Part shown: positions 1-64,000 of the stretch, piece after piece | Layout of the letters: each line of letters begins with the position of its first letter | How positions within the stretch are numbered: position 1 is the stretch's first letter | Sequence record: NC_022968.1 | Reading direction: 5' to 3' (one strand) | DNA: 64,000 bases | Source of the DNA: Escherichia phage 4MG | Made by a program: the position numbers and the translations under genes | The notes under the pieces: generated by a model | What the model was told of the DNA's origin: nothing | Databases searched by the model: none | What the model saw: the letters and a program-made list of their open reading frames with translations, nothing else

Positions 1-1998
1 ATGATAATCCAACGTGCCGAAGAAAAGGTCCAGGTATCTGGTAGCGTACAACGTTACCAGGCGGGGATCGCAATTAATGCTGAGACATTCAGCATTCTTA
101 TCGACGGTATTTATAACGATAAAGTTCTGGCGGCAGTGCGTGAACCCCTGTTCAACGCTGTAGACTCACACACAGAGGCTGGATGCCGTGAAAAGGCGAT
201 TATCATCCACTCTCCAACCGACCTGGAACCTTGGTACTCAGTCCGTGACAGTGGGTTGGGTATGGATTTCAACATGGTAACCCAGACATTTATGATGTTG
301 GGGTCTTCCACCAAACGTGAGTCCAACGAACTGATCGGTGCTAAGGGTATCGGATCTAAGGCTCCGTTTACTGTGACAGACATGTTTACGGTCACGTCTA
401 TTAAAGACGGCATTAAGACCGTGTACTCAGTCCATAAGAACGAGGGCATCCCAGAGGTTGTTCCTCTGCACGAGTCTAAAACTGAAGAGGAAAATGGCGT
501 TGAAATCAAATTCAACGTAGATCCTTCTGAGACTTCAAAGTACCGTCAAGCTATTGTCAAGTGCTTGCGTTATGCGAAGTTCCCGTATGAGATCAATGAT
601 CCGTTCGTGACTTCAGAAATTAACGACCGCACTTACCCGGTGCAGTACCGTTATGAAGATAAAGACACCGGATGGATGCTGGAGATGTACGGTTCTGTGT
701 CCAAGAACTCAGACAGTGTTGTGGTGATGGGGCAACAGCCTTATCTGTCAAACTTCCTGTCAAGCAATAAATCCTGGCCGATGATGATGGTTTCCATTCC
801 TATTGGCGACTGTGATGTTAACCCAGGTCGTGAGTGGACAATTGAAGGGAAGAATGACCGTGGTTTCCGTGACCGTCTGGAGAAATTCGTCACCGATGCT
901 ATTGAAAAGCGCGGTAGTGAAGTTGTTGAGGAGCTTAAGAAACTCCCGACGCTGAACGAAGTGCAGGAGTATATGAAACGTGTCGGTGGTTACTTCGCCA
1001 ACCGATACGGCTCAGGCTTCATTGCGGATAAGTTTAAAGATCATCTTGGGGCATTCAAAATTGAAAACTGCGTGTCCTATGGTGAAAAAGGCACTCGTCG
1101 CGAGACAAAACGAGAATATAGCTATTCAGATCTGATGAACGGCTCTCCGTTGGTTTATAACGATGACGATAAGTGCATTCGCACCAAATGTAACTGGCTC
1201 TCTGAGAAGCGTTTCAAACGCGTCTACGTCACAGAATGTCCTGAGGCCTTAGATATTCTCAACGATCCGTTCTTTGTTGGGATGGTATTCAAGCTTTCCG
1301 AGCTAGAAAAGCGGCCTGTTGTTAAGGGTGAGAAGAAGTATGGTGGCTACAGTCTGTATGAGCCTGGTCACGCTGTTTGGATTATCGAACAAGACGGTTC
1401 AGTCCAAAAAACAAGGATTTCTCGTGCAGATTTTGACGATATAGATGCCGCTATGATCTATAGTGGTGGTCAGGTTAAAGGCGAGTGTGCGCTTGGTAAT
1501 GTTGATGGGTTAACCCGTAGACGTACTCAGTCTGATACTTTCCTGAAAGAGCTTGGAATCACTGGAAAACTGTACATTGTACCATTGAATCGCTCAGGCT
1601 GGCTACCGGATGAGACCCGTATCATTGGTCGCGATGATTTGTATGAGCTTGCAAAAACAAACCTCATGGAATATCATCTGAACCAGTACACCAACTGCTC
1701 TTCAACATATCGCCAATTGGTGAAAGAGCTTGGAATCTTTGGTGTTAAGGTTGTAAGTGATCCAGAATACAAGCCAAAGGTTAATATGTCGTACTCCCTT
1801 TCTAACGTTGAAGGGTATTACGAGCTTGACCGGAAGGCGAAACGACTTGTCAATGCCCGTATGCGTATTGGCAGAAAACTTCTGGAGATTAAAAAATCTC
1901 GATATCCTTTACTCAAGTATGTTGACCTTAAACACTTCAACACACCAGAGATGATTGAGTATCGACAACTTATTGATAGCAAAGGAGAAACTAAATGA
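1..1998 (+). CDS. Bergerat-fold (GHKL) ATPase-domain protein
   Basis: 665 aa ORF; N-box ExxxNxxD (EPLFNAVD), G1 DxGxG (DSGLGM), G2 GxxGxG (GAKGIGSKA); DxDxxG-like motif (GDCDVNPG) further on; stop overlaps next start (ATGA). May be 5'-truncated at window edge. Confidence 0.5.
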   Translation: MIIQRAEEKVQVSGSVQRYQAGIAINAETFSILIDGIYNDKVLAAVREPLFNAVDSHTEAGCREKAIIIHSPTDLEPWYSVRDSGLGMDFNMVTQTFMMLGSSTKRESNELIGAKGIGSKAPFTVTDMFTVTSIKDGIKTVYSVHKNEGIPEVVPLHESKTEEENGVEIKFNVDPSETSKYRQAIVKCLRYAKFPYEINDPFVTSEINDRTYPVQYRYEDKDTGWMLEMYGSVSKNSDSVVVMGQQPYLSNFLSSNKSWPMMMVSIPIGDCDVNPGREWTIEGKNDRGFRDRLEKFVTDAIEKRGSEVVEELKKLPTLNEVQEYMKRVGGYFANRYGSGFIADKFKDHLGAFKIENCVSYGEKGTRRETKREYSYSDLMNGSPLVYNDDDKCIRTKCNWLSEKRFKRVYVTECPEALDILNDPFFVGMVFKLSELEKRPVVKGEKKYGGYSLYEPGHAVWIIEQDGSVQKTRISRADFDDIDAAMIYSGGQVKGECALGNVDGLTRRRTQSDTFLKELGITGKLYIVPLNRSGWLPDETRIIGRDDLYELAKTNLMEYHLNQYTNCSSTYRQLVKELGIFGVKVVSDPEYKPKVNMSYSLSNVEGYYELDRKAKRLVNARMRIGRKLLEIKKSRYPLLKYVDLKHFNTPEMIEYRQLIDSKGETK

Positions 1999-3275
1999 GC
2001 CAACTATTTGTATCGCGCAGCGCTGCCCGTAAGTTTGCAGCAGAAAATGGCATGAAGGTTGTGGATCGCGGGGTATCCCCGGCGGTACTGGCAACTGGTC
2101 GTTGGATGGTTGTTCCAAAAGACAGCCAAGGGGCTTCAAAGCCCCCTGAGGTTGACATGAGCTTCACCTCTGAAGCCGTTCCTGCTCAGTCTTCTATGTT
2201 CTTTGCGAGTCGTGGTGAAGCCCGTGACTTTGCAAGGGGCAAAAAGAATGCAAAGATTATCGATCATGCTCAGGGTCCTCGCGGGGTAAACTACGGTGCG
2301 GTTAAAGATCTTGGTAAGCAAGGTAAGCGTTGGGAAGTGACTTTTGAGGTTACCGACCTGCATATCGAAGCCACTGTCACACTGTTGCCTGAACCACGCA
2401 AGGTCCCTGTGACTGTGGTTGTTGAAGAGTCCGAACCAAAGACGTACTTCGACGAAGAGACTGTTGAGAAGAAAGATCCTGTGGTTATCATGACCCCCGG
2501 TAATGTCTGCATCTCTATGCCTGATGGTACTCAGCACACGATCAACCGTGACAACGAGATCTTCCCGGATGTCGGTCTCCTACTGATTGAGGGCGACATT
2601 GATGGTGCTATCGCCCTGATCGAGGCAGGTAAGGAAGCTAAAGCAGAGAAGGTTGTTGATCTCGGACCTGATCTGAAACTACTGGACGGAATTCTGTACT
2701 GGCACGGACAGAAGCAGGAGACAACTCTTGCAAAACGTATCCTGAATGATATCGAAAATGGCACTTTCGATGAGCGATACGTTAAGTTCATGCAAAAGCT
2801 GATGCACAACCCGTCCTACGCTTCTGTGCAGATGCTGTATGACTTTATTCAGCACAACGACCTTGAGATCCTTGAAAATGGTGACGTTAAGGCGTATAAG
2901 AAGATCACCAACACAGGTGATGGTCCTCGTGATACCCGAACCAAGAAGGTTCCAAACTACAAAGGCCAGATTATTTCTATGCCACGAAACATGGTTGAAG
3001 ATAATCCAAGTGTCTCTTGTAGCCAGGGCCTGCACATTGCCTCTTTGGAATATGCAGGTGGGTTTGGTGGTAATAGCCTGATCGAGGTTGCTGTTAACCC
3101 GGCAGACGTGGTTAGCGTCCCTTACGACTACAACCAGCAGAAGTGCCGTTGCTGTCGCTATGAAGTGCTTACGGGGGTTGACAAGCCAGTAGGCGCACCG
3201 GATATTCTGGTAATCGGTGCAGCAGGTGAAATCCTGGAGCAAATCTATCTGGAAGAAGAAACTAAGGAGGATTGA
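1995..3275 (+). CDS. hypothetical protein, translationally coupled between ATPase and helicase
   Basis: 426 aa ORF; ATGA overlaps at both ends; contains VVVEE ... DIDG motifs spaced like a Toprim core (inference only). Confidence 0.55.
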   Translation: MSQLFVSRSAARKFAAENGMKVVDRGVSPAVLATGRWMVVPKDSQGASKPPEVDMSFTSEAVPAQSSMFFASRGEARDFARGKKNAKIIDHAQGPRGVNYGAVKDLGKQGKRWEVTFEVTDLHIEATVTLLPEPRKVPVTVVVEESEPKTYFDEETVEKKDPVVIMTPGNVCISMPDGTQHTINRDNEIFPDVGLLLIEGDIDGAIALIEAGKEAKAEKVVDLGPDLKLLDGILYWHGQKQETTLAKRILNDIENGTFDERYVKFMQKLMHNPSYASVQMLYDFIQHNDLEILENGDVKAYKKITNTGDGPRDTRTKKVPNYKGQIISMPRNMVEDNPSVSCSQGLHIASLEYAGGFGGNSLIEVAVNPADVVSVPYDYNQQKCRCCRYEVLTGVDKPVGAPDILVIGAAGEILEQIYLEEETKED

Positions 3276-4582
3276 TGTCTGATTTTGGTGTGGGCGTTGA
3301 AGCAGCCCTTGGTGCTATCATGTCCGGTGACAACGTATTCGTTACGGGTCCCGGAGGTAGTGGCAAAAGCTACACCATTAAGACCATCCAATCTCTTTAC
3401 GCTGGTTCCGTTCTAACTGTAGCCCCCACGGGGGCTGCTGCCATTAACGTGGATGGGATGACGGCTCACCGTGCGTTTAGATTATCAATGGGTGTCGCTA
3501 CTCAGAAAGATGCTGAAGAACTCAAGCCAAAAGTAAAAAGACTGTTGAAAAGCAAAGCATTAAAGATCATCATCATTGATGAGATCAGTATGTTCCGTGC
3601 TGACAAGCTGTGGGAAATGGATATGAAGTGCCGTGCTGCACGTAGACAGCCAAACAAACCCTTCGGTGGTTTGCAGATCTGCATGTTTGGTGACTTCTTC
3701 CAGAACCCGCCTGTACTCACAGAGACAGAGAAAGAGATGTACTTCCAGTTCCACCCAACGGAATTGTGTTGTTTCTCTGATACCTGGCAAGAACTTAATC
3801 CTTACCCGGTGCTTCTTGAGAAGATTTATCGTCAGAACAGCCGTCGCTTTTCAGATATTCTGAACCTCCTTCGTCGTGGTCAGCGTATTCCGGAGATCGT
3901 AAGAGAACTGAACGGTGTCTGCTATCGTGGTGGTGAGGCAATACCCGATGCAATCACAATTACGTCTACGAATGCGGCAGCAGAAAAGGTCAACAGGAAG
4001 CGCTTTGAAGAAATTCCCGGCCTCCCGGTCCTTTACACTGCGAAAAAGAATGGTGACTTTACCCAAAAACCTGTACCTGAGGAGTTGTATCTCAAGGAAG
4101 GTGCTAAGGTGATGATCACTGTGAATGACCCGAAGGGGTTTGAAGAACCAGAGTATGTCAATGGTTCTCGCGGTGAGGTAATCGAACTTGGGAAAGAGGG
4201 AATCAAAGTCCGTCTTGAATGTGGTAAAGTTGTTGATGTTGAACCGCATGTATGGGAGAATGTTGAATACAACCCCATCAAGGTTCGTAATCCTGATGGG
4301 ACTGTCACTGAAGAGTTAGAGAAGATCACTATTGGTGAGTATCGTGCTCTTCCTATCCGTTTGGGATGGGCTGTGACAATTCATAAGGCTCAGGGCTTGA
4401 CATTGCCGCTACTTAATATAGACTTTGGGTATGGCGCTTTCGCACCCGGAATGGCATACGTTGCATTCAGTCGTGCGACAACAGCAAACGGTTTGAGGCT
4501 ATTGCGTAAGGTCAAAGAAAAAGATATCATTGTTGACCAACGTATTGTAGACTTCTACGAAAGAACTTTCCCTGGTAAATAG
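3272..4582 (+). CDS. Dda-like SF1B DNA helicase (RecD/Pif1 family)
   Basis: 436 aa; Walker A GPGGSGKS, Walker B IIIIDEIS, C-terminal TIHKAQGLT motif typical of RecD-like helicases. Confidence 0.8.
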   Translation: MMSDFGVGVEAALGAIMSGDNVFVTGPGGSGKSYTIKTIQSLYAGSVLTVAPTGAAAINVDGMTAHRAFRLSMGVATQKDAEELKPKVKRLLKSKALKIIIIDEISMFRADKLWEMDMKCRAARRQPNKPFGGLQICMFGDFFQNPPVLTETEKEMYFQFHPTELCCFSDTWQELNPYPVLLEKIYRQNSRRFSDILNLLRRGQRIPEIVRELNGVCYRGGEAIPDAITITSTNAAAEKVNRKRFEEIPGLPVLYTAKKNGDFTQKPVPEELYLKEGAKVMITVNDPKGFEEPEYVNGSRGEVIELGKEGIKVRLECGKVVDVEPHVWENVEYNPIKVRNPDGTVTEELEKITIGEYRALPIRLGWAVTIHKAQGLTLPLLNIDFGYGAFAPGMAYVAFSRATTANGLRLLRKVKEKDIIVDQRIVDFYERTFPGK

Positions 4583-4593
4583 GAGATAAAATC

Positions 4594-5103
4594 ATGGCAT
4601 CATTTTCTCGTTTAGAGTTAGCTAAAAAATTCCGTAAGGAAATCGACGACTGGAACTCAATGTCCGGTCTTCGGGCAGAAAAGGCAATGGACACCGTTCA
4701 TATCCAAATGGCCTCTCTTGACGAGATGATGTCTGCCTTTGGTTACGTTCCGCGCCGACTGCCTGAGTATCCAAACATCACTGATGGTCGCTTTGGTTAC
4801 GTCCGTGCATTCAACAACGATATCACCTCTCTCCCGGTGAACATCTCTCTGGAAGATGCAGTGCATATGCACAACGCTGGTGATTATCGTGGTAATCCAC
4901 TTCGTCGTATGAGCAATCGTATGGCGTTTGCCTTGACTAACCGCATTGTCCAGCAGGTTGCTATCCAGCGCGATAAGAAATGGGGCAACGATGGAAGCGG
5001 TATTAAATCCCAGAAGAAATGGGTAGAATTCTGCGATGACCTCAGCAATGAATACTTCGGTATTCCATTCGACGATGGTCTTGTAAACAAAGAAGGAGAA
5101 TAA
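4594..5103 (+). CDS. hypothetical protein
   Basis: 169 aa ORF with GGAGA SD upstream. Confidence 0.55.
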   Translation: MASFSRLELAKKFRKEIDDWNSMSGLRAEKAMDTVHIQMASLDEMMSAFGYVPRRLPEYPNITDGRFGYVRAFNNDITSLPVNISLEDAVHMHNAGDYRGNPLRRMSNRMAFALTNRIVQQVAIQRDKKWGNDGSGIKSQKKWVEFCDDLSNEYFGIPFDDGLVNKEGE

Positions 5104-5104
5104 A

Positions 5105-5284
5105 ATGCAGGTTGAAGACTTTACTGACCTGAGCAAGGTTTCCACAGAGAAACTACTAAAGCTGCGTGATGTGGCTCGTGACTATCACGACGAGATGCAG
5201 CAAGCAGAGCTTGAGGCATGGAATCGTTTGAATGATATCGAGAATGAATTGAAGGAGCGGAAGAATGCTGAAAAAGCTGTTTAA
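5105..5284 (+). CDS. small hypothetical protein (59 aa)
   Basis: ATG preceded by GAAGGAGA SD; not in ORF track because <60 aa; overlaps next gene start by 20 nt. Confidence 0.35.
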   Translation: MQVEDFTDLSKVSTEKLLKLRDVARDYHDEMQQAELEAWNRLNDIENELKERKNAEKAV

Positions 5285-5588
5285 TTGGCTATTTGCCAAA
5301 GAGGATGAATCCCCTCAGGGTGTTCGTGTATATGACTTCACCACCCGTGGTCCTGGTAATGACATCACCCTTCGTGTGATCGGGGATGGTGAGTATGCTG
5401 AGGCAGTTGTTTTCCTCGACATGGGGGCTGACGCGCCGGAAGTTGGTGACTTTATCGTTGTCGATCTGAGTGATTCTAAATCTACAGAAGACCTGACAGT
5501 TACCTTTGTGGTAGATACTACCGAGCCTGTTGCTCTTGGCATCACGCAGTTAACAATGTCCCGTTACGAGGGTGCTGAAAATGCATAA
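5265..5588 (+). CDS. hypothetical protein
   Basis: 107 aa ORF, AAGGAG SD. Confidence 0.5.
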   Translation: MLKKLFNWLFAKEDESPQGVRVYDFTTRGPGNDITLRVIGDGEYAEAVVFLDMGADAPEVGDFIVVDLSDSKSTEDLTVTFVVDTTEPVALGITQLTMSRYEGAENA

Positions 5589-6072
5589 AGAACGTTCAAT
5601 TGAGAAGCTCCGCGAAGACTTGGAGCGCCTCGCAAAGGATGCAACTCAGGGACAGTGGTGGATCGACTCTCACGGTCATTCTATGGTGGCGTTCTCCGAC
5701 GATAAAAACATGGAGACTGTCTTCATTACCGACCCGAACATGGGTCCAGCGGTACGCCATGCGAGCACAGGAAACCTGTCTCAGTGGAATAACGATGTTG
5801 ATGCAACATACATCGCCACAGCTTGTCCTGAGAACATTCTTCGCCTGCTGAAGGAGTTAGATTCTCGTGTCAGCCAAAGCAATGCGTGGAAGTCTGTTAG
5901 CTCTTATGTGAAAGATGGGCTTGATGGTTACGGTAAAGAGGTTAAAGACCGTGTAAGCGATGAGCTTAACCGTAATGGCTGCAACAGTGCAGCAACTCAC
6001 ATGATTTACTTCATCAAGGCATTGATCGAAGAGAATGAACAACTGAAGTCTGATCTGGAGATGGCAATATGA
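5581..6072 (+). CDS. hypothetical protein
   Basis: ORF track 5572..6072; ATG at 5581 overlaps upstream stop; start uncertain. Confidence 0.5.
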   Translation: MHKERSIEKLREDLERLAKDATQGQWWIDSHGHSMVAFSDDKNMETVFITDPNMGPAVRHASTGNLSQWNNDVDATYIATACPENILRLLKELDSRVSQSNAWKSVSSYVKDGLDGYGKEVKDRVSDELNRNGCNSAATHMIYFIKALIEENEQLKSDLEMAI

Positions 6073-6350
6073 TTAAACCGCAGAAGGTAGAGATTGAATT
6101 TGAATACGACCATCCTGATCAGGGCGCGGTGGTGGTTGAAGCACTTTATACTGTTCAGAAGCCAGACTTCTACAGTAAAGAGAGCGACTGGGACTATAAT
6201 GGTTTTCAGGAGTTAGAGTATTATGCTGTATTCAAAAGCAACTCCCAGATCTACGTTGACATTCCAAATAATGTCCTGTACCATCACCTACGTGAACATC
6301 TGCGTAATGCAGAAATTGAAGGTTGTTTCGAACGAGAGGAGAGCTTTTAA
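6069..6350 (+). CDS. hypothetical protein
   Basis: 93 aa ORF, ATGA overlap with upstream gene. Confidence 0.5.
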   Translation: MIKPQKVEIEFEYDHPDQGAVVVEALYTVQKPDFYSKESDWDYNGFQELEYYAVFKSNSQIYVDIPNNVLYHHLREHLRNAEIEGCFEREESF

Positions 6351-6631
6351 TGGCTGGAAAGAATACCGTCCGTCTTGTTGAATTCAAAATCAGCGAACGG
6401 GAGAAGGCAGATATCGAAGCTGAACTGGCTGATCTACTGGACGAGGGTTTCACCATTGCATCACAGCACGAAGCTGATGGGTATTTGAACTACACCCTGG
6501 TGCGAACCACGCACAATATCAACATGTTGATTGGTGGTGAAACGGATCATCAAACCCGATCACCTCAGCAGAAATACAAGCTTGAGAACGGCGCTGTTGT
6601 TCCTGTAAACAGCGGTAATGTTCTTCATTGA
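6350..6631 (+). CDS. hypothetical protein
   Basis: ATG at 6350 (MAGKNTV...) inside track ORF 6323..6631. Confidence 0.5.
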   Translation: MAGKNTVRLVEFKISEREKADIEAELADLLDEGFTIASQHEADGYLNYTLVRTTHNINMLIGGETDHQTRSPQQKYKLENGAVVPVNSGNVLH

Positions 6632-6641
6632 TGGAGGTTGA

Positions 6642-7334
6642 TTGACAAAGAAGATCATAATTCTTTATGATTACACCTCGGTAATGGCACAGCCCTGGTT
6701 AAGGGCTGGCTATGAAGTCTGGACTTTTGATGGTCAACATTCCCCCGGCATTCACCGAGAGGGTAACCTGGTTAAGGTTGGTATGTGGTTCTTCCACGAC
6801 AAAACCAACGAGCAGGCATCAGAGATCGCAGAGATGGTTGGTGAAGGTGTTCACCTCGTCTTTGGCTTCCCAGAGTGTACTCACCTAACCAATGCAGGTT
6901 CAAGACATTGGGCTAAAAAACGCGCCGCTAACCCAAACTTCCAGAAGGAAGCAATGGAGTTATGCCTGCTTGTAGAGAAATTGGGTAATGAATGCGGCGT
7001 TCCTTGGGCTTTTGAGAACCCAGTAGGTGTTCTTTCCTCGATGTATCGCAAACCAGATTACATGTTTGATCCAAAGGATTACGGCGGGTATCTTCCTCCC
7101 GATGACGTACACCCTTTATATCCGCATGTATACCCTCCACAGGACGCGTACAACAAGAAGACATGCATTTGGATGGGTAATGGTGCAAAACAGCCTACAA
7201 AGCTTCCTGTGAAGGAATTGCACAAAGATAATCCCGGATGGAGAAAGTGTGGTGGCAAGTCTATCCAGACTAAAAACATCCGTAGCTGTACGCCTCGTGG
7301 TTTCGCAGAGGCTTTCTATCAAGAAAATAAGTAG
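6642..7334 (+). CDS. DNA cytosine-5 methyltransferase-like protein lacking the glycine-rich AdoMet motif I
   Basis: 230 aa; TTG start after GGAGG; motif IV-like FGFPEC (PC Cys), motif VI-like FENPVG (ENV), C-terminal TPRGF (TPRE..GFP-like); no FxGxGG. Confidence 0.45.
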   Translation: MTKKIIILYDYTSVMAQPWLRAGYEVWTFDGQHSPGIHREGNLVKVGMWFFHDKTNEQASEIAEMVGEGVHLVFGFPECTHLTNAGSRHWAKKRAANPNFQKEAMELCLLVEKLGNECGVPWAFENPVGVLSSMYRKPDYMFDPKDYGGYLPPDDVHPLYPHVYPPQDAYNKKTCIWMGNGAKQPTKLPVKELHKDNPGWRKCGGKSIQTKNIRSCTPRGFAEAFYQENK

Positions 7335-7342
7335 GAGGGTAG

Positions 7343-7489
7343 TTGAAAAATGTACAAATCCTTCAGTGCCGTGACATCAAGGATCTTGAAGATCGGCTGA
7401 ATGCCTATTTTGAAAAGGGTTACCACATTAGTGGTGGGATCACCGTTGACGGTAATTGGTATGTTGCTGTTGTAGTTAAGCCATTCTAA
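7343..7489 (+). CDS. small hypothetical protein (48 aa)
   Basis: TTG start 4 nt after GGAGGG; fills gap between flanking genes; below ORF-track size cutoff. Confidence 0.3.
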   Translation: MKNVQILQCRDIKDLEDRLNAYFEKGYHISGGITVDGNWYVAVVVKPF

Positions 7490-7495
7490 GGAGAG

Positions 7496-9511
7496 ATGAT
7501 GGGAAATGGTCCGGATTGGGCTGCTTACCGACAAGGTGGACAGGAGAACCCGAAAGCACAGAATTTTGGAAGTAAAGGCAATCGTGGAGGAAGAGTGAGT
7601 TATCAGCAACGTGAAGAAGAGACCCTGGAATCTGTAGTCAATGGCACCCGCATTCTGCCAGTTCCTGAAATGAGTCTCTCTCTCGACGCAGCAAAATATT
7701 TTAAGATCCGTTCGTCTGTGTCCCCAAGCGACGGTGTAACGATCACCGCAACCTATTTGCCATATTATGACAAGTACGGTAAGCTCACGGGATACAAAAA
7801 ACGTGACTGGACTTTGCCAAAAGAGAAGAAAGGTCACTTCTCTGTGGTGGGAACGGTAAAAGCCGCCTCCCAGTTCTTTGGTCAACATGAAGCCGCTATG
7901 GGCGCAGGTCGTAAGCAGATCTTTGTCGTAGAGGGTGAAGGGGATGTTACCGCTGGCTGGCAGGCAGGTTTTGAGTTTGTAAAGGCTCTGCAAGCAAGCC
8001 CTAATGCACCGAAGGGTGTTAAGGATTGGGCTACAAGCGTTCTGAAAGGGATCACCTCTATCCAGAATGGTGAAGAAGTTGCAGGTGTTCCGACATTGCC
8101 GTTTGTCGGATTAAACTGTGGTACAGCTAACGCAGTGGATACATTTGCCAACAACGAGAAGTTCATCCGTGGATATGAAAAGGTTGTTCTCGGTTTCGAT
8201 AACGACGAAGCGACGGCTCTTGAGAAGGAACGTAAGGTCAAGAAAGGTAAGGAAGCAACAGATGATGTAGCGGCGTTTCTGCTGACAGACAACATCTTCG
8301 TAGCCCGTTACCCTAACGAGCGTAACGACCCCTCTGGTGTCAAAGATGTCCGTGACATGTATGATGCTGGGAAGGGACGTGAAATCTGGAACATGTTCTC
8401 CAAGGCAGAAGACCGCTATGTCCCTGACAAGCTGATCAGCCTGAGCAACATTACCATCGAAAATCTTCGTAAGAAGAAGAAAGATGGTGTTCCATTGCCG
8501 GGTATGCCTCGTCTTTACGAGCTAACCAAAGGTCCTCGTACCGGGGAGTTGTGGACTCTGACAGGTCCTTCTGGTGGTGGTAAGTCAACCATCTCCCGTA
8601 AGATCGAGTATGCTATCGTTAACTACCTTCGCGATATGAGCATTCCTCGTCTTGATGGTTGGACGGAGCATGAGAAGGTTGCGATCATTCGTCTGGAAGA
8701 GGATGAGGAAGAGTCTGTTAACAGCTTGTATGCTGAAGAGTTGAAGGTTGACCCGAAAGCATTCGTTGCAGACCCTGAGCAGTTCTTGACTGAAGAGCAG
8801 CACCTTGAGATTCACCAACGCTGGATCAAGGAAGATAAGATCAAGATCTTCGATCACTTCGGCTCCATCCCTACGGATCAATTGATCCAGAAGTTGAAGC
8901 AGATGGTATTCCTTGATGGTTGTAAGTGGATTATCCTCGACCACCTGAGCATGGTGATTTCTGGTCTTAAGTCAGATAACGAACGTCGAGATCTGGACAA
9001 CATCATGACCGAGCTTGCTGCATTCTGTAAGCAGTACGATGTGTTCATTCTCAGCATTAGTCACATGAAGCGTAAAGAACTTCAACTACCGAAGGACAAA
9101 GACGGCAACATGTTGCCTTTCTGGTATCCTGTACGTAAAGAAGATCTCCGTGGTTCTGCCGCACTGGAACAGCTATCCTGGATTGTATTGGGTGTTGAAC
9201 CAGAAGAACTTCCAGACCGCTCTCGTGGACGTGTGCGTGTGGTTGTAATGAAGAACCGCCCACACAAAAAACTTGGTGTCGCAGACACTATGATCATGGA
9301 CGAAAACGGACAATTCACTGATGCGTCTGGTTGGGTATGGGAAGATGGGATGTTTAAACTTGATGGTGCGGTTATGCTTCGCCCTGAGGGTATGATTCAA
9401 TCTCTGCAACTTGAGACCCCGGTAGGTAAGGTCAATGTACCAGCACCTGTCGCTGAGGCTCCTGTTCAACTTCCTAATCCACAGGACTTTGATAACGATA
9501 CCCCGTTCTAA
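7496..9511 (+). CDS. DNA primase-helicase (Toprim + DnaB-like helicase, T7 gp4-like organisation)
   Basis: 671 aa; Toprim-like GFDNDEA; Walker A GPSGGGKST; Walker B IILDHL; C-terminus DFDNDTPF resembles SSB acidic tail. Confidence 0.8.
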   Translation: MMGNGPDWAAYRQGGQENPKAQNFGSKGNRGGRVSYQQREEETLESVVNGTRILPVPEMSLSLDAAKYFKIRSSVSPSDGVTITATYLPYYDKYGKLTGYKKRDWTLPKEKKGHFSVVGTVKAASQFFGQHEAAMGAGRKQIFVVEGEGDVTAGWQAGFEFVKALQASPNAPKGVKDWATSVLKGITSIQNGEEVAGVPTLPFVGLNCGTANAVDTFANNEKFIRGYEKVVLGFDNDEATALEKERKVKKGKEATDDVAAFLLTDNIFVARYPNERNDPSGVKDVRDMYDAGKGREIWNMFSKAEDRYVPDKLISLSNITIENLRKKKKDGVPLPGMPRLYELTKGPRTGELWTLTGPSGGGKSTISRKIEYAIVNYLRDMSIPRLDGWTEHEKVAIIRLEEDEEESVNSLYAEELKVDPKAFVADPEQFLTEEQHLEIHQRWIKEDKIKIFDHFGSIPTDQLIQKLKQMVFLDGCKWIILDHLSMVISGLKSDNERRDLDNIMTELAAFCKQYDVFILSISHMKRKELQLPKDKDGNMLPFWYPVRKEDLRGSAALEQLSWIVLGVEPEELPDRSRGRVRVVVMKNRPHKKLGVADTMIMDENGQFTDASGWVWEDGMFKLDGAVMLRPEGMIQSLQLETPVGKVNVPAPVAEAPVQLPNPQDFDNDTPF

Positions 9512-9573
9512 TCCATTCGACCAACTGATAGGTGGGCGACGATACAGTCAAGCCCACCTTGCATAGGAGGAAC

Positions 9574-12288
9574 ATGAAAGGTTTGTTTATAACGGACAAC
9601 GAAGCCGATGGTCTGTTAGATGAAGTAACTAAGTACCACTGTACCCTTTTGAAGGAATACGGTGTTAACAACTGGAATCTGTTTTTAGATCCAGCACACC
9701 CAGAGTATGAGAGTGCAGTAACTTTCGCGAAGAGCAAGACGGAAGCCAATCTCAAGATCCGCTCATATGATGAGCTTGAGGCGTTCCTGAAAACTTGCCG
9801 TGGCATTGCGTGTCACAATCTGTTTGGTTACGACCTGCGCCTCTGGAAGAAGCTGTCTGGTATTGAATATGATATGTTCAAAGACCCTAAGTGTCTTGGT
9901 ACAATTGGGGATGCCCAGGTGAACCTATACGACACCTTATCAATGAGTCGTGTTCTTTATCCAGACCGTCCACTGCCTAATGGTTGCCCGGACTCTGTAC
10001 TTAACCCGGTCACTGGGAAAAGGGACCGAGTGGGTCCTCACGGCCTTATGGCATGGGGCTATCGTGTAGCCAACAAGAAGGTGCAGATTGACGATTGGCG
10101 TAACCAACCGCTCTGGGAATACGTTAACCGTGTGTGGGAAGACGTACTGATCAACGAACTAACGTGGAAAGCATTGATCGATGAATCCACTGGTGCTCGT
10201 TGGCCTGATGACAAGCAGTTCATGTATACAGACAAGCCAGAAGGTCTTCGTCAGATTAACTGGAAAAATGCTCTTCGTCGTCGTATGCTTACTGACTACC
10301 TGATGATTGAGCAAGAAATCCAGGGTGTACCGTTCAACAAGCATGGGGCTGAGAAACTTCGTGATCGCATTGATGTGATGATGAAGGAGATTGAGGAAGA
10401 GGTTGAGCCGCTGTTGCCACTGAAAGAGATGACGAAATCTCAACAGCCTAAGTTCCCGGCTAATCCGTTCGACGGGGCAGGGAATATTTCCCACCACGGG
10501 TGGAACTGGCTTCAGTACAAGCTTGGCTATCCGGTCAATCGTGAGGCACTGGAATTCAAGGGTCCACCAAAAACCGCATTTAAGGGTAATGGTGAGGTGA
10601 GTGCAGCAGGGGAACGATACTGCATTCAGAATGGTATTGAAGATCCGGCTATGTTTGGTGACTACATCCGGGAACAACGTCAGAAAGAAAACACCTTGGT
10701 TCCTCTGCCTCCAGACCTGATGGAGAAGGCCAAGGAGGATTTACGTAACGGAAAGATGCCTGACCTAATGGTTCCGATGAAGATTTCGAACCAGGACGAC
10801 ATCAAGAAATACCTGATCCGCGATGCTGACTGGAAGCCTACCTTGTGGCGTGTCAAGGATGTTACAAAAGACCAGTTCAAGAAGGCGCGTACTGACCCTG
10901 AGATCGATGATTTGGTCAGGAAGTACATTGAGGAATTGGGCGAGTCTGAGTATAAGTCTCTGATTATAGAGCACTTAAACAACTCGGATGAGAAGTTCAA
11001 TATCTCCGAAAGGAAGTTTGATCATCGACATGCCTCAGAGAAAGGGTATGCGGAGGTCTTTAAGAAGTTCAGACGCAAGGCGCGTATGCTCCCAACATCA
11101 CCGCAGTTGAAGGATAACTTCGGCAAGCTGTGTCCGAACCTCGAACGTATTGATGTTCACTTGGCTAAACAGATTGTTAAGTGGCTGTCATTGCGTAACC
11201 GTCGCTCTGTTCTCGACCCGATTGACGAGGATAAGAACGATACCGGGTTGTTGAACCACCCTCGCCTGGCGATTGATGGTAAACTTCCTGCACGATTCTC
11301 TGGTATCACCAACACCGGGCGATGCAAGCATACCATTTGTGCAAACATGCCTAAACCAGATCCGAAGGTGTTGTTGGGTAAAGAGATGCGTGGACTTTGG
11401 GGAGTAACAAAGGGTTATTACCAGGTTGGTATTGATGGTTCTAACCTCGAAGGGATGGTCGCCGCATGGGGTGCATATCAGTTTGACGGCGGCGAATATT
11501 TGCGTATAATGGAGAGCGGAGATGCTCACGCACGAAACGCAGAGGCATACACCAAAGCATCAGGAACGCTCGTTACTCGTAACGGTGGTAAGGGTGTTAC
11601 ATACGGGATCATGTATGGTGCTCAGGCAGCAAAGATTGCTGCTATGCTTAACATCTCCCTCGATAAAGCACAGGCGGTAATTGACGCTTTCTGGGATAGC
11701 AACTTTGGGTTGAAGGGTCGTAAGGAATGGCTTGAAAACTTCTGGGAAGCTACCGGGAAACGTTATATCCCTGGCTTAGATGGACGTAAGATCTGGACTC
11801 GCTCCAAGCACTCACTCCTGAATGCTTACCAGCAGAATGGTGGTGCTTCCCTGTTCGACTTGGTTGGTATCCTGCTTCACTGGGAACTAATCAAACGTGG
11901 TTGGTACGATGATGATGTTCGCCGCCTCATCTACTATCACGATGAATACCAGCTTCAGGTTCCAGAAAAGTACCTGAAGAAATGGAAGTTCGACACTCTT
12001 GAAGAGGCTACCGCCTTTGTCAAAGAGTGGGAAGCAAAAGGCCGTGTATTCGACGGTCACGAGTGGAGAAAAGCGGTCAAGGATGAGAATGGCGATAAAG
12101 TCAAAGATGCTGAGGGTAACACGGTTTACGAAGGTATCTTTGGTGAAGATGGTAAGATTCAGATCCAGTATTGCCCTGTTGGTGAGATGGTTGTGAAATG
12201 TGTCGAGAAAGCCGCTAAGATGATGGGTTCTCCGGTTCATATCACGGGCGCTTACCTGACTGGTAAGAACTGGGCTGAATGCCACTAA
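9574..12288 (+). CDS. DNA polymerase, family A, with 3'-5' exonuclease motif
   Basis: ATG at 9574 after AGGAGG; Exo I-like FITDNEADG; motif B RNGGKGVTYGIMYG; motif C YHDEYQ. Confidence 0.85.
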   Translation: MKGLFITDNEADGLLDEVTKYHCTLLKEYGVNNWNLFLDPAHPEYESAVTFAKSKTEANLKIRSYDELEAFLKTCRGIACHNLFGYDLRLWKKLSGIEYDMFKDPKCLGTIGDAQVNLYDTLSMSRVLYPDRPLPNGCPDSVLNPVTGKRDRVGPHGLMAWGYRVANKKVQIDDWRNQPLWEYVNRVWEDVLINELTWKALIDESTGARWPDDKQFMYTDKPEGLRQINWKNALRRRMLTDYLMIEQEIQGVPFNKHGAEKLRDRIDVMMKEIEEEVEPLLPLKEMTKSQQPKFPANPFDGAGNISHHGWNWLQYKLGYPVNREALEFKGPPKTAFKGNGEVSAAGERYCIQNGIEDPAMFGDYIREQRQKENTLVPLPPDLMEKAKEDLRNGKMPDLMVPMKISNQDDIKKYLIRDADWKPTLWRVKDVTKDQFKKARTDPEIDDLVRKYIEELGESEYKSLIIEHLNNSDEKFNISERKFDHRHASEKGYAEVFKKFRRKARMLPTSPQLKDNFGKLCPNLERIDVHLAKQIVKWLSLRNRRSVLDPIDEDKNDTGLLNHPRLAIDGKLPARFSGITNTGRCKHTICANMPKPDPKVLLGKEMRGLWGVTKGYYQVGIDGSNLEGMVAAWGAYQFDGGEYLRIMESGDAHARNAEAYTKASGTLVTRNGGKGVTYGIMYGAQAAKIAAMLNISLDKAQAVIDAFWDSNFGLKGRKEWLENFWEATGKRYIPGLDGRKIWTRSKHSLLNAYQQNGGASLFDLVGILLHWELIKRGWYDDDVRRLIYYHDEYQLQVPEKYLKKWKFDTLEEATAFVKEWEAKGRVFDGHEWRKAVKDENGDKVKDAEGNTVYEGIFGEDGKIQIQYCPVGEMVVKCVEKAAKMMGSPVHITGAYLTGKNWAECH

Positions 12289-12294
12289 TTCAAC

Positions 12295-12308
12295 GGGGCT
12301 TCGGCCCC
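12295..12308 (+). other. GGGGC-UUCG-GCCCC tetraloop hairpin after DNA polymerase stop
   Basis: Perfect 5-bp GC stem with UUCG loop; no U-tract. Confidence 0.4.
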
Positions 12309-12322
12309 TAGAGGAGAAAATT

Positions 12323-12526
12323 ATGTTAACTGATTGGATTTCATGCAAAGATGCCCTGCCTCAGGTAGGTAAATTGGTTTTAGTTGCCAGAGGTGAGGGT
12401 ATGTGGATTGCCTTCCTCTCGGAGGATGGACGCTGGGACGATGGTGATTATTTGGATAACATTGACGGCGTAACTCACTGGCAGGATCTTCCTGTTCCTC
12501 CAAGCCTGCTCGGAGATAAGGCATGA
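12323..12526 (+). CDS. hypothetical protein
   Basis: 67 aa ORF, AGAGGAG SD. Confidence 0.5.
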   Translation: MLTDWISCKDALPQVGKLVLVARGEGMWIAFLSEDGRWDDGDYLDNIDGVTHWQDLPVPPSLLGDKA

Positions 12527-12879
12527 AGGTAAAAGGCACTCAGACCACGGTGCAAACCGTGGATGTGGAACTGGGGGGTGATGCAATCAAGACTGTTGTG
12601 TATAGTCGGGAAATAGATTATCTGGCGAAAGCGCTTCAGGAAAAACTTTTGCACAAATTCTTACATAGTCTAGAACCGAAATTTACTGGTAGCCGTACAG
12701 TTCGTAAGGGATATGGACGATACGATGGTAAACTGGTTCTTGTCCATGTGGATGCCGACTGGAACTACCACAACAATGTTGGTGAGGATGAGGATATCCG
12801 TGCCTTGACAGATGAGGAAGAGGTCCTCTTTAAGATGATCTCTGGAGTTTCAGAGTATATCGAAAACCTCAAAAAATAA
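12523..12879 (+). CDS. hypothetical protein
   Basis: 118 aa ORF, ATGA overlap; followed by terminator. Confidence 0.5.
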   Translation: MKVKGTQTTVQTVDVELGGDAIKTVVYSREIDYLAKALQEKLLHKFLHSLEPKFTGSRTVRKGYGRYDGKLVLVHVDADWNYHNNVGEDEDIRALTDEEEVLFKMISGVSEYIENLKK

Positions 12880-12885
12880 TTGAAA

Positions 12886-12920
12886 AGCCCCTTGACTTCA
12901 CGGTTGAGGGGCTTTATTGT
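12886..12920 (+). terminator. rho-independent terminator
   Basis: 11-bp stem (with G-U) and 6-nt loop followed by TTTATTGTT directly after stop at 12879. Confidence 0.6.
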
Positions 12921-12948
12921 TATGGGAGTTAAATACTCCGGAGATGAT

Positions 12949-13143
12949 ATGAAGCTTTCACATTTTATTTATGCAGTGTTAGGCCTTATGGCCCTGACTA
13001 TGCTTACAACATTAGGTCTTGCCTACACAGCAGACTACCAACAACAAACTAACGATATCCTTGGTGGTGGTCTTGGCATGTTCATGCTTGAATTCTTCCT
13101 GCTTATTTTTGGCGGGATGATTGTTGATGCGTCTAACTGGTAA
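12949..13143 (+). CDS. small membrane protein (2 predicted TM helices)
   Basis: ATG at 12949 after GGAG; hydrophobic stretches; upstream part of track ORF lies in terminator hairpin. Confidence 0.4.
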   Translation: MKLSHFIYAVLGLMALTMLTTLGLAYTADYQQQTNDILGGGLGMFMLEFFLLIFGGMIVDASNW

Positions 13144-13153
13144 GGAGAAGAGA

Positions 13154-13360
13154 ATGCGTGGATTTATGCCTTGGATAAAACCTTTGGTGATTGTCGGGAT
13201 AATTGTGGTTGCAGTGTTTATTGTTGTTGACATCACAGATACCGTCACCCATAATTGTAAGCCTAACGGTGAACAACGCCTCGCAAACAGTGCAGACGGT
13301 GTTGTCGTTGAGAACAAACTGATCTGCGACGGTGGTCGCGTGAAGTGGTCTCGCTACTAA
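13154..13360 (+). CDS. small membrane protein
   Basis: ATG at 13154 after AAGGAG; N-terminal hydrophobic helix. Confidence 0.4.
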   Translation: MRGFMPWIKPLVIVGIIVVAVFIVVDITDTVTHNCKPNGEQRLANSADGVVVENKLICDGGRVKWSRY

Positions 13361-13393
13361 ACCTTGATTAAATAATCTCAAGAGGAGATTCAA

Positions 13394-13711
13394 ATGAAAA
13401 AATTAACGATTGCTCTACTGACTATGGCCTTTGTTGCGGGTGCTCATGCAGAAGATGATGATTTCCAAACTGAGCCGATGTGCAAGGTTGAGGTGTGCAA
13501 TAAAATCGAACGCTTCTCCCTCAGCATCTGGTCCCATATGAAGGACAGTATGGGTGAGACCTGCATCGACACAGTGATTCCAAAAAAGGATGCACAGGTG
13601 GGGAATATCCTGAGCGAGGAGTCTCGCTGGTATCAGGGGTCATCTATCAACCCAACCAAAAAGTCGGTGACCCGCGTATCGCAAGTCTACAAATGTCAGA
13701 AGGATCAATAA
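13394..13711 (+). CDS. secreted/periplasmic small protein
   Basis: 105 aa; N-terminal signal-peptide-like MKKLTIALLTMAFVAGAHA; 4 Cys. Confidence 0.5.
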   Translation: MKKLTIALLTMAFVAGAHAEDDDFQTEPMCKVEVCNKIERFSLSIWSHMKDSMGETCIDTVIPKKDAQVGNILSEESRWYQGSSINPTKKSVTRVSQVYKCQKDQ

Positions 13712-13712
13712 C

Positions 13713-14786
13713 ATGACCATTACTCGCGGCCTTATCTTCGGTAAGTTTGCACCACTGACCAACGGGCATATTGCCTTTATTCGTCAGGCAGCACAGCAGG
13801 TTAGTGCTCTGTATCTGTTCCTGTCCTATGACCAGAAATTCGTTGACGCACAACCAGAGTGGATTCGTCCAAAGCTGGGGCTTGCTGACCGTTATCGTGA
13901 CCTGCTGGATGTCATTGCCGATGAGGGACTTGACAACGTGAAGGTAGATTACGTTGATGAGTCGAACATCCCAGGTTATCCGGAAGGTGGCGCTGCCTAT
14001 GCAAAACTGATCCGCGAAAAACAACCGTTCGTCAAATACGACTTTGCTTTCTCTTCAGAGCCGGAGTATGAGTCTTACTTCAACGAGTTCTTCCCTGAAG
14101 CGAAGCACGTTGTGATCGACGCAGAGCGTAAAGAAGTGCCTATCTCTGCCACAATGATCCGTAACGATCCGTACAACAACTTCTACAACCTGGCGTGGCC
14201 TGCACGTAAACGCTTCATGAAAAAGGTTGCCATTGTCGGTGTTGAGAGCACGGGTAAAACCACCCTGACACAGCACTTGGCCCGTACCTTTAATGCTGGC
14301 TGGATTCCGGAGATCGGAAGGCTTATCTGTGAGCGGGAATACCACTCCAGCGAGTTCGCTATGTCTCGTGAAGACTACCTGCGTATCGCTATGGAGCACC
14401 GCCTGAAGGAGATGGAATTGGCTGGCTGGGGTGATCGTGGGGTTATGTTCTCTGACACCACAAACCTGATCACTCATTTCTCTGGTATTTGTGCCGACAA
14501 GATCGACTACTCAGATCTGTTGTTCCGTACACTGAGTCGTGAAGAGAGCTACAACTTCTATGACCTGTTCCTGTTCCTCACACCAGAGGTTCCGTGGGTT
14601 GCTGATCCTCTTCGCTTGCAGGATACACCAGAAAAGCGTAAAGAAACACATTCTTTGCTTGACACAATGATCAGGGCATCTTACGATACAAGCAGGGTGG
14701 TGGTTATCTCCGGCAGTGATTACAAAGAACGTACTCAGAAAGCCGAAGAATCTGTCCGTAAATTGCTGAATATCAATGGGGAATAA
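13713..14786 (+). CDS. nadR: NadR-like bifunctional NMN adenylyltransferase / ribosylnicotinamide kinase
   Basis: 357 aa; N-terminal nucleotidyltransferase motif GKFAPLTNGH (HxGH class); central P-loop GVESTGKTT; no HTH domain. Confidence 0.7.
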   Translation: MTITRGLIFGKFAPLTNGHIAFIRQAAQQVSALYLFLSYDQKFVDAQPEWIRPKLGLADRYRDLLDVIADEGLDNVKVDYVDESNIPGYPEGGAAYAKLIREKQPFVKYDFAFSSEPEYESYFNEFFPEAKHVVIDAERKEVPISATMIRNDPYNNFYNLAWPARKRFMKKVAIVGVESTGKTTLTQHLARTFNAGWIPEIGRLICEREYHSSEFAMSREDYLRIAMEHRLKEMELAGWGDRGVMFSDTTNLITHFSGICADKIDYSDLLFRTLSREESYNFYDLFLFLTPEVPWVADPLRLQDTPEKRKETHSLLDTMIRASYDTSRVVVISGSDYKERTQKAEESVRKLLNINGE

Positions 14787-14787
14787 G

Positions 14788-15153
14788 ATGAACGTGACAA
14801 ACTCAAGCATGAAGCAGGCTTTTGGTGTCTTGAAGGTCGTCCTGGAAAAAGCTCCAGATTTAGGCCAAGGTCTCCAGGCCTATGCGAACTGCCGTGAGCA
14901 GGGCTTCTCTATCATGAAGTTGGACTACTCAGGTGGACAAGATAATTGTCGCCAAGTGTCATTTTCGGAATGCCGTAACAGTGACCAGATCACCGTGTAC
15001 TATGGGTCAACACGCGACTTCAATTTCCAAACCAACATCCCCACGGATGATACCTATTTCAATCGTCGTAAATTCTTCGGCTATGAGAAGTACGAAGAGG
15101 CGGCTGACTGGATTGTGGCGTACCTGAAAGGTGATAAAGATGGAACAAACTAA
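14788..15153 (+). CDS. hypothetical protein
   Basis: Track ORF 14776..15153; ATG 14788 after upstream stop. Confidence 0.5.
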   Translation: MNVTNSSMKQAFGVLKVVLEKAPDLGQGLQAYANCREQGFSIMKLDYSGGQDNCRQVSFSECRNSDQITVYYGSTRDFNFQTNIPTDDTYFNRRKFFGYEKYEEAADWIVAYLKGDKDGTN

Positions 15154-15472
15154 GCCGACTCTGGTCTGGAAAACCCAGGAGGGTTTTGATATGCGAATTA
15201 GCCACATGTCTGATGAGCATATTGTTAACGCTATAAACTGGTTGCTGGTAGAACCTGGGACAGATGACCCCTCTGACCTGCTGGATACTTATCTGCAAGT
15301 CCCTATTGTTATCTGGATTCGCGAGTTGACTCAGGAGTTGTATCGTCGGCTACACCCCACAGGGATAAATCCGGTGCATATTGACCCTGAACTACCGCCA
15401 GGATTATACACGGTGGAGATAAAGACAAAGGGTGGTGCTGCGATTATTAATGGGGTGCAGAACAGTGGCTAA
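15140..15472 (+). CDS. hypothetical protein
   Basis: Track ORF 15131..15472; start uncertain. Confidence 0.45.
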   Translation: MEQTKPTLVWKTQEGFDMRISHMSDEHIVNAINWLLVEPGTDDPSDLLDTYLQVPIVIWIRELTQELYRRLHPTGINPVHIDPELPPGLYTVEIKTKGGAAIINGVQNSG

Positions 15473-15473
15473 G

Positions 15474-15794
15474 GTGCTCAACTTTTACCACATTGGTAAA
15501 GTGATCCCTGAAGGTGCGGTCTATGTGGGCCGTACCATGAAGAAGTACGGATTGGTGGGTCACAAGCTTGCTAATCCTTTCCCGTTGAACAAAGACGGGT
15601 CCAACCGTGATGAAGTGATCGAACAGTATCGCCAGTGGTTGTGGAAAAAACTTCATGAGAAGGGTGGTCACTTTAAAGAATTGATTGACCTGGACGGAAA
15701 AGATCTGGTATGCTTCTGTTCACCAAAGAGGTGTCACTGTGATGTGATACTTGCGGCAATCGAATGGGCTAAACAAAGGAGTCAAAATGTCTAA
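15474..15794 (+). CDS. hypothetical protein (Cys/His-containing C-terminus CFCSPKRCHCD)
   Basis: Track ORF 15432..15794; start uncertain (GTG 15474 or later ATG). Confidence 0.4.
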   Translation: MLNFYHIGKVIPEGAVYVGRTMKKYGLVGHKLANPFPLNKDGSNRDEVIEQYRQWLWKKLHEKGGHFKELIDLDGKDLVCFCSPKRCHCDVILAAIEWAKQRSQNV

Positions 15795-16047
15795 ACACAC
15801 ACCGGGTCCCTGGTCAAATGATGGAACAGAGGTCGGCACTGGTATCCTGCACGAAATAAAGATCGCAAAGTGTTGTCTTGTCGGGTACGAGGAGACTCGT
15901 GCCAACGCGAGGCTTATTGCAGCATCGCCGGAAATGTTGGAGCTTCTAGAGCTTTCTCTTCCGTACCTTAACGATGCAGCAAAAACAGATGGTCATGCAT
16001 TTGCAATCTATAATAAGGTTGCAAGAACTATCAAACGTTTCCAGTAG
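15787..16047 (+). CDS. hypothetical protein
   Basis: ATG 15787 after AAGGAG; within track ORF 15751..16047. Confidence 0.5.
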   Translation: MSKHTPGPWSNDGTEVGTGILHEIKIAKCCLVGYEETRANARLIAASPEMLELLELSLPYLNDAAKTDGHAFAIYNKVARTIKRFQ

Positions 16048-16055
16048 GGGATGAC

Positions 16056-16283
16056 ATGCATAAATACTACTTCACCTTCGGAATGAATCAGCAGACGAAG
16101 GATGGTATGTCCCTCGGCAACTTCTACGTCTGCATCGAAGCACCGGACATGAACACTGCACGGTTCGATATGTTCGATGCCCGCGGTAGTTCTTGGTCTT
16201 TTTCTTACACAGAAGAAGAATTTTCTGGACAACCAGAAAAATATGGGTTAACCTCTTTAACGTTAGAGCAAGTAACCTTATAA
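16056..16283 (+). CDS. hypothetical protein
   Basis: 75 aa ORF. Confidence 0.5.
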   Translation: MHKYYFTFGMNQQTKDGMSLGNFYVCIEAPDMNTARFDMFDARGSSWSFSYTEEEFSGQPEKYGLTSLTLEQVTL

Positions 16284-16302
16284 CTTAGGCACAGGAGACA
16301 TC

Positions 16303-16494
16303 ATGAGTCTTAAAAAAGATCACACCTACATCGAGGTGTATAAGAATATTGCTGGCGGCAATTCTCTTGTAATTGCTGATGATAATGGCGGTTATCGCTT
16401 AGTAGGCACAAAGATAACTGGTCAACCAATAGCGCGATTTGAAGTTTCTGTTGAAGAACTCATGGTCGCGGTAAACAATCACCAGGGAGAATAA
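16303..16494 (+). CDS. hypothetical protein
   Basis: 63 aa ORF, AGGAGA SD. Confidence 0.5.
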   Translation: MSLKKDHTYIEVYKNIAGGNSLVIADDNGGYRLVGTKITGQPIARFEVSVEELMVAVNNHQGE

Positions 16495-16495
16495 A

Positions 16496-17218
16496 ATGAA
16501 TACAAATCTGTACATTAAGACAGCGTGGACCGACTTCTATGGTTGGACAAATCTCGAATACCTCTGGCTTCTGATCTGTTCTGCATCTATTGCAACGGTC
16601 TCTATCGTCACAGGGGGTACGATGGTAGAGTTTATCTCCTCCGTCACAGGTATCGTCGGTGCGATTCTGGTTGCGAAAGGTAAACTTTCCAGCTACTATT
16701 GGGGCTTCATTGCCACAGTGCTGTATGCTTATGTGTCGTTCACGTACAAACTCTACGGTGAAACGATCATGTACACCGTCTTGTTTACCCCGATGCAGGT
16801 CATTGGTGGTATTATCTGGGCGCGTAAGCTGAATGTTTCTGCTGATGGTGAACGTGCAGACGTTATCAAGCGCTATCTGACGACGAAACAACGTTGGTTG
16901 GTGGGTCTTGCCACAGCAGCAGCCATTGTGTGTTACGCCCTGTTCATCAAAGAGCTTAAAGGTTCCTTACCTGGTCCTGATGCAGCAACGGCTATCCTGT
17001 CGGTTCTTGCAACGTGGATGATGGTTGTTCGATTGTCTGAACAGTGGTACGTGTGGATCATCGTGAACATCGTGGCTGTAGGTATGTGGGTTAACCTGAC
17101 ACTGCATCACCAGGGTGCTGGAGCAGCAAACCTTGCAATGTGGGTAACATTCCTGTTAAACTCTGTGTATGGCGCTTACAAATGGCGTAAAACAGAAAAG
17201 GAAACAGCATATGCGTGA
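16496..17218 (+). CDS. pnuC: PnuC-like nicotinamide riboside transporter
   Basis: 240 aa polytopic membrane protein; size and multi-TM layout of PnuC; WYVWIIVNIV and GGIIWARK segments resemble PnuC signature regions as recalled from memory; 1.7 kb downstream of the nadR-like gene. Confidence 0.6.
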   Translation: MNTNLYIKTAWTDFYGWTNLEYLWLLICSASIATVSIVTGGTMVEFISSVTGIVGAILVAKGKLSSYYWGFIATVLYAYVSFTYKLYGETIMYTVLFTPMQVIGGIIWARKLNVSADGERADVIKRYLTTKQRWLVGLATAAAIVCYALFIKELKGSLPGPDAATAILSVLATWMMVVRLSEQWYVWIIVNIVAVGMWVNLTLHHQGAGAANLAMWVTFLLNSVYGAYKWRKTEKETAYA

Positions 17219-17429
17219 CTTGATCGTCCCAGCAGCAATCAGTGCCTCGGTGTTCTTTATTGTTCTTGCAATATCCGTCGCACTTGGCTACTATGTTGGC
17301 ATCAGCGCGGGGGAAGTATTCGGAACACCCGGCTTTGGTGAGTACACACAGACATCCGTCGTAGTTGGTTGTACTCTGGGATTACCTCTTGGCATGGCCG
17401 CTTTTGGCATAAGTTCGGGTGTTGCATGA
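17211..17429 (+). CDS. small membrane protein
   Basis: ATG 17211 within track ORF; hydrophobic; overlaps pnuC-like stop. Confidence 0.4.
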   Translation: MRDLIVPAAISASVFFIVLAISVALGYYVGISAGEVFGTPGFGEYTQTSVVVGCTLGLPLGMAAFGISSGVA

Positions 17430-17608
17430 AAATTCGAATCATGATGTTTTTGGCAGTATTCTTTGGTTTGGTGATGTGCTCGGTAGCGGTGGCATTCTGC
17501 GGTGGGGCTAAGTTTGGAACCGACGCGTTTGGGTGGATACTGGCTACAGGGATGATGGTTGGTGTGGTTGGTGGGCTACTGGCAGCAGCGCTGCCTGACT
17601 ACAGATAG
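17426..17608 (+). CDS. small membrane protein
   Basis: ATG 17426 (ATGA overlap); hydrophobic. Confidence 0.4.
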   Translation: MKIRIMMFLAVFFGLVMCSVAVAFCGGAKFGTDAFGWILATGMMVGVVGGLLAAALPDYR

Positions 17609-17616
17609 GGTGAAAA

Positions 17617-18186
17617 GTGAAAAGAACAAAGCATATCAATAAAAATGCTTTCCGGAAGGTAGGGCGCTATGCCCTGCCATTCGCGGTGGCAATCACAGTT
17701 GCAGGTTGTGAGCAAGCAGACATTGACATGAAGATGTATAAGAATGTTGATGAGTGTATTGCGGATACGCACAAACCGGATCAGTGCCGTGCAGCAAGAC
17801 AAGAAGCAGAAAAGGTTGCAAATGAAACTGCGCCACGCTATGCTACTTACTCTGACTGCTACGCTGAGTTCGGTGACCAGTGCCGACACAACCCAAGCAG
17901 TTCAGATGGTGGTTCTTCGTGGATGCCGTTGATGATGGGATACATGATGGGTAACAGCATGAATTCCGGTTATCATTCAGCACCACTGTATCAGGATCGT
18001 TCGGGTCAGTATATGGATAATAAGTTCCGTAGCTACAATGCACGTCCTGGTCAAACGTTTAAGGTGACAAGCTCTGCGGCTAAACCGTCGATCCAGTCTC
18101 CTCGTACAACAGTTTCTCGTAGCACCACATCTTCTCGTGGTGGTTTTGGTAGCTCTGTGAGCAGCCGCTCATCTTTTGGAGGATAA
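17617..18186 (+). CDS. lipoprotein with Ser/Gly-rich C-terminus
   Basis: 189 aa; lipobox-like AITVAGC after hydrophobic N-terminus. Confidence 0.5.
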   Translation: MKRTKHINKNAFRKVGRYALPFAVAITVAGCEQADIDMKMYKNVDECIADTHKPDQCRAARQEAEKVANETAPRYATYSDCYAEFGDQCRHNPSSSDGGSSWMPLMMGYMMGNSMNSGYHSAPLYQDRSGQYMDNKFRSYNARPGQTFKVTSSAAKPSIQSPRTTVSRSTTSSRGGFGSSVSSRSSFGG

Positions 18187-18189
18187 GGA

Positions 18190-18561
18190 ATGATTGGATT
18201 TTGGGAATGGTACACAATGCACAATAACTGGGTGTCTAGTGTTATTCTGCTTGTTATCTTCGGCTTCTGGGGATGGTCATTAGGATCTGGATTCTCCACC
18301 TGGAAACACAAGACAGTTTCCTATCTGTTTGTGGGGGCTGTTGGGTTCCTTATGTTTTATCTGGGGACATATCAGGGTGGATACGGGATGTACAAACGTC
18401 ACTGGACAACTTGTTCTAAACCTGCTGCGGTAGAGGCGTTCTATGTGTTCGATGCACAGAAAGAGCGTTGCTTCAAGCCTGTGGTCGGCTTTGCCCCTGT
18501 TGATGACAATCAGGTTAAAACGCTGACTCCAAAACAAATGGAGACTGGCGAATGGTTATGA
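18190..18561 (+). CDS. membrane protein
   Basis: 123 aa; GGAGGA SD; two hydrophobic helices. Confidence 0.5.
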   Translation: MIGFWEWYTMHNNWVSSVILLVIFGFWGWSLGSGFSTWKHKTVSYLFVGAVGFLMFYLGTYQGGYGMYKRHWTTCSKPAAVEAFYVFDAQKERCFKPVVGFAPVDDNQVKTLTPKQMETGEWL

Positions 18562-18839
18562 AATCAGAACGGACTGGTGAGAACTTTGTACGAATGTACG
18601 AAAAAAGCCTAGAGTTGGGTGTGGAACTCCCCAACCTTGAGGAGAAACTGGTTCTGCAATACTTCCAGGACAATGTTGACAACTTACCAGTTGAATACGA
18701 TAGTCCTGCTGAGTTTCATCGGGCTTTCCGTCAGATAGATGTTTGTCGTAAGGGTTATCAGGACATGGTGATCTGGAGTTTGATGTCTGGCGGGGAATTG
18801 AATACAATCTGGAAAGTTCTGGAGGAATTTTATGCGTAG
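18552..18839 (+). CDS. hypothetical protein
   Basis: 95 aa ORF overlapping neighbours by a few nt. Confidence 0.45.
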   Translation: MVMKSERTGENFVRMYEKSLELGVELPNLEEKLVLQYFQDNVDNLPVEYDSPAEFHRAFRQIDVCRKGYQDMVIWSLMSGGELNTIWKVLEEFYA

Positions 18840-19131
18840 CAGTCATATCTTAGAAGCATGGACGAGAGCCTATGGAAGACCGCAGGAAGATCCGCACGGT
18901 GTCTTTGCAGATCTCCTTGGCGTTGATCGCAATGAGGCGAAGCGTGTTTGCTATGAGTTTATGTGGTCCGATGAAGGCAAGAAAATCTTTGCCGTTGACC
19001 AGTGGCATCACACAAGTCAAGAAGGGCTTTTTATCTATAAATTCTTTAAAGACTTACTGGCACAGGTAAATGTCCATGCAGTGCCTTCGATCACAGAAAT
19101 TCTTCAAATGAGGGAGCAGAATAATGCGTAA
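18832..19131 (+). CDS. hypothetical protein
   Basis: 99 aa ORF. Confidence 0.45.
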   Translation: MRSSHILEAWTRAYGRPQEDPHGVFADLLGVDRNEAKRVCYEFMWSDEGKKIFAVDQWHHTSQEGLFIYKFFKDLLAQVNVHAVPSITEILQMREQNNA

Positions 19132-19627
19132 GTTCTTCAAGTGGTTAGCCGGGTTGTTCTCGTCAAACACGGTGGTTACTGTCGGTAACGGCAACACAAC
19201 GTTTGTTTCACAAACAACCACAACGGTAACAAAGATCCCTCCCCTGACACAGGAAGAGATCTCTCAGATTGCGACAAAAGCTGTGGAAAATGTAGCAGCA
19301 CAGAAGATCGTTACCAATGCTATCGCTGCGGAACGAAAACCTGTGAAGACAGCGCCCAGTCCGAGCGCTAAACCATTAAAGGCTGAAGAGTTGAAAAGGG
19401 CGGTCACTGCATCACGAAACAGGGCGTCTGTTCGCCCAGAACCAGCACGAAGCCGTGCAGTGTCTGATGATGATAGTTATCGTCGCCGTAACGACGACAT
19501 TGCATTCATCAACACAACGACGATCAGCGACACGTATACTCATCATACGTCAAGCCACTCCTCAAGCAGCCATGACTCGTATTCTTCCTGCGATTCTAGC
19601 TCTTCTTTTAGCGGGAGTTGCGATTGA
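19124..19627 (+). CDS. hypothetical protein, Ser-rich C-terminus
   Basis: 167 aa ORF. Confidence 0.45.
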   Translation: MRKFFKWLAGLFSSNTVVTVGNGNTTFVSQTTTTVTKIPPLTQEEISQIATKAVENVAAQKIVTNAIAAERKPVKTAPSPSAKPLKAEELKRAVTASRNRASVRPEPARSRAVSDDDSYRRRNDDIAFINTTTISDTYTHHTSSHSSSSHDSYSSCDSSSSFSGSCD

Positions 19628-19695
19628 AAGTAGAGAAGGCTTTTGTCTGCGCATACTCACATGTGACCAGGGCCATTGTAGAAAAGGAGATTTCA

Positions 19696-19851
19696 ATGAT
19701 TACCTGTGATATGTGTGGGTTGTGTGCATATACGGAAGAGCGTTTGCCGGAGCCGTCCATTGGGGGAGTTGTCAACACTTCCAGTGCGAACACTTCTTGG
19801 ATTGGTCTTCCACCACTTGAACCATTAAATTTGAAAAAGGACAGATTATGA
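19696..19851 (+). CDS. small Cys-rich protein (51 aa)
   Basis: ATG 19696 after AAGGAG; CDMCGLC motif. Confidence 0.35.
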   Translation: MITCDMCGLCAYTEERLPEPSIGGVVNTSSANTSWIGLPPLEPLNLKKDRL

Positions 19852-20057
19852 AAATAGGTTTTATGGCGTTATTGGCGTTAGTATTTATCACACTAAAACT
19901 GTGCGGTGTGATCGCATGGTCATGGTGGTTAGTTCTGCTGCCACTTTACTTCGGTCTGGCGCTTGTCGTTGGTGTGATCGTACTCTTTATCCTTGGTGTG
20001 TTCGGGGTGGCTGGCGTTTCAAGCCTCCTTGAAAAGCTGAAGAAAAAGGGTAAATAA
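19848..20057 (+). CDS. small membrane protein
   Basis: 69 aa; almost entirely hydrophobic; ATGA overlap. Confidence 0.45.
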   Translation: MKIGFMALLALVFITLKLCGVIAWSWWLVLLPLYFGLALVVGVIVLFILGVFGVAGVSSLLEKLKKKGK

Positions 20058-20059
20058 GT

Positions 20060-20088
20060 ATTGACATACAGAGTGCAAACGGGTAAGA
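20060..20088 (+). promoter_or_regulatory. sigma70-like promoter TTGACA-17-TAAGAT with overlapping perfect palindrome
   Basis: TTGACA 20060..20065, TAAGAT 20083..20088; palindrome AACGGGTA-aga-TACCCGTT 20077..20095 spans the -10. Confidence 0.5.
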
Positions 20089-20117
20089 TACCCGTTCACT
20101 CACAAAATGGAGGATTG

Positions 20118-20465
20118 ATGACTGAAGCTGTAACCCCTATCGACAAACAACCCGAAGATCTGCACTTCCTTGACCTTGATGAGGCTCAATTCGGAACGGT
20201 GGTATTCCTTTCAAGCGCTGGCGCTCAAATGAGTCAATTCATTGGCTCAGAACGTATGCGTGAAGAAATGCTCAAAGTTATTAACAGCGGTCAATATGGT
20301 ACTGTTGAAGAGGCTTTGGCATGGGTCCGTGGTCACCGAAACAACCTGCTGCAACTGAATGGTGCGTCATCCTTCGCGATGAACCTGTTGAGCCAGGTTG
20401 AAGACCTGATTGTTGATAGACTTCTGGGTGTTGGTACTGAAACCCAGACTGAAGAAACCAAGTAA
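20118..20465 (+). CDS. hypothetical protein
   Basis: ATG 20118 after GGAGGA; within track ORF 20061..20465. Confidence 0.5.
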   Translation: MTEAVTPIDKQPEDLHFLDLDEAQFGTVVFLSSAGAQMSQFIGSERMREEMLKVINSGQYGTVEEALAWVRGHRNNLLQLNGASSFAMNLLSQVEDLIVDRLLGVGTETQTEETK

Positions 20466-20478
20466 TAAAGGAGAGAGA

Positions 20479-21618
20479 ATGAGCGTAATTACTGAAGTAG
20501 TGAACCCGGCTGATGATTCTGTTGCACTGAAAGCTAAAGGTGTGATCAAACGTATCTTTATCAAGCGTATCAACGCCGATGGTTCACCTAAGGTAACCAA
20601 CATCACCAAGGGTCCAAACAAAGGGAAATCTATTTCCGCGACCCACCGTTATTCCATTCTGCTGACAGCGGGGGGTGTTGATGAATTCGTATCTTTCGGT
20701 GAGGGTGAAGTTAAAAACCTGAAGTACGAAAACCAGTTCCAAGTTAAAACCGACGATGGCTATAAAGATTTGCTGCCCGGTGCAGAGATCTCCATCTACC
20801 CGGTTGAGAAACAGGAATATCAGAAAGATGGTGAAACCAAAGTTTCTTACCAAGGCAAGCGTAAGAACATCAAGATTCTGGTAGATGCACCTGCTGATGC
20901 GGCTCCACAGCAATCAAGTGCTCCGGCACAAACTGGCGGTGCAAAGGGTGCTAAGATCTACGGTGAGATCCTGTCTATCGACGGCAACGTTGCGGTTGTT
21001 AACGATGAGAAGCAGGGTGAGGGGCGTGTGGTTCTGACTGCCGATCAACTAGCAGAGGTTTCTGTGGGTGGTCGTCTGGCTGCTTTCGTAGATCTTTCTA
21101 CAGGCAACATCATCAACAGCTTCAAGGCCTATGGCCCTGTTGGTCAAGGTGGTGGTTCTGGTGGGAAAGGTAAGCGTACCCCTTACGATCCTGTGGGTGT
21201 ATCTGCTGGTCATGCCATGAACGCACTGGTCAACCTGAAGCTGTCAGGCTTTAAGGGTGACGTAGAGGCGGCAGGCAAGGTTGTTCATGATGTGACAACC
21301 AAGCTGATCAAGGAACTTTCCGAAACTGAAGGAAAAGATGTTGGTCAGACTGTAGGTAACGCTGTTAAGTTTGCTGTGACAAACATTGCTGTTAAAGGCA
21401 AGGTTATCGACGCAGATGAACTGGAGAAGGCAACACGCGAAGCGTATGCCCTTGCAGCGACGTTCTATGCATACGCCAGTGCAACTGCACAGGAAGAGGC
21501 TCAGAAGCCAGCACAGAGCGCCCCAGAGCCGCAGGTAGGCAATGGTACAGTATCTGCACCGCCTGTTGATTTCGATGACACCCCTCCTCTGGACTTCGAC
21601 GACGATATTCCGTTCTAA
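20479..21618 (+). CDS. single-stranded DNA-binding protein-like, with bacterial-SSB-type acidic tail
   Basis: ATG 20479 after AAGGAGAGAGA; C-terminus ...VDFDDTPPLDFDDDIPF, identical in its last 8 residues to the canonical E. coli SSB tip. Confidence 0.6.
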   Translation: MSVITEVVNPADDSVALKAKGVIKRIFIKRINADGSPKVTNITKGPNKGKSISATHRYSILLTAGGVDEFVSFGEGEVKNLKYENQFQVKTDDGYKDLLPGAEISIYPVEKQEYQKDGETKVSYQGKRKNIKILVDAPADAAPQQSSAPAQTGGAKGAKIYGEILSIDGNVAVVNDEKQGEGRVVLTADQLAEVSVGGRLAAFVDLSTGNIINSFKAYGPVGQGGGSGGKGKRTPYDPVGVSAGHAMNALVNLKLSGFKGDVEAAGKVVHDVTTKLIKELSETEGKDVGQTVGNAVKFAVTNIAVKGKVIDADELEKATREAYALAATFYAYASATAQEEAQKPAQSAPEPQVGNGTVSAPPVDFDDTPPLDFDDDIPF

Positions 21619-21626
21619 ATAAGAAA

Positions 21627-21649
21627 GGCTCCCGATTGGGAGCCTTTTT
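21627..21649. terminator. bidirectional rho-independent terminator between convergent genes
   Basis: GGCTCCC-GATT-GGGAGCC hairpin with T-runs on both strands. Confidence 0.65.
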
Positions 21650-21650
21650 G

Positions 21651-23354
21651 TTATGGAGCGTTTACCGACAGATAAGAACTATCATCTGCTGTCACAGTCT
21701 GTAGGGCTGCTGTAGCATGGATACGTGTTCCACCGTCAGCCACTGCCGTAATAAGTCCTGTGGAGCTTACTGTGGCGACAGTCGGGTCTTCACTTGAGAA
21801 GGTGATTGAGTAGCCGTCAAGGTTCTCTACACCCGCTGGTGTGACAGTGTATACCAATTGCTTGGTCTCACCAACAGTCATTGCAGAGAGACTATCTGTA
21901 GCCATTCCCATCGTAGAGGCATAACCACCAGAGGTATCTGTCAGAGTTGTTGCACTAGTCCCTGTCTTCGCCGTCATGGTGATATCAAATCCACCTTCCG
22001 CAACGAACGTCATTAATCCGTTAGCATCAACAGTTGCAAACTCTGGGTGACTTGAGCTAAACTGTAGGTCATAGATTTCAGCCCCAGGTGGGTCGATAGA
22101 CCACGTAAGCTGTTTCGTAGCACCAACAATCGCAACACCGATAGCGCCTGTCGTGATGGAATCTGCACGGATACCTTCGAAGGAATTCTCAGGAACGTTT
22201 GTGAAGTTACCAACCACAGTCGTTGATCCGAAAAATCCTTTAGGGTTACCAGTGTAGAACAGGTTACCATCGTAGACCATCCAATGCCCCAGTGTACCAC
22301 CCTGAGCCATGTTGTCTCCTTTTATCTCAGCAACAAAGGTCAGCTTACTCAGGTCCCAATCGGCCCCCGTAGGTACAGGGATGATGGTTGGCACAGTTAC
22401 AGCAGTGGTGGTGTTACCCAGTCCAAGGTTTCTCTGTGAATCACCGAGGGCATATAGAACACCATCAGCGATGAAGAATCTTGATTGTCCACCATCAAGA
22501 ACACGGAAAGTCGTAAAAGGACCGAACGTAGTAACTTTTGTATAGGCCCCGTTACTTGTTGTAATGCCACGGGTGTAAAGATAATGGTCGGTATCTGAAG
22601 CACCAGTAGAGGCGATTGCAATCGTGTTGTCTTCGTTGCACATCCACTCTTTTGCGTAGATGGTCCCGGTAGCCCCTGGGAATGTTACGCTGGCGAAGCT
22701 GGTGATTGGTGTAAATGACCCGTTAATACCGTAAGTAGAACCACATACACGAGGAACACCAACGTTGTTAAGATAGGTCACACAAGCATTCAGGCCAAAC
22801 GCACGGACACAGGAAGAACTAATTGTTCGCGGGATAGAGATCGGGTTTGAGTTTCCTGATCCCAGACATCCGTTTGCATTAGATCCGCTGCCATAAAGAG
22901 TTCCGTTGTTCATGACCCACAATGCGTTACCACCACCACCAACCACACTGACAAGGTTTGCCAGGTTAACAGTGCCAGTAATTGAAGATGGAAAACTGGT
23001 CCATGCCATCATGTTAGCCGTTGTACCTGTGAACTGACCTTGGTCACCCGCATATTGCCAGCCACCGCTATTATATTTTACAACAAAAGCCTTCCCAACA
23101 CCAAAAACATCTGCTACATTACTTGCAGCAAGCTTCCAGTGATCGTAAAATGGGCTGGTTGTTCCATCTGCACATTCACCCCAAGCGTTATCACCTTGGG
23201 TGTATAGTCTTCCGTCAGACAGCAGGATAGCCATAGATCTTTTAACACCTGTGGTCTGCTCTCTTGTGAAGGCAATCTTTTTTACCCCGCCTGGTGGCAG
23301 AGGTGTTGTCCCACCACCCGCCATTAGCAGGAAGAGACTTGGGATAGGAAACAT
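21651..23354 (-). CDS. fiber/virion protein with RCC1-like repeats and two Big_2-like Ig domains
   Basis: 567 aa; repeated LYxxGxNxxGxLG motifs; C-terminal Ig-like segments; AGGAGG SD. Confidence 0.55.
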   Translation of the reverse strand: MFPIPSLFLLMAGGGTTPLPPGGVKKIAFTREQTTGVKRSMAILLSDGRLYTQGDNAWGECADGTTSPFYDHWKLAASNVADVFGVGKAFVVKYNSGGWQYAGDQGQFTGTTANMMAWTSFPSSITGTVNLANLVSVVGGGGNALWVMNNGTLYGSGSNANGCLGSGNSNPISIPRTISSSCVRAFGLNACVTYLNNVGVPRVCGSTYGINGSFTPITSFASVTFPGATGTIYAKEWMCNEDNTIAIASTGASDTDHYLYTRGITTSNGAYTKVTTFGPFTTFRVLDGGQSRFFIADGVLYALGDSQRNLGLGNTTTAVTVPTIIPVPTGADWDLSKLTFVAEIKGDNMAQGGTLGHWMVYDGNLFYTGNPKGFFGSTTVVGNFTNVPENSFEGIRADSITTGAIGVAIVGATKQLTWSIDPPGAEIYDLQFSSSHPEFATVDANGLMTFVAEGGFDITMTAKTGTSATTLTDTSGGYASTMGMATDSLSAMTVGETKQLVYTVTPAGVENLDGYSITFSSEDPTVATVSSTGLITAVADGGTRIHATAALQTVTADDSSYLSVNAP

Positions 23355-23373
23355 TAAAACCTCCTAAAGAAAA

Positions 23374-23391
23374 GGCTGTCCGAAGACAGCC
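23374..23391 (-). terminator. intergenic UUCG hairpin + U-tract (terminator/attenuator)
   Basis: Minus-strand GGCTGTC-UUCG-GACAGCC followed by UUUUCUUU. Confidence 0.5.
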
Positions 23392-23398
23392 CTTGGTA

Positions 23399-25198
23399 TT
23401 ACGGACGACGAACAATAACGGTGTCGATCACACCATCTTCAACGCCATTATAGGTTAGCTGAAGGATGGTTACAGAACCCGCAGTCTGATTGATTGTCTC
23501 GCTGTTGAGAACCAGATAGTTAGGGTCCAGTGTGACAGTATGACCTCCGGTGGCATCCTGAGTCAGATAAATCATCGCAGAGAATGCGTTTGGTGGAGAA
23601 GGCCATGCACCGATTGTCAGGTTAGCATCAACCAGCACAGTGTAGATGTTGGATGTACCACTCGGTGTCCAGTTAGCCGTTGAGCTTTCTACATCTTCCG
23701 CAACAAGAGTCAGGAATCCAACACGAGCATTAGGAAGGTCTGCGGTATCTTGTACCGTCAGAGTAGCAGCCGTAACAGATCCTGTAGCTGTCAGAGAAGC
23801 AACGCTAACAGATTGTCCGGTAAGGTCAACTGTCAGTCCAGTTACAGTCCCTTGGATAACAAGGTTATTAACCGTAGTTGTTCCAGACCCGTTATTCAGG
23901 GTCACATCCCCGGTAGCAGACAGGTTACCAGTGATTGCTACATCGCCAGTTACGTTAAGGCCTGAAAGAAGCTCTGTTGAACCAGTTACAGACAGATTAC
24001 CACCGATTGCGCCATTAGCAGAACCTGTAGTGAAACCGCCGTTAAGGTTGCTCAGACCACCAACAGTGAAAGGTCCTGTGATTGTACCACTTGAGGCAGT
24101 GAAGTCAACAAGGGTTGTTGACCCATCTACCTTCAGGGTGTTAATCACCTCAAGACTTGAAAATGTGGTGTTGCCGAGAGTAGCAGAACCGTTAACAACC
24201 AGGTCAGAACCAACAGTTACACCTGCGGTAGTCGTAACAGAGTTAGGCAGAATGTCAAGGCCATTAACACTGAAGCTCAAACCAGTCACAGAACCTGTGA
24301 TATGGAGGTTCTCAACCTCTGTCATTCCTGATACTTTCAGACGCGGAGCGGAGATATCCTTCGCGTTATTACCACGGATATACACATAATCGAAGACGTT
24401 GTTACCAACACCTGTCAGAGACATTGTTGTGTCATCAGCAGCAACTGTGCCGTTGACAATAATGTCTGTTTGCAGGTTGTGGGTCTGGATCGCATAAGGA
24501 TCAAGACGGGTCTTGAAGAATGTTGGGTTTCCTGCATCTGTATAGACGAAAGTAAGGCTTGAAGCCTGCTTAGTCAAAATCAGGTTTTGGAAACGTCCGG
24601 TGGAGTTGTCTGCGTTGACCGGGCCGTTAAGAGTGGTTGTACCATTCACAGTCAAGTTGTTCAGTGTCGTTGCACCAGAAACAGTTACGTTCGCAAAGGT
24701 AACACTACCACCAGAGATACTGGACAAAGCATTTGCAATCGCAGTCGTAACGAAAGCGGTTGTTGCAATTGTCGTACTGTTGCTGTTTGCAGCAGGTGTT
24801 GGGGCCTGCGGGTTACCTGTCAGGATTGGGCTGTTGATTGGAGCATAGATGGATGCCATCGCCGCTGCATCATTGTACAGTCTCCAGTTGACGCTGGTAG
24901 ATGGGTTTGCTGGGAGAGTTACAGGAGCAGTTGCCGTTGCACCCGGAGCATACCACCACTGAACACCATTGGTGCCATTAAATGCGTAAAGCTGGTTAAA
25001 GACCGTCGCTTGAGACCCGGCTACCCAGGGAATAGGCGGTGTCTTGAAAAATAAGTTGTCCAGAAGTGCTTTACGAACTGTTGGGATGGTGCTACCATCT
25101 TCAGTAACAACAGTTTCAGAAGCAGTACCGTTGACAACTTTGTGCAGGCGTTCAGAGTCTTCGATGACCTGATCAACAGCCTGTTCAAATTGAGTCAT
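23399..25198 (-). CDS. tail fiber protein
   Basis: Thr/Ser/Gly/Asn-rich beta-type repeats (NLTVNGTTTLNG...); start ambiguous (ATG 25198 vs GTG 25243). Confidence 0.55.
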   Translation of the reverse strand: MTQFEQAVDQVIEDSERLHKVVNGTASETVVTEDGSTIPTVRKALLDNLFFKTPPIPWVAGSQATVFNQLYAFNGTNGVQWWYAPGATATAPVTLPANPSTSVNWRLYNDAAAMASIYAPINSPILTGNPQAPTPAANSNSTTIATTAFVTTAIANALSSISGGSVTFANVTVSGATTLNNLTVNGTTTLNGPVNADNSTGRFQNLILTKQASSLTFVYTDAGNPTFFKTRLDPYAIQTHNLQTDIIVNGTVAADDTTMSLTGVGNNVFDYVYIRGNNAKDISAPRLKVSGMTEVENLHITGSVTGLSFSVNGLDILPNSVTTTAGVTVGSDLVVNGSATLGNTTFSSLEVINTLKVDGSTTLVDFTASSGTITGPFTVGGLSNLNGGFTTGSANGAIGGNLSVTGSTELLSGLNVTGDVAITGNLSATGDVTLNNGSGTTTVNNLVIQGTVTGLTVDLTGQSVSVASLTATGSVTAATLTVQDTADLPNARVGFLTLVAEDVESSTANWTPSGTSNIYTVLVDANLTIGAWPSPPNAFSAMIYLTQDATGGHTVTLDPNYLVLNSETINQTAGSVTILQLTYNGVEDGVIDTVIVRRP

Positions 25199-25217
25199 AT
25201 CTGCCACAAGAGTCTCC

Positions 25218-25487
25218 TTATTGGTCTGACTTTTGCTCTTCACGTTGGGCTTCTGTTACGCCCCAACGAAGAGAGATGAGTTTACTGATAAGTTGCGGTG
25301 CAGCAACAGTGGGTGCATATACCCACATATACCACTCTGTCAACGTGCCTTTGAATCCCCAATAGAGGAATACTGCGGTCATAGATGCCAGGCCGATATT
25401 GCTCCAGAACTTTGTGTGTGAAGCCTTCTCAGGATCAACTGGTGATCTAACGAGGTCCTTCAAAAATTTCATTATTGATTTTAACAT
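25218..25487 (-). CDS. small membrane protein
   Basis: 89 aa, one hydrophobic helix; GAGG SD. Confidence 0.4.
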   Translation of the reverse strand: MLKSIMKFLKDLVRSPVDPEKASHTKFWSNIGLASMTAVFLYWGFKGTLTEWYMWVYAPTVAAPQLISKLISLRWGVTEAQREEQKSDQ

Positions 25488-25502
25488 ATTTCCTCAAGAT
25501 TC

Positions 25503-25976
25503 TCAATGAACTAACATGGGGAGGAACCTTGCAAGAACCACGAGGCTTACCACGGTTGCAGTCTTAATCCACTCTTTGACTGTGTTATCCTTGAAGGATG
25601 CACAAAGGATCAGAACCTCCATAAAGGTCTGGTATGACGAGTTGATGACAAAGTTCAATGCAAATGGTAAGAGGAATGGAAATTGCATGACTATTATCTG
25701 GCAGAAGAGTATTGGAACCGACACGGCAAGTGTCAACTTCTTCTTCCATCCCGACAATACACACGCTGTACAAAATAAAAGGGCGATGTCGAGTAACCAA
25801 CAGAACGTCATATACAACGACAGATCAAAATAAACACTGTGTGCAGAGAACCACCAGTACATAAAGTTCTCTAGAAGAATATGGATCATACCAAAGATAG
25901 ACATGATCCGTATTCCCTTGTCAGTATTAAGCAGCAGCACTGCAAAGCAAATGAAATACAGTGCTGAACTTATCAT
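25503..25976 (-). CDS. polytopic membrane protein
   Basis: 157 aa, about 4 hydrophobic helices. Confidence 0.4.
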   Translation of the reverse strand: MISSALYFICFAVLLLNTDKGIRIMSIFGMIHILLENFMYWWFSAHSVYFDLSLYMTFCWLLDIALLFCTACVLSGWKKKLTLAVSVPILFCQIIVMQFPFLLPFALNFVINSSYQTFMEVLILCASFKDNTVKEWIKTATVVSLVVLARFLPMLVH

Positions 25977-26287
25977 TTGAATTGACGCTCCATTAGCATT
26001 TGAAACTGCTTGCTAAGGTCGCTACGTAAGTCACCAACGTCATCCTTGATGTCTTTACGCAATTCTGAAACGTCATCACGAACCGTCTTGAGTTTCTTAT
26101 CGAGAATCTCATCCAGTTTTTCTTTTGTGACCATCTCTGCCTTAATCCTTATGATATCTTTATCAAGTTCATCAAGGCGTTCTTGCGTTTTTTTGTAGTC
26201 AGAGTATGTGATTCTCAGGACACCAATCAGCACAAACGTGATAACGCCCCATACGGCTTTAAGGATAGCAAATAGATCAATGGACAT
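25973..26287 (-). CDS. membrane-anchored coiled-coil protein
   Basis: 104 aa; N-terminal TM then charged heptad-like region. Confidence 0.4.
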   Translation of the reverse strand: MSIDLFAILKAVWGVITFVLIGVLRITYSDYKKTQERLDELDKDIIRIKAEMVTKEKLDEILDKKLKTVRDDVSELRKDIKDDVGDLRSDLSKQFQMLMERQFK

Positions 26288-26296
26288 GGTAGCTCC

Positions 26297-26812
26297 TTAT
26301 ACGCGAGGTTGCTTTGGTAGAGAACCTACGTCTTGAGCTTCACGAACCTTGACTCTATAGGCTTTCCAGTTCTTAAGAGCGGTTACCTCTCCGGCAGTTG
26401 CCGTTTCCAGATCCACTTTGTCCTGATACTGAGCGATCTTATCGTTCGCCAGTGCCAGAAGATTTTGTTTCTGGGTATCAAGATCTCTCGTCAAGAAATC
26501 AGGGTTGATCTTGAATTTGAGAGTCTTTGGGTCAAAGAGGTATTTGCGACCAAGCTCCAGATCAGCAGGCACCTTATCCAGAGGAACCTCAATCAGAGAG
26601 GCCCCCGGTGGATACAGGGAACTAGCATCAAGGGAGAACCCGGTGACAATCCCATCTACGTACAAGACCTTCATTGTGTCTTCTTTCATATCCTTAATGG
26701 CCTCGTAGAAATCCTGACCATCTTTGGATCTGAAGAACATTACGCCGTAAGCAGCAAGTTCTTCAGGAACTTTCTCAGGAGTATAGATCTCCACGTTCTT
26801 AAGGTGTACCAT
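26297..26812 (-). CDS. putative tail fiber assembly protein
   Basis: 171 aa directly downstream of a fiber gene (position-based inference). Confidence 0.35.
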   Translation of the reverse strand: MVHLKNVEIYTPEKVPEELAAYGVMFFRSKDGQDFYEAIKDMKEDTMKVLYVDGIVTGFSLDASSLYPPGASLIEVPLDKVPADLELGRKYLFDPKTLKFKINPDFLTRDLDTQKQNLLALANDKIAQYQDKVDLETATAGEVTALKNWKAYRVKVREAQDVGSLPKQPRV

Positions 26813-26823
26813 ACATCCTCCTG

Positions 26824-27936
26824 TTATAATTGCCCGATTGTGTACCAGCCGCCGTTGATATACTTCTGGATAGGACGGGAATACATATCACGGAATTCGT
26901 CGTTGTTACCTGATTTAGACCAGATGTTAAAACCTGTCACAACACATCCACCAGGCGCACGGTAAACAAAGGATTCGTTACCCAGAGAATAACGGTTTGT
27001 AGAAATTTCTGAGCCAAGACGCATATCCTGAACACCTTGTGGTGGCAGGGAAATTGTTACGTTACCATTACCGTCTGCGGTGTTACCGTTCACAGCACGG
27101 ACAACATGACGACCACCAACCGTTGCGCTGTTGTTCTGGACAACGAGGTTGGCAGTTGTAGTCGTTGAACTCACGTTAAGAGTTCCGGTTGAAACGTTGT
27201 TAGTAGCCACAACGTTGGTAGCACGGGTAGTTGTTGACTGGAGGGTGTTGACCGTCCAAGTGTTGCTCACTGTACCGTTTGTGAAAGTCGCAGAGGTTGC
27301 TGTCATTGAAGAACCCTGAATACTTCCGCTTGCAATGATGTTACCAGTTACACGACACAGAGCAGCCGTAGCGCTGATCGCGTTAAGCTCCATCATCGTA
27401 AAGATGCTACCACCAGAAGGTGTAAAGCGGAAACGCATTGTGTCTACACCGGAAGCCCCTGCGGTCCCTGGGTTATCGCCAAGAACAAAGTCAAAGTATG
27501 TCCAGTCAGATGCCGGGTTGGTTGTGGTGATGTAAGCAAAGTCAGAAGAAGATGCCTGCAAATCCAGACGAGGAACAGACAGGTTACCCGTCATGGTATC
27601 GCCAGAGATATTCACATAGCGAGTATCTGACTCACCCTTGCTCCAAACATCAAGATTTGTACGGGCTGTTGCCTTGTTAGGGACATCAGCAAGGTTTTGA
27701 GTTACACGCAGGAAACGACTGTCAAGACCGGGGATTTGCTCACCCGTGATGTACTTCGCCCATGCTGTCACCATGTTTAACACATAGTTGAACTCTTCAC
27801 AAGAGGGTTTCTCTCCCAGATCCCAACCTTTATTCCAAAGGTCATCAATAGGACGGGATTTGTTTAACTCGTGGGTGTTAGGGAGGACAATGTTCCCATA
27901 GGCCCAAATTTCAATAGGTACTGTTGGCGCTGCCAT
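26824..27936 (-). CDS. tail fiber protein
   Basis: 370 aa; Thr/Asn/Ser-rich repeats; in P2-like J-I-H-G gene order. Confidence 0.5.
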   Translation of the reverse strand: MAAPTVPIEIWAYGNIVLPNTHELNKSRPIDDLWNKGWDLGEKPSCEEFNYVLNMVTAWAKYITGEQIPGLDSRFLRVTQNLADVPNKATARTNLDVWSKGESDTRYVNISGDTMTGNLSVPRLDLQASSSDFAYITTTNPASDWTYFDFVLGDNPGTAGASGVDTMRFRFTPSGGSIFTMMELNAISATAALCRVTGNIIASGSIQGSSMTATSATFTNGTVSNTWTVNTLQSTTTRATNVVATNNVSTGTLNVSSTTTTANLVVQNNSATVGGRHVVRAVNGNTADGNGNVTISLPPQGVQDMRLGSEISTNRYSLGNESFVYRAPGGCVVTGFNIWSKSGNNDEFRDMYSRPIQKYINGGWYTIGQL

Positions 27937-27947
27937 TGTAATCTCCC

Positions 27948-28580
27948 TTAAATCAAGGTATTCTCTTCATCAGACGTGTATGTCAGGTGAGCAAGGCCAC
28001 CTTCACCTGTACGACCACCGGAGTGGATTGAGCCGAAGCCCAGTGCGTATTTATCGCCTGAGAATCCAAAAGCCGTACCGCTGGACTCAGTGAGTCTCAG
28101 GTGGGTAGGCATAGGCAACATGTCTTGGATCTCCTGGAGAGCAGTCTCCAGTTCAAAACATGTCTTGGAAATGTTGATGTCGAAACGGTAGTTGTCACCT
28201 TTGTATGTGGTGAAGTTACCAGTCCCAAATAATTGATCGAGCGTGTCAATAACCTCAGGTCTTGTACCGTGCTTCGCAGCACTCGCAAGAAGGATGATGA
28301 TGATCGCACGATAGTTCATATCGCTAAGACCATTACGTTCGATCCCGACCTGCTTACCAATCTCATCGAGGTTGACACCCGTCGCATTCTTCAGTAATCT
28401 ACCTTCAGACAGATTGACCCACATTTCGTCAACTGCCTTAAGTCTTTCAAGATACACTGTCAGAAATTTGACAAGGTTTTCTTTCTCTTTCAGAAAATCG
28501 CCAGGGAGGTAATCAATACCTCCTTGAACGAAATCTGGCAGAGTATGGATGTGGTTGACATCCTTTAGATAATCTGCCAT
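27948..28580 (-). CDS. baseplate protein (gpI-like by position)
   Basis: 210 aa between J-like and fiber genes. Confidence 0.4.
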   Translation of the reverse strand: MADYLKDVNHIHTLPDFVQGGIDYLPGDFLKEKENLVKFLTVYLERLKAVDEMWVNLSEGRLLKNATGVNLDEIGKQVGIERNGLSDMNYRAIIIILLASAAKHGTRPEVIDTLDQLFGTGNFTTYKGDNYRFDINISKTCFELETALQEIQDMLPMPTHLRLTESSGTAFGFSGDKYALGFGSIHSGGRTGEGGLAHLTYTSDEENTLI

Positions 28581-28590
28581 GCTTACCTCG

Positions 28591-30084
28591 TTAGATGATT
28601 TGCTGGAAGGTGATGTCGTCAGTATCCAGTGCGAACACTTCTGTCATTCCAGCAACAACATCGCTGTTGGTGTAGGAACTGTCAGGTTGACCAACGTTCT
28701 TCACATCGACGAACAATTGAGTGAATCGTCCAGGAGAAATTGAAGAACCAACAGCAGAAACCAACTGGATGTTGTACAGGGTGTCTGCAATATTGAGCGG
28801 ATCAACGACTGCCTTCAAAGCATCCTTAATAGTGTTCTGCTCTGTCACAGACAGAAGCTTACCCTTGTAACGAACTCGGATAGCAAGTTCACGGGCTTGT
28901 GCTTTGCTGTGGAAAATACGTTCTGTCTGGTCATCCTCGGTAGTGATGTCATAGAATACATTTCCGTAGGTTCCGTTTGACAGTGCGATTGTGTTGTAAA
29001 GTGCTTCACTGATGTCTTCCGTTGAACCACCATACACCACAGTTTCAAACTTGTAAGCTGGAACGCCATACTGGTCTGTTGACCCGGTGTTGTTTGAGAA
29101 CACACGTACTTTGCTCACACCCTCTACGTTGAGAACAGCAGAGATAACAGCAGGACGAGTTGCAGCAGCGCCAGCGGCGGTACTGTTAGCAGCACGGACT
29201 TTATAGTCAGTATCTGTTTCAACATCGGACCCATCGTTAAATGCGGTCATGTTGGTCATGCTGATAAAGCCACTTGGTGTTGGGCTAATATTGGTTACAG
29301 TGTTTGCTTCACGAGAGATCTCACCAGCTTCTGAGGCAATAACATCCATCGTGATTGTTCTCTGTCCGATCACCGGAGAGGAACGGAAGTCAACACGACT
29401 GTTAAGACCAATCATCTTTTTGTTGGCATCATAACCAATGTACAGAGCACCGTTCGCTGAGTCAATGAAGATTCTGTCTTCGTTCAACTGAGTGGTGTTC
29501 TGGATGATGAAGTCTTTGATGGAGGACATAAAGGCATTCATCTGAGCGCTGTTAGGCGTTTTATTACTCAGAGTCAGAGCCATTGTCTTTGTCGTACCAT
29601 CATTCTGGTTCATCATCTGGAAGGTGTAGTTACCGAGTACCCAGTCCGGGTTAAGGATCTGCTGTGCAAGAATGTTACCCGCCACAGGAGTATCCTGGTT
29701 AAGTACGAAGTTACCGCTGTCAATGCTGTATGTTCCAGCACTGTAAATCATGTTGTACGGAACGGTGTTGTTAATCACCATCTGTACTGTGCCGGAACCT
29801 CTTGTTTTCCCACGACGATAAATACCACGACGACCAAGCAGTTCATCCAGGTAAATACCTTCAGCACCTGCAAGTGTCTGTGCAGAATACACAGATGCAG
29901 CCAGAAGGATCAACTGGTACTCTCTTTCATTCAGAATTGTGGTAAGCTTATCAACGATAGTGTTTGACTGTGTGTTGAAGTTCTCACCGAAAGTTCGGAT
30001 TAGTGACTGCTTGGTATCTGCGATTAGATCATCAAGGGATGGGATCGCAAAGCCGTAGTCGTTTAATCCATATTGAGCAGCCAC
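28591..30084 (-). CDS. baseplate J-like protein
   Basis: 497 aa; GTG start; size and position consistent with baseplate wedge. Confidence 0.45.
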   Translation of the reverse strand: MAAQYGLNDYGFAIPSLDDLIADTKQSLIRTFGENFNTQSNTIVDKLTTILNEREYQLILLAASVYSAQTLAGAEGIYLDELLGRRGIYRRGKTRGSGTVQMVINNTVPYNMIYSAGTYSIDSGNFVLNQDTPVAGNILAQQILNPDWVLGNYTFQMMNQNDGTTKTMALTLSNKTPNSAQMNAFMSSIKDFIIQNTTQLNEDRIFIDSANGALYIGYDANKKMIGLNSRVDFRSSPVIGQRTITMDVIASEAGEISREANTVTNISPTPSGFISMTNMTAFNDGSDVETDTDYKVRAANSTAAGAAATRPAVISAVLNVEGVSKVRVFSNNTGSTDQYGVPAYKFETVVYGGSTEDISEALYNTIALSNGTYGNVFYDITTEDDQTERIFHSKAQARELAIRVRYKGKLLSVTEQNTIKDALKAVVDPLNIADTLYNIQLVSAVGSSISPGRFTQLFVDVKNVGQPDSSYTNSDVVAGMTEVFALDTDDITFQQII

Positions 30085-30163
30085 GAACGCCTCCTCTTGC
30101 TAGATTTTTGCTCTAAGATGTTGCTATTTTATCATATTGTGATTTAATTATAAAGGCTTATAA

Positions 30164-30185
30164 TGAGAAAAGGGGCCGAAGCCCC
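30164..30185 (-). terminator. rho-independent terminator after tailspike gene
   Basis: Minus-strand GGGGC-UUCG-GCCCC followed by UUUUCUC. Confidence 0.6.
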
Positions 30186-30192
30186 TTGTTAT

Positions 30193-32331
30193 TTAAGTCC
30201 TTTCGCTGTATACTACCGGGTTTGTGGAAACAAGCGCCGTGTTATCTGGTGTTGCTGTCTGGATAGGATCAGCAATATCGAGATAGAATGGTGTTGTCCA
30301 GGCACCGTTTTGGTACGGAGCGCGGATGACCGTTGTCTTCAGGTCAGCGCCTCCAGCACCTGCTCCTGGGATTGTCAGTTGGAGACCTGCGGATTTAAAC
30401 GCACGAGTCGCCCAAGGTTGACTTACTCCAGAATCGGCTGCACACTGAATCGTTTTTGAACCAACCGTGGTTGCACGGATAAAGTCATTAGGTTCAATGT
30501 AAGACCCACCAGTCTCGACCACAAATAGCCCACCAGTCTTTTTCAAGATGATGTCACCTTTAACAAACTCTTTACCTTGTGGGAAAAGATCGTTATCAGC
30601 GATGTAGATGTTCCCGGCGTTGAGAAGAGTTACACCACGGTTACCATTTGTCTTGGAGTGTTGAACCACATCAAAGTTACAACCGTAAGTCGTAACATGA
30701 TCAAACCCTACCTGTCCAAAACTACCGTTGGCAACACCGTTTGCATCGAGGCTGTTGATATTCAGAATCTCAGCAGAACACCAAGCCCAGCGTTTCATAG
30801 CCCCGCCTGCTTCACCCTGCCCCGCTTCGTAGTCACCGATACCGTCAAACTTGTTACAACGGATATCTGCAAGACGAAGACGGGAAACAAGGCCACGGTA
30901 TTTGAAGGTGTCGCATTCAACATCTTCAACCGTCACAGTGTTTGTCCAATCATCTCTGGCGCTTACAGGAATGTCCACCAGTCCAGTGTGAGTTCTGACG
31001 TTTCTCAACGTAAAGTCACGACATGGAGCAGCATATGCCCCTGCGTTCACACCCCAGCCGAAATAGATGAAACGAGTAGCCCCGTTGACCATTTCACCAC
31101 GAACACCATCAACGATATAGTCCTTACACCCGTAGCAAACAACACCACCAGATGCCAGAAGTGTGCCGTTAGAAACGGAAGCGTCAGGGTAGACCTCTAC
31201 GTTCTCTACCTTGAAATCTCGGCAAAGTTCGAAGTGGATACACTGACGTACACGTCGCGCCTTGACGTTACGAATGATGATCCCACTGACGTACTGGTCA
31301 TCGGAAGCGTTAGCACCGTATGGACCCTGACCCGCAACACCGATACCGATACCCCAGTTAGGAGAGTTGTCTGTGTTGTTGATGTTGTCAATGTTGATAT
31401 CTTCGATGGTCAAACCACCTGCTTTGTAGTGTCGGTTAACAACGTTACACTCAATCGCATCGCCTGTCAAATCATTGAAGTTCAGTCGAGCAAAACGAGC
31501 ACGGGTGATCAGAGCACCAGTACCTTGTTGCAGGATACCGTACTTACAACCACGGAAATCACTATCAAGGATGTCGATTGTACCATCAATAGGTAGAGCT
31601 TGGATCAGCATGGCTGCTGTATTGGTGTTATTTACCCACGCAGAATCAGTTATGATTAGCCGTCCACCGTAGTGTCGAGTACAAACCCCGGTAAAGGTAG
31701 TCCAACGGAATGTACTGTTTGACAGGTACATGTAGCGGTTGCCACCTGATTGGTTGAATGCACCACCATACCACTCTACGCCGTCGATGTAAACACTTGT
31801 TTCTAGAGTCAGTTCCCAGCCCCATGCCAGCACAGCTTTTTTATTCGCTTTTGCATAAGCCACCATCGCGGTCACTGCTTCGGTTGTTGTTGGGTATTTA
31901 CCAACAAACTGTGATGGTGTAATAAATCCATCGAGGGATTGTGCAACCGTCCCAGCAGGACCACCTACGTAAGTTGACCCATTAATCCCAGCAAGGTCTC
32001 CACGGAGAGAAGGGTCATTAACAGACCATCCCCCTGCACCAACACCCCCGGTGCTCTCCGGGGTTGAGTTGGCAGGAACCAGCTTAGGATAAGAACCCGT
32101 CCACTGGTACACCTTGTTAGTTGTGCGGTCAATTACCTGGTCCTTAGCGGAGGTCAGCGTACCACCATCCTGGAATGAGAACATACGCATGACACCGAAA
32201 CGAGAGAACAGGCTGGACCAAGTGGATTTGCGTGTAGCATCCGACTGGTCAACAACCAAGAAATCACCCTCGAAAGAATCCGTCGCGGTCGGAAGGTCCG
32301 AAATTTTGACGGTAGGTAATAGATCTGCCAT
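30193..32331 (-). CDS. tailspike protein (beta-helix type, putative depolymerase)
   Basis: 712 aa; N-terminus MADLLPTVKISDLPTA...DQSDATRK shared with gene 35130..35804; Gly/Asn/Val-rich repetitive body. Confidence 0.55.
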   Translation of the reverse strand: MADLLPTVKISDLPTATDSFEGDFLVVDQSDATRKSTWSSLFSRFGVMRMFSFQDGGTLTSAKDQVIDRTTNKVYQWTGSYPKLVPANSTPESTGGVGAGGWSVNDPSLRGDLAGINGSTYVGGPAGTVAQSLDGFITPSQFVGKYPTTTEAVTAMVAYAKANKKAVLAWGWELTLETSVYIDGVEWYGGAFNQSGGNRYMYLSNSTFRWTTFTGVCTRHYGGRLIITDSAWVNNTNTAAMLIQALPIDGTIDILDSDFRGCKYGILQQGTGALITRARFARLNFNDLTGDAIECNVVNRHYKAGGLTIEDINIDNINNTDNSPNWGIGIGVAGQGPYGANASDDQYVSGIIIRNVKARRVRQCIHFELCRDFKVENVEVYPDASVSNGTLLASGGVVCYGCKDYIVDGVRGEMVNGATRFIYFGWGVNAGAYAAPCRDFTLRNVRTHTGLVDIPVSARDDWTNTVTVEDVECDTFKYRGLVSRLRLADIRCNKFDGIGDYEAGQGEAGGAMKRWAWCSAEILNINSLDANGVANGSFGQVGFDHVTTYGCNFDVVQHSKTNGNRGVTLLNAGNIYIADNDLFPQGKEFVKGDIILKKTGGLFVVETGGSYIEPNDFIRATTVGSKTIQCAADSGVSQPWATRAFKSAGLQLTIPGAGAGGADLKTTVIRAPYQNGAWTTPFYLDIADPIQTATPDNTALVSTNPVVYSERT

Positions 32332-32340
32332 TAATTCCTC

Positions 32341-35130
32341 TTATCTTGTAAGGTTTCTGTACATAGCATACAGCCCAAATCCTCGTAACAGTTCTCCGGC
32401 GTGGAAGCCAAAGAACATCCCGTTATCAGTATCTGCACGAGGAGCAACAGACCAGCTACCGTTCATCGGATGATTGGCAGTCAGAATGATGTAGTTCTCC
32501 TGGATCAGACTGAAACAACGCTCTGCCACAATGTCGATGTTAGGAATACGAGTACGCATCCCAGCCATACCAAGGATGGAACAACCACCCATGAACAGCG
32601 CCGACATATGGCTTGTAAAGTCATCCTCTGGTGCCAGAACAGTACCATCCGGGTTAAAGATGGTTGGTGTACGGCCCTCGTTGTTATCCTGGAACCATTT
32701 CAGATAGTCAACCCAGTTCTTAGCCACTGTAAACAGCTTGCTAGGAATGGCTTCTCCACGTTGAGAGAGTTCATAGATACAACGACAAACACAGAAGAAC
32801 GCACGAGCCTCATATCCGTCCCAAGCCTTCTCGTTCCAGTGTTTCATGGTGAAGGTATTTGGTTCCCCGTACTTACGGGCATCCCAGCGATCCCAGACAA
32901 AGGCCTGAGCCATTGGTCCTGGCATAATAGGATGGAATGTGTTATAGAACCACATCTGGGAGTCATACAGGAAATCAATAGTGCTGTTCAATCTTGTCCA
33001 GTCAATGTTTTGACCTTTGAAGCAATACAGCGTAGGATATTGATACCCTGGGTATGGAAGACCACGCCAACCATCATAGAGCGCCGTGTTAGGGTCACTG
33101 ATGTTGGAGAACGGGATCAGTCCCGGAGTGTAGTACAGGCTGTTAAGTTTGTAGTCGATAATTGTACAATCACCAAGCTTCGCATTGTATGCATTATCAC
33201 CAGAAACCGTGATACGGAAGTACATGGTATAGTCGTCACCACCAGTGGAGGTGTACAACTCTGGGACAGCATTGATACAATACCAGTCGATCTTCGCACT
33301 AACACCGTCAACAGGGTCTGTGTCTGGTGCCAAGTTAATCTGTTTAAGATTATGGAGACTGATTTGGTTAGGCTTAGGATCTGTTTCTGGATGGTCTGGT
33401 TGGTAGCTGCTCAGAACGAAGTTGGAAGGACTCAACTGAAGTGTTGTCCATTCTCCGTTGGTTGCAGGAACCATAGCCCACCATCTCCACAGATTGTCAT
33501 CGGTGATTGTGATGTTAAAATTGTCAGCATAGGAACGGTATGTGAATGCTGAAAGGTCAGCAGTTTCAGTATCTGTCAGCCAGAAACCGATTGTGCAACC
33601 ACCATCCGCATCGGTCACAAGCGTACATGCTTGGTCATTGATTCGCCCAAGAATACCAGTCTGGTACTGGAAGTCAATAACTGTGTTTGATCCCCAATCT
33701 ACAACGATACGTGGATCAGCTACAATGTAGCTACCACCACCGGGAGGTGTTAATCTCACAAAGTTGGACAGAGGGATATCCATAGAAACGATGGAGTCTG
33801 TACCGCGTGGAAGGCCACAACGATAGGTCACCCTACCAGTTTCTGATTTGGTCTTGTTAAGGTCTAGTTCTGGTCTGAACAACAACCCATTCCCTGCTTC
33901 ATCCTTTCCTGAGAACTGGACACGCAGTTTTGAAGTGCCGTCAACACGGAACCAAATAGCCTGCTGTTCAAGAGTTGTCTGTGCTGCCACGTTCTGACGA
34001 ATACCAATATATCCTTCTGCGTCACGAGAATACTGTGGAACGGCTGTTGAAGGATAGGAGTAGTCATAGCTGATCCCATCAGTGAACGGGATTGTAGCGA
34101 ACGTAGATTTACGGAAGAACTTATCGAAACGGTCAATGTCTGAATAGTTATCACAAACAATTAATGAAGACTGCCAGCAAAGCCAGTATTTTCTTTCCCC
34201 GGTGATCTGATACATAACATAGTTCGCATCACACCACCATGTTTCTGCGTCAGAAGCATTGTCCTGGAAACCCATTTCAATCGGTACGTTAACAGGTCGG
34301 TTGTGCCACATGGTGTTTCTACCCATCAGGTATCCACCGTGTTCAACAGGATTACAGGTCGCATAGTTGAACTTGTAATTTCCTGTGATTGTGGTATTCT
34401 TTAACTGAACTGTACCCCATTCAGCCTCAGGGAACCCTTCAGCGAGGATATTACCATCCCAGTCAACCTTACGACCAAGACGATCAATGATCCAGTCAAC
34501 ATCCCACTGAGAGCCATACTCATCCCAGTTGGTGCTTCCGTCAGGGTTCTCTTTGTAGACTGTTGCGTTAACAGAGTTCCAACCAAGGTTTCCGTCGAAG
34601 GCAAACCAAGCCTTGTCCAGATATTCCCCCCAGTGAGGCGCTCCGTGCGGGATCAACGTTTTACCATTTGTCCACGTCATAACGCTACCCTTGAAACCAC
34701 CGTGGGTTGGGTATCCATCATCTGTCAATGGGTAGTGGGCGAGGCGTGGCTCTTTTCCGTTAATGATCCAGTTAGGACGATAAACAGCAGGAGGATCTGG
34801 GATTGGCTGACCAGCAAAGAACCAGTCAATATATGCCTGCCAGTATGCCTCTGCAAGTTCCAAGTATTTTGGATCGTTGGATGCCAGGTAAGCATAAGCG
34901 CACCCAAGGATCAGCACTGACTGACCCTCGGTAGTTGCGTCACCATTCGGTTGAGCTTCCTGTGCTGTCCAGTTGATGAAGTGGCGGTTGTTAGCCAAAA
35001 CATTTTGCAAGTTCAGAATGTAGTGCTGAACCGTAGGATCGATTGTCTCTCCGGTGTTTCTCTGAAGAAACTGAATGTGTCCGTCGATCAACTGAAACAC
35101 ATTATCAATGTTGTGGCTTAACTTTGCCAT
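32341..35130 (-). CDS. large tail-associated protein, possible glycoside hydrolase/lyase-like enzyme
   Basis: 929 aa; Trp/Tyr/Asp-rich, alpha-helical-looking N- and C-terminal regions; located between two receptor-binding protein genes. Confidence 0.45.
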   Translation of the reverse strand: MAKLSHNIDNVFQLIDGHIQFLQRNTGETIDPTVQHYILNLQNVLANNRHFINWTAQEAQPNGDATTEGQSVLILGCAYAYLASNDPKYLELAEAYWQAYIDWFFAGQPIPDPPAVYRPNWIINGKEPRLAHYPLTDDGYPTHGGFKGSVMTWTNGKTLIPHGAPHWGEYLDKAWFAFDGNLGWNSVNATVYKENPDGSTNWDEYGSQWDVDWIIDRLGRKVDWDGNILAEGFPEAEWGTVQLKNTTITGNYKFNYATCNPVEHGGYLMGRNTMWHNRPVNVPIEMGFQDNASDAETWWCDANYVMYQITGERKYWLCWQSSLIVCDNYSDIDRFDKFFRKSTFATIPFTDGISYDYSYPSTAVPQYSRDAEGYIGIRQNVAAQTTLEQQAIWFRVDGTSKLRVQFSGKDEAGNGLLFRPELDLNKTKSETGRVTYRCGLPRGTDSIVSMDIPLSNFVRLTPPGGGSYIVADPRIVVDWGSNTVIDFQYQTGILGRINDQACTLVTDADGGCTIGFWLTDTETADLSAFTYRSYADNFNITITDDNLWRWWAMVPATNGEWTTLQLSPSNFVLSSYQPDHPETDPKPNQISLHNLKQINLAPDTDPVDGVSAKIDWYCINAVPELYTSTGGDDYTMYFRITVSGDNAYNAKLGDCTIIDYKLNSLYYTPGLIPFSNISDPNTALYDGWRGLPYPGYQYPTLYCFKGQNIDWTRLNSTIDFLYDSQMWFYNTFHPIMPGPMAQAFVWDRWDARKYGEPNTFTMKHWNEKAWDGYEARAFFCVCRCIYELSQRGEAIPSKLFTVAKNWVDYLKWFQDNNEGRTPTIFNPDGTVLAPEDDFTSHMSALFMGGCSILGMAGMRTRIPNIDIVAERCFSLIQENYIILTANHPMNGSWSVAPRADTDNGMFFGFHAGELLRGFGLYAMYRNLTR

Positions 35131-35804
35131 TACTCAACTCCTGCCATAATGAGGGAGCCGAACCATGTGTTCCCTCCGTCATAAGTGACGAACTGGAAGA
35201 TGTCTCGTACCCCGGTTTTATATGAAAGAACTGGTTCTCGTCCATAGTTCCACTTGATGTTGCTAGGCCATGAAACAAGGTTGGCCCCTGTCCCCTGAGT
35301 TAAAGATAACTGGAAGGTTTGGGAAATTCCCTGAGCGGTAGATGGGTTGGTGATACCGACCACACACTGCCCTGATGTCAGGTTAGCAAGGAAGGTATCT
35401 CCAAGTGTCAGGTTGCAGGTTGCAGTCCCCTGGACGTTACCCAGATTAACAACCTTACCTGTAGAACTTCCACCACCGCTTGCACCAAACTCCTGCCAAG
35501 CGTTAGAACTGATACCCCCGGTTGTCGCCGGGGATGAAGACATTGGAATTGTCTTTGGATAAGTACCGTTCCATGTGTAATATTTACCATCAGTTGCGAA
35601 GAAGGCGAGATCCTTTTTGGATTCAAGATATCCTCCCTCAGCAAAGAAAACCACTCTTGTCAAGCTCATCTTGGAAACGATTGTGTCCAAAGAGGCCTTT
35701 CTGGTAGTATCTGACTGATCAGTAACAACAAAATCGCCACCTGCAACGGTGACGGCAGTTGGAAGGTCAGAGACCTTCACTGTTGGAAATGCAACATCTG
35801 CCAT
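35130..35804 (-). CDS. tail fiber/tailspike protein with shared N-terminal anchor domain
   Basis: 224 aa; N-terminus MADVAFPTVKVSDLPTA...DQSDTTRK paralogous to gene 30193..32331. Confidence 0.5.
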   Translation of the reverse strand: MADVAFPTVKVSDLPTAVTVAGGDFVVTDQSDTTRKASLDTIVSKMSLTRVVFFAEGGYLESKKDLAFFATDGKYYTWNGTYPKTIPMSSSPATTGGISSNAWQEFGASGGGSSTGKVVNLGNVQGTATCNLTLGDTFLANLTSGQCVVGITNPSTAQGISQTFQLSLTQGTGANLVSWPSNIKWNYGREPVLSYKTGVRDIFQFVTYDGGNTWFGSLIMAGVE

Positions 35805-35814
35805 TATTTACCCC

Positions 35815-36432
35815 TTAGTGGTTACGGTTGATGGACTTACCATCTTCGGTGGTGATGACATTACTCTTGTCATCCATCAGGCTACCGACAGGAATTGGGT
35901 TATCAATATCTGTACCAGCCCAGGTGTTCCACCATGTAGCATCGCCAGTGCGAGGCAGACGGAAGTTGATCAGATAGTAGAGCTTGTTAGCCCACGTAAT
36001 CCAACCATCATCGTCACAAAGAACCGTTGCACCTTCATCAGGGATTGGGTAATAATACTCATCCTGACCAACGAAAGCAAGTCGTACAACCTCTTGTTCT
36101 TTGGTGGTCACTTCGAAGAAGGCCTGATAACTACGTGTGGTCCGATCCATTGAAGAGTGGAACGAAGTGATCTCAAGCACATCAGGCTCAAGTCGGGTAA
36201 CTTCCTTGATCTTATTGTCAAGGACTGTTTTCATTACCTTCTTGCTCAGATATGTTCGGTATGGGAAACCAAAGGTTTCATCAAAATACCAGTTGCCAGC
36301 CCAGATATTAAAACGTAGCCACAATCTCTGACGGAGGCTTGTCTGGTTTGACTCAATGATCTGGAGACCCGTGGAGACATCAAGGTCTCCAGTAACAGGG
36401 TCCATAAGAAGGTCAGAATAAAGAGTAGCCAT
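35815..36432 (-). CDS. baseplate protein
   Basis: 205 aa, position-based. Confidence 0.4.
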   Translation of the reverse strand: MATLYSDLLMDPVTGDLDVSTGLQIIESNQTSLRQRLWLRFNIWAGNWYFDETFGFPYRTYLSKKVMKTVLDNKIKEVTRLEPDVLEITSFHSSMDRTTRSYQAFFEVTTKEQEVVRLAFVGQDEYYYPIPDEGATVLCDDDGWITWANKLYYLINFRLPRTGDATWWNTWAGTDIDNPIPVGSLMDDKSNVITTEDGKSINRNH

Positions 36433-36441
36433 TTATTCCCC

Positions 36442-37143
36442 TTATGCGTTTGGTGCGGCGGTGTTGCTCTGACCTGAGCCGTCCGTCCAAGTGTAGTGGT
36501 GGGTGTGGCGCATGAAGTAATCATAAAAGTCATTCATGTTGACACCACGGGCGGTGATCAGGTTTCCATCAGGTGTGATCTTTGCCCCGTTCATTTCAAT
36601 ATTCCCGTCAGTTTTCGCTGTCAAGGTTGCTGCTCCGTTAGTGAACTGCATCTGACCAGACTTATCCACCTTGAAAGTACCAACAGGCCCTGTTAAAGTA
36701 AAAGTCCCATCCGGGGTCATCGAGAAGTGAACCGTGTCATTCCACAACTCGACGTTATCAGGGTCGATTGTCATGGCGTTCCCATCACTATGCACACCAA
36801 TGATTGACCAACCAGGAAATAGTCCATGAGTTGTCGTATCGTTAGCATCACCCTCATTACGTTCGGAGAATGAAAGTCCAACCACGTCACCAGGCTTCAC
36901 AGGAAGCGTCAGGCGAGCTTTTCCACCGTTAGCTGAAGGCATGGAAAGGGGGACATCAAAAACCGCAGGATAAGCGTCTACGGTGCCATCATCGAAGTTT
37001 GTAGATGCAAGGGGTTGTACGGTTGCAGAAGGGATGCTGTAATCAACATCAACAACCCTTGCTCTTAGCCCGGTGTGGATATCACGAGCTTGACGGGCGA
37101 ACCACTGGTTCAAGGCAGCATCCATACGTTGAATTGATGCCAT
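36442..37143 (-). CDS. baseplate central spike-like protein
   Basis: 233 aa; C-terminal His cluster RHTHHY; position after hub-like gene. Confidence 0.4.
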   Translation of the reverse strand: MASIQRMDAALNQWFARQARDIHTGLRARVVDVDYSIPSATVQPLASTNFDDGTVDAYPAVFDVPLSMPSANGGKARLTLPVKPGDVVGLSFSERNEGDANDTTTHGLFPGWSIIGVHSDGNAMTIDPDNVELWNDTVHFSMTPDGTFTLTGPVGTFKVDKSGQMQFTNGAATLTAKTDGNIEMNGAKITPDGNLITARGVNMNDFYDYFMRHTHHYTWTDGSGQSNTAAPNA

Positions 37144-38132
37144 TATTCCTCCACAATGCCACCACGGGTTTCTGCAAGTCCGATCTCAGACACCCAATCG
37201 CCACCTTCAAGTTGGCCTTTGTGAGTAAGATAAACTACCTTGTAGAAGCCTGTGTATTTCTGGCTTTTTAGATAAATTGTGCTTTCTGGGATGATCGCAC
37301 CGTTAAGTTCTGTAACAACAACAAGACCTGCGTCCTCTTTGATTTCAGCACGACTTGGACCTTTATTGGTCTTCGGCTTACTTTTAGACTTCTTCTTTTT
37401 CTCAAGGCGGCGTTTTGCAGGCTCTGGGTTTTGCGGGGTTGGTGAATCATGCATCCCAGATTCAGCACTGATCTCAAACACCGCATTGCGGAATCTCTTG
37501 CCCTGTGTAGTCCAGTACACAGCACCGTCCTGAACACTAAAGGTTGATCCGGTGTTTTTGGCAAGGCGTTCGAGATTGTTTGCAGCGTTACCAGTAAATG
37601 CCATAGACTGCTGAAGGGTCTGGTTACCGAACTTAACCACCTTACCAATAGGTAGTTTAAGGTCTGAAACAAGGTCATTAAGAACCGTATCCAGCGGTGT
37701 CCCCTTCTTGTAAGAACGGGCAGTCTTTGCTGTCATGATGTTGGTTGTTGCATCACCCAAGATCATTTTTGTTTGACGAGTATGACCATCCCACTTATCC
37801 TGAACAAACTCTACAGTCCCGGAGAAGATTGTCTGGTTTTCACCATCGAACCCTGCCTCCAGAACAATAGCAATCGACTCACGCTGGTTAGCATCAAGAT
37901 AGCTTACCGTTTCATCAGACAGGTTGTAAAGGGTGACATACCCTTTGTTAGGGTCTTTTGAGTTATCTTTCTTCACCTCGAACTCGATATTTGCTGCCCC
38001 TGTTTCGTTACTGACAACATAGGCATCCTTCGTGTTCTGGTTGGTGTAGTCAGAAATGTTGGTTGGCTTTTGCCCGATGTATACGGGCTTGCCAATAGTA
38101 AGTCTGAATGTTCGTGTTCTGTAAGAAGGCAT
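37143..38132 (-). CDS. baseplate hub-like protein
   Basis: 329 aa; Lys-rich linker KRRLEKKKKSKSKPK; position-based. Confidence 0.4.
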   Translation of the reverse strand: MPSYRTRTFRLTIGKPVYIGQKPTNISDYTNQNTKDAYVVSNETGAANIEFEVKKDNSKDPNKGYVTLYNLSDETVSYLDANQRESIAIVLEAGFDGENQTIFSGTVEFVQDKWDGHTRQTKMILGDATTNIMTAKTARSYKKGTPLDTVLNDLVSDLKLPIGKVVKFGNQTLQQSMAFTGNAANNLERLAKNTGSTFSVQDGAVYWTTQGKRFRNAVFEISAESGMHDSPTPQNPEPAKRRLEKKKKSKSKPKTNKGPSRAEIKEDAGLVVVTELNGAIIPESTIYLKSQKYTGFYKVVYLTHKGQLEGGDWVSEIGLAETRGGIVEE

Positions 38133-38134
38133 GA

Positions 38135-38485
38135 TTACTCCTCGTCAGTTAACTCTTCGTCAGGAGATGAATAAAGGAGTTGCAAGTCAGACAAGAATCC
38201 GATATTGTATCTACCAACACGTTTGGTTGACTGTGTAAAAGAAAAGACACGCAGTTGTCCGGATGGGATGTTTTCCAAGTATTTAAACGGAGCAAAGATG
38301 TCAAAAATGGTTGTAAGTTTAAAAGAGATTGTTGGTGTTTGACCAACATCACCAAAGGAAACGAGCCAAGACTCATCTCGCTCGTTCCATTGGAAACGCA
38401 TTTCATAGGTTTGACTGTCCAGAACCACACGCATGGTCTGGTCAGCGAAGCCGTCAATGTCCCATGAGAAAGTAATAGCTGACAT
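38135..38485 (-). CDS. tail protein
   Basis: 116 aa ORF. Confidence 0.4.
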   Translation of the reverse strand: MSAITFSWDIDGFADQTMRVVLDSQTYEMRFQWNERDESWLVSFGDVGQTPTISFKLTTIFDIFAPFKYLENIPSGQLRVFSFTQSTKRVGRYNIGFLSDLQLLYSSPDEELTDEE

Positions 38486-39367
38486 TAGTTCCCCACTGCT
38501 TTTTTATAGTCCATGATTGAGCCGTCAGTACCACGAATTTTACCATCTGGGGTAATAGTACCAATGACCTGATCTTGTTTTGTGAAGTTACCTGAATCCA
38601 TAGCCTCAGCAATTTTTTGCCACCCATCTTTATTTGGGCCAGCAAACTTGGTGCGTCGGGCAGTTACTTCAACTTCATTATCTGTTGCGGAAGATTGTTG
38701 AGAACCTTTCTGCTTGGTCTTCCCACCAGACTTTTTAGGATCTGAGTAGACTGTCGCGAGGGCTGTTTTACCAAGGGTGAATGTACGGAATTCCGTAAAC
38801 TCAAGCTGGAATACCAGCGCCGCACCGTCAGAGTTGCTACGTGCAGCCTCCATTGAGGTGAGGATATAGTTCTCAATAATTTTGTCTTCGGTAACCAAAG
38901 TCACAATTTGACGATCAGTAATCAGACGTTCCAAGATCTCCAGAGCTTTTTCTGGACGACGAGAAGCAACCGGGTTCTGGTCATCAGTATCTTTGTCAAG
39001 GTAGTTGTTTTCGATAAGGTAAACAGGAGATGAGTTCACTCTGGCACTGAAGGAGAATTTACCATCTTCAATAACACCGTGGTCACTAAATTTTACCTTT
39101 TCTTCAACAGCATATGATGTCTTGTCAACTGTGCGTGTGTAAGAATGTTGTTCAACAACGTCGAAAATGATCGCGAGGTCGTTGGTGTAGTTTTTGTCCT
39201 TGAGTTCTACGTTTCTACCGCCGTAGTTAAGACCGCTGGCGAAGAGCGTATATTGCACCTCACCGCTGGCTTCCTGGGCTGTGTTGACCTTTTTCTCGAC
39301 GTTAGCCGTGGCCTTGCCCTGTTGCGGTTTGGACTGGTTGTTGGATACAAATGCCATGAGTCCTCCC
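38485..39367 (-). CDS. tail protein downstream of tape measure
   Basis: ATG 39367 after GGGAGG; track ORF extends to 39411. Confidence 0.4.
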
Positions 39368-39410
39368 ATTATACATGTTACGATTTTATCATAAATCTTG
39401 AGATAAAACA

Positions 39411-39432
39411 ATAAAAAAGGGGCCGAAGCCCC
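39411..39432 (-). terminator. UUCG hairpin + U-tract after tape measure gene
   Basis: Minus-strand GGGGC-UUCG-GCCCC followed by UUUUUUAUUGUUUU. Confidence 0.5.
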
Positions 39433-39438
39433 TTTAAA

Positions 39439-41832
39439 TTATTGAGGAACACCAAGGATTAGGTTGATGTTACCCATGTTCGCAGCTTCAATCTGCTGGT
39501 CGATCATGTTCTTCATTTCGCCTGCGTCGATTTTGATCGTGATCTCACCGCTCACAGGTTCAGTTGGAATCACCATCGGAGGTGTTGCAGCCCCGGCTGG
39601 TCCAGGAACCATTCCATTCTGGTTCAGATAATCAAGTCTGCGCTGGTCAGTCATTGATCTCTGGCCTGTAATGAAGTCCCAAGCCTGTCCCATCCAAGAG
39701 TTTTTCTTCAGGTTACCACCTGCCGTGGTTTCAGTTCCATAAGTCTTATCGCTGTATTCCTGAGCAGAGTCGAAGACGTAATCTCCCAACAGCATACTCT
39801 CACCAGCGATCAGTGCAAACAAACCACCCTTACGTGCAAGCTTATTGCCAAGGCTTAATCCCTTGCCTTTACCCTTCTTCTTGCCCGGACCATCCTCTTC
39901 ACCACCGCCACCATTTCCAACACCAAAGATATCAGAGATAACCTTCAGTGCAGTGGAGAGACCAGCGATCTTAGTCAGGATGTTAAAGACACGAATAAGT
40001 GCAGAAGCGAAGAACAGAGCACCTACGCCCCAGCCTACCCATTTCCATGCAGAGGAAAGCTCTTCACCGTTCTTACGGAAGATCGGGATATAACGCTCCA
40101 TGATGCCTTGGATCAGGACAAAGGTGTTGTAGACAGTATAGACCATCTCCATAAACCCGGCTGTGAATCCAGCAAAGAATTGACCAAGATTTTGCGCAAG
40201 GGGACCGTTGGAGTCAAGAATTTTTGCGAGTTCGTTAAACGCGCTAGTTAATTCTTCACCAAAGCCACTCTGGAATACCTTGTTCTGGAAGTCCATCCAT
40301 GTTAATGTCAGACGCTGCATTGCAACACGGTTACCTTGCAGGGCTTTCTGAAGCGCACCACCCTTGTTTGCTGCCTCTGAGTAATACTTGGCAACGAATG
40401 GCAAGATTTTCGCAGCCTTCAGTTCACCCTTCTGCATCATGTCCATCATCTTGGTTACATCAATGGTGGAATCACCAAAAGCTTCCTGCGTTGCTTTGAG
40501 GAATACCTGTAGAGAACCAGGAATACCTTCCGCAAGCTGTTGCTTAAGTTCTTCAGCCATGATCTGACCTTTACCCATCATCTGTTGGATCGCAGTAATA
40601 CCACGTTGGTATTTAACTGGGTCAACCTGGAGGGCTGTTGAATATTCAGAGAAGGACTTGAATAGCTCATCGTTTTGTGATTTACTAAGAACACCGTTAG
40701 CGGCAATAGCCATTTGGGTGTAACCCTGTGCAGCAACTTTCAGGTCAAGACCTAAACGGTAGGACTGATCACGAACAAATTTCAGACGCTTACCTGCCTC
40801 TGCGGAGTCATCAGAAACCATCAGCATGGTTGCTTCCATACCCTGGAAGAACTGACCTGTTCTTACCACGCTTGCAGCAGCGTTGAATGCACCGTATGCA
40901 GCAGTTACACTCACCAACGTGCTACGCAGGTTCTTCAGCCCATCAGTCAAGGACAGGGTGTTCATGTTTGCTTTACGAAGTCCGGTCTCCATTGCAGCAA
41001 GTTCAGCACGGAAGTTTGAAGACTTCATGGTGTTGCTGTCAAGGAATCTTTCTTTCAGGGAGTCGAAACCCTTAAGTTTGGTTGCGTAGTTGTCACCATA
41101 TTTTGCACGAAGACGTACAGAGGCGTTGGCTACAGTTGATTCTTTACCTGCAAGATAACGAGAGTAACGAAGGTCTTCTGCCTCTTGTTTCTTACGGGCT
41201 TGTTCACGAGCACGAAGTTGCTCTCTGGATGCTTTCTGCTGTTGGCGTTGAACCTGCTGTTGCATTGCACGGTTTTGACGTGCAATCAGTGCCGGATCAG
41301 ATGCAGTACCACTACCAACCATGCCTGAAGCATTCCCTGATTTAGAACGGCGAGCCAGTTCCTCTTGCAGAGCAGCTTGACGTGCAGCAGAGATAGCGGG
41401 GTTTGTACCATAACCACCACCCGTTTTTTCCATTTGACGTAGACGTGCTTTCAGTCCATTATAGTCAGCTTGGGATTCAGGTGAACGTTTGGATGTCAGT
41501 TGAGCAACAGCTTGTTTTCTACGTGCTCTCTGGATCTTGTCAATTGCTTCACGAGCACGAGCCTCTTTCTTCGCCATAGCAATGTTATGGGCTGTGGTCT
41601 TTGCTTGTTCAGCACGTTCAGTTTGTTGCAGTCTTTTGTTGACAAGGCGAGCCTGCATTGCAGAACGCTTCAATGCTGCCGCTGGGTCTGACTTGCTGGC
41701 AGAGAATGCCTTACCAGCTTTTTCCCACTCAGTTTTCAAAGACTTCACAGCTTTCATGGCACGACCGAAGGAGGTCTTGTCCACGTCCCATGTGACTTTG
41801 TTGACTGTCTGGGTTACAATAATGTTCGCCAT
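39439..41832 (-). CDS. tail tape measure protein
   Basis: 797 aa; long Ala/Gln/Arg/Lys-rich helical region; hydrophobic Gly-rich segment; between chaperone and baseplate genes. Confidence 0.65.
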   Translation of the reverse strand: MANIIVTQTVNKVTWDVDKTSFGRAMKAVKSLKTEWEKAGKAFSASKSDPAAALKRSAMQARLVNKRLQQTERAEQAKTTAHNIAMAKKEARAREAIDKIQRARRKQAVAQLTSKRSPESQADYNGLKARLRQMEKTGGGYGTNPAISAARQAALQEELARRSKSGNASGMVGSGTASDPALIARQNRAMQQQVQRQQQKASREQLRAREQARKKQEAEDLRYSRYLAGKESTVANASVRLRAKYGDNYATKLKGFDSLKERFLDSNTMKSSNFRAELAAMETGLRKANMNTLSLTDGLKNLRSTLVSVTAAYGAFNAAASVVRTGQFFQGMEATMLMVSDDSAEAGKRLKFVRDQSYRLGLDLKVAAQGYTQMAIAANGVLSKSQNDELFKSFSEYSTALQVDPVKYQRGITAIQQMMGKGQIMAEELKQQLAEGIPGSLQVFLKATQEAFGDSTIDVTKMMDMMQKGELKAAKILPFVAKYYSEAANKGGALQKALQGNRVAMQRLTLTWMDFQNKVFQSGFGEELTSAFNELAKILDSNGPLAQNLGQFFAGFTAGFMEMVYTVYNTFVLIQGIMERYIPIFRKNGEELSSAWKWVGWGVGALFFASALIRVFNILTKIAGLSTALKVISDIFGVGNGGGGEEDGPGKKKGKGKGLSLGNKLARKGGLFALIAGESMLLGDYVFDSAQEYSDKTYGTETTAGGNLKKNSWMGQAWDFITGQRSMTDQRRLDYLNQNGMVPGPAGAATPPMVIPTEPVSGEITIKIDAGEMKNMIDQQIEAANMGNINLILGVPQ

Positions 41833-41885
41833 TGATTTCCTCTCAATAAAAAAGCCAGGTTCCCGAAAAGGAACCCGGCTTGAGA

Positions 41886-42128
41886 TTAACCTCTTCTACC
41901 ACGGCGCGGCTTGCTAGCGGCTTGAGCAGCTTTTGCTTTACTTTCTTCCTCTCTCTCGTGGACATCGTTGACAAACTCTTCCACATCGAGAAACTCATTC
42001 AGCCTGAGCAGATAGGCCATATCCGCATGTTCAAGGGACATATAAGATTCCCCTTTGAAACTTTTCAGAGCACGACACCACAAGTAATCGAACCAAGTCA
42101 GTGAGCTATTTTTCTTTGCATACTCCAT
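41886..42128 (-). CDS. hypothetical protein, possible second tail-chaperone ORF
   Basis: 80 aa ORF between chaperone and tape measure; basic C-terminus. Confidence 0.3.
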   Translation of the reverse strand: MEYAKKNSSLTWFDYLWCRALKSFKGESYMSLEHADMAYLLRLNEFLDVEEFVNDVHEREEESKAKAAQAASKPRRGRRG

Positions 42129-42163
42129 AGCCCTCAGGACGACTTTCGAAATTTTGGACGGTG

Positions 42164-42637
42164 TTACTCCGCTGCCACTTCCGTCGCCTGATCCACCGTA
42201 TTCACTTGATGGGTCTGTCCCAGGCGTCCCAGAAGTCCCTGAAGGTCTGCGAAACCGTCTTTCGTGAAAAAACAGCCGTAGTTGATCTCCAGAACTTTAG
42301 CAACAAGCTTAATGAGGTCTAACATTTTATCTTGGAACAGAGCGTCAATATCTACTTTACCCGCCATACCATCAACGGATACATCCTCAAGAATCAATGC
42401 GAAAAGTTTTTCGATATCATCTTGCTCCATCTGTTCAAAGAGGTATAGAATAGCAGTTGGGAGAGCGTCAGAAAGGTTCTGGCCTCCAGTCATCATGGAA
42501 CCAGAGATGGTTGCCATAGGGACTGCTACATAACGACCGATCTTCGGAAGGTTTTTCATAACCTTGGAAGGAGACCAGTGTGTGATAACAAAGTTGTGAC
42601 CTGCGAGGTCGATGTCAGTTGTTGGTCTGATATTCAT
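42164..42637 (-). CDS. putative tail assembly chaperone
   Basis: 157 aa between tube and tape measure genes (position-based). Confidence 0.4.
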   Translation of the reverse strand: MNIRPTTDIDLAGHNFVITHWSPSKVMKNLPKIGRYVAVPMATISGSMMTGGQNLSDALPTAILYLFEQMEQDDIEKLFALILEDVSVDGMAGKVDIDALFQDKMLDLIKLVAKVLEINYGCFFTKDGFADLQGLLGRLGQTHQVNTVDQATEVAAE

Positions 42638-42712
42638 GTACGCTCCTGCGTCTTTGAGATTGAGAGATCCTTACGTGTTTGAAAGGCCACGTCCATGTGG
42701 CACACGAAACAC

Positions 42713-43186
42713 TTATACGATACCTGCAAGACCAGCAAGACCGAAGCCTGCGGAAGACAGAGTATCTGGGCTTAACCAAGCGTCGAGGATACCGATTTCC
42801 CAGTCCATCTGGCCCACTTCTGTACCGTAGGTCAGGTCTGGTTGTTTCTGAATCCAACCGATAGTGCTGAGACCCATACCCTGAGAACCTTCAAGAAGGA
42901 CAGGGAAGAAGATCAGCCCGGTGATAGAAGCTTGTTTCTGCCAGTTTGCGAAGTTTCCGTTCCAAGAAGCGGTGTTCTGGAGGGAAACCGTCATAACACC
43001 AGATTGGTTACGGGATAGTGCGGCAGACAGTTCACCATCAACCCCCATGTGGGGGATGATGTTATCTTCGTTACGAGCAACGACGATCTTGGTATCTGCG
43101 GCAAATCCGGTAACACGCTGAGTCATCAGGTATAGCTTGACTTTTTTAGGGTCGTAAGCATACGGTGTTAGGATAGCTGTATTCAT
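42713..43186 (-). CDS. tail tube protein
   Basis: 157 aa immediately downstream of sheath gene. Confidence 0.55.
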   Translation of the reverse strand: MNTAILTPYAYDPKKVKLYLMTQRVTGFAADTKIVVARNEDNIIPHMGVDGELSAALSRNQSGVMTVSLQNTASWNGNFANWQKQASITGLIFFPVLLEGSQGMGLSTIGWIQKQPDLTYGTEVGQMDWEIGILDAWLSPDTLSSAGFGLAGLAGIV

Positions 43187-43189
43187 TTA

Positions 43190-44602
43190 TTACACTCCTG
43201 CTGTTACAGTCTGACCGTTTCCGGAACTAGACCCTGTTTTATCTAACAGAACGGTCATGCGGATCTTAACGAAGTGCAGTGGTGTGTTGTACACAAGTTC
43301 CACTTTCACGTTGTTCAGAGTACGAGCAGCCAGATCGTTAGTCGGGATGTTTGCACGAAGCGGGATAGTGATCACCGGATCGTAGAACACTTTGTTAACG
43401 TCATCGTATCCGGTCAGGATAGAACCGTTAGCGATACCTACGTTGATAGGGTTGTTCAGCATCACAGACTTCAGGTTTGGCAGATCGTCATCACTCATCT
43501 TCATGGACAGGCCCTGATTAGAACGACGAGACATGTAGCCGAACACGCTTTCTTCTGTGCGGAATTTCAGCCAGTGACCGAAACGAACAACGTCAACATA
43601 GTTGCCGGAAGCACATTTGCCTTCGTAGAAGGAACCAACACCGTTAATCATACGGTAGAAGTTCAGGTTCTGACCCCAAATGGTCATACGGTCTGTTGCG
43701 CTCAGAACTGGAGCGATAACACCTTCCATAGTCTTCAGGTGAATAGAGTCACCATAAGAAGGATCGTTGGAAGCCATTGCACCGATGATACCACCTTCGG
43801 AGAACGCGCTATCCGCAAGCGGATCGTACATACCGATAGAGGTGTCGTACTGAAGAGCTTTCAGTTGGTTTGCAATAGAGTTGCTACCCGCTGTTTTAAC
43901 CAGTTCGTCAGCAGTTGCATAGACGTGCAGCTTGTAGTTAGCAGCAGCGAATGATGCAGCAGCCAGAATGGATGCGTTAGTGTGAGATTCGGTGCTCAGG
44001 AAGTACCAGTTCTCAGTTGCAGTCAGGATCTGAGGAAGAACAGAGGATACAGTTTCACTTGAAGTGTTGCTGATCACCATGTTTCCGCTGTCGCGCCCGA
44101 CGCTGAATGCACCACCGTTCTTAGGAACGATTGTTACCACACCTGCGCTTGCAGTTGCAGTCAAAACAGTGGTCAGGGTTGCATCACCGTTCAGAGATGC
44201 TGCCAGAGCGGTAGCAATACTGGTTGGTGTAGATGCACCAGTTACCGCCACGATAACGCTGGTCTGATATGCACCAGAAACTACGTTCAGGGCTACAGGA
44301 GCGTCAGGGTCGGTATTGACCTGTCCGGTGAAGTCCACGATGGTGTTAGTAAAGCCTTGACGACCAACCATCAGGTACTGAGGACGGAATGTTCCAGCGA
44401 ATGCTTTTGTTGCGAAGACATAAGCTGGGGAACCTGGAGCGAATCCATCATCTACTAGCTGATCGAGTTCGGTATAAGCGCGAAAACGTTCAGGGAAGAC
44501 GTTGTGGATAGCCAGGAACAGCGGGGTTTCAAACCCTTTGGTGTCGATTGGTTGAGTACCAAGCGCGACTGTTACGTCAACCACCTTATCATTATAAGCC
44601 AT
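43190..44602 (-). CDS. contractile tail sheath protein
   Basis: 470 aa; size and position ahead of tube gene; AAGAGGAAA SD. Confidence 0.6.
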   Translation of the reverse strand: MAYNDKVVDVTVALGTQPIDTKGFETPLFLAIHNVFPERFRAYTELDQLVDDGFAPGSPAYVFATKAFAGTFRPQYLMVGRQGFTNTIVDFTGQVNTDPDAPVALNVVSGAYQTSVIVAVTGASTPTSIATALAASLNGDATLTTVLTATASAGVVTIVPKNGGAFSVGRDSGNMVISNTSSETVSSVLPQILTATENWYFLSTESHTNASILAAASFAAANYKLHVYATADELVKTAGSNSIANQLKALQYDTSIGMYDPLADSAFSEGGIIGAMASNDPSYGDSIHLKTMEGVIAPVLSATDRMTIWGQNLNFYRMINGVGSFYEGKCASGNYVDVVRFGHWLKFRTEESVFGYMSRRSNQGLSMKMSDDDLPNLKSVMLNNPINVGIANGSILTGYDDVNKVFYDPVITIPLRANIPTNDLAARTLNNVKVELVYNTPLHFVKIRMTVLLDKTGSSSGNGQTVTAGV

Positions 44603-44666
44603 CGGTTTCCTCTTCTTTATTTCTGTACATACAGTTATTGACCAGCACCTCGTTGTGCTGTATTAT

Positions 44667-44682
44667 GAGGGCCGAAGCCCTC
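44667..44682 (-). other. UUCG tetraloop hairpin upstream of sheath gene
   Basis: Minus-strand GAGGGC-UUCG-GCCCTC; second inverted repeat CAGCAC..GTGCTG at 44643..44660. Confidence 0.4.
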
Positions 44683-44732
44683 TTATACGATCACTAATAA
44701 GCGAGAGCTTATCAATAACCGAGTGGTTTTCT

Positions 44733-45263
44733 TTAATCTTGAGCCGGGAAGTGATAAACGATTTGAGCGTTGATCTTCTCCAGGTCCTCGAAAGATCCGG
44801 TATCTGTTTCGATGAAGCATACGTTGAACGTAATCAGCACCACAGCACGGTTTTCGAACTTCTGCACGTTCAATGGGACTCTCAAACGAGAAATCGTCGA
44901 AGAGGATGAGTATGCAAAAGGAGAGTTGGTTGGGAAATACTTATCGTAAATGAACGGTAAGTTCATCGCCTGTAGCACCCTGCTTAAAGCATTGGGGGCC
45001 TTGCCACGGTAAGCTGTCAGAGTATACACAACCTCATAGTTGTGAACTGTCGTAGCGTTTCCGTTTACATCAAGCCCCTCGTCAGATTGCCAGTCAAGCT
45101 GGTCAACTGCTGTTAGGTCTACAAGAATGAATTCACCATCAATTTTGGGGATCTCATCCTCTCCTGCCAGAACCACCTTTCGGCCTGTGGTTTCTTTACA
45201 AAAAGAACCAACCGTTTTGGTAAGAGCATCAAAGATCTCATCGGAATTGGTGAATCCTGCCAT
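44733..45263 (-). CDS. tail completion/neck-region protein (by position)
   Basis: 176 aa ORF. Confidence 0.35.
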   Translation of the reverse strand: MAGFTNSDEIFDALTKTVGSFCKETTGRKVVLAGEDEIPKIDGEFILVDLTAVDQLDWQSDEGLDVNGNATTVHNYEVVYTLTAYRGKAPNALSRVLQAMNLPFIYDKYFPTNSPFAYSSSSTISRLRVPLNVQKFENRAVVLITFNVCFIETDTGSFEDLEKINAQIVYHFPAQD

Positions 45264-45700
45264 TAAATTCCTCCGTTTGTTCCTTCAGGAACAGACACCA
45301 CGTAAGCGCGGAAACGTGCAACACCTGTGGTCTGATATGCATCAGACTTGATCACGGTGAACCACACCATTTCCCCACGGGAATTCATCAGCTTAATTTG
45401 GTCAGCAAGTTCATTAGAACCTTCCACCGGACCGCGTAGCATCACTGAAGAGTACACGGTGAAGGAGTCATATTGTCTCCCACCTTCCTGCATCAGTTGA
45501 GATGTGTAATCTCGTGCGGCCTTACCAGTAAGCGGCTGAACAACGCATTCCAGGACATCAAACTCTTCATAGTCGATTTGGATGCCTTGGTTTTCAAATG
45601 GGTTGTCCATATCCACTTTGGCGTATTCTCTGTGTCGTCCAACAAATGTTGGTCGCGGGATCAGTTTGTTTCTACCAATAAGTCTGTAACCTTGAGCCAT
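45263..45700 (-). CDS. head-tail joining region protein (by position)
   Basis: 145 aa ORF. Confidence 0.35.
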   Translation of the reverse strand: MAQGYRLIGRNKLIPRPTFVGRHREYAKVDMDNPFENQGIQIDYEEFDVLECVVQPLTGKAARDYTSQLMQEGGRQYDSFTVYSSVMLRGPVEGSNELADQIKLMNSRGEMVWFTVIKSDAYQTTGVARFRAYVVSVPEGTNGGI

Positions 45701-46182
45701 TATACCCCCGAATCCTTACCTTTTGAAATTCTGAATGTTGTGGACTCTTTGAGGTCTCCATAATGGAACATCGCCTCTTTGAATCCCTTGACATCAGCCC
45801 AGGCATCAGATACTGTGTTGTGAGGGAAAAGTCCGGTGTCGATCACGAATTGGATTTTTCTCGCCCCGGCTTTACCAATCCTGTTGAGGATCGGGGTCAG
45901 GTTCTGACCACCCATTGCGAGATATGCAAACAGATCTTTTTGTAGTTTGTTCAGTTCCTTGTTAAAGGCAACTGCGGCACTGGTCATGAATGTACGAGCA
46001 GGTAGCCCGTTCCAGCCCTCTTGGTGAATCGCTGCGAGAGTCGCAGTATTAAGACCTGAGTAGTGAGGGTCATCGTAGTAACCGTATGATACTTGACGAT
46101 AATCAAGCACTTTGGTTGCCTTATAAAAGTTCTCTAACTGACTCAGATCTTGCTTACTTGTGAATTTTGGTCTCATAGCCAC
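45700..46182 (-). CDS. head-tail joining region protein (by position)
   Basis: 160 aa ORF. Confidence 0.35.
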   Translation of the reverse strand: MAMRPKFTSKQDLSQLENFYKATKVLDYRQVSYGYYDDPHYSGLNTATLAAIHQEGWNGLPARTFMTSAAVAFNKELNKLQKDLFAYLAMGGQNLTPILNRIGKAGARKIQFVIDTGLFPHNTVSDAWADVKGFKEAMFHYGDLKESTTFRISKGKDSGV

Positions 46183-46241
46183 ATCCGTTTAGGTATTTTA
46201 CCACATTATCTTAGCAAAATCAACGATCAAGCGAAGGATAA

Positions 46242-46760
46242 TTAACGAGGCCAGCGGTGAGGGTATCTACGGGGGATTCCCGGTACACCAGTCTGGGGTA
46301 CAATGCCTGCAACATCGAAAGGACCTCTTGAGTTTGGATTCCTTTTAACGCGAAGATATTCATCTTGACGAACACCGCCAACAATGACTAAACTTGATAC
46401 CGCGCTGAGGCAATCATTCACATAATCCGGGTTAGCTTGCAGCCAGTCTAGGAAGTCTTTCCAGTTCTGGTATGTAGATCCACCCTTGACCTGGATAGTC
46501 TCGTCACCGATCTTTTCCAGACGTTCTGTGATAGATGCTTCACCAGAGTTAACTTCTTGCAGGATTAACCAACGAACGACATCCACCATCGTGTTATAGA
46601 TAACACGCCACATGTCGCAAGGGGTTGCATCAGGATTAGGCCACCCGGCCTTTACCTTTTCAATTGCAAGGAATGCCAGAATTGTTTCATCAGGCAAGAC
46701 CTCTGGAGGAATTGACCCAAGGAGCAGTCGAATGTAATCAATAATTTCTTGGTCTGTCAT
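46242..46760 (-). CDS. hypothetical virion-module protein
   Basis: 172 aa ORF. Confidence 0.4.
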   Translation of the reverse strand: MTDQEIIDYIRLLLGSIPPEVLPDETILAFLAIEKVKAGWPNPDATPCDMWRVIYNTMVDVVRWLILQEVNSGEASITERLEKIGDETIQVKGGSTYQNWKDFLDWLQANPDYVNDCLSAVSSLVIVGGVRQDEYLRVKRNPNSRGPFDVAGIVPQTGVPGIPRRYPHRWPR

Positions 46761-46834
46761 TTTCGCTCCTGTTGGATTGCTCTTCTATTAATCAATATCT
46801 TATCATAAAAGATTCTATTTGTCATTAAAAAGAC

Positions 46835-46862
46835 TTGACAAGGCGTTATCACATGGTATATT
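46835..46862 (+). promoter_or_regulatory. sigma70-like promoter TTGACA-16-TATATT for the plus-strand moron
   Basis: TTGACA 46835..46840, TATATT 46857..46862, about 30 nt upstream of TAGGAGA SD. Confidence 0.55.
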
Positions 46863-46894
46863 AACCTTAATTAACGAACATAGGAGAACATTTT

Positions 46895-47299
46895 ATGAAG
46901 AATACTAAGGGAATTGTTTCACTGGCTGTCGGTGCTGTTGTTGCGGCTTTGGTGACGACCACCTACATCATGAAGCATCCAAATCTGGACAACATGCAAG
47001 CCATCGAATCAAGCTGGCTGTCGAAGGAAGAGAAAACAGCAAGTATCCATCGACTTGTGCGTTTGTCTTGCGACCAATCATTTCGTAAGGCATTTAAGCC
47101 TGGGGTGTCTGTAGTGCAGACAGGGGAGATGGATGAGATCACAGAGCAAGCAGAAGGCTATCAATATCTCAACGATGTGGCAATCCTCTATGGAACGAAA
47201 GGTTACAAAGGGGCATACATCTGCACATACTATAAAGATGGTAAAGAGCCTATGGTTAATGTGAATATGGAAGCGGGTGTTAAACCACTCCTAAAATAA
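46895..47299 (+). CDS. membrane-anchored/secreted moron protein
   Basis: 134 aa; N-terminal hydrophobic anchor; sole plus-strand gene inside minus-strand structural block; own promoter and terminator. Confidence 0.55.
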   Translation: MKNTKGIVSLAVGAVVAALVTTTYIMKHPNLDNMQAIESSWLSKEEKTASIHRLVRLSCDQSFRKAFKPGVSVVQTGEMDEITEQAEGYQYLNDVAILYGTKGYKGAYICTYYKDGKEPMVNVNMEAGVKPLLK

Positions 47300-47301
47300 A
47301 A

Positions 47302-47315
47302 GGCCCCGAAGGGCC
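47302..47315. terminator. bidirectional terminator hairpin
   Basis: GGCCC-CGAA-GGGCC with T-runs on both strands, between convergent genes. Confidence 0.6.
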
Positions 47316-47321
47316 TTATGA

Positions 47322-47621
47322 TTACGCCATAATACCAGCGGCTTTTAGTTTTGCCAGCAGAGCGTTAAAGTCAGTAACCAGACCAGCAGCATCAGTTGCT
47401 GTACTGTTTGCCTGAGTTGCAGCCATTTTAACGCCACCAACTACGCTTGTAGTCGCAGCCACAGGTGCGAAAGTGGTTGGTTTGCCTGTGATATCAGCCC
47501 AAGCTACAGAACCACCGCCACCAGATCCTGAGATAATATCAGCAACGCTGATTGATTGTCCAGTACCAAGGTCGATGAGTTTAGTTGCGTAAAGCAGACC
47601 AGCTACACCAGAAGTTGCCAT
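47322..47621 (-). CDS. small fiber-associated protein
   Basis: 99 aa; Gly-rich; ADITGKPTTFAP motif of the kind seen in tail fiber proteins (recalled, not verified). Confidence 0.4.
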   Translation of the reverse strand: MATSGVAGLLYATKLIDLGTGQSISVADIISGSGGGGSVAWADITGKPTTFAPVAATTSVVGGVKMAATQANSTATDAAGLVTDFNALLAKLKAAGIMA

Positions 47622-47634
47622 ATTTTATTTCTCC

Positions 47635-48279
47635 TTATAGGAATGAGTCGGGTAATGCAGGGATTGTTGCGATTGTGGAAGCTTGTTCCACTTGGTCAAG
47701 GTAAGACCAATAAGACTTCATCATTTCATACTGAGCACGAGAAACCTGTGTTACAAGGTCTTTCATTTCTGCATGGGTGAAGTCAGATTTGTATCCATCA
47801 AGGAATCGGAATGGGTAGACTTCTGAGGACTGATCCCCGTCTGCTTCCAGAACCGACTTAATGGAGAGAAGAGTCGCAAGGTCGAAGCTTTTAACTCTAA
47901 CTTTGTACTCAACATTGTCAACCGGATAAGGAATCCCGATATCAAGATCGCGAGATAGAATATTTTGAGCCGCAGCCTTGTAACTCTGCTTGGCAGATTC
48001 AAGGTTTGCTGCAATTTCTTCTGGCGTAAAATCTCTTGAGTTCCACGTCTGTTCCCATTGCTGAGTTTGGTCGTTGAAATGTGGAGCACCCTCAGTTACC
48101 ACATCACCAGTCGGAGGTGTGACAGGGATTACCGGAAAGTAGCCAAACTCAACAAGGTTCTCAGAATAAATCCAAGTACCGATGCTCACGTTAGGATTGT
48201 CTGCTCTGAAGTCAGCCAAGTAAACCGGATATCTCCCATCAGAAGACCTGATCATGGGTGTGTATGAATATACTACCAT
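47635..48279 (-). CDS. hypothetical protein downstream of collagen-like fiber
   Basis: 214 aa ORF. Confidence 0.4.
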   Translation of the reverse strand: MVVYSYTPMIRSSDGRYPVYLADFRADNPNVSIGTWIYSENLVEFGYFPVIPVTPPTGDVVTEGAPHFNDQTQQWEQTWNSRDFTPEEIAANLESAKQSYKAAAQNILSRDLDIGIPYPVDNVEYKVRVKSFDLATLLSIKSVLEADGDQSSEVYPFRFLDGYKSDFTHAEMKDLVTQVSRAQYEMMKSYWSYLDQVEQASTIATIPALPDSFL

Positions 48280-48295
48280 TTACTCTCCTTGAGAA

Positions 48296-48309
48296 GGGGC
48301 CGAAGCCCC
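48296..48309 (-). other. intercistronic UUCG tetraloop hairpin
   Basis: Minus-strand GGGGC-UUCG-GCCCC between fiber stop and next SD. Confidence 0.4.
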
Positions 48310-48313
48310 TTTA

Positions 48314-50941
48314 TTAGTTGACAGTAAGAGAGGTTGTACCTGTCAGGTTTGTACCATCCCAAAGGATCGTAACAACTGTGCGGGTAGTTCCCAAAGTAAC
48401 CGCCGTACCGTTTGACCATGCTAAGTTTCCAGGCCACGTCAGTGACGCACCAGAACCTGTGAACACGATAACGATTGTCATTGCCCTGTTTGCAGGCAAA
48501 TTAGTAAAGCTCATGGTTTTGTTCGCTGTACCATCAACCTTGAAGACCTGAGACACGCTAACATCCATAGCTCCAGTTGAAGAAGTTACCAGAAGGTCGT
48601 AACGATCCAGTTTCTTCCATGCACTGTTTACACGAACGTAATAGCCGCTGTCAGCAGGGGCTTCAAGAACTGGCACATCTACCCAACCAGAACTTGTACG
48701 CGCCTGTGGCGTTGTTGAGGAGGTATCGTAGACGTTACCACCACCCATGTATCCCAGAGAAGCCCATACCGTAGCAGAAGTCTTCTGGAAATACTCAAGG
48801 GTGCTTTTGTTGATGAAGTAGTCACCAACACGTCCATCAGCAGGCCCTGGGTTACGTGGGAAGTTCAACCAAAGCGTACCTTGGTCACCTTTCACACCCT
48901 GGATACCCTGAGTACCTTGTGGACCCTGAGGTCCAGTTGGTCCAGCAGGCCCCGTAGGTCCTACGAATCCACCAACGTTGATCCAGTCATTGTCTGTTAC
49001 ACTCCAAACCCACAGGTCTGTTCCGATGATCCAGCCGTCACCTTCAGTACCTGTTGCTGGTAGATCAGCTTCAGATGCTTTGGTTCCTAGAGGTTTAATA
49101 CCAGCGCCCTGGTCTCCTTTAGGTCCTTGTGGGCCTGTTGGTCCGGTAGGACCTGCATCACCCTTCGGACCCTGTGGTCCATCAACACCTTGGAGTCCTT
49201 GGATACCCTGGTCTCCCTGAGGTCCTCGCATTACACCCAAGTTGGCCCAGTCAGAACCTGTAAAGGCAAAGCCCTCCCCGGTATCTACTGTGGTGTAATA
49301 ATCCCCATGAGATGCCCCAACCGGAAGGTCTGCTTCTGTTGGTACTGTTCCAAGAGGGTTAAGCGGAACACCCATTGGACCCTCAGGCCCTTGAGCACCA
49401 TCAGCACCAGCAGGCCCTGTATCTCCGGTGTCACCTTTAGGACCCTGAGGTCCATCAACACCTTGTGGACCCTGTGGGCCTGTAGGCCCGGTATCACCAG
49501 TGTCACCTTTATCGCCCTTCGGACCTACATATGGACCAACGTTGATCCACTGTGCATCAGATTGACTCCAGACATACAGGTTTGGTACAATGATCCAAGC
49601 ATCACCAGATGTTCCTGTCGCAGGAAGTTCAGATGTGGCACCTTTCGTACCGAGAACGCGAGCACTGTAACCTGTTTCACCACGGTCGCCCTTCGGACCT
49701 ACTGGTCCTTGAGGTCCAACTGGTCCGGTAAGGCCCGTGTCGCCCTTATCTCCTTTCGGACCTACGGGTCCCTGGATACCCTGTGCGCCGTCATTTCCCT
49801 GAGGACCCTGAGGTCCTGTTGGTCCGGTTGGACCTTGATCGCCTTTCTGTCCCTGTGGACCCTGAGGACCAACGTCACCATCGTCGCCTTTTGGCCCCTG
49901 AACAGGACCGATATCTTCCCATGCACCGTCAGAAGTCCACACCCAAACATGATTATCTGTTTGAACAACCCAAGCATCAGCAACGGCGTTGCCGAAAGCA
50001 GGAAGATCTGCGGTGGTGGCTTTTGTACCTTTCAGTTTAACAATGGCGGCATCGTTACCTTTATCGCCCTTCGGACCCTGAGGTCCTTGTGCGCCAGTAA
50101 GCCCTTGGATACCTTGAACACCCTGATCGCCTTTCTCACCACGATCACCTTTGTCACCTTTAGGTCCTTGTGGCCCTGTGGCACCAGTCGCACCCTGAGG
50201 CCCTGTTGGACCTACCTGACCAACTGGTTGCCAACCGTCAGCAGCGCCAGTCCATACCCACATCTGTTCTTGGACGATATAAGTATCACCCTCAGTGTTT
50301 CCTTCTGTAGGCAGGAATGCTGTGTCTGTGAAAGAGCCTTTGATTACAAGACCGATACCGTCCTGCCCTTGTGGACCTGCGAAGTCTCCAAGGTCAACCC
50401 ATTGCTGGTTTACAACAGTCCAGTAGTGTGTTCCAATAACGTATGTGTCGCCTTCCTGCATGGTTGATGCAGGTGGGAGTTGGGAAGGGTCTCCCAGAAT
50501 ACCTTGGATGTAAATACCAACACCCGGTTCACCTTGCGGCCCCTGGTCACCCTTATCCCCCTTTTCACCAGGTGGGACATACAGCCCCTCTTCACCTGGA
50601 TCAGTAACCTCAACAAGGGTGTTTCCATCCTTACTTGAGATCGGAATAACGATTTGAGGAGGAGCAACATACAGCTTTCCACCCGCCAATACAAGCAGGT
50701 TGTCACTGATTGTGCTGACACCAACGGAAAGACCGTCAGCACCAGCCACAAGAGCATTTCCGGAAGCAGGATCTACAATAACAGTTGCCTTCAGTGGGGT
50801 AGTGGATGTACCATTACCGAGAAGTGTGACGGTGGTCGTATCTTCCGTATGGAATTGACCATCATCAACAAAGGTCTCACCTGCACCGCCCTCAGGAAGG
50901 ATCAGTTCAGCGTTGACGACCTTATCATTGTAATCTGCCAT
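48314..50941 (-). CDS. collagen-like (Gly-X-Y repeat) fiber protein
   Basis: 875 aa; multiple uninterrupted GXY blocks (e.g. [28 protein letters not shown]); AAGGGG SD. Confidence 0.65.
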
Positions 50942-50950
50942 TTTTACCCC

Positions 50951-51484
50951 TTATTTTGCAGGCTCTAGTTCTTCAAGAGCAGCCTTGAAGTCAGCCATCA
51001 TGTTTTCGAAAGATTTGTTTTTCGCAAGGGTGATACCTTTGGTTGCAGCAAGATCAGCAAGTTTATCTTTGCTTCCTTTCTTATCAGCTTCATCATTAAG
51101 GGCTTCTGCCTGAGCCAGAATAGCTTCATAGCTTGCAGATTTAACCTCAACAACCTCAGTCTTGACATCTTCAACCTTAGGCGCTACAGTCGCTTCTACT
51201 GCCTTACCGCGACGGTTAGGGTTTGGAAGAGCACTGTTGAAAAATACGATGTATGTACCCATACGCAGTGTGGAATGTTCAGCATCAACATCCAGTCCGG
51301 AGATCTCTGCAAGAGCTTTGAAGAAGTCAACGGAGTTGCGGAAAGCTTTGTGCTCTTTTCCAACACAGAATCCATTCAGAGGAAGACGTGCTGATACCCC
51401 AACATTCAGGTCAGGAGCATAAGTGCCGAAGAATTTGAACAGTTCTACTTTGTTCGGGAAAATACGATAGTTTTGATTAGCCAT
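50951..51484 (-). CDS. hypothetical head-module protein
   Basis: ATG 51484 after GGAG; track ORF extends to GTG 51517. Confidence 0.4.
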   Translation of the reverse strand: MANQNYRIFPNKVELFKFFGTYAPDLNVGVSARLPLNGFCVGKEHKAFRNSVDFFKALAEISGLDVDAEHSTLRMGTYIVFFNSALPNPNRRGKAVEATVAPKVEDVKTEVVEVKSASYEAILAQAEALNDEADKKGSKDKLADLAATKGITLAKNKSFENMMADFKAALEELEPAK

Positions 51485-51617
51485 AAAATCTCCATTGGTT
51501 ACCTTAGTAAAAACCACTTGACACCAGTCATGAAGTGGCTATTATTAAGGTGACGAAAATAAAAAAGGGAGAGGTGAATAATCACCTCCCCCTCTTAGAG
51601 GTAGCAGTTACGCTATC

Positions 51618-52631
51618 TTATGCGAAAGTACCAGTAGAGCGAACAACCAGTTCCGGACGGGTGTTAACAGTCAGGAAGGAAGTTTCGGACTCAACCTTTT
51701 CTTCGCGCAGGTATGCAGAAGATTTGTACCACAGGTACAGTTCTTGTGCAGGAGTGTTCGCGTCACGAACGTCATCTGCTGGTGCATAGTGAATCTGGAA
51801 CATGTCGTCGATTCCTTGCGGCAGAATGTAAGCTTCACCATCAGGGATGTAGTTGGAGATATCCTCGATGTAAGTTACGTTCTTGTGAACAAACATACGG
51901 TTGTTGGCGTTTTCCTGCCCTTGACCCAGACGACGACGAAGCGGCTCTTGAGTAGAAGAGTAGTATTGGTAAGCGTTCATTACCAGCGGATGAGCGATCA
52001 GCGCTGAGAACCACTTACGAGAAGCCAGAACTACGATGTTGTAGTTGTTACCGTTGTCACCAGCATTGTCGATGATGTACGCACGAGCGTCAGCTTCGAT
52101 GATGTCGGTTGGGTCGGTTGCTACATCGGTGAAGTCGATGTTAGCTGTGTGCTGAGTAACACCCCACTCGGTGAAGTAGTTGTACTGAGCAGTTGGGTCC
52201 TGTGGTGCCCAGGATTTACCCATGATCGCCTGAAGCATTGCTTTTTCTTTCAGTTGTTCATGAGAGATGCGGATACGACGAACCACACGAGCAACAACAT
52301 CTTCTACAGTCTTCGGAGCGTCAGCAGTAAAATACTTACGGAAGTTCTGTACGTCTGCCGCTGTGATCTGACGATCCAGTGGGAAGAACGGAATGTTGAA
52401 GTTTCTCAGTTGGGCCTTTTCAGTACCAACGTAGTTACGTTCACCCTGACGACGACGAGCCGGGAAGTCAGTTACAACTTCATCAACACGTTCGATCTGA
52501 GCGATAGTCGTTACACCGTGGTACGCTGTGAACAGGTCCATATTGGTGATCAGACGGTACTGACGTGGTACGATTTCCAGAGTCGCGCCGAGATCGACGA
52601 TCTGGAAGTCATTAGTGCGTACTACTGCCAT
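51618..52631 (-). CDS. major capsid protein (lambda gpE-like by size and gene order)
   Basis: 337 aa; follows a small decoration-like gene and a scaffold-like gene in portal-protease-scaffold-D-E order. Confidence 0.55.
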   Translation of the reverse strand: MAVVRTNDFQIVDLGATLEIVPRQYRLITNMDLFTAYHGVTTIAQIERVDEVVTDFPARRRQGERNYVGTEKAQLRNFNIPFFPLDRQITAADVQNFRKYFTADAPKTVEDVVARVVRRIRISHEQLKEKAMLQAIMGKSWAPQDPTAQYNYFTEWGVTQHTANIDFTDVATDPTDIIEADARAYIIDNAGDNGNNYNIVVLASRKWFSALIAHPLVMNAYQYYSSTQEPLRRRLGQGQENANNRMFVHKNVTYIEDISNYIPDGEAYILPQGIDDMFQIHYAPADDVRDANTPAQELYLWYKSSAYLREEKVESETSFLTVNTRPELVVRSTGTFA

Positions 52632-52652
52632 TGTTATTCTCCTTGGTGTAGA

Positions 52653-53072
52653 TTAGATAGACGTTACTGGGATCTCAACGGAACCGTCGTAATATTTATC
52701 AGTGATCTTCAGACCTTTGGCCTCAAGAGCAGCGATAGCGGCAGCGTTGATTGCAGTAGTACCGTCAGCGAAAAACAGTTTGGATTTGTTCAGGGTCAGA
52801 CCACGAACAGCCACGACGAAGTTGTACTTCTGTCCTACCACGAAAGGACGTGGAGCAGAGTATGCAGGAACCAGGTCACGGTCAGTGATCACACCAAAAG
52901 CGCTTGCAGCGTCAGCAGTTGCGGCAAGAGTACCGTCTGCCTTAACGATCATACCAGCCTTCAGGCCTGCGGCGTAGGTGATTTCCATTTCTAGGAAGCT
53001 GTAGCCCTGGTCAGAAGAGTCAACTTTACCCAGAACGATGTCAGAGTAGTACCCTTGGATTGGATTAGCCAT
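52653..53072 (-). CDS. head decoration-like protein
   Basis: 139 aa directly upstream of capsid gene. Confidence 0.45.
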   Translation of the reverse strand: MANPIQGYYSDIVLGKVDSSDQGYSFLEMEITYAAGLKAGMIVKADGTLAATADAASAFGVITDRDLVPAYSAPRPFVVGQKYNFVVAVRGLTLNKSKLFFADGTTAINAAAIAALEAKGLKITDKYYDGSVEIPVTSI

Positions 53073-53092
53073 TTATTTAAATCTCCTCGATA

Positions 53093-54094
53093 TTAGGCGT
53101 TTTGTGCAGCTTCACGAGCGCGAGCTTTCGCTTTCTCGATGTTAGCTTTCAGAATGTCTTCAGCAGACTTGTTGATGTCATCAACAGGCGCTTCAGCACC
53201 AGAGCCGTGTTCAGCAGTGCTGAATTCTTTCTTCACGGTTTCAACTTCTGTTTCCAGTTCGCTAATACGAGCCTGAGCTTTTTCCAGAAGAGCTACTACC
53301 GGAGCGTTAGCTTTTTCGATGATGAAGTCAGCCAGAGCGGAATGGTCTGCATCAGTAGCAAAGGTGAAACCTTTAGCTTTGGTCAGAGCAGCATTCTTTT
53401 CTACTTCCACAGCAGCTTTGATGATTTCATCAGCTTGTGCGGCTTTAGCTTTGGCATCTTCCAGTTGCTTAACCAGGTCAAGATATTCTTGAGACTTGGT
53501 TACATCAGTAACATTATCGGACACTGAGGTCTCCTTATTTTCTTTGGATGTATCAATTACAGGGTCAGTACCTGCTTCTTTGACGACCCCAGTTACCTGG
53601 AGATCTTTGGACTCACCTTCTGTGAAGGTCAGACCTAATTCGCTTACACCTTTTTCAAACAGTTGCTGAAGTTTCAGCAGTTCGTACTGTTTAACAAGGT
53701 CAATTTCTTCACCACTGTTTGCAGCCTTGGCGATGGAGATGGACTCCATACGTTCTTCAAGCCATTCCTGATGTTGTGCATTCCACGCTTGGACCCATTC
53801 ATCGTCAGGATTTTCAGCAGCTTCGTTTTCAAGTTCTGTTTCAAAGCCCAGTAGCTTAGTAAGCAGTTCCGCGTCATCACTCCACATATAGAAGAATCTA
53901 CGCAGGAATTCTTCAAAGCTCATAGAGACAGTAACTTGCTGCAATGCCTTGATAACGTCTTCAGTAATCTGTTCTGGTTTCAGGTCAGACTTCATCAGAA
54001 GTGACACTGGTCTCAGGTTTGCAGAAAAACCTTGACTCTCGTGGCAGAGTGCGATACCCTTCTCTTTAATGGCTTTGGCTTTAGCAATTGTCAT
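53093..54094 (-). CDS. scaffolding-like protein
   Basis: 333 aa; acidic, Ala/Glu/Lys-rich helical regions; ATGA overlap with upstream gene. Confidence 0.45.
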   Translation of the reverse strand: MTIAKAKAIKEKGIALCHESQGFSANLRPVSLLMKSDLKPEQITEDVIKALQQVTVSMSFEEFLRRFFYMWSDDAELLTKLLGFETELENEAAENPDDEWVQAWNAQHQEWLEERMESISIAKAANSGEEIDLVKQYELLKLQQLFEKGVSELGLTFTEGESKDLQVTGVVKEAGTDPVIDTSKENKETSVSDNVTDVTKSQEYLDLVKQLEDAKAKAAQADEIIKAAVEVEKNAALTKAKGFTFATDADHSALADFIIEKANAPVVALLEKAQARISELETEVETVKKEFSTAEHGSGAEAPVDDINKSAEDILKANIEKAKARAREAAQNA

Positions 54095-54720
54095 TCGCCA
54101 TCTTCCTCAACATATTCGACACCGAAATCAACGTTGGTGATCTCACCTGTTTCTTTGTCGATAGAACCGGAGCACTGAATGCTTAGGCCACCAACAACAT
54201 TGGACTTTTTGAGGTCCCAGAGAACAGGGTCGTTATATTTAACTTTAGCTACCCAGGTGCCAGCTTTAATTACTTGCTCGGTCCCGATAACCACCACATC
54301 AAATTCTTCCTGAATCCAAGTCTTCTCGATTGTGAAAGAGTCAGTCTCAATCATGTGGAAGAGGTTCTCTTTAACAATGCCAGCTTCGTGTGCCTTATCA
54401 AAAGACTGCTTCGCTTTGGCGATTGTATCAGCAGACATCCATTCGCCGTGAGCATCTTTGGCATCTGGTTCATAAATGACCTCGTAAGAAATCATTTGTT
54501 CTCCAGCATCCTTTTGGACACTTACAACAGATGTTGACTTGTTGATTTCAGTTTTAACGTTCACGTTTAGAACGTCTTTGGAAGCCTTCTCGATAGCGGC
54601 TTCAGGAGATTGGCCTGAAGCAATCAGGCCATTTGCAATATTCAGTACCTTGCTCTTCTGAACGAGAGACAGATCAGATACTGATGCAGGAAGGTCAGCA
54701 ATACTTGTGTATTTCATCAT
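54091..54720 (-). CDS. putative prohead protease or head morphogenesis protein
   Basis: 209 aa between portal and scaffold (position only). Confidence 0.3.
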   Translation of the reverse strand: MMKYTSIADLPASVSDLSLVQKSKVLNIANGLIASGQSPEAAIEKASKDVLNVNVKTEINKSTSVVSVQKDAGEQMISYEVIYEPDAKDAHGEWMSADTIAKAKQSFDKAHEAGIVKENLFHMIETDSFTIEKTWIQEEFDVVVIGTEQVIKAGTWVAKVKYNDPVLWDLKKSNVVGGLSIQCSGSIDKETGEITNVDFGVEYVEEDGE

Positions 54721-54786
54721 TTTCCCCGTTGATAGTTATTTTAACACCGTTCATTTTCTTTTGCAAGCTATTTCAGTAAGTTGAAA

Positions 54787-56337
54787 TTAATTATCCATAT
54801 TGGATACGGAATTGTCTCTTGTTGAGGAGATTTTTCCAGTTCCATTACCGCTAGAGCCTGCTGCCATACCATCACCGGAGCGACTGACATCCTGACCAAG
54901 GAGTTTCAGAAGTTCGTCGGTAGACATGTCCTCAGGAATCTCCTCATCAAAGCCACCAACTTCAAGGATCTTGTTGATAACAGTAGGAGTTTTAGGTAAG
55001 TACCCAACAGCACCAATACGCTGAACAAACTTGGAGAACCCTTCCATATCCACTTCTTGAATCAGTCCCGGCTTCAGTTTAGGCATGTCTTCGTCGGAAA
55101 GACGAATGTCATTTAGTGCCAGAAGCTGCGGGATCAGGTTCTTGTTGAACGCTTCAACAATGATGTCGATATCGCGTTGAACGAAGTGTCCGTGAATAGA
55201 TTGCTTGGATTCTGACAGGTTGTAGGAACCCTGACCATCGTTACCAAGGTTGATGAAACCAGCACCAAAACGGTCAAGGATCGCCTTTTTACGTGAGTTC
55301 ACCAGTTCTTGTGTGCTATACTGCTTACCAGCACCGTCAATGCCCTTCAGAGCCATCTTGTACTGTTCACCACCCTGAGCGTTCATATCTGAAGGTAGGA
55401 TGAAGTAAGCTTGCTCACCTGCGTGTGCGTTTGCAGCGTCAGCCATTAATCCTTGAACCATATCGGCTTCTGGGGATTTAGGGTCCATTGCTGCTTTGTT
55501 CAGAATCTGAGAAGGGATCTTAAGTTCAATGATACCACCAAGGTCTTTAGATGCCCCGATAGTCTCAAGGTTTTCAATCAAGATCTTCTCACGGAAGGCA
55601 CGATAACATCCAACCAAAGGAGATACACCCGCCGGGTTGGATTCTGTACCACCCAGACTCATCACCATCAATTTGTTGATAGGGATAAATACTTCATCAG
55701 CAGAGGATGTCAGGTTGGTAACCAGAGACATTGCAGAAGAAATCTGGGTCAATCCGTTCTGGAAGTTAGCAAAAGCCAGTTGGCTTTGGTAAATCCCTTT
55801 CAGTGTACGACCATCATCGTCGAAAACCCAAGGCTTAGAACGAGACAGGCTTGACTGAGGACGGAAAGCAATCTTATCAATAGTGATGTACCCTGCATAC
55901 TTTGACGGAGCAGATTCAGTACGGTATACTTTCTCAAAGATGGAAAAACCATATTCGTTGAAAGTTGCTGCACTACGAGCAACGTCACGAAGGGTTTGCT
56001 GGTTGGCAAGGTTCTTCAGGGCGTACTCTACAAACTCTGCGGCATCTTTGGAAGCTTGGCTATCACGATTGAACAGGATTTTAAAATCGTTGAATGCTTT
56101 AGTTACGAATACGTATTTCGTATCAAGCGCCGTGGAGACAGTATGATCCTGTTTCATCGCCTCTACGGTAGCCAGGAAGCAAGGCCAGCGTAGCTCTTCT
56201 ACCTTCATCACTTCGGACTCTGCACGAAGCTGGGAGAGAGCACCAGAGCCTAATTCCCCGGTACGGAGGCGGCTAACCGCAAGGTTTTCATTCCCTGCTT
56301 TTACAACCGCCCCTGGTTGTGCAAATCTTGTTGACAC
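54787..56337 (-). CDS. portal protein
   Basis: 516 aa immediately downstream of large terminase. Confidence 0.6.
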   Translation of the reverse strand: MSTRFAQPGAVVKAGNENLAVSRLRTGELGSGALSQLRAESEVMKVEELRWPCFLATVEAMKQDHTVSTALDTKYVFVTKAFNDFKILFNRDSQASKDAAEFVEYALKNLANQQTLRDVARSAATFNEYGFSIFEKVYRTESAPSKYAGYITIDKIAFRPQSSLSRSKPWVFDDDGRTLKGIYQSQLAFANFQNGLTQISSAMSLVTNLTSSADEVFIPINKLMVMSLGGTESNPAGVSPLVGCYRAFREKILIENLETIGASKDLGGIIELKIPSQILNKAAMDPKSPEADMVQGLMADAANAHAGEQAYFILPSDMNAQGGEQYKMALKGIDGAGKQYSTQELVNSRKKAILDRFGAGFINLGNDGQGSYNLSESKQSIHGHFVQRDIDIIVEAFNKNLIPQLLALNDIRLSDEDMPKLKPGLIQEVDMEGFSKFVQRIGAVGYLPKTPTVINKILEVGGFDEEIPEDMSTDELLKLLGQDVSRSGDGMAAGSSGNGTGKISSTRDNSVSNMDN

Positions 56338-56352
56338 GAGTTATCCCCTCTG

Positions 56353-57909
56353 TTAAAGTCTTTTATACAAGGTCGGAGCAACAATTTTCGGGATTACGAC
56401 AGGTCTGATGACTTCGTTCTTCTCAAGGTAGTTAATACCGGAAGCTACGCAGTCGGCCCAGTCATCCTTACGGGTTGTTGTGCTTCGCTCACCATTGAAC
56501 TTTTCAAGTTCGGTCATAAGGGCTTCGTAAGTTTTAGCATCAAAGCTGTCTCTTACGACACGTACCATTCCGGACTGTGCAAGTTTTGCAAATGGGGTGA
56601 AGCGGGTAAGTTTTGATTTGTTACCCGGCGTTGGATCTCGCTCAACGATAAATCCTTCAGCCAGAAGCTCACGAGAACTTGTTGTGAATTCACTAATACC
56701 AGCCTGACCAGGGTCAACGTTGAAAATGATAACAACGTCATCACCATCGTAATGGGCTTGCTTTTTAATGATCACATCACGTTCGCCAGCTTTTTTACAG
56801 AAACGACCTTGTGTTTGTGTTGAGTACATTCCGTCATCAACGAACTCAGGGCAATAGTCACCGGACAGGTAGTAGAACCCGTCACTATCCTTACTGATCT
56901 TGACAGACGCTGTAAAGTCGGGATATCTGTTGCCAGAGGTTCTCTCTGTACCCGCCTTATCGTAAGGACGGACAGATGTCACACCCAAAGGAAGGCAAGG
57001 AACTTCTTTCAAATAAGATCGTTGGAAATAGTTTGCACCTTCAGGGCGAACTTTCCAGTTACCGTGAAGTAGCTGTGCCTTTTCGATTTCAGGTAGACCT
57101 TCAAGGAACGCAAGGTAATCAGGGTTGTTGTCAAGCATCGGTGGGTTATCAAAGATAGTCGCACTGATGAATGAGAATGATAGTGGTTTTGGTTTCTTAC
57201 GAACGTCAAGACCATCCCAATACTGCTCGATCAGTTCCTCTGCACTCTCTCCCCAAATGAATTCACCATCACGACGAATGAACCAGCGAATAACACCGTC
57301 ACGTTCAGGGATAGGGAAACCATCATCATCAAGATACCATTCGATAAGCTCTTTGATCTTGTGATCTGGGTCCGGGTTACAAGAGATAACCATGCGGCTT
57401 GGGTATTTGGATTCAGAACGAAGACGAGACATAAGGTATTCGATCTGAGACCATTCAAACTGTGTTCCTTCGTCAAAACCGACAAAGGTATATTGCAGAC
57501 CCTGGTGAGAATACTTATCTTTCTCATATTCCATGTGGGACCACTTAACTTTAGCACCGGAAGGGAAAATTGCCTCTAGGTCTTTCTCCCTGAAGCGTGG
57601 CTTCCATTCAGGAGCAAGCTGTGTGTAAATGCCTCGTGCAGTATCATACAGACCACCACCACCTTTCAACTGAGGTGTGTTTCTACGGAACATAATACAG
57701 TTCGTTCTTGGGTCGTCGATAATGTTGAGGGGCATTAATTGAAGCAGGTAAGATTTACCTGACCCCGCCGCACCCCCAATGATCAGGATTTGTGCGTTGT
57801 TTTCCAGGATCATTTTCTGCTTGGGGCTGGCAGGTCCGAATGTTTTACTCAAAAGACCTCCATATTGTGCCTTAAATTGGCCTATAGGAGGTAGTTTACC
57901 ATGAAACAT
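56353..57909 (-). CDS. terminase large subunit
   Basis: Walker A IIGGAAGSGKS near N-terminus; about 518 aa from ATG 57909; track ORF's N-terminal extension would run through hairpin. Confidence 0.8.
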   Translation of the reverse strand: MFHGKLPPIGQFKAQYGGLLSKTFGPASPKQKMILENNAQILIIGGAAGSGKSYLLQLMPLNIIDDPRTNCIMFRRNTPQLKGGGGLYDTARGIYTQLAPEWKPRFREKDLEAIFPSGAKVKWSHMEYEKDKYSHQGLQYTFVGFDEGTQFEWSQIEYLMSRLRSESKYPSRMVISCNPDPDHKIKELIEWYLDDDGFPIPERDGVIRWFIRRDGEFIWGESAEELIEQYWDGLDVRKKPKPLSFSFISATIFDNPPMLDNNPDYLAFLEGLPEIEKAQLLHGNWKVRPEGANYFQRSYLKEVPCLPLGVTSVRPYDKAGTERTSGNRYPDFTASVKISKDSDGFYYLSGDYCPEFVDDGMYSTQTQGRFCKKAGERDVIIKKQAHYDGDDVVIIFNVDPGQAGISEFTTSSRELLAEGFIVERDPTPGNKSKLTRFTPFAKLAQSGMVRVVRDSFDAKTYEALMTELEKFNGERSTTTRKDDWADCVASGINYLEKNEVIRPVVIPKIVAPTLYKRL

Positions 57910-57911
57910 GA

Positions 57912-57943
57912 TAAAAATAAAGCCCTTATCACAAAATAAGGGC
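57912..57943 (-). terminator. hairpin + U-tract between lysis genes and terminase
   Basis: 8-bp stem GCCCTTAT/ATAAGGGC with 6-nt loop, then UAUUUUUAU on minus strand. Confidence 0.5.
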
Positions 57944-57951
57944 CTTGTCAA

Positions 57952-58242
57952 TCACTTTTTAGGATCAAATATGTTGCGAATATACTGCTGAAGGATGCGA
58001 AGTTTGCTACGATCATTTGCTCCGTCGAGGTTGTTCTTCTTCATGATCGCACTGTTAACCGAGTTGTCAGCACCATAAGGAAGAGGTGTAGGCTCAACAG
58101 GGTCAACCATAGCCGCAGCAGGAGGCTTTGCAAGGACTTCTGCTGGGTCAAACTTCTGCACCACTGGAACAACCTCAGGTGCATTTCTGCACCCGCTTAT
58201 AAGCGCTGTAGCAACCAGCACTGCGATTATCGTCTTTCTCAT
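57952..58242 (-). CDS. o-spanin (outer-membrane lipoprotein component)
   Basis: 96 aa; signal + lipobox LISGC; Pro-rich mature part; 4-nt overlap with i-spanin. Confidence 0.6.
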   Translation of the reverse strand: MRKTIIAVLVATALISGCRNAPEVVPVVQKFDPAEVLAKPPAAAMVDPVEPTPLPYGADNSVNSAIMKKNNLDGANDRSKLRILQQYIRNIFDPKK

Positions 58243-58643
58243 TTCAACCCCAGGCTCTCGTTATAAATATCCACAAAGTCATTATCCAGACCCTTCTTCT
58301 TTCCGTTATCAGAGTTTCGATAAGCGTCTTGCTTCTTGTCAAGCTCTGATTGCAGTTTTGCATTCTTTGCTTTCTCTTCCTCAAGTTGCTTACTTAACTC
58401 ATCAGAAGACTTCTGCTGGTTGTCTTTGTAGTCATGATTGGCATTCTTGTTTTCCTGTTGTTTGGCAGTCCACTTATCATCAGTATCTTTCACACCACGA
58501 TTGTAAGAAGCTGTGATTTGGTCATTGTACCAGTGCTTAGTATAAACCGCCCCGGAGAACAGGGCGATTGCTAAGATTGCTGCGATGACTAATTTAGTGT
58601 TGTTCCTGATAAAGGCAACCACCATTCTAACTACATCTATCAT
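58239..58643 (-). CDS. i-spanin (inner-membrane component)
   Basis: 134 aa; N-terminal TM; charged coiled-coil periplasmic domain; ATGA overlap with upstream gene. Confidence 0.6.
   Translation of the reverse strand: MIDVVRMVVAFIRNNTKLVIAAILAIALFSGAVYTKHWYNDQITASYNRGVKDTDDKWTAKQQENKNANHDYKDNQQKSSDELSKQLEEEKAKNAKLQSELDKKQDAYRNSDNGKKKGLDNDFVDIYNESLGLK

Positions 58644-64000: not shown

Follow-up and report, generated by a model that had tools for sequence, protein, structure and literature searches.

Acidic, phenylalanine-ended tails on the primase-helicase and the SSB-like protein of an rV5-like phage: candidate docking ends of a T7-type replisome

Introduction

The C-terminal tip of Escherichia coli SSB (SSB-Ct, DFDDDIPF) is a hub for more than 12 genome-maintenance proteins. 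In the window, the whole stretch of 64,000 nucleotides analysed here, which is classed as Seunavirus (rV5-like, phage 4MG-type), two proteins end in peptides of this kind, namely the primase-helicase and an SSB-like protein. Is the tip of the SSB-like protein there for the phage polymerase, for the partners of host SSB, or for both? A preliminary description of the locus read them as mimicry of host SSB; the closer precedent, the tails with which gp4 and gp2.5 of phage T7 engage gp5, was missing from that reading. For the SSB-like protein, the host-mimicry idea is already known, having been raised in a 2026 preprint, which mentions neither the primase-helicase tail nor a T7-type replisome (bioRxiv 10.64898/2026.04.29.721553). 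By analogy with T7, the tails are most likely a phage version of the tethering of helicase and SSB to the polymerase.

The primase-helicase and its tail

The primase-helicase gene is preceded by an AGGAG Shine-Dalgarno sequence, and its product (Table 1) is 100% identical to the phage 4MG protein. It carries a hexameric, DnaB-like helicase domain of the RecA type that is homologous to that of T7 gp4. The domain is recognised by Pfam (DnaB_C, E 2e-14, together with AAA_25), by PHROG (phrog 239 'DNA primase/helicase', residues 25-671, E 1e-163) and by PDB comparison, which returned the T7 gp4 structures 5ikn and 6n7i (E 5e-26) as well as 1e0j, with E-values ranging to 3e-21. As to a putative TOPRIM/RNA-polymerase primase domain on the N-terminal side of the helicase domain, phrog_47 'DNA primase' matches residues 88-305 weakly (E 6.5e-5), and the PDB alignment begins only at T7 residue ~110/174. 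The N-terminal Cys4 zinc-binding domain is absent, as residues 1-207 contain no cysteine and the first one is residue 208.

Table 1. Features of the two tail-bearing proteins and of the neighbouring polymerase in the window
Feature	Position	Strand	Details
Primase-helicase gene, T7 gp4 homologue	7496..9511	+	671 aa (ATG 7496) or 670 aa (ATG 7499)
Pro/Val-rich flexible linker before the helicase tail, SLQLETPVGKVNVPAPVAEAPVQLPNP	9401..9481	+	translation
Helicase C-terminal tail, QDFDNDTPF	9482..9508	+	translation; stop codon 9509-9511
Family-A DNA polymerase, T7 gp5 homologue	9574..12288	+	904 aa; proposed receptor of both tails
SSB-like protein gene	20479..21618	+	379 aa; phrog_4477; Bas52_0087 orthologue
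N-terminal beta-domain, predicted OB-like	20479..20883	+	residues 1-135
Second small beta-domain	20947..21132	+	residues 157-218; structure model; preprint reports two OB-folds in the orthologue
Four-helix domain, putative oligomerisation	21190..21489	+	residues 238-337; structure model
Disordered Pro/Gln/Ala-rich linker	21490..21564	+	residues 338-362; pLDDT 38-40
Tail of the SSB-like protein, VDFDDTPPLDFDDDIPF	21565..21615	+	VDFDDTPP-LDFDDDIPF, two DFDD repeats; stop codon 21616-21618
Tail-end peptides of the two proteins			PPLDFDDDIPF (SSB-like protein); PNPQDFDNDTPF

The ending QDFDNDTPF, which the preliminary description had given for this protein at 9470-9511, was found in the translation inside that interval. 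It shares 6/8 residues with the E. coli SSB tip and 5/8 with the T7 gp4 end DWSNDTDF. The helicase homologues characteristically have an acidic ...xPF end, down to 48% identity: among 120 homologues, 105 end in PF and 115 in an aromatic residue, and the last 10 residues hold on average 3.8 acidic and 0.1 basic residues. The linker before the tail differs between homologues, while the tip is retained. The -3 position of the helicase tails is polar (T/S/E/C), compared with I/L in SSB-Ct, and the tail also departs from SSB-Ct at -5. The polar -3 residue means that the helicase tail is no faithful SSB mimic.

The SSB-like protein

A strong AGGAG Shine-Dalgarno sequence precedes the start codon of the SSB-like gene, ATG 20479. 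The gene product belongs to phrog_4477 (E 2e-147). It has no Pfam match at E<=0.01, and hence no PF00436 domain. When the family profile was compared with E. coli SSB by hhalign, only the 13-residue tip aligned (13 columns, E 8e-8); tblastn of E. coli SSB likewise matched only the linker and tip of the gene (SSB residues 141-178 to 21526-21615), and profile comparison gave no relation of the body to T7 gp2.5. The predicted fold, on the other hand, is OB-like, with SSB, RPA and LEF-3 as fold neighbours, and the most basic segments of the protein (residues 18-32 and 121-135) lie in the N-terminal beta-domain. The name 'SSB-like', a guess in the preliminary description, is thus supported by predicted fold and architecture, which suggest an OB fold, and not by sequence family; that both tails sit on replication proteins holds good, one a gp4-type primase-helicase and the other a predicted OB-fold protein with SSB architecture. 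In the monomer model the tip reaches pLDDT 52-61, as against 38-40 for the linker, which is hypervariable among homologues. A bidirectional terminator-like hairpin (21624..21647) lies between this gene and a convergent tail-fibre/Ig-domain gene.

A tblastn search of the window and of the whole genome of EC152, the closest complete genome, found no second SSB or gp2.5, and none is annotated; the possibility that a canonical SSB or gp2.5 is encoded elsewhere in the phage was rejected on this ground.

The protein is an orthologue of Bas52_0087, to which it aligns along its whole length by BLASTP (36% identity, E 2e-58); domain order is shared, as is the FDDDIPF tip. Bas52_0087, from phage RudolfGeigy (Vequintavirus), is the 'SSB-like' trigger of the DRT10 defence system; two OB-fold domains have been described in it, mimicry of host SSB towards ExoI/SbcB has been hypothesised, and its DRT10 escape mutants are missense only, with D252 and Y351 as escape positions (bioRxiv 10.64898/2026.04.29.721553). 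These residues correspond to D237 and Y330 of the window protein, and D237 is at least 90% conserved among homologues. The requirement for DRT10 activation is an experimental property reported for Bas52 alone (bioRxiv 10.64898/2026.04.29.721553).

Identity and conservation of the tips

The tip DFDDDIPF of the SSB-like protein is identical in 8/8 terminal residues to the end of E. coli K-12 SSB (EPPMDFDDDIPF), as the preliminary description had claimed, and some homologues match that end over 12/12 residues. Scoring of the motif D[FWY][DE][DEN][DET][IVLT]PF over the 729 stop-to-stop ORFs (40 aa or longer) of the window gave just two matches, the primase-helicase and the SSB-like protein, against 6.7e-6 expected. 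In EC152 the same two proteins carry the tails, with no third tail-bearing protein among its 1,230 ORFs.

The tip D-F-D-[DE]-D-I-P-F is invariant or nearly so in 120/120 SSB-like homologues, the bodies of which fall to 35% identity, and it is unchanged across phages of Enterobacterales. Judged from these alignments, strong selection is acting on both tails. Four of the eight tip codons differ synonymously from those of E. coli ssb, which points to selection on the peptide instead of recent DNA transfer; the idea that the tip was lately acquired as DNA from the 3' end of host ssb was rejected for this reason. The SSB-like tip is fixed, whereas the helicase tail drifts between clades, so that the two tails need not have all partners in common.

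The neighbouring polymerase and the docking model

The best PDB relatives of the polymerase encoded next to the primase-helicase are T7 gp5 structures (E 4e-21, versus 5e-8 for Taq); by BLASTP against T7 gp5, the palm and fingers align at E 1e-22 and the exonuclease at E 9e-11. The acidic Phe-ended tail of the SSB-like protein thus co-occurs with gp4-like and gp5-like proteins in one genome. In T7, two basic patches of gp5 are the binding sites of the acidic gp4 tails, and deletion of the gp4 tail lowers processivity from 17 kb to ~5 kb (PMC12593628). The gp2.5 tail binds the front basic patch of gp5, with its terminal Phe being essential (PMC12339929; DARNA preprint). This patch, KWKRR in T7, aligns with a shortened GKRY in the window polymerase and is partly retained; conserved basic segments lie at residues ~497-505 (KKFRRKAR) and 532-546 (WLSLRNRRS), and no equivalent of the thioredoxin-binding domain was identified by sequence.

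The best explanation, which by analogy we hold with a confidence balanced midway between belief and doubt, is that both tails are docking ends in a replisome of the T7 type and that the tail of the SSB-like protein is at the same time a look-alike of host SSB. The helicase tail would be the lineage version of the T7 gp4 tail, consisting of a linker, an acidic stretch and a terminal aromatic residue (DFDNDTPF), and six such tails per helicase hexamer would tether the gp5-like polymerase of the adjacent gene to the fork. With its pair of OB-like domains, putative helical oligomerisation domain, disordered linker and acidic tip, the SSB-like protein would serve the phage as an ssDNA-binding protein of its own, in function the analogue of gp2.5 without being its homologue. 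Its tip probably competes with ssDNA for the basic OB surface of the same protein, and probably docks on the polymerase/helicase surface used by the helicase tail, coupling ssDNA coating to synthesis. Since each of its residues is that of the host SSB-Ct, it could also fit into the pockets, hydrophobic with a basic rim, of host partners such as ExoI.

Docking is favoured because the helicase and the adjacent polymerase are homologues of gp4 and gp5, because the T7 gp4 and gp2.5 tails bind gp5, and because the helicase tail aligns with that of T7 gp4 and an acidic, aromatic-ended tail is family-wide in the helicases. It is favoured further by an SSB-like tip that is invariant beside a linker free to vary, by the OB-like predicted fold, by the lack in EC152 of another SSB, a gp2.5 or a third tail-bearing protein, and by the conserved basic segments and front-patch remnant of the polymerase. 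The occurrence of missense escape mutants only, which we infer to fit an essential gene, lends support as well. Several sequence features argue against it: the front patch survives only in part and no thioredoxin-binding-domain equivalent is mapped, the SSB-like tip stays fixed as the helicase tail drifts, and many relatives continue beyond the terminal Phe. The match of the SSB-like tip to host SSB, moreover, is far better than a purely electrostatic polymerase contact needs, which argues for some constraint from host-type SSB-Ct pockets.

Alternative explanations

That last point leads to the alternative in which mimicry of host SSB is primary, a reading that we regard as doubtful but serious. 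Both tails would enter the SSB-Ct pockets of ExoI/SbcB, RecQ, PriA, chi, RNase HI and Topo III, and host proteins would be recruited to phage forks or titrated from host SSB. SSB-Ct pockets take the terminal Pro-Phe and acidic residues, and the free carboxyl may contribute (PMC3632105); an identity with SSB-Ct over 8 residues, up to 12 in homologues, and its invariance in phages of Enterobacterales accord with such a fit, as does the genetic link between Bas52_0087, SbcB dosage and DRT10 activation. The DRT10 escape mutations, however, fall in the helical domain and not in the tip, and Bas52_0087 expressed alone is neither toxic nor a trigger. The helicase tail, besides departing from SSB-Ct at -3 and -5, resembles the polymerase-docking tail of T7 gp4, and the trait reaches distant helicases. 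The phage has its own polymerase, ligase, exonucleases and EndoVII, which calls its need for host partners into question, and relatives with residues after the Phe lose the free C-terminal carboxyl suggested to aid binding (PMC3632105). The mimicry put forward in the preliminary description is plausible for the SSB-like protein with its identical tip and does not extend faithfully to the helicase; recruitment of host partners by the tails is likewise plausible.

The residues after the Phe deserve attention of their own. Many relatives, including rV5, GAP31 and KpS8, carry a 15-aa extension with the consensus AP[IV]GLQY..h.[IL][HY].[ILV], which implies that viability does not strictly depend on a free Phe at the end. 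It occurs sporadically on three non-homologous families, namely canonical phage SSBs, the SSB-like protein and the primase-helicase, and often adjoins homing-endonuclease genes. GAP31, rV5 and ECH1 suggested that the extension is merely the 5' end of a homing-endonuclease cassette. This origin was rejected, because the extension occurs without an endonuclease in HK75, Vibrio phage BT-1011, KpS8, SSBI34 and Kashira, and inserts are present at three loci (L019, L020 and L024) that lack the extension. Pfam gave no match for the GAP31 and rV5 endonucleases, and a literal-string literature search found no paper on the extension peptide. One could imagine, as an unlikely reading, that the D-x-D-x-P-F tip is a portable address label in the host SSB-Ct code, placed on helicase and SSB, which the extension could mask or re-target. 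The fork may in that case plug into, or block, the pockets of ExoI, RNase HI, Topo III, PriA and chi, and the extension could act as a transferable switch, e.g. in evading defences that sense phage SSB-like proteins.

It is improbable, too, that the tails are mainly autoregulatory, each folding back within its protein onto the basic surface that binds DNA (in the SSB-like protein the OB groove, in the primase-helicase the helicase/primase DNA-binding surface) and tuning DNA affinity and cooperativity with no specific heterologous partner. In T7, the gp2.5 tail does act as a competitor of ssDNA at the OB domain and makes dissociation faster (PMC10359462; PNAS 2008 cited there). The basic segments of the N-terminal beta-domain and the tip pLDDT slightly above that of the linker are consistent with self-masking. 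Purely electrostatic self-masking, however, could do without an I-P-F end that never varies and without a match to host SSB, and would leave the common terminal dipeptide of helicase and SSB unexplained. To our knowledge, it is accompanied by partner binding in all systems studied (T7, E. coli and T4), which also speaks against autoregulation. Acidic disordered C-termini are frequent in DNA-binding proteins, but a coincidental or neutral likeness of low-complexity ends with no specific function is scarcely credible and effectively refuted by a tip kept beside a hypervariable linker, two matches where almost none is expected, and codon differences from ssb that point to selection on the peptide.

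Significance

The rV5-like phages are common phages of E. coli, Salmonella and Klebsiella and are present in therapeutic isolate collections. If the docking model is correct, they would represent a second, evolutionarily distant case of a replisome whose parts are joined through matching acidic tails with a terminal Phe on helicase and SSB, and one that uses a non-homologous SSB with a tip in the host SSB code. Whether the SSB tip acts for the phage polymerase, for the host SSB interactome or for both, and how DRT10 senses the SSB-like protein, thereby become testable questions. Pairs of natural alleles that have or lack the 15-aa extension are at hand for a further one, whether the terminal Phe has to be free (rV5 versus Bas52/RudolfGeigy; GAP31 or KpS8 versus the window).

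Comparison with known systems

Among known systems, Bas52_0087 is an orthologue; the window protein differs in belonging to the genus Seunavirus and in its duplicated DFDD motif. E. coli SSB shares the last 8 residues and the general build of an OB part, an intrinsically disordered P/Q-rich linker (the counterpart of residues 338-362) and an acidic-hydrophobic tip. The window protein, in contrast, has no PF00436 domain or profile similarity beyond the tip and possesses an extra beta-domain and a helical domain; the motif here is also found on a helicase, and partner binding is only hypothesised. In phage HK620, the SSB tail NDYPPF is required for the cognate annealase Sak4 (PMC5928155), an instance of a phage SSB with an SSB-Ct-like tail that engages a phage-encoded partner and not a host one, although the HK620 SSB is of the canonical bacterial type and its partner is a recombinase instead of a polymerase.

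T7 differs in several respects. The SSB-like protein is no gp2.5 homologue, having 379 aa with two beta-domains and a helical domain, and its tip equals the host SSB-Ct, an identity that the gp2.5 tail DEDGDF does not have. The tails here end in P-F, those of T7 in D-F; gp4 has an N-terminal Cys4 zinc finger (CDNC...CYVC) that the window helicase lacks, and the front basic patch of the polymerase is only partly kept here. Reportedly, gp2.5 accepts the E. coli SSB tail. In both phages, on the other hand, adjacent genes encode a helicase and a polymerase that are homologous between the two; helicase and SSB each have a flexible acidic tail with a terminal Phe, and the helicase tails align as D-aromatic-x-N-D-T-x-F.

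The two C-terminal tails

The preliminary description had the primase-helicase ending in ...QDFDNDTPF and the SSB-like protein in the canonical E. coli SSB tip, and both readings are borne out by translation (see table): all eight tip residues of the SSB-like protein are identical to those of E. coli K-12 SSB (...EPPMDFDDDIPF). The helicase tail shares six of eight tip residues with E. coli SSB and five of eight with T7 gp4. The SSB-like gene has a strong AGGAG Shine-Dalgarno sequence upstream of its ATG and a terminator directly 3'. Of the window's 729 stop-to-stop ORFs (minimum length 40 aa), these two alone carry D[FWY][DE][DEN][DET][IVLT]PF, and they are also the sole tail carriers among the 1,230 ORFs of EC152, the closest complete genome.

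Within the SSB-like tail the motif stands in tandem duplicate, VDFDDTPP followed by LDFDDDIPF, and the first copy is similar to the helicase DFDNDTPF. This duplication is common to the closest subfamily (e.g. PPVDFDNDPPMDFDDDIPF); more distant members have GHIDM[ST]PP in place of the duplicated copy. The class Ia ribonucleotide reductase beta subunit of EC152 (L006 36334-37422) also has an acidic, aromatic-terminated C-terminus (...DDTDGETWDF), presumably the usual alpha-binding beta-tail, unrelated to the replisome tails.

Features of the window and of related phage loci
Feature	Location	Strand	Description
Primase-helicase gene	7496-9511	+	671 aa, C-terminus ...LPNPQDFDNDTPF
Helicase tail	nt 9482-9508	+	
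Helicase-polymerase junction	9512-9573		62-nt gap, empty site in window
Family-A polymerase	9574-12288		next gene after primase-helicase; nearest solved relatives T7 gp5
SSB-like gene	20479 (ATG) to 21618	+	379 aa, C-terminus ...APPVDFDDTPPLDFDDDIPF
SSB-like tail	nt 21565-21615	+	
Beta-domain	SSB-like residues 1-135		AF2 model
Second small beta-domain	SSB-like residues 157-218		AF2 model
Four-helix domain	SSB-like residues 238-337		AF2 model
Bas52_0087, phage RudolfGeigy	L012 1501-2727		orthologue of SSB-like protein
ECH1 SSB	L009 1210-1257		...EDDIPF-APIGLQYGMSNIYVL
HK75 SSB	L010 1210-1257		...DFDDDIPF-APVTLPFPRHAIHAI
Vibrio phage BT-1011 SSB	L011 1210-1257		...DDDIPF-APIGLQYGRNLLHVI
GAP31 helicase extension	L003 1501-1554		
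rV5 ORF214 extension	L004 2010-2057		
Further extension loci	L013, L014, L015		

Primase-helicase and polymerase

At the DNA level, Seunavirus and other rV5-like myoviruses (Vequintavirinae), EC152, GAP31 and PVP-SE1 among them, share 83-91% identity with this region, the best match in the phage collection being EC152 (91%). The helicase protein has 100% identity with its counterpart in Escherichia phage 4MG. The primase-helicase matches Pfam DnaB_C, PHROG 239 and PDB 5ikn and 6n7i (E 5e-26), and is a homologue of T7 gp4. The polymerase matches T7 gp5 structures at E 4e-21, versus 5e-8 for Taq. Since the helicase is related to gp4 and the polymerase to gp5, the phage has a T7-type gp4 and gp5 core.

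Residues 1-207 of the primase-helicase contain no Cys (window 7496-8120, the N-terminal ~208 residues), so that the Cys4 zinc-binding domain, responsible for primase site recognition in T7 gp4, is absent; a Gly/Gln/Arg-rich N-terminus stands in its place. Numerous homologues have 916-1025 aa, as against about 670 aa (P0152-P0188, P0197-P0208, P0223-P0226), and one long homologue, P0226, matches intein or LAGLIDADG homing-endonuclease Pfam domains, which indicates that the helicase gene of relatives carries intein insertions; the window copy is intein-free. The helicase-polymerase junction is an insertion hotspot in relatives (L003 1544-2041, L019 2351-2974, L020 2473-2943, L023 2495-3004), holding a Cys-rich endonuclease (GAP31), a classic HNH endonuclease (L023) or unrelated small ORFs (L019, L020, L024). 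The GAP31, rV5 and ECH1 endonucleases share the N-terminal motif C..C.KCG..K.L.EFYKH..M.D...NKCKEC and have no Pfam match.

A simple charge scan, which in the T7 gp5 control finds the known patches as the most basic 15-mers, highlights residues 497-511 (KKFRRKAR...), 532-546 (...WLSLRNRRS) and 226-240 of the window polymerase, and these basic segments are conserved across 21 related loci. The T7 gp5 front patch aligns just to a shortened GKRY, and an equivalent of the thioredoxin-binding domain could not be mapped in the window polymerase. Polymerase-side evidence for tail docking is permissive only. WLSLRNRRS itself (residues ~537-546, about nt 11182-11211) is invariant in the 21 loci, down to 30% overall identity, and its region gives no confident alignment to T7 gp5.

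The SSB-like protein

The SSB-like protein belongs to phrog_4477 (function unknown), is labelled 'hypothetical' in 221 phage records, and has neither a Pfam domain nor a sequence relative in the PDB. With 61 homologues as input, AF2 (mean pLDDT 81) predicts two beta-domains and a four-helix domain, followed by a disordered linker and the tail. In profile comparison, similarity to E. coli SSB is confined to the 13-residue tip (E 8e-8), and T7 gp2.5 gives no alignment at all. The label 'SSB-like' therefore stands for fold and architecture in the model but not for family membership. Neither annotation nor searching turned up a canonical SSB or a gp2.5 in the window or anywhere in the EC152 genome; we therefore infer that this protein is the leading candidate to serve as SSB in this phage.

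Conservation of the tails

Across 120 SSB-like homologues, down to 35% identity, [M/L]-D-F-D-[D/E]-D-I-P-F is invariant or nearly so in all 120: D372, P378 and F379 are invariant, and F373, D374, D376 and I377 at least 90% conserved, while the linker ahead of the tip is hypervariable. In some homologues the match to E. coli SSB extends to 12 residues (EPPMDFDDDIPF). Four synonymous codon differences separate the tip from E. coli ssb, which shows selection on the peptide and rules out recent DNA transfer from host ssb.

The helicase tail drifts among clades (DFDNDTPF, DLDSDSPF, DDMDGSPF, EDEDCPF, DEPF), whereas the SSB-like tip is fixed. Of the 120 helicase homologues (identity as low as 47%), 115 have an aromatic residue at the C-terminus; it is F in 109, and 105 have PF. 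On average their final 10 residues include 3.8 acidic and 0.1 basic residues. Position -3 from the C-terminal end is polar (T/S/E/C), versus I/L in SSB-Ct, the tip of E. coli SSB.

A peptide extension after the terminal Phe

A conserved 15-16-aa peptide, AP[IV]GLQY..h.[IL][HY].[ILV], follows the Phe in 19/120 SSB-like clusters and 2/120 helicase clusters, with many Klebsiella phages included. Canonical bacterial-type SSBs of unrelated phages also carry it, after DDDIPF. It thus stands directly after ...DDxPF in three non-homologous families, namely canonical phage SSBs, the Vequintavirinae SSB-like protein and the gp4-like primase-helicase, and makes no distinction between the three tail types. 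Where the extension is present, the Phe that otherwise ends the protein would be buried; a free Phe at the C-terminus is therefore not universally required.

In GAP31, rV5 and ECH1 the Cys-rich endonuclease ORF begins within the extension. HK75, BT-1011, KpS8, SSBI34 and Kashira have the extension without an endonuclease, and at other loci helicase-polymerase inserts, including the classic HNH gene, occur without it. Given this variable link, the extension is a portable peptide module in its own right. No paper turned up when the literature was searched for the literal peptide string. Both extension and inserts are absent from the window.

Possible roles of the tails

On T7 gp5, the acidic tails at the gp4 C-terminus contact two basic patches, of which one lies close to the thioredoxin-binding domain and the other at the front; without the tails, processivity falls from 17 kb to about 5 kb (PMC12593628). 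The front patch, K587/K589/R590/R591, also anchors the acidic gp2.5 tail, which needs its terminal Phe to interact with the polymerase (PMC12339929) and which competes with ssDNA for the OB domain of gp2.5 itself (PMC10359462). Most simply, both window tails would serve this lineage for docking on the gp5-like polymerase, and the SSB-like protein may be a functional, non-homologous analogue of gp2.5. We give this T7-type docking, with possible host cross-talk, about an even chance of being right.

Mimicry of host SSB is an attractive proposal for the SSB-like protein, whose tip resembles host SSB far more closely than electrostatic contact with a polymerase would demand; terminal Pro-Phe and acidic residues are exactly what host SSB-Ct pockets recognise (PMC3632105). 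According to a preprint (bioRxiv 10.64898/2026.04.29.721553, 30 April 2026), the DRT10 defence system cannot be activated without the orthologue Bas52_0087 (full-length identity 36%, E 2e-58), and D252V and Y351C are escape mutants; its authors propose, as a hypothesis, that Bas52_0087 interferes with SbcB/ExoI. However, the escape mutations sit in the helical domain (window D237, Y330), and DRT10 is not triggered when Bas52_0087 is expressed by itself. The preprint mentions neither the primase-helicase tail nor a replisome role. As the main function of the tails, host-SSB mimicry appears rather unlikely. A mainly autoregulatory role is more doubtful still. Coincidence is scarcely credible, the chance expectation for motif matches being 6.7e-6 from the amino-acid composition of the window itself.

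The helicase tail is a family trait expected of a gp4-type enzyme, and the SSB-like protein with its SSB-Ct-like tip is already described in the preprint. Added here are the portable extension module, figures for the conservation of both tails, and an explicit link between them within a T7-type replisome. Of the T7 C-termini, gp4 DWSNDTDF and gp2.5 EADEDGDF, it is the gp4 pattern, D-aromatic-x-N-D-T-x-F, that the window helicase tail fits.

Follow-up and report, generated by a model that had tools for sequence, protein, structure and literature searches.

Eight short genes of phage 4MG encode predicted envelope proteins and probably form neither a single system nor a lysis cassette

The 64,000-nucleotide stretch of the Escherichia phage 4MG genome analyzed here (NC_022968.1; the window) carries eight short ORFs (o1 to o8, Table 1) that, on balance, we take to be real, expressed-looking accessory genes with envelope-targeted products, making up neither one system nor a lysis cassette. 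As judged by sequence, the set is heterogeneous and has three layers: (i) lineage-specific inner-membrane proteins (o1, o2, o4/o5 and o7); (ii) a DUF1190 outer-membrane lipoprotein (o6); and (iii) o3 (predicted periplasmic) and o8 (predicted membrane), from families common to many unrelated phages. ORF existence, conservation, selection, predicted topology, family membership and gene context were computed, and from them we infer expression time, cellular localization and every functional statement. Phage 4MG is a Seunavirus (Vequintavirinae), and its closest neighbor in the phage collection is Enterobacter phage FENT2 (~85% nucleotide identity).

Table 1. Features of the window discussed in the text (dN/dS, pairwise against four relatives)
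Feature	Coordinates	Strand	Length	dN/dS	Remarks
Terminator-like hairpin	12884..12923	+			14-bp stem, then T-rich run; pattern scan
o1 (gp016)	12949..13143	+	64 aa	0.03-0.15	two predicted TM helices, very short acidic C-terminus; phrog_18454
o2 (gp017)	13154..13360	+	68 aa	0.06-0.21	one predicted N-terminal TM anchor, positively charged N-terminus
o3 (gp018)	13394..13711	+	105 aa	0.015-0.05	predicted Sec signal peptide; phrog_6894
NadR-like enzyme	13713..14786	+	357 aa		context gene, outside the eight ORFs; Pfam
PnuC-type nicotinamide riboside transporter	16496..17218	+	240 aa		context gene; phrog_1880, 1.6e-75
o4 (gp027)	17211..17429	+	72 aa	0.16-0.19	two predicted glycine-rich TM helices
o5 (gp028)	17426..17608	+	60 aa	0.33-0.40	two predicted glycine-rich TM helices
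o6 (AGZ17503.1/YP_008857245.1; gp029 by position)	17617..18186	+	189 aa	0.01-0.06	GTG start; DUF1190
o7 (gp030)	18190..18561	+	123 aa		variable predicted 2-TM hairpin plus C-terminal domain
o8 (gp035)	19848..20057	+	69 aa	0.07-0.16	2-3 predicted TM helices, basic tail KLKKKGK; phrog_1374
Two-way terminator hairpin	21624..21647	both			pattern scan and folding energy
Three membrane proteins, late tail-fibre operon	25218..26287	-
i-spanin/o-spanin pair	57952..58643	-			adjoins terminase gene

All eight ORFs listed in the initial annotation were present and proved to be exact, full-length matches to deposited 4MG proteins (X824_gp016, 017, 018, 027, 028, gp030 and gp035 for o1-o5, o7 and o8, respectively). 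Seven start with ATG and o6 with GTG; a Shine-Dalgarno-like purine run precedes seven, the exception being o5, which overlaps the previous stop codon (ATGA). Every ORF aligned along its entire length with a single PHROG family (E 1e-23 to 1e-67), and all eight families are labelled 'unknown function'. Pairwise dN/dS against four relatives was 0.01-0.21 in seven ORFs and highest in o5, values in the range of the neighboring NadR and PnuC genes. The eight ORFs are under purifying selection (dN/dS 0.01-0.4), and values well below 1 together with the PHROG matches mark them as conserved. By sequence, they are already-annotated 4MG accessory genes with function unassigned. Their short length (60-189 aa), the lack of an assigned function and the weakest constraint, that on o5, could instead suggest chance open frames or decaying remnants that yield no product. 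This reading is scarcely conceivable and is effectively refuted here: besides the full-length family match of each ORF, genomes whose dS ranges from 0.2 to over 2 agree in frame, length and key residues, the ORFs have ribosome-binding sites or are translationally coupled, and homologues of o3, o6 and o8 number in the hundreds.

Topology was predicted with an in-house Kyte-Doolittle hydropathy script rather than TMHMM or SignalP. As the initial annotation had proposed, the scan pointed to membrane, secreted and lipoprotein products: five have at least two TM segments, one is anchored by a single N-terminal segment, one is secreted via Sec, and one is the DUF1190 lipoprotein. Envelope-targeted genes account for 9 of the 24 genes in the block at 12.3-21.6 kb, for 6 of the 57 elsewhere in the window and for none of the 12 in the replication block upstream (Fisher p = 0.007-0.014). 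The enrichment is real and modest. The NadR-like and PnuC genes lie among the ORFs, confirming the reported interleaving with NAD-salvage genes, and gene order agrees with the proposed early placement in that it locates the ORFs in the early/middle rIIA-replication block. The upstream genes on the same strand, read off the annotation of the nearest relative, are rIIA, rIIB, helicase, primase and DNA polymerase.

The hairpin that ends 26 nt 5' of o1, the first membrane ORF, has a folding energy of -20.9 kcal/mol (z = -4.15), and its stem and 3' flank bear sigma-70-like hexamers (TTGACT-17 nt-TATTGT). This element occurs once in the window and is near-invariant in five relatives, with flanking DNA ~85% identical; transcription of a separately regulated unit probably begins here. 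The two-way hairpin (plus strand, -21.2 kcal/mol; minus strand, -17.8 kcal/mol; z ~-5) separates the plus-strand block from a convergent tail-gene operon. Within the block, stop/start overlaps at PnuC/o4, o4/o5 and o7/next gene indicate a tight operon. The eight ORFs share a strand and a single block, delimited by the conserved terminator/promoter hairpin at 12.9 kb and the two-way terminator at 21.6 kb; their products are therefore very likely co-produced with those of the rIIA/rIIB, replication and NAD-salvage genes, the timing being placed by gene order only.

The inner-membrane layer is largely confined to the lineage. The o1 family has to date been found only in Vequintavirinae relatives, and o2, whose C-terminal domain of ~40 aa is predicted to be periplasmic and carries two conserved Cys, occurs in 67 phage records, nearly all Vequintavirinae-type. 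The last 8 nt of PnuC are also the first of o4, which would couple the two translationally, and o5 starts within the o4 stop codon. An invariant loop, GEVFGTPGFGEY, links the o4 helices. The o4 and o5 proteins are distant paralogues; 4MG carries both, and each of four relatives has one type only after PnuC. In o7, found in ~67 Vequintavirinae-type records, the hairpin is followed by a nearly invariant C-terminal domain of 60 aa with two invariant Cys. AlphaFold gave confident helices for the hairpin (residues 13-33 and 38-76) and pLDDT 50-76 for the C-terminal domain, and, by the positive-inside rule, both termini would face outward (N-out/C-out). In PVP-SE1, o7 lies directly 3' of PnuC.

The o6 protein matches Pfam PF06693 (DUF1190; 4e-39, 134.9 bits vs. 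a cutoff of 22) and, under the equivalog cutoff of 223, NCBIfam PRK11653 (143.9 bits). It has a lipobox (VAGC, Cys31) with Glu at +2, four conserved Cys, a Met-rich WMPLMMGYMMG segment and an RGGFG motif, and amino-acid identity among four relatives is 95-99%. Among phages, o6 is found in Vequintavirinae, Moonvirus, Agricanvirus and Mimasvirus; its only non-phage relatives are bacterial YgiB/YjfM-type proteins (~30-36% identity). Since the alignment shows that o6 retains all residues invariant among these bacterial DUF1190 relatives, it probably retains their envelope-related activity.

The most interesting of the eight is o3. Cleavage of its signal peptide, of Sec type and with no lipobox, is predicted between AGAHA and EDDD, leaving ~86 aa as the mature domain, which contains the motif ESRWYQGSSINPTKKSVTRV and four Cys that are invariant or nearly so. 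The AlphaFold model has pLDDT 81 overall, with most of the mature domain at 90 or above, and a fold search against the PDB returned no match. The family is widespread (262 phage records across myo-, sipho- and podophages), occurs almost only in virulent phages, and is 50-70% identical between phages with very different hosts and tails. One homologue lies between gp25/gp6-like baseplate genes and gp5-like/lysozyme genes.

If the eight are envelope-targeted accessory proteins, they would be exported by Sec, YidC or Lol. The periplasmic domains of o2, o3, o6 and o7, each with an even number of conserved Cys, are for that reason probably disulfide-bonded, and may target components of the envelope during infection. 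Envelope conditioning or protection (superinfection exclusion, envelope-stress control) would be likely roles, and o3 could aid the nicotinamide-riboside (NR) uptake arm of NARP3.

In T4, Imm has 83 aa and two TM segments and Sp has 97 aa and is secreted; T5 Llp is a small lipoprotein. The early/middle position, sizes and topologies of the eight ORFs resemble those of Imm, Sp and Llp, as would be expected if all eight were superinfection-exclusion or immunity factors. The inner-membrane proteins would then block DNA entry as T4 Imm does, o3 would inhibit the tail lysozyme of an incoming phage as T4 Spackle does, and o6, in the manner of T5 Llp or the Cor proteins, would hide an outer-membrane receptor. 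The near confinement of o3 to virulent phages and its homologue among baseplate and lysozyme genes are consistent with such a function. However, no ORF resembled Imm, Sp, Llp or Cor in sequence, no PADLOC match was found, the invariant DUF1190 residues of o6 argue for a host-type activity over a receptor mask, and the identity of o3 across diverse hosts and tails is hard to fit with recognition of rival phages. We consider this explanation of the eight proteins unlikely; by analogy with T4 Imm/Sp and T5 Llp, superinfection exclusion and host takeover are plausible.

A second explanation concerns the NAD-salvage genes. The gene 1 nt downstream of the o3 stop codon encodes predicted NMN adenylyltransferase and ribosylnicotinamide-kinase (AAA_28) domains, is 35.6% identical to NadR of a T5-like phage, and by its length would have no space for the N-terminal HTH of bacterial NadR. 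It provides the enzyme of a NAD-salvage pair of the NARP3 type, a system in which two genes alone restore NAD+ in E. coli with NR supplied (PMC13464706). We asked whether o3, and perhaps the PnuC-coupled o4/o5/o7, could be accessory parts of NAD+ reconstitution by NARP3, with periplasmic o3 capturing NR or precursors or modulating PnuC; if so, salvage would work at low natural precursor levels. Proximity argues for it: at 9 of 26 loci, spread over Seunavirus, Epseptimavirus and Eneladusvirus-type jumbo phages, o3 adjoins NadR-PnuC, in the order o3-NadR-PnuC in the last group and NadR-PnuC-o3 in the T5-like Epseptimavirus phages, including BASEL phage Bas26 (bas26_0086 to 0088). The association survives a changed gene order and divergence of NadR to 35-44% identity, and NadR and PnuC are the only families that recur as o3 neighbors across lineages. 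Salmonella and Escherichia phage records with o3 (201) and with NadR (212) are near-equal in number, and every relative compared shows translational coupling of o4 or o5 to PnuC.

Against this, two-gene NARP3 does not require o3 (PMC13464706), and o3 is absent from NARP3 of Vibrio phage ICP1 and Aeromonas phage Akh-2; an adjacent o3 is likewise absent from Henunavirus-type and Gram-positive phages, the latter two by coverage in a combined search. Neither NadR nor PnuC was near o3 at 17 of the 26 loci or at five further loci, and in most o3 lineages neither lay within 5-6 kb. Neither the o3 sequence nor its predicted fold points to ligand binding. The NARP3-linked o3 sequences are mutual closest relatives and cluster in the tree, so the linkage may reflect a single historical event, carried as a block, rather than repeated selection. 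We consider this accessory role in NARP3 somewhat unlikely.

The initial annotation had recognized no holin or endolysin in the lysis cassette, and indeed only the i-spanin/o-spanin pair was found in the window. Its suggestion that the small membrane proteins are holin/antiholin candidates fared differently: no lysis-category PHROG, Pfam holin family or NCBIfam model matched any of the eight, no endolysin or spanin gene lies beside any of them, and they are placed in the replication/NAD block. Family matches, gene context and a better candidate in FENT2 speak against a holin/antiholin pair or lysis cassette.

It could still be argued that a small TM protein, o8 alone or o1 and o2 as holin and antiholin, is the missing Vequintavirinae holin, building up in the inner membrane and freeing a cytoplasmic GH19-type endolysin late in infection. 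The lysis genes of this group are dispersed, and T4, whose lysis genes are scattered, offers a precedent. The GH19 endolysin of the group has no signal or SAR sequence and would therefore require a holin. That of rV5-like phages has not yet been identified (PMC6658697). At 69 aa and with two or three TMDs, o8 has a C-terminal tail of charge +4 and is the only one of the eight with the basic tail typical of holins. We nevertheless regard this proposal as very unlikely. In addition to the missing family matches and the distance from endolysin and spanins, o1, o4, o5 and o7 have no charged cytoplasmic tail. The N-terminal 34-aa motif of o8, whose match to Pfam Tmemb_185A is marginally under threshold, is common to 332 phage records, including phages of Gram-positive hosts; the family lies in replication modules of Drulisvirus and Acinetobacter phage Phab24, and Drulisvirus phiKpS2 has a separate annotated spanin-holin-endolysin cassette.

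In FENT2, the gene for a SleB-type hydrolase (Pfam PF07486) ends 4 nt before that for a 57-aa protein with two TMDs and a basic tail, which in turn lies directly 5' of rIIA. This matches the arrangement in the related phage CB7 (CB7_82/83) that was proposed as a class II holin (PMC7344957). The FENT2 protein, whose locus lies outside the window, would be a better holin candidate, and the three membrane proteins of the late tail-fibre operon provide further alternatives.

The eight small ORFs that the initial annotation placed at 12949-20057, interleaved with the NAD-salvage genes, are all present there (o1 to o8, table below). By exact-sequence look-up each is identical end to end to a deposited Escherichia phage 4MG protein (X824_gp016, 017, 018, 027, 028, AGZ17503.1 (gp029 by position), gp030 and gp035), and the depositors' annotation gives the same boundaries; the window is thus 4MG itself. 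Three of the eight are labeled 'putative membrane protein' in UniProt and one 'DUF1190 domain-containing protein' at NCBI. The ORFs are already annotated in 4MG and dozens of relatives, and are nothing new as a feature.

Positions of the eight small ORFs and of the other elements discussed (TM, transmembrane segment)
Feature	Position	Strand	Description
Hairpin	12884-12915		putative start of the o1 unit
Hairpin element	12884..12923	+	hairpin plus 3' flank
o1	12949..13143	+	2 TM predicted
o2	13154..13360	+	predicted N-terminal anchor, then ~40-aa domain
o3	13394..13711	+	predicted Sec signal peptide ...AGAHA/EDDD (cleavage at the slash)
NadR-like	13713..14786	+	NAD salvage
PnuC	16496..17218	+	NAD salvage
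o4	17211..17429	+	2 TM predicted, rich in glycine
o5	17426..17608	+	2 TM predicted, rich in glycine
o6	17617..18186	+	lipobox VAGC
o7	18190..18561	+	2 TM predicted, then 60-aa domain
o8	19848..20057	+	2-3 TM predicted, basic tail
SSB-like	20479..21618	+	379 aa, closes the plus-strand block
Two-way terminator	21624-21647		end of the plus-strand unit
Tail-fibre operon protein	within 25218..26287	-	89 aa, phrog_1322 'membrane protein'
Tail-fibre operon protein	within 25218..26287	-	157 aa, 4-5 TM, phrog_7451
Tail-fibre operon protein	within 25218..26287	-	104 aa, N-terminal TM, charged, likely coiled-coil tail, phrog_5345
o-spanin	57952..58242	-	96 aa, lipobox ISGC
i-spanin	58239..58643	-	134 aa, N-terminal TM

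The best nucleotide match of the window was Enterobacter phage FENT2 (Seunavirus), with ~85% identity over 81% of the query, and in sequence the region resembles Vequintavirinae myophages. All eight ORFs have a ribosome-binding site or a stop/start overlap with the previous gene: PnuC and o4 overlap by 8 nt, and ATGA is found at both the o4/o5 and the o7/next-gene junctions. Each ORF matched a single PHROG family over its full length, all of unknown function. Nei-Gojobori dN/dS values, calculated against FENT2, Klebsiella phage DP, Enterobacter phage EC152 and Cronobacter phage GAP31, were 0.01-0.21 in seven ORFs and 0.33-0.40 in o5, with NadR and PnuC in the same range. The objection foreseen in the initial annotation, that the ORFs might not be conserved, does not hold, because dN/dS stayed at 0.01-0.40 across the four relatives and the PHROG matches are full length.

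Membrane, secreted or lipoprotein features were predicted in all eight products, as the initial annotation had proposed, by a Kyte-Doolittle scan and a lipobox pattern search, which are simpler predictors than TMHMM or SignalP. The AlphaFold model of o7, which is independent of the hydropathy scan, is a helical hairpin with the TM hairpin confidently placed; the conserved C-terminal domain reaches a pLDDT of 50-76 only. In o2 and o7 the TM part is variable, and the extracytoplasmic domain with its two Cys is nearly invariant; both proteins were found in ~67 records, of the Vequintavirinae type only. With PnuC counted, envelope-targeted genes made up 9 of the 24 genes in the block, vs. 6 of 57 in the remainder of the window and none of the 12 genes of the replication block upstream (Fisher p = 0.007-0.014). 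The clustering of the eight ORFs exceeds chance. In large virulent phages, the early regions routinely hold groups of small membrane proteins without an assigned function, and the finding as reported matters little: the feature is an ordinary mixed set of accessory envelope proteins beside replication and NAD-salvage genes. The eight proteins would probably be exported early or in mid-infection to act on the infected cell's envelope, and the set would comprise three evolutionary layers, namely lineage-specific proteins, a host-derived DUF1190 protein and pan-phage families.

The plus-strand block opens, by way of the FENT2 annotation, with rIIA, rIIB, helicase, methyltransferase, primase/helicase and DNA polymerase genes. 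The unit then runs o1-o3, NadR, six small ORFs, PnuC, o4-o7, four ORFs, o8 and the SSB-like gene. A two-way terminator closes it, and the tail genes on the far side are convergent, on the opposite strand. Just upstream of o1 lies a hairpin (-20.9 kcal/mol, z = -4.15) followed by a T-rich run; the element has a 14-bp stem, and a sigma-70-like TTGACT-17 nt-TATTGT falls in the stem and its 3' flank. Five relatives, with flanks ~85% identical, have the element almost unchanged. This near-invariance and its single occurrence in the window make it look like a combined terminator/promoter at the start of the o1 unit. The idea of a repeated phage promoter was rejected: the element has one copy here, and the search for direct repeats gave none that were informative. 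Sigma-70 sites found by a generic promoter scan were no commoner in the region than in shuffled sequence.

The 379-aa product that closes the block ends in ...PPVDFDDTPPLDFDDDIPF, and its sole match was phrog_4477 (unknown function). Its last eight residues are identical to those at the very C-terminus of E. coli SSB, a tip by which host replication and repair proteins are recruited. We read the product, tentatively, as an SSB-like protein of the phage with a tail that imitates that of host SSB.

The cluster of envelope proteins among early genes was thus borne out, but the holin/antiholin function also proposed for it found no support: none of the eight ORFs matched a lysis PHROG, a Pfam holin or an NCBIfam model. 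Six of the products, o1, o2, o4, o5, o7 and o8, qualify as small inner-membrane proteins with at least one TM segment (1-3 predicted), and o1, o4, o5 and o8 are, like the class II candidate CB7_82 (beside the SleB-like CB7_83; PMC7344957) and canonical holins such as lambda S and phage 21 S21, small with at least two. The secreted o3 and the lipoprotein o6, however, are not inner-membrane proteins of the holin kind. Net charge over the last 15 residues was -1 in o1 and 0 in o4, o5 and o7; in o2 it was +3, but that tail is predicted to be periplasmic. The basic cytoplasmic tail that o8 shares with class II candidates and canonical holins (lambda S, S21) is found in o8 only (+4). Location speaks against the holin reading as well: the ORFs lie between the DNA polymerase and SSB-like genes on the rIIA/replication strand, with neither an endolysin nor a spanin gene as neighbor, and none adjoins a muralytic enzyme.

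The relatives of o8 speak against a holin role for it. Its N-terminal motif was found in 332 phage records, phages of Gram-positive hosts included. In Drulisvirus phiKpS2, the o8 homologue gp20 is flanked by phosphoesterase and exonuclease genes, and gp50-52, separate from it, are annotated as spanin, holin and endolysin; in Acinetobacter phage Phab24, the homologue is again beside an exonuclease gene. On these two contexts, o8 was rejected as the holin. In the search for a family member that serves as a holin elsewhere, made for o8 only and in phiKpS2, none was found. Some o8 homologues bear the name 'transmembrane Fragile-X-F protein' in phage records, after Pfam Tmemb_185A (PF10269), to which o8 aligned over residues 7-51 and one repeat only (E 8e-5), at 22.9 bits narrowly under the gathering cutoff of 23.1. 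The label is uninformative, because the eukaryotic family, unlike the small o8, has many membrane spans and has no known function. Given the lack of any family match, the basic tail confined to o8 and the contexts of the o8 relatives, it is very unlikely that one of the eight small proteins is a holin.

The remark in the initial annotation that no holin or endolysin was recognised in the lysis cassette proved accurate: within the window the cassette holds spanins only. The o- and i-spanin genes have a stop/start overlap and directly adjoin the large terminase gene. In rV5-like phages, spanins likewise lie beside the terminase and apart from any lysis cassette (CB7 paper, PMC7344957), and the holin has not been identified (LL12 announcement, PMC6658697). 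FENT2 has a GH19-type endolysin, which lacks an N-terminal signal or SAR sequence, ~75 kb from the studied block; no TM gene was found beside it in FENT2.

For CB7, a class II holin was proposed, a 65-aa protein with two TM segments whose gene overlaps that of a SleB-like hydrolase (PMC7344957). The FENT2 equivalent of this candidate is another gene, outside the window and not one of the eight ORFs. Directly upstream of rIIA (locus L056, 1313..2063), FENT2 encodes a PF07486 SleB-type hydrolase with an N-terminal hydrophobic segment (E 8e-21), and 4 nt after it a 57-aa protein with two TM segments and the basic tail RKARKRNPINNCK. This position, read in FENT2, corresponds to just beyond the left end of the window. 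The arrangement matches the CB7 class II proposal, and the FENT2-type 57-aa gene is the best holin candidate for the phage group. Alternative candidates for lysis control are the three membrane proteins of the late tail-fibre operon. In T4, the holin gene t adjoins tail-fibre genes. These findings argue that the holin of Vequintavirinae, which are used in biocontrol and phage therapy, should be looked for in the tail-fibre operon or, ahead of rIIA, beside the SleB-type hydrolase, rather than among the eight ORFs and their block.

Superinfection exclusion and host takeover, the other functions proposed, are analogies. The eight ORFs resemble T4 Imm, T4 Spackle (Sp) and T5 Llp, which are early membrane, periplasmic and lipoprotein exclusion factors, in size, predicted topology and early-gene position in a large virulent phage. 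Neither sequence nor fold similarity to Imm, Sp, Llp or Cor was detected, and PADLOC defence models gave no matches.

The o4 and o5 products share 37% identity over 46 aa (E = 6e-5) and an FGT-x-x-FG loop, and are distant paralogues. Directly after PnuC, only the o4 type is found in FENT2 and DP and only the o5 type in EC152 and GAP31; 4MG has both in tandem. One paralogue in each of four relatives vs. two in 4MG suggests a recombination or duplication hot spot at this site.

The o6 product matched PF06693 at 134.9 bits (cutoff 22) over profile positions 3-159 of 159, and the YgiB equivalog model PRK11653 (NCBIfam) at 143.9 bits vs. a cutoff of 223; on these scores it is a member of the DUF1190 family and not a YgiB equivalog. 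Its signal has a basic n-region, an h-region and the VAGC lipobox, with Cys31 invariant across 15 aligned sequences, bacterial members among them. Also invariant are C47, C57, C81, C89, M103, P104, M106, G108, M110, R174, G176, F177 and G178, and phage and bacterial DUF1190 proteins have in common WMPLMMGYMMG, RGGFG, MPxMxGxM and four Cys. In lipobox, Cys and motifs o6 is like E. coli YgiB/YjfM, predicted outer-membrane lipoproteins of the tolC-ygiBC and yjfIJKLMC operons, but unlike them it has no YgiC/YjfC neighbor: this ATP-grasp partner was not found near the DUF1190 gene in the window or in Merlin, Special G, GAP32, CR3 and SSBI34. No Pfam or NCBIfam match identified o4, o5 or o7 as the DUF350/YjfL-like partners of the bacterial yjf operon. 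The family has been described as a predicted outer-membrane lipoprotein (PMC11762307) and, in PspA-linked operons, as a 'metal-chelating lipoprotein' (PMC11237479).

Identity of o6 is 95-99% among relatives whose other genes diverge far more, and 30-36% to the most distant DUF1190 matches, part of them bacterial. The gene is also found in T4-like Moonvirus, in Agricanvirus and Mimasvirus jumbo phages and in Certrevirus, and looks like a host-type gene that has been captured repeatedly. A functional tie to PnuC was rejected: in Merlin, Special G, GAP32, CR3 and SSBI34 neither PnuC nor NadR lies close to the gene, and in PVP-SE1, which lacks o6, PnuC is followed directly by o7, with the DUF1190 gene absent between them. 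Dhamdhere and Zgurskaya are said to have linked, in 2010, loss of YgiBC/YjfMC to NAD+ depletion in tolC mutants; this is not used here as evidence, and a TolC review contained no mention of NAD. The presence of the lipoprotein in several unrelated phage lineages is a way into the function of E. coli YgiB/YjfM.

The window NadR (357 aa) has a CTP_transf_like domain at residues 8-151 and an AAA_28 domain at residues 171-340, that is, the NMNAT and RNK domains; from its length and the domain positions we infer that the bacterial N-terminal HTH is absent. NadR is 35.6% and PnuC (phrog_1880, 1.6e-75) 37% identical to the T5-like phage proteins. By sequence, the two correspond to the NARP3 counter-defence pair described for the T5-like phage TrudiRoth (NadR-like Bas30_86 and PnuC-like Bas30_87; PMC13464706, Sci Adv 2026). 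In T5-like and jumbo phages the genes are contiguous, whereas in 4MG they are 1.7 kb apart with six small ORFs between them. In FENT2, DP, EC152, GAP31 and PVP-SE1, an extra ~90-aa ORF (phrog_16511 in FENT2, locus L001, 3283..3573) lies between o3 and NadR; because this ORF is absent at 13711/13713, o3 abuts NadR directly in 4MG, with 1 nt between stop and start. FENT2 also has genes for nicotinamide phosphoribosyltransferase and ribose-phosphate pyrophosphokinase (L012, 3172..5739), at a position that corresponds to one past the right window edge; as seen there, the phage group may combine the nicotinamide riboside route (NadR/PnuC) with a nicotinamide route to NMN.

The one member of the eight that deserves an experiment is o3. 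For a small phage protein its conservation is unusual, and it accompanies NARP3, a recently described counter-defence system. A large protein collection contained 147 homologues (46-98% identity), from Erwinia, Serratia and Yersinia-type jumbo phages, Xanthomonas phage XbC2, Aeromonas T4-like phages, Pseudomonas phage OBP and others, and tblastn found it in 262 phage records, mainly of T5-like Salmonella and Escherichia phages. Signal peptides vary, and the mature domain is conserved, with four (near-)invariant Cys and many invariant polar residues; the family has no recognisable fold relative and retains 50-70% identity across rV5-like, T5-like, T4-like and jumbo phages. As to bacteria, the 'Salmonella enterica' entries are ~350-kb contigs resembling jumbo-phage genomes.

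The o3 gene is next to NadR-PnuC in three phage lineages, a BASEL T5-like phage included. The order is NadR-PnuC-(terminator)-o3 in Epseptimavirus (Salmonella phage Stitch, BASEL phage Bas26) and o3-NadR-PnuC in Erwinia phage pEa_SNUABM_47 and four related jumbo contigs, and o3 is upstream of NadR in 4MG and PVP-SE1. Across 26 o3 loci, NadR (9) and PnuC (8) were the only neighbor families that recurred among lineages. A combined query found all three together in ~180 T5-like records, a figure estimated from an evenly spaced listing, and among Salmonella and Escherichia phage records o3 was present in nearly as many (201) as NadR (212). That the genes are still linked with their order changed and NadR at 35-44% identity argues mildly for selection. 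In a neighbour-joining tree, however, the NARP3-linked o3 sequences are mutual closest relatives, and the linkage may instead have arisen once and spread as a block.

No NadR or PnuC was near o3 in 17 of the 26 loci and in five further lineages. Two NARP3 genes suffice in E. coli, and a periplasmic neighbor is absent from the published two-gene description (PMC13464706). Because two genes suffice and the NARP3 cassettes of ICP1 and Aeromonas phage Akh-2 are without o3, the o3 family is not a required part of NARP3, although it may be an optional accessory. A functional tie of o3 to NARP3 is unlikely, if still worth entertaining. Our proposal, put forward as doubtful, is that o3 (gp018; bas26_0088) founds an uncharacterised family of periplasmic phage effectors and, in the NARP3-linked branch, forms a third, periplasmic part, where it would, for example, capture nicotinamide riboside or its precursors for PnuC. 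If true, the two-gene NARP3 would become a three-part envelope-spanning pathway.

Two observations were made at o3 loci of other phages. At one of the loci without NadR or PnuC nearby (L053, 5001..5312, metagenomic contig ERR1078384_25620), the o3 homologue and a 63-aa ORF just upstream form an opposite-strand island between gp25/gp6-like baseplate genes and gp5-like spike/lysozyme genes, a context that recalls, by analogy, T4 Spackle, an inhibitor of the gp5 lysozyme. Jumbo phages of the Eneladusvirus type have an ADP-ribosylglycohydrolase gene (L017, 603..1532, and L020-L023) 3-4.5 kb upstream of o3-NadR-PnuC, which hints at a larger neighborhood of NAD/ADP-ribose counter-defence genes in these phages.

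Follow-up and report, generated by a model that had tools for sequence, protein, structure and literature searches.

A NadR-type enzyme and a PnuC-family carrier as a probable nicotinamide riboside salvage module in Escherichia phage 4MG

Results

The window analyzed here is a 64,000-nucleotide stretch of Escherichia phage 4MG (NC_022968.1), a Vequintavirinae (Seunavirus-like) phage; the features for which window coordinates are given below lie on its plus strand. The ORF at 13713..14786, with exactly these coordinates in the ORF list, encodes a 357-aa NadR-type enzyme without an HTH, predicted to be bifunctional and identified by HMM and PDB matches and by an alignment of invariant residues. 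The N-terminal part (aa ~4-165) corresponds to the NMN adenylyltransferase and the C-terminal part (aa ~171-340) to the ribosylnicotinamide kinase. A HIGH-superfamily nucleotidyltransferase domain is found in the former by Pfam CTP_transf_like (PF01467; aa 8-151, E=6.3e-07, 30.1 bits against a cut-off of 21) and by TIGR00125 (32 bits, cut-off 27.7). The latter is matched by AAA_28 (PF13521; aa 171-340, E=2e-21, 77.3 bits, cut-off 27) and shows what is expected of a P-loop kinase, a Lys in Walker A, an Asp in Walker B and an Arg in the lid. The protein also matches PHROG 3462, 'nicotinamide-nucleotide adenylyltransferase' (E=5.7e-140), and four solved NadR structures (PDB search, E=3.5e-60 to 5.8e-26), so that the two enzyme halves proposed in the first-pass annotation are borne out. 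One of these four, PDB 9x6f, is a phage NadR orthologue, 36% identical to the window protein and 100% identical in sequence to NadR of T5-like Salmonella phages.

The regulatory HTH, whose absence had been suggested earlier, is indeed missing, because NF005988 (411 positions) is matched only from position 65 onward, starting with residue 4 of the protein; a Pfam search of the ORF upstream of NadR, which encodes a secreted protein, returned no HTH. Both NadR equivalog models match the protein, but below their curated cut-offs (TIGR01526: E=7e-53, 180 bits versus 341.15; NF005988: E=1.4e-47, 162.7 bits versus 201). The protein belongs to a divergent phage clade.

Every residue invariant across eight aligned phage and bacterial NadR proteins (five of them from phages; H. 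influenzae, L. lactis and E. coli-like NadR included) is kept in the window protein, among them G10, F12, P14, G18, H19, S145, R150, G176, S179, G181, K182, D248, T249, D298 and R301, and no loss of catalytic residues is seen among them. Overall, the protein is only 26-29% identical to bacterial NadR. Nucleotidyltransferase motif 1, GKFAPLTNGH (aa 10-19; 13740..13769), contains the first five of these residues. It had been assigned to the HxGH class; the motif is present, but it reads TNGH, a variant of (T/H)xGH with Thr (T16) in place of the first His. Thr at this position is a standard variant in the superfamily, as in E. coli PPAT, and it replaces His in four of the five aligned phage proteins, ICP1 retaining the His. 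Motif 2, ISATMIR (aa 144-150; 14142..14162), whose position was also obtained from pairwise alignments to 1lw7, 6gye and 8x7f, is of the ISxTxxR type and holds S145 and R150, so that both motifs, (T/H)xGH and ISxTxxR, occur in the protein.

In the kinase half, the Walker A P-loop noted in the first-pass annotation, GVESTGKTT (aa 176-184; 14238..14264), has its residues G176, S179, G181 and K182 invariant. The Walker B segment VMFSDT (aa 244-249; 14442..14459) has invariant F246, D248 and T249, and the lid segment WVADPLR (aa 295-301; 14595..14615) has invariant D298 and R301. The locations of Walker A and the lid follow published work on NadR, which also notes that the Asp of Walker B is essentially conserved (PMC7221760). 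Here the catalytic Asp248 is retained, and Thr stands where bacterial 'DTD' has its second Asp. Two further departures from bacterial NadR are the Trp of 'YPNGW', which is Gly, and the Tyr of 'EYGR', which is Ile; the phage enzyme could thus differ in the substrate that it prefers or in efficiency.

At 16496..17218, 1,709 nt downstream of the NadR gene, lies, again exactly where listed, the gene for a 240-aa PnuC-family protein, a predicted nicotinamide riboside (NR) carrier, in agreement with the polytopic PnuC-like protein described earlier at 1.7 kb. The protein matches PF04973 (E=7.8e-39, 133.9 bits, cut-off 27.3), the PnuC equivalog TIGR01528 (103.5 bits, cut-off 42.45), PHROG 1880 (E=1.6e-75) and PDB 4qtn (E=7.8e-39 over aa 14-235), which places it in the Pnu fold and sequence family. 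Profile searches, proposed in the first-pass annotation as a check, thus give significant matches to the NMNAT, AAA-kinase and PnuC families alike. Hydropathy indicates eight hydrophobic segments (aa ~20-38, 42-60, 64-82, 91-109, 134-152, 163-181, 185-203 and 207-225), the seven-TM core with the optional N-terminal TM of the N. mucosa-type architecture, agreeing with the eight TM of PnuC_Nm (PMC5749112). The enterobacterial subfamily model NF011926 scores 45.5 bits, far below its cut-off of 335. The Pnu ligand-binding motif WxxW(x)3D/N is present in its Asn form, WxxW(x)3N, as WYVWIIVN (aa 184-191; 17045..17068), aligned to QWALWIVVN of 4qtn, and W108 and W230, the proposed gate tryptophans, align with Trp residues of 4qtn. 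Roles have been assigned to this motif and to the gate residues in Pnu carriers (PMC5749112).

Three features of the carrier point to NR as its probable substrate: the equivalog match, the Asn in its motif and its gene's linkage to NadR. It is quite unlikely that the pair handles some other riboside, a vitamin or a nicotinic-acid form instead. The sub-threshold NadR equivalog scores and the substituted Trp and Tyr of the window NadR clade would fit such a reading, as would the thiamine (PnuT) and riboflavin (PnuX) carriers that also belong to the Pnu family (PMC5749112). Against it, TIGR01528 is above its cut-off, the NR carrier 4qtn matches best among solved structures, the motif Asn is that of the NR carrier PnuC_Nm rather than the Asp mutated in PnuT, and a NadR-type partner enzyme is canonical for NR.

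Six ORFs, each with a PHROG match at E<=1e-19, separate the two genes; the earlier count had been five. The first (14776..15153; 125 aa as listed, likely start at the ATG at 14788; PHROG 6319) is 76% identical in phage FENT2, the closest relative, and is unmatched at E<=1e-3 in the locus of Erwinia phage Hena1, these two being the Vequintavirinae relatives compared gene by gene. The second (15131..15472; 113 aa; PHROG 16964) has a homologue, 55% identical, that is the single ORF between NadR and PnuC in Hena1 (positions 5805-6002 of that locus). The third (15432..15794) encodes a DUF4326-domain protein (PF14216, E=4.8e-21), for which the PHROG label 'NrdA-like' is a mislabel (cf. PMC9503650, PMC7824862); DUF4326 has been proposed by Iyer et al. 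to be rhodanese-phosphatase-like and to act on ribose-linked phosphates of ADPr derivatives (PMC9503650), and in Hena1 a DUF4326 gene lies upstream of NadR. The fourth (15751..16047; 98 aa as listed, likely start at the ATG at 15787; PHROG 1273) and the fifth (16056..16283; 75 aa; PHROG 13997; 96% identical in FENT2) are followed by a sixth (16303..16494; 63 aa; PHROG 24647, E=4.1e-40). No tblastn match to this last ORF was obtained in any fetched locus searched, and it is a local insertion, since FENT2 and Hena1 lack it.

The NadR and PnuC genes share a strand within a tightly packed block right after the DNA-replication genes. Each starts 1 nt past the preceding stop and is preceded by an RBS-like sequence, and no plus-strand terminator-like site occurs between 13776 and 18123. 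Upstream of the block, the best sigma-70-like promoter match (TTGACA-17-CATAAT, 11/12; 13227..13255) might mark the start of a transcription unit, although promoter-like matches in the region are as numerous as expected by chance. From this arrangement we infer that the block is probably co-transcribed in the replication phase.

A highly conserved gene that ends 1 nt ahead of the NadR start (13394..13711; PHROG 6894) encodes a secreted protein of 105 aa in which four Cys are invariant. In three of the nine lineages sampled (Seunavirus-like, Eneladusvirus and T5-like) this gene abuts NadR/PnuC, and in the other six it stands alone. This adjacency is perhaps a new observation, and the protein is a possible accessory component of the module.

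Among 50,697 phage records, NadR and PnuC each occur in about 740-770, with nearly equal organism counts. Dozens of close relatives have both genes annotated, as do hundreds of other phages, and the T5-like BASEL phages IrmaTschudi, TrudiRoth and TrudiGerster are among the NadR/PnuC matches. The two genes adjoin in two T5-like loci and in ICP1 and Eneladusvirus phages. Across the compared phage loci, identity to the window proteins drops in parallel (NadR 92/60/44/39/36%, PnuC 97/68/56/37/37%). In the sample, several unrelated lineages have kept the two genes together, namely Vequintavirinae, T5-like phages, ICP1 and a jumbo phage. Taken singly, NadR and PnuC are also present in many further groups, Herelleviridae-type phages of Gram-positive hosts among them.

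Such retention bears on whether the genes are dispensable cargo, held by linkage only and without effect on infection under most conditions. The region that holds both is mosaic, with intervening ORFs that differ from one relative to another, and enterobacterial hosts carry NadR and PnuC of their own, so what a phage copy would add is unclear. This explanation is nonetheless very improbable, given that neither ORF is disrupted and no catalytic residue is missing, that the pair persists in several unrelated lineages and that the genes are distant from their counterparts in enterobacterial hosts, as the NF011926 score illustrates. That distance argues for old phage genes under purifying selection rather than recent pick-ups.

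Discussion

Both proteins belong to their respective families, their motifs are intact, and their genes are linked across phage lineages. We consider it likely that together they constitute a phage-borne module for NR salvage, of a type already known, which would aid the NAD+ pool. The NR to NMN to NAD+ reading put forward in the first-pass annotation is well supported by homology, through the HMMs, the homologues of solved structure and the invariant motif residues. NadR of L. lactis, likewise without an HTH, catalyzes both steps from NR through NMN to NAD (PMC7221760), and the same two activities are predicted for the phage protein, with the solved structure of the orthologue 9x6f as indirect support.

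We propose a model in which PnuC enters the host inner membrane and external NR diffuses into the cell by facilitated diffusion. The C-terminal P-loop kinase of NadR would then convert NR to NMN, trapping it in the cell, and the N-terminal (T/H)xGH nucleotidyltransferase would adenylate NMN to NAD+, at a cost of two ATP per NAD+. Pnu carriers work by facilitated diffusion with metabolic trapping (PMC5749112), and a kinase partner is needed for this reason. As the DNA-binding HTH is missing, NadR would act purely as an enzyme, with no repressor domain. The likely gain is an NAD+ pool upheld in the infected cell; this benefit may extend to cells in which NAD+-degrading defences have been triggered, since the route does not depend on NAD+ breakdown products. 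The earlier suggestion that NAD+ could be rebuilt independently of host pools does not hold, because the route requires host ATP and external NR, and it leaves unused the ADPR and nicotinamide freed by NADase defences. This dependence on NR supply and the non-use of these products speak against the module reading, as do the NadR equivalog scores below cut-off, the positions at which the protein departs from bacterial NadR, the hosts' own NadR and PnuC, the six unrelated small ORFs between the genes and promoter matches that do not exceed chance.

NR salvage by phage NadR and PnuC is a known, ordinary feature, and PHROGs 3462 and 1880 are already named accordingly. Phage NadR was described by Iyer et al. 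in 2022 (PMC9503650), and Osterman et al. proposed in 2024 that a phage NadR+PnuC operon would constitute a further route to NAD+ (bioRxiv 10.1101/2024.02.11.579819, Discussion, Fig. S3B). In the searchable literature we found no later test of that proposal, and no activity, transport or expression data for the NadR and PnuC of the window or for their phage orthologues.

Probably this lineage has two NAD+ routes, of which the module is one and not a substitute for the other, because FENT2 also has an adjacent Prs-like/Nampt-like (NARP1-type) pair. Its counterpart would fall just beyond the window; within the 64 kb there is no NARP1-type gene, and ORFs of at least 180 aa between 20 and 64 kb are all on the minus strand or overlapping shadow ORFs, the matches obtained there being structural. 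A PVP-SE1-like phage has been reported with a Nampt-like and Prs-like set as in FENT2, and ICP1 has both NadR and a Nampt-like gene. Such co-occurrence might suggest that the adenylyltransferase half is what matters, NadR mainly turning intracellular NMN from host NAD-dependent ligase turnover or a phage Nampt-type enzyme into NAD+, with the kinase and PnuC minor in a short lytic cycle. Iyer et al. indeed place NadR among the adenylyltransferases that use NadV-made NMN (PMC9503650). We nevertheless regard this as improbable. PnuC accompanies and adjoins NadR in each lineage examined and the Walker A, Walker B and lid residues of the kinase are fully conserved, neither of which would be expected were only the NMNAT half under selection. 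Further, the Nampt-like protein of FENT2 is encoded beside a Prs-like one and resembles Felixounavirus-type proteins (~40% identity, E~1e-113) more than the Nampt of a KVP40-like phage (~31%, E~1e-22), an architecture that is that of NARP1, which yields NAD+ directly, without NMN (Osterman et al. 2024). The FENT2 ligase is annotated as ATP-dependent.

Returning to NR salvage, the route had been thought distinct from described phage pathways. In its chemistry this stands for NARP1 and NARP2, but NadR+PnuC itself had already been proposed by Osterman et al. With NARP1 (Adps and Namat) the module presumably shares its purpose, to rebuild NAD+ in the infected cell. Chemically the two differ altogether, NARP1 proceeding from NAD+ breakdown products by ADPR to ADPR-PP to NAD+. 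With NARP2 (Nampt and Nmnat of KVP40) it shares a final adenylyltransferase step, NMN + ATP to NAD+, in a lytic phage. The NMN of NARP2 comes from nicotinamide and PRPP, whereas here it would come from imported NR through the kinase, the adenylyltransferase is NadR-type and fused to that kinase, and the module includes a membrane carrier. The KVP40 Nmnat we take to be of the NadM-Nudix type. Iyer et al. describe NadM, the other adenylyltransferase of phages, as a fusion with a Nudix domain (PMC9503650).

The phage NadR and PnuC discussed by Osterman et al. and Iyer et al. are of the same families (PHROG 3462 and PHROG 1880), with the same proposed chemistry and purpose. In T5-like, ICP1 and Eneladusvirus phages the genes are adjacent, whereas the window and other Seunavirus-like and Mydovirus-like phages have five to six small ORFs between them, DUF4326 included. 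Relative to the bacterial PnuC-NadR systems (H. influenzae, Salmonella/E. coli and L. lactis; 1lw7, 8x7f, 6gye, 4qtn), nothing has changed in how the domains of the enzyme core are arranged, and the phage proteins retain every invariant motif residue as well as WxxW(x)3N and the gate tryptophans. The phage NadR differs from bacterial NadR in having TNGH rather than HTGH, a replaced 'YPNGW' Trp, no repressor function and scores below the equivalog cut-offs, sharing with L. lactis NadR the lack of an HTH, and the carrier differs from enterobacterial PnuC in being of the 8-TM Neisseria type.

Results

Both genes of the proposed route from nicotinamide riboside (NR) to NAD+ lie exactly where the first-pass annotation had placed them, a NadR-like ORF of 357 aa at 13713-14786 (+) and a PnuC-like ORF of 240 aa at 16496-17218 (+). 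The genome that carries them belongs to a lytic myovirus in the Vequintavirinae subfamily. The top public match to window positions 1-25000 is Enterobacter phage EC152 (87.3% identity, 90% coverage), with E. coli phage LNA4 and Cronobacter phage GAP31 as further top matches, and positions 13000-17500 are matched best by Enterobacter phage FENT2 of the genus Seunavirus (87.1%, 82% coverage). On the plus strand, the first 22 kb encode rIIA/rIIB, a helicase, a primase-helicase and a family-A DNA polymerase. Between 20 and 64 kb, every ORF of at least 180 aa is on the minus strand or is an overlapping shadow ORF, and a cluster of ~20 tRNA genes occupies the right end (60179-63824, minus strand).

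The NadR-like protein has both of the catalytic halves ascribed to it, with motif residues intact: the nucleotidyltransferase domain matches PF01467 (cytidylyltransferase-like; E=6.3e-07, passing the gathering threshold) and the P-loop kinase domain matches PF13521 (AAA_28; E=2e-21). PHROG 3462, 'nicotinamide-nucleotide adenylyltransferase', spans the protein end to end (E=5.7e-140), and the NadR models TIGR01526 (E=7e-53) and NF005988 (E=1.4e-47) match significantly, both below their curated equivalog cut-offs. Because the NF005988 match starts at profile position 65, the regulatory HTH repressor domain is absent, as had been proposed. Its absence is not unusual, since L. lactis NadR, also without the HTH, converts NR and NMN to NAD (PMC7221760). 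All four NadR sequences in the PDB were matched, the best being 9x6f/9x6h (E=3.5e-60). This sequence is 100% identical to NadR of T5-like Epseptimavirus Salmonella phages, and the structure of a phage NadR has therefore already been solved; a literature search found no paper on 9x6f/9x6h.

We aligned the protein with four other phage and three bacterial NadR proteins, assigning motif positions after PMC7221760. Invariant throughout are G10, F12, P14, G18 and H19 of nucleotidyltransferase motif 1, S145 and R150 of the ISxTxxR motif, G176, S179, G181 and K182 of Walker A, F246, D248 and T249 of Walker B, and D298 and R301 of the lid. The nucleotidyltransferase motif thus stands as annotated, but its reading as HxGH does not, the actual residues being TNGH. 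Threonine at the first-histidine position is common to four of the five phage proteins in the alignment and is a standard (T/H)xGH variant, seen for example in PPAT. Compared with bacterial NadR, the window clade has the Trp of YPNGW replaced by Gly, the Tyr of EYGR by Ile and the second Asp of DTD by Thr, substitutions that allow for some difference in kinetics or specificity.

The PnuC-like protein belongs to the PnuC family by PF04973 (E=7.8e-39), by the equivalog TIGR01528 (103.5 bits, above the cut-off of 42.45) and by PHROG 1880 (E=1.6e-75). Residues 14-235 match 4qtn, the solved Neisseria mucosa NR carrier (E=7.8e-39), and the eight hydrophobic segments of this polytopic protein resemble the eight transmembrane segments of the Neisseria PnuC. 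The ligand motif WxxW(x)3N is present (W184...N191) and, in comparison with 4qtn, both proposed gate tryptophans are kept; the roles of these residues have been described for Pnu carriers (PMC5749112). Such carriers are facilitated-diffusion uniporters, and net uptake needs phosphorylation of the substrate inside the cell (PMC5749112). Herein lies the logic of the gene pair, because for NR this phosphorylation is supplied by the kinase half of NadR.

Judged by their divergence, the two are old phage genes and not recent host captures, because the enterobacterial PnuC subfamily model gives 45.5 bits, far short of its threshold of 335, and the NadR-like protein is only 26-29% identical to the bacterial NadR proteins in our alignment. 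We rejected recent capture from an enterobacterial host on this PnuC score and on the 29% identity to E. coli-type NadR.

The PnuC-like gene had been placed about 1.7 kb downstream of the NadR-like gene, and the measured gap is 1,709 nt. Each of the two starts has an RBS-like sequence and lies 1 nt past the preceding stop codon. Co-transcription of the NadR-PnuC block is plausible, we infer, because no plus-strand terminator-like hairpin is predicted within 13776-18123 and a near-consensus promoter-like site lies at 13227-13255, although sites of this kind are no more frequent in the region than expected by chance. An Rfam search of the whole window at gathering thresholds gave only tRNAs, with no NAD+ riboswitch or 'pnuC motif' RNA 5' of PnuC, where the gap to the preceding ORF is 1 nt. 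Further upstream, a strong terminator-like hairpin at 12884-12915 (+), with a 14-bp stem (AAAGCCCC...GGGGCTTT) and a T-rich tail after it, stands after the DNA polymerase block and before the small ORFs preceding NadR, and is likely a transcription-unit boundary; a promoter-like TTGACT is embedded in it. Directly 3' of PnuC is a run of small envelope-type proteins (17169-18561, +) in PHROGs of unknown function. Two of them (86 and 79 aa) are 2-TM proteins, one of 189 aa is a DUF1190 protein (PF06693, E=4e-39) bearing a lipobox-like VAGC, and one of 123 aa is a membrane protein.

Of 50,697 phage records surveyed by tblastn, 736 matched the NadR-like protein and 773 the PnuC-like one, and counts by organism were almost equal for the two (NadR/PnuC: Salmonella 177/174, Klebsiella 48/47, Escherichia 36/35, Bacillus 24/24, Lactobacillus 18/18, Erwinia 14/14, Vibrio 303/360). 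NadR is directly followed by PnuC in the T5-like Yersinia phage phiR2-01 and Salmonella phage S114, in Vibrio phage ICP1 and in the jumbo Erwinia phage pEa_SNUABM_49 (Eneladusvirus); one ORF separates them in Hena1 (Vequintavirinae), and five or six small ORFs do so in the window and its nearest relatives. Across FENT2, Hena1, Eneladusvirus, ICP1 and phiR2-01, the two genes lose identity to the window in step (NadR 92, 60, 44, 39 and 36%; PnuC 97, 68, 56, 37 and 37%), a pattern that fits inheritance as a unit.

The intervening small ORFs had been counted as five and are in fact six. The additional one, a 63-aa ORF directly before PnuC (16303-16494, +; PHROG 24647, E=4e-40), is a small local insertion, since it is absent from FENT2 and Hena1. 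The third of the six (15432-15794, +) carries a DUF4326 domain (E=4.8e-21), and its PHROG label, 'NrdA-like ribonucleotide reductase', looks like a misannotation. DUF4326 has been assigned to the rhodanese-phosphatase superfamily, with ribose-linked phosphates of ADPr derivatives as proposed substrate (Iyer et al., PMC9503650; PMC7824862). We considered it as a recurrent third partner of NadR and PnuC. It is close to NadR only in Vequintavirinae (the window, FENT2 and, upstream of NadR, Hena1), and the idea was rejected on finding it not adjoining in T5-like phages, ICP1 or Eneladusvirus, where the neighbours are unrelated (SPFH, DNA methylase, DUF7390 or proteins with no match). In the extended NARP1 pathway, moreover, the phosphatase is a Macro-domain protein and not DUF4326.

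Ending 1 nt before the NadR start is a gene for a secreted 105-aa protein with a signal peptide (13394-13711, +; PHROG 6894, E=1.8e-53). Homologues occur in 262 phage records, and four cysteines and a SESRWYQGSSINPTKKSVTRV block are invariant across myo-, sipho- and jumbo phages, the family being more conserved than NadR or PnuC. In Eneladusvirus the gene is again directly upstream of NadR; its C-terminal half is 80% identical to that of the window and is the only part with nucleotide similarity, NadR being 44% identical. In T5-like phages it lies directly downstream of PnuC, as read directly in S114 and found by coordinate matching in eight further records. The linkage is not constant: it holds in three of nine sampled lineages, and in the other six (phiAS5, pEt-SU, OBP, 7-11, RaK2 and PHA46) the gene stands alone, with no NadR or PnuC within 4 kb. 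We regard the linkage as suggestive, and the protein might be a member of the NadR/PnuC pathway. An AF2 model, of modest confidence (pLDDT 69), shows a sheet of four strands, for which Foldseek found no match in the PDB at E<=0.001. Of the elements described here, PHROG 6894 was the only one for which we found no discussion in the literature searched. At 2693-2994 of the pEa_SNUABM_49 locus the homologue is split over two frames and annotated as two short ORFs; in the sister phage pEa_SNUABM_50 the match is in one piece, and the split reflects either an error in sequencing or a genuine frameshift.

Discussion

The observation of the gene pair is confirmed, and its functional interpretation is supported by homology. 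PnuC would admit external NR, the kinase domain of NadR would trap it as NMN, and the adenylyltransferase domain would make NAD+ from NMN, at a cost of two ATP. We hold this biochemical reading with good confidence. The benefit of the route, whose enzyme has no repressor domain, would be an NAD+ pool sustained during infection. A role against NAD+-depleting defence systems is an attractive possibility, because the route would need no NAD+ breakdown products, but such a role would depend on environmental NR, and enterobacterial hosts carry NadR and PnuC of their own. The PHROG 6894 protein could be in the periplasm with PnuC, for example supplying, capturing or protecting NR, although we think it improbable that NadR, PnuC and PHROG 6894 form a three-part module that gives this lineage a second line of NAD+ rescue, independent of the first. 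On this improbable reading, NR import would complement the NARP1-type operon of close relatives. It would not share the dependence of NARP1 on NAD+ breakdown products, and should therefore also work against defences such as aRES, which convert NAD+ to products that NARP1 cannot reuse.

The first-pass annotation set the route apart from the described phage NAD pathways. Chemically it is distinct, but it is not undescribed. Iyer et al. 2022 (PMC9503650) list phage NadR, with its HIGH nucleotidyltransferase and P-loop NR kinase, among the NAD+ synthesis domains of medium and jumbo phages. Osterman et al. 2024 (10.1101/2024.02.11.579819) have put forward an operon of NadR and PnuC as one more candidate pathway of NAD+ reconstitution in phages, and a 2024 description of a phage compared with PVP-SE1 reports PnuC, NMNAT, Nampt, Prs and a SIR2-family protein. 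Both product names are already annotated in GenBank records of close relatives, and the T5-like BASEL phages IrmaTschudi, TrudiRoth and TrudiGerster are among our tblastn matches. The searchable literature yielded no experimental test of phage NadR/PnuC and no name such as 'NARP3'. The pair and the proposed NAD+ reconstitution route are thus already known, and the window is one more example and not a discovery. Its remaining value is a candidate NAD+ route and a conserved secreted neighbour that might belong to it.

The lineage probably carries a second route. FENT2, the closest relative, has two adjoining genes at 83.2-85.7 kb that are annotated as ribose-phosphate pyrophosphokinase and nicotinamide phosphoribosyltransferase (83171-85738 of the record; 3172-5739 of our FENT2 locus, L006), which by the FENT2-to-window offset project to ~68-71 kb, just beyond the window end. 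Our Pfam scan took in 10 window ORFs, eight of them from the minus-strand region at 20-64 kb; four of these eight large ORFs gave matches, all structural (portal, terminase, major capsid and Dit), and no NadV/Nampt, Prs or other NAD gene was found among the scanned ORFs of that region. The FENT2 Nampt-like protein is ~40% identical to Felixounavirus-type proteins (E~1e-113) and ~31% identical to Nampt of the large vibriophage VH7D (E~1e-22), which we take to be KVP40-like. Adjoining Prs and Nampt annotations are the signature of NARP1 (Adps and Namat), as shown by Osterman et al. (10.1101/2024.02.11.579819). It is this gene pair, with the closeness of the Nampt-like protein to Felixounavirus-type proteins, that points to a NARP1-type route besides NadR/PnuC. 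ICP1, too, combines NadR and PnuC with a Nampt-like gene. These findings weaken the case for NadR/PnuC as an alternative to the known pathways and suggest that it is layered with them.

Bacteria commonly counter phages by depleting NAD+, and the phage pathways that rebuild it, NARP1 and NARP2, were discovered only recently. As NadR/PnuC and a NARP1-type pair seem to occur together in the lineage, and cultivable relatives exist, it is a good system in which to ask whether such routes are redundant or complementary. Beside NARP1 and NARP2, import of NR would be a third, chemically independent means by which phages keep NAD+ up, and would link phage success to the environmental availability of vitamin B3.

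Follow-up and report, generated by a model that had tools for sequence, protein, structure and literature searches.

A predicted sigma-70 promoter and a conserved stem-loop share the -10 hexamer in front of a probable single-stranded DNA-binding protein operon of Escherichia phage 4MG

What does a perfect palindrome do when it lies across the -10 element of a phage promoter? This question is raised by a short intergenic region of Escherichia phage 4MG (NC_022968.1), in which promoter and inverted repeat occupy the same nucleotides in front of a gene pair. In a preliminary description, the palindrome was taken for the operator of a dimeric repressor or of a phage middle-transcription regulator. 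In this study, we analyzed the whole stretch of 64,000 nucleotides that contains the region (the window; position 1 is its first letter, and features are on the plus strand unless stated otherwise) together with the corresponding regions of related phages. The window represents a Vequintavirinae (Seunavirus-like) myovirus, and its nearest Seunavirus relatives LNA4, EC152 and GAP31 have about 84-88% nucleotide identity. Vequintavirinae (the rV5, PVP-SE1 and GAP31 group) are widely used in phage therapy and biocontrol, and to our knowledge their transcription is essentially unstudied past promoter prediction. A literature search for Vequintavirinae transcriptomics or other transcript data gave nothing usable.

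The promoter and its genomic surroundings

By direct reading of the sequence and by a promoter scan, a -35 hexamer TTGACA (20061-20066) and a -10 hexamer TAAGAT (20084-20089) were located, separated by a spacer of 17 nt (20067-20083). Together, both boxes match the sigma-70 hexamers at 10 of 12 positions, and the spacing lies in the required range of 16-18 bp. A perfect palindrome of eight pairs and a 3-nt loop, AACGGGTA-aga-TACCCGTT (20078-20096), extends over the -10 hexamer and consists of the 5' arm AACGGGTA (20078-20085), the loop aga (20086-20088) and the 3' arm TACCCGTT (20089-20096). Direct reading thereby bears out the preliminary description of TTGACA-17-TAAGAT overlapped by a perfect palindrome; both exist, and only the position 20077..20095 given there was off by one. 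The -10 hexamer is divided among all three parts: its leading T and A occupy the last two positions of the 5' arm, its AGA makes up the loop, and its closing T begins the 3' arm.

The element occupies a 60-nt gap between two units of the same direction. Upstream, an open reading frame for a small membrane protein of 69 aa (19848..20057; phrog_1374, PHROG E-value 8.8e-23; synteny kept in relatives) ends with its stop codon 3 nt before the -35 hexamer. Downstream follows the gene pair in front of which the promoter had been placed, and both open reading frames were found there. The first gene (20118..20465, phrog_7310) encodes an acidic protein of 115 aa (pI 4.4) and has a Shine-Dalgarno sequence GGAGGA (20109-20114) before its ATG start codon (20118-20120). 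The second gene (20479..21618, phrog_4477), also with an ATG start, encodes a protein of 379 aa ending in DFDDDIPF. The order of elements in the window is aaaaagggTAAataagta-TTGACA...TAAGAT...GGAGGAttgATG, with the upstream stop codon sitting in an A/T-rich stretch, and GGAGGATTGATGAC at the Shine-Dalgarno and start region is kept across Seunavirus and Mydovirus. A terminator scan placed a canonical bidirectional intrinsic terminator at the end of the operon (21624..21647, no strand assigned), facing the convergent tail-fibre genes. For about 7 kb upstream of the element the genes are co-directional, and the scan found no strong canonical terminator between about 13 kb and 20 kb.

The 379-aa protein had been labelled SSB-like, which holds for its tail. 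In a profile comparison, this tail matches that of E. coli SSB with an E-value of 0.0028. Residues D372, F373, D376, I377, P378 and F379 of DFDDDIPF are invariant in 8 orthologues, and across 60 homologues the conservation of the tip is complete or at least 90%. Beyond the SSB-type tail, Pfam and PDB sequence searches with the protein returned nothing, and in this respect the label found no further sequence similarity to stand on. An AlphaFold model based on the alignment of 60 sequences (pLDDT 75.6), which replaced a single-sequence model with a pLDDT of 38.9, has beta-rich N-terminal domains and a helical domain. Foldseek searches with this model gave weak matches, none of them at E ≤ 1e-3, nearly all to OB-fold binders (mtSSB, SsbB, RPA, HIN-200). 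Judged by its tail and by the predicted fold, the 379-aa protein is probably a single-stranded DNA-binding protein with a tail like that of the host SSB.

Taken alone, the parts of the element are not unusual. The window has three perfect palindromes of this format (arms of 8 bp, loop of 3 nt), compared with 1.08 ± 1.0 in shuffled sequences, and 20 sigma-70-like matches occur between 12 and 30 kb, where 23.9 ± 4.3 are expected from shuffled sequence. The promoter or the palindrome by itself is statistically unremarkable, and the case therefore depends on conservation and covariation among relatives.

For this comparison, the region upstream of the orthologue of the 115-aa gene was gathered from GenBank phages, IMG/VR, metagenomes and Logan/ENA contigs; an IMG/VR scan anchored on the Shine-Dalgarno and start sequence returned mostly unrelated contigs. 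The operon is present in more than 200 sequence records, and the resulting set comprises 29 distinct sequences from Seunavirus, Mydovirus, Henunavirus, Vequintavirus, Avunavirus and further lineages, at least six lineages in all. Promoters were searched with the pattern TTG[ATC][ACT]A-N17-TAnnnT, which a random stretch of 100 nt matches with a probability of about 0.003. In all 29 distinct sequences, TTGnnA-17-TAnnAT was found just 5' of the start codon, always with a spacer of 17 nt. The -35 hexamer is TTGACA in every lineage except the rV5 group (TTGTAA), and the fifth position of the -10 hexamer, which was left free by the pattern, is A in 24 of 24 aligned sequences. The spacer sequences cannot be aligned between genera. 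Because the hexamers and the 17-nt spacing are kept while the spacers diverge, we call the promoter real: TTGACA-17-TAAGAT is supported as a genuine conserved host sigma-70 promoter that is predicted to fire, and the promoter first proposed for this site recurs in every lineage examined. A reliance on host-type promoters has been described genome-wide for the rV5 group (PMC3606486).

A stem-loop with its apex in the -10 hexamer

Folding of positions 20058-20125 as RNA gave -17.5 kcal/mol (z = -2.34). Outside the inner hairpin, GAGTG (20071-20075) pairs with CACTC (20097-20101) in an outer helix, and a 2-nt bulge CA (20076-20077) separates this helix from the inner stem. The extended hairpin (20071-20101) carries the -10 hexamer at its apex and has a predicted energy of -16.7 to -17.5 kcal/mol.

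The same geometry was obtained when the relatives were folded independently of each other. The minimum-energy fold is a hairpin with its apex in the -10 hexamer in 25 of the 29 distinct sequences, and in these the apex falls at alignment column 32-33.5, the hexamer itself covering columns 30-35. The four exceptions, Ro1 and three Av-05-like sequences, have the promoter without a stable hairpin; in Ro1, the upstream gene extends into the promoter. In Certreviruses and SSBI34, a hairpin lies directly 3' of the -10 hexamer at the promoter preceding the SSB-like gene.

Covariation was analyzed in a gap-free alignment of 24 sequences anchored on both hexamers (alignment A2). Of the cells for the eight inner pairs, 91.7% are paired, versus 33-54% with the 3' partner slid by 1-3 columns, and the covariation score is 0.593 versus at most 0.18 in the slid registers; as the structure was first read from one member of the alignment, this contrast is inflated, while the folds made for each lineage are free of that bias. 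None of 500 shuffles reached the observed score, and a 14-pair version of the stem is paired in 73.5% of the cells. Both sides have changed at five of the eight inner pairs. With one sequence taken per lineage, single stem positions read CG/GC/AT, GC/CG, GC/TG/TA and AT/GC.

In Seunavirus and Mydovirus the stem is nearly invariant save for a double change at the third pair, which is C:G in the window, GAP31, EC152, LNA4 and FENT2, and G:C in PVP-SE1, KE22/23, Csp-D17, AV124 and the Mydo group. Stems in other genera have wholly different arms of up to 12-16 pairs with the same apex. The arms are CACAGCGGAGGG / CCCTTCGCTGTG in Hena1, AAGCGAAGAG / CTCTTCGCTT in L058, AGAAGGGGATGCTA / TAGTGTCTCCTTCT in rV5, GACGGGGAGAGT / ACTTTCTTCGTC in L127, AGAGGGTA / TACCCTCT in L124 and GGGCTA / TGGCCC in L066, and they are paired in each of these cases. 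L124 retains the outer helix GAGTG/CACTC with another internal loop, and in KE23, the Mydo group and L125 this helix is broken or weakened without compensation. Comparison of the sequences thus lends it partial support, weaker than that of the inner stem. The 60-nt intergenic region as a whole has an identity of 80-93%, compared with 55-91% for the flanking genes. A search of Rfam with the element gave no match even at E ≤ 10.

From these alignments and folds, the palindrome is to be regarded as a conserved hairpin structure rather than a conserved sequence. An inverted repeat without function, present by chance and persisting inside a conserved promoter, is extremely improbable. It would agree with the expectation of about one palindrome of such size per window and with the missing hairpin of Ro1 and the Av-05 group, but it does not account for the compensatory double changes at five of eight stem positions, for wholly different stems with the same apex in separate genera or for the far lower values of the slid-register controls.

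The palindrome has one site. Within the window, no other copy was found with up to 2 mismatches, the nearest similar sequence having 3 mismatches at 37928. Among 55 relatives, the 60-nt element occurs at one site per genome, and an IMG/VR scan for the palindrome alone gave a single site each in the complete genomes of PVP-SE1, BIS47 and KNP2. A multi-site regulon or a dispersed repeat is rejected on the basis of this single copy per genome. A search for further copies had been suggested in the preliminary description, which also named a palindrome both unique and not conserved as a finding that would speak against its reading. The search returned none in the window and one site per relative genome, so that the palindrome is indeed unique, yet its pairing and its apex are conserved while its arms change. 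Also, among 26 promoter-like sites in the window, a hairpin is centred on the -10 hexamer at 20084-20089 only. With one case in 26, such a hairpin was rejected as a general trait of 4MG promoters.

Folded strand and possible mechanisms

At an operator in double-stranded DNA, a dimeric phage or host repressor would bind the palindrome, block RNA polymerase at the -10 hexamer and thereby time the expression of the SSB operon. This agrees with the perfect 8+8 dyad over the -10 hexamer, whose half-site centres are about 11 bp apart. The swap from C:G to G:C within Seunavirus and Mydovirus preserves the dyad symmetry, and in the clade of the window there is unusually little variation across the 60-nt intergenic region, loop flanks included. 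However, each genome holds one copy and no second site, and in other genera the arms reach 12-16 pairs and are wholly changed in sequence around a fixed apex. The outer helix, offset by the 2-nt bulge, fits a hairpin and not a symmetric duplex site. For the adjacent 115-aa protein, no Pfam match and no DNA-binding domain were found; with its acidic pI of 4.4, it is unlikely to be the cognate repressor. No repressor candidate was present near the palindrome, and no DNA-binding domain was found among the adjacent genes. Of the properties expected from an operator, the dyad over the core promoter is present; conserved or symmetrically changing half-sites, extra sites and a nearby regulator were not found.

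The kind of mismatches in the stem bears on the same point. Non-Watson-Crick cells of the inner stem comprise 22 G.T combinations, which can pair on the sense strand, versus 3 A.C combinations. G·U pairs restricted to the sense strand occur in the rV5, Hena1, L126 and L127 lineages, and a symmetric duplex site would not yield them. The sense fold is more stable than the antisense fold by 6.7-12.1 kcal/mol in the rV5 group, 10.0 kcal/mol in L127, 4.7 kcal/mol in Hena1, 3.4 kcal/mol in SPLA5a and 2.8 kcal/mol in L126. Within the clade of the window, where the palindrome has no mismatch, both strands fold with equal stability; this lack of strand bias is in favor of an operator. The antisense fold is slightly more stable in the Mydo group (2.4 kcal/mol), L131 (2.8 kcal/mol) and L125 (4.3 kcal/mol). 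The preference for the sense strand is strong outside the clade of the window, and would be carried over to this clade by positional homology. In view of the single site, the rewritten arms and the sense-only wobble pairs, the operator reading of the preliminary description is not supported, and we consider it unlikely, with some room left for it in the clade of the window. An antisense terminator against convergent late transcription was also considered and rejected, since a strong bidirectional terminator is already present at 21624-21647 and several lineages fold poorly on the antisense strand.

A structure of the sense strand would most likely form in RNA that arrives from upstream. Based on the standard sigma-70 geometry, transcription is predicted to start about 7 nt 3' of the -10 hexamer (20096-20098). 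With this start, the promoter's own transcript begins within the 3' arm and therefore cannot form the hairpin. RNA initiated upstream should reach the element because of the roughly 7 kb of co-directional genes without a strong terminator, and read-through RNA crossing the 69-aa gene would contain the hairpin.

In our preferred reading, to which we give an even chance of being correct, the sigma-70 promoter is real and is joined to a conserved stem-loop of the sense strand, which exerts its effect on read-through RNA. The host sigma-70 promoter would restart transcription for the operon of the 115-aa and 379-aa genes. The promoter spacer would serve as 5' arm of the stem-loop, the stretch just 3' of the -10 hexamer as 3' arm and the A/T-rich -10 hexamer as apex, and selection would act on the stem-loop as folded by the single sense strand. 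Read-through RNA from the long upstream cluster of early genes is its most likely place of formation, and there it could act as a barrier that attenuates or pauses read-through, or that protects the 3' end after cleavage. Such a barrier may insulate the upstream unit from the SSB operon, so that the level of the operon would be set by its own promoter. The firing of the promoter, its start site, the existence of read-through RNA and the effect of the hairpin on this RNA are all inferred. The fixed apex could result from compaction, as a gap of 60 nt would leave no promoter part other than the spacer and the segment following the -10 hexamer for G+C-rich arms. An RNA barrier has no obvious need for an exact centring on the -10 hexamer.

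The sequence following the stem in the window is CACUCACAAAA / CACUCACAAAAUGG and contains no U-tract. Only the rV5 group (AUGUUGUU) and L066 (CUUUUAUU) have a U-rich, terminator-like tail after the stem, and the tail is A-rich in Hena1, L126, L127 and L124. As the U-tract is absent in most lineages, efficient intrinsic termination is doubtful, and partial attenuation, pausing or 3'-end protection is more likely. A canonical terminator at 20078-20096 was rejected, as the terminator scan did not call it and the U-tract is missing.

The stem-loop might also act in DNA. In unwound promoter DNA, a hairpin of the sense (non-template) strand or a cruciform would hide or present the -10 hexamer, and promoter strength would track DNA topology or single-strandedness. 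Unwinding could be caused by supercoiling, passing transcription or replication, and the downstream protein with its putative OB-fold and SSB tail might read the hairpin, which would amount to autoregulation. During open-complex formation, sigma-70 captures the bases -11 A and -7 T as single-stranded DNA. The pair A(-11):T(-7) closes the loop, and in at least five genera the apex lies no more than one nucleotide from the middle of the -10 hexamer despite full turnover of the stem. G.T pairs are tolerated in single-stranded DNA hairpins too, and the operon encodes a probable single-stranded DNA-binding protein. However, the A:T closing pair follows automatically from TAnnnT, and the compaction argument accounts for the geometry more simply. 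A cruciform needs both strands, but in the lineages of rV5 and L127 the template arm would contain 3-4 A.C mismatches, and a stem of 8 bp is short for extrusion. We know of no precedent for a structure-switched sigma-70 promoter in phages. Overall, a switch in promoter DNA seems quite unlikely. Even less likely is its fullest form, a structure-gated and autoregulatory sigma-70 promoter in which the folded non-template strand would loop out the -10 hexamer and possibly be read by the encoded putative OB-fold/SSB-tail protein.

As a further possibility, the hairpin in read-through RNA could have a protein partner and serve as a site for a nuclease or a regulator (RNase III, RNase E or a translational regulator). 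Control at the RNA level is known for phage SSB genes, gene 32 of T4 being an example. Conservation of the structure on the sense strand, the constrained loop and closing pairs, and the A-rich single-stranded tract between stem and ribosome-binding site are compatible with such a site. However, the loop sequence is set by the -10 hexamer, so that its conservation is uninformative on recognition by a protein. With 8-16 pairs, the stems are short for a substrate of RNase III; the Rfam search gave no family, and the hairpin is absent from the promoter's own transcript. We regard a dedicated protein site in RNA as quite improbable and retain the barrier in read-through RNA as preferred reading.

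Relation to known promoter and stem-loop systems

Like an intrinsic terminator, the element has a stable, G+C-containing stem-loop just 3' of the stop codon of a co-directional gene. Unlike there, neither the window nor most relatives have a run of U after the stem, and the phage has textbook terminators elsewhere. With LexA boxes and lambdoid operators it shares a dyad on the -10 hexamer with about one helical turn between the centres of the half-sites. It differs from them by its single site, a sequence that is not conserved between genera, wobble pairs on the sense strand only and arms of up to 16 pairs.

Hairpin promoters are known from phage N4, in which a stem of 5-7 bp with a 3-nt loop is used with the assistance of E. 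coli SSB. These hairpins are formed on the template strand, lack -35 and -10 boxes and are read by the phage virion RNA polymerase. A short stem, a 3-nt loop near -11, the occurrence in a phage and an SSB nearby are common to both systems. In 4MG, by contrast, the boxes are of the host sigma-70 type and the wobble pairs indicate the sense strand.

If the centring on the -10 hexamer is functional and not just compact, the element would be a natural nucleic-acid structure gating a sigma-70 promoter. Otherwise it gives a rule for annotation, namely that a palindrome over the -10 hexamer in these phages is not an operator by default. In both cases, it provides a concrete and testable regulatory signal in front of the probable SSB operon of Vequintavirinae.

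The closest counterparts are the promoter-early stem-loop (PeSL) cassettes of the T4-like phages RB49, phi1, PST and nt-1 (Arbiol et al. 2010, PMC2839356; Comeau et al. 2014, PMC4122927). PeSL stem-loops include overlaps with the -10 hexamer, which is among the two commonest layouts, as well as G-T pairs (PMC2839356). They have been proposed to terminate or attenuate upstream transcription (PMC2839356; PMC4122927), and one stem-loop that was tested lowered reporter expression to an extent similar to that of a strong terminator (PMC2839356). Among the papers found on Vequintavirinae, none reported PeSL-like motifs. The 4MG element resembles these cassettes in the succession of a stop codon in an A/T-rich stretch, sigma-70 boxes, a stem-loop overlapping the -10 hexamer, and Shine-Dalgarno sequence with start codon, and also in its location between small early genes of a large lytic myovirus. 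By analogy, the proposed role would be the same, i.e., to restart transcription and damp the input from upstream.

Other geometries of overlap between promoter and stem-loop were observed elsewhere in the window, with sequences unrelated to the palindrome at 20078-20096. At 12885-12920, TTGACT lies inside a strong terminator hairpin and TATTGT comes after it; at 44638, stem-loops lie between the boxes and just 3' of the -10 hexamer; and at 51518, a stem-loop extends across the -35 hexamer. By their layout, these three overlaps can be assigned to other PeSL subclasses.

The differences concern distribution and descent. PeSLs are repeated, similar cassettes that flank orphan genes and recombine, whereas the 4MG element occurs as a single copy, has been inherited vertically together with the one conserved operon that it precedes, and shows covariation in its stem. 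It has no polyG/polyC stems and, in most lineages, no U-tract. In a check for recombination junctions, the identity changed across the element in some pairs, with 67 / 93 / 75% for FENT2, and the clearest mosaic break was located inside the 379-aa gene, away from the element. Composite motifs of promoter and stem-loop are already known, and the 4MG element is distinguished from PeSLs by copy number, inheritance, U-tract, phage subfamily and covariation with an apex fixed on the -10 hexamer. The design of a promoter plus stem-loop exists beyond T4-like phages, and here its structure is backed by compensatory evolution, an analysis that the PeSL papers do not include and that the 4MG element adds to them.

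The SSB-like gene and its genomic surroundings

The gene for the 379-aa protein with the SSB-type acidic tail (window 20479-21618) is mosaic among close relatives (loci L007, L009, L004, and L006). Over its first 500 nt, identity to the window is 84% for KE23 versus 56% for PVP-SE1, and in the EspYZU/Csp-D17 phages the 115-aa protein is 91% identical, while the adjoining 379-aa protein is only 37% identical. This pattern points to a recombination break within or just upstream of the 379-aa gene. In three relatives, rV5 (ORF214, L042), ABPH49 (L047), and SSBI34 (L048), the annotated protein runs 15 residues (APVGLQY...HAL/HAI/YVL; columns 465-479 of alignment A3) past the DDIPF tip, which in E. 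coli SSB must form the free C-terminus. The additional residues could represent a genuine extension or a tip-masking variant, or they could stem from an overlooked stop codon or a frameshift.

The early cluster upstream of the promoter contains a gene for a PnuC-type nicotinamide mononucleotide transporter (window 16496-17218, plus strand), and the EC152 annotation places a nicotinamide-nucleotide adenylyltransferase just upstream. Such an NAD-salvage module is typical of this phage group.

Further palindromes and promoter/stem-loop overlaps in the window

The nearest relative of the palindrome at 20078-20096 is AAAGGGTGACATACCCTTT (37928-37946, plus strand) with three mismatches. Two further palindromes, GTCAACAAGGGTTGTTGAC (24104-24122) and TTGTTGAACGCTTCAACAA (55142-55160), are perfect, each with arms of 8 bp around a 3-nt loop.

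On the plus strand at 12885-12920, the strong terminator hairpin AAAAGCCCCTTGACTTCACGGTTGAGGGGCTTT contains the -35 element TTGACT, and TATTGT is located 3′ of the hairpin at the correct spacing for a -10 element. The same bases are thereby predicted to serve as terminator and promoter, in a geometry differing from that of the -10-centred hairpin at 20078-20096. Two further promoter-like sites with stem-loops are located on this strand: At 44638-44690 (TTGACC-17-TATTAT), one hairpin lies between the boxes and a second, GAGGGCcgaaGCCCTC, directly 3′ of the -10 element, and at 51510-51550, the TTGACA at 51518 lies within the hairpin CCACTTGAC..AAGTGG. On the minus strand, the hairpin AAGGCCCTTATTTTGTGATAAGGGCTTT with its T-run (57922-57943) directly follows a TTGACA; because no -10 element was found at usable spacing from this TTGACA, the structure is probably a terminator only.

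Relatives without a hairpin across the -10 element

In the certreviruses and SSBI34, the promoter preceding the SSB-like gene has no hairpin across its -10 element. Instead, TTGCAA-16-TAACCT/TAATAT is combined with a hairpin (CR3, L044 1390-1495; L045; L046; SSBI34, L048 1403-1495), where GGCCTCA..TGGGGCC and TTGTTTAT immediately follow the -10 element upstream of the SSB-like gene. This hairpin is terminator-like and lies at the extreme 5′ end of the predicted transcript. In Raoultella phage Ro1 (L015 885-917), the hairpin is replaced by a different 12-bp palindrome, GATAAT/ATTATC, whose centre is the Ro1 -10 element TAATAT, and the stop codon of the upstream gene falls inside the promoter spacer. 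As judged from their sequence, the hexamers of the Ro1 palindrome resemble Fur-box repeats.
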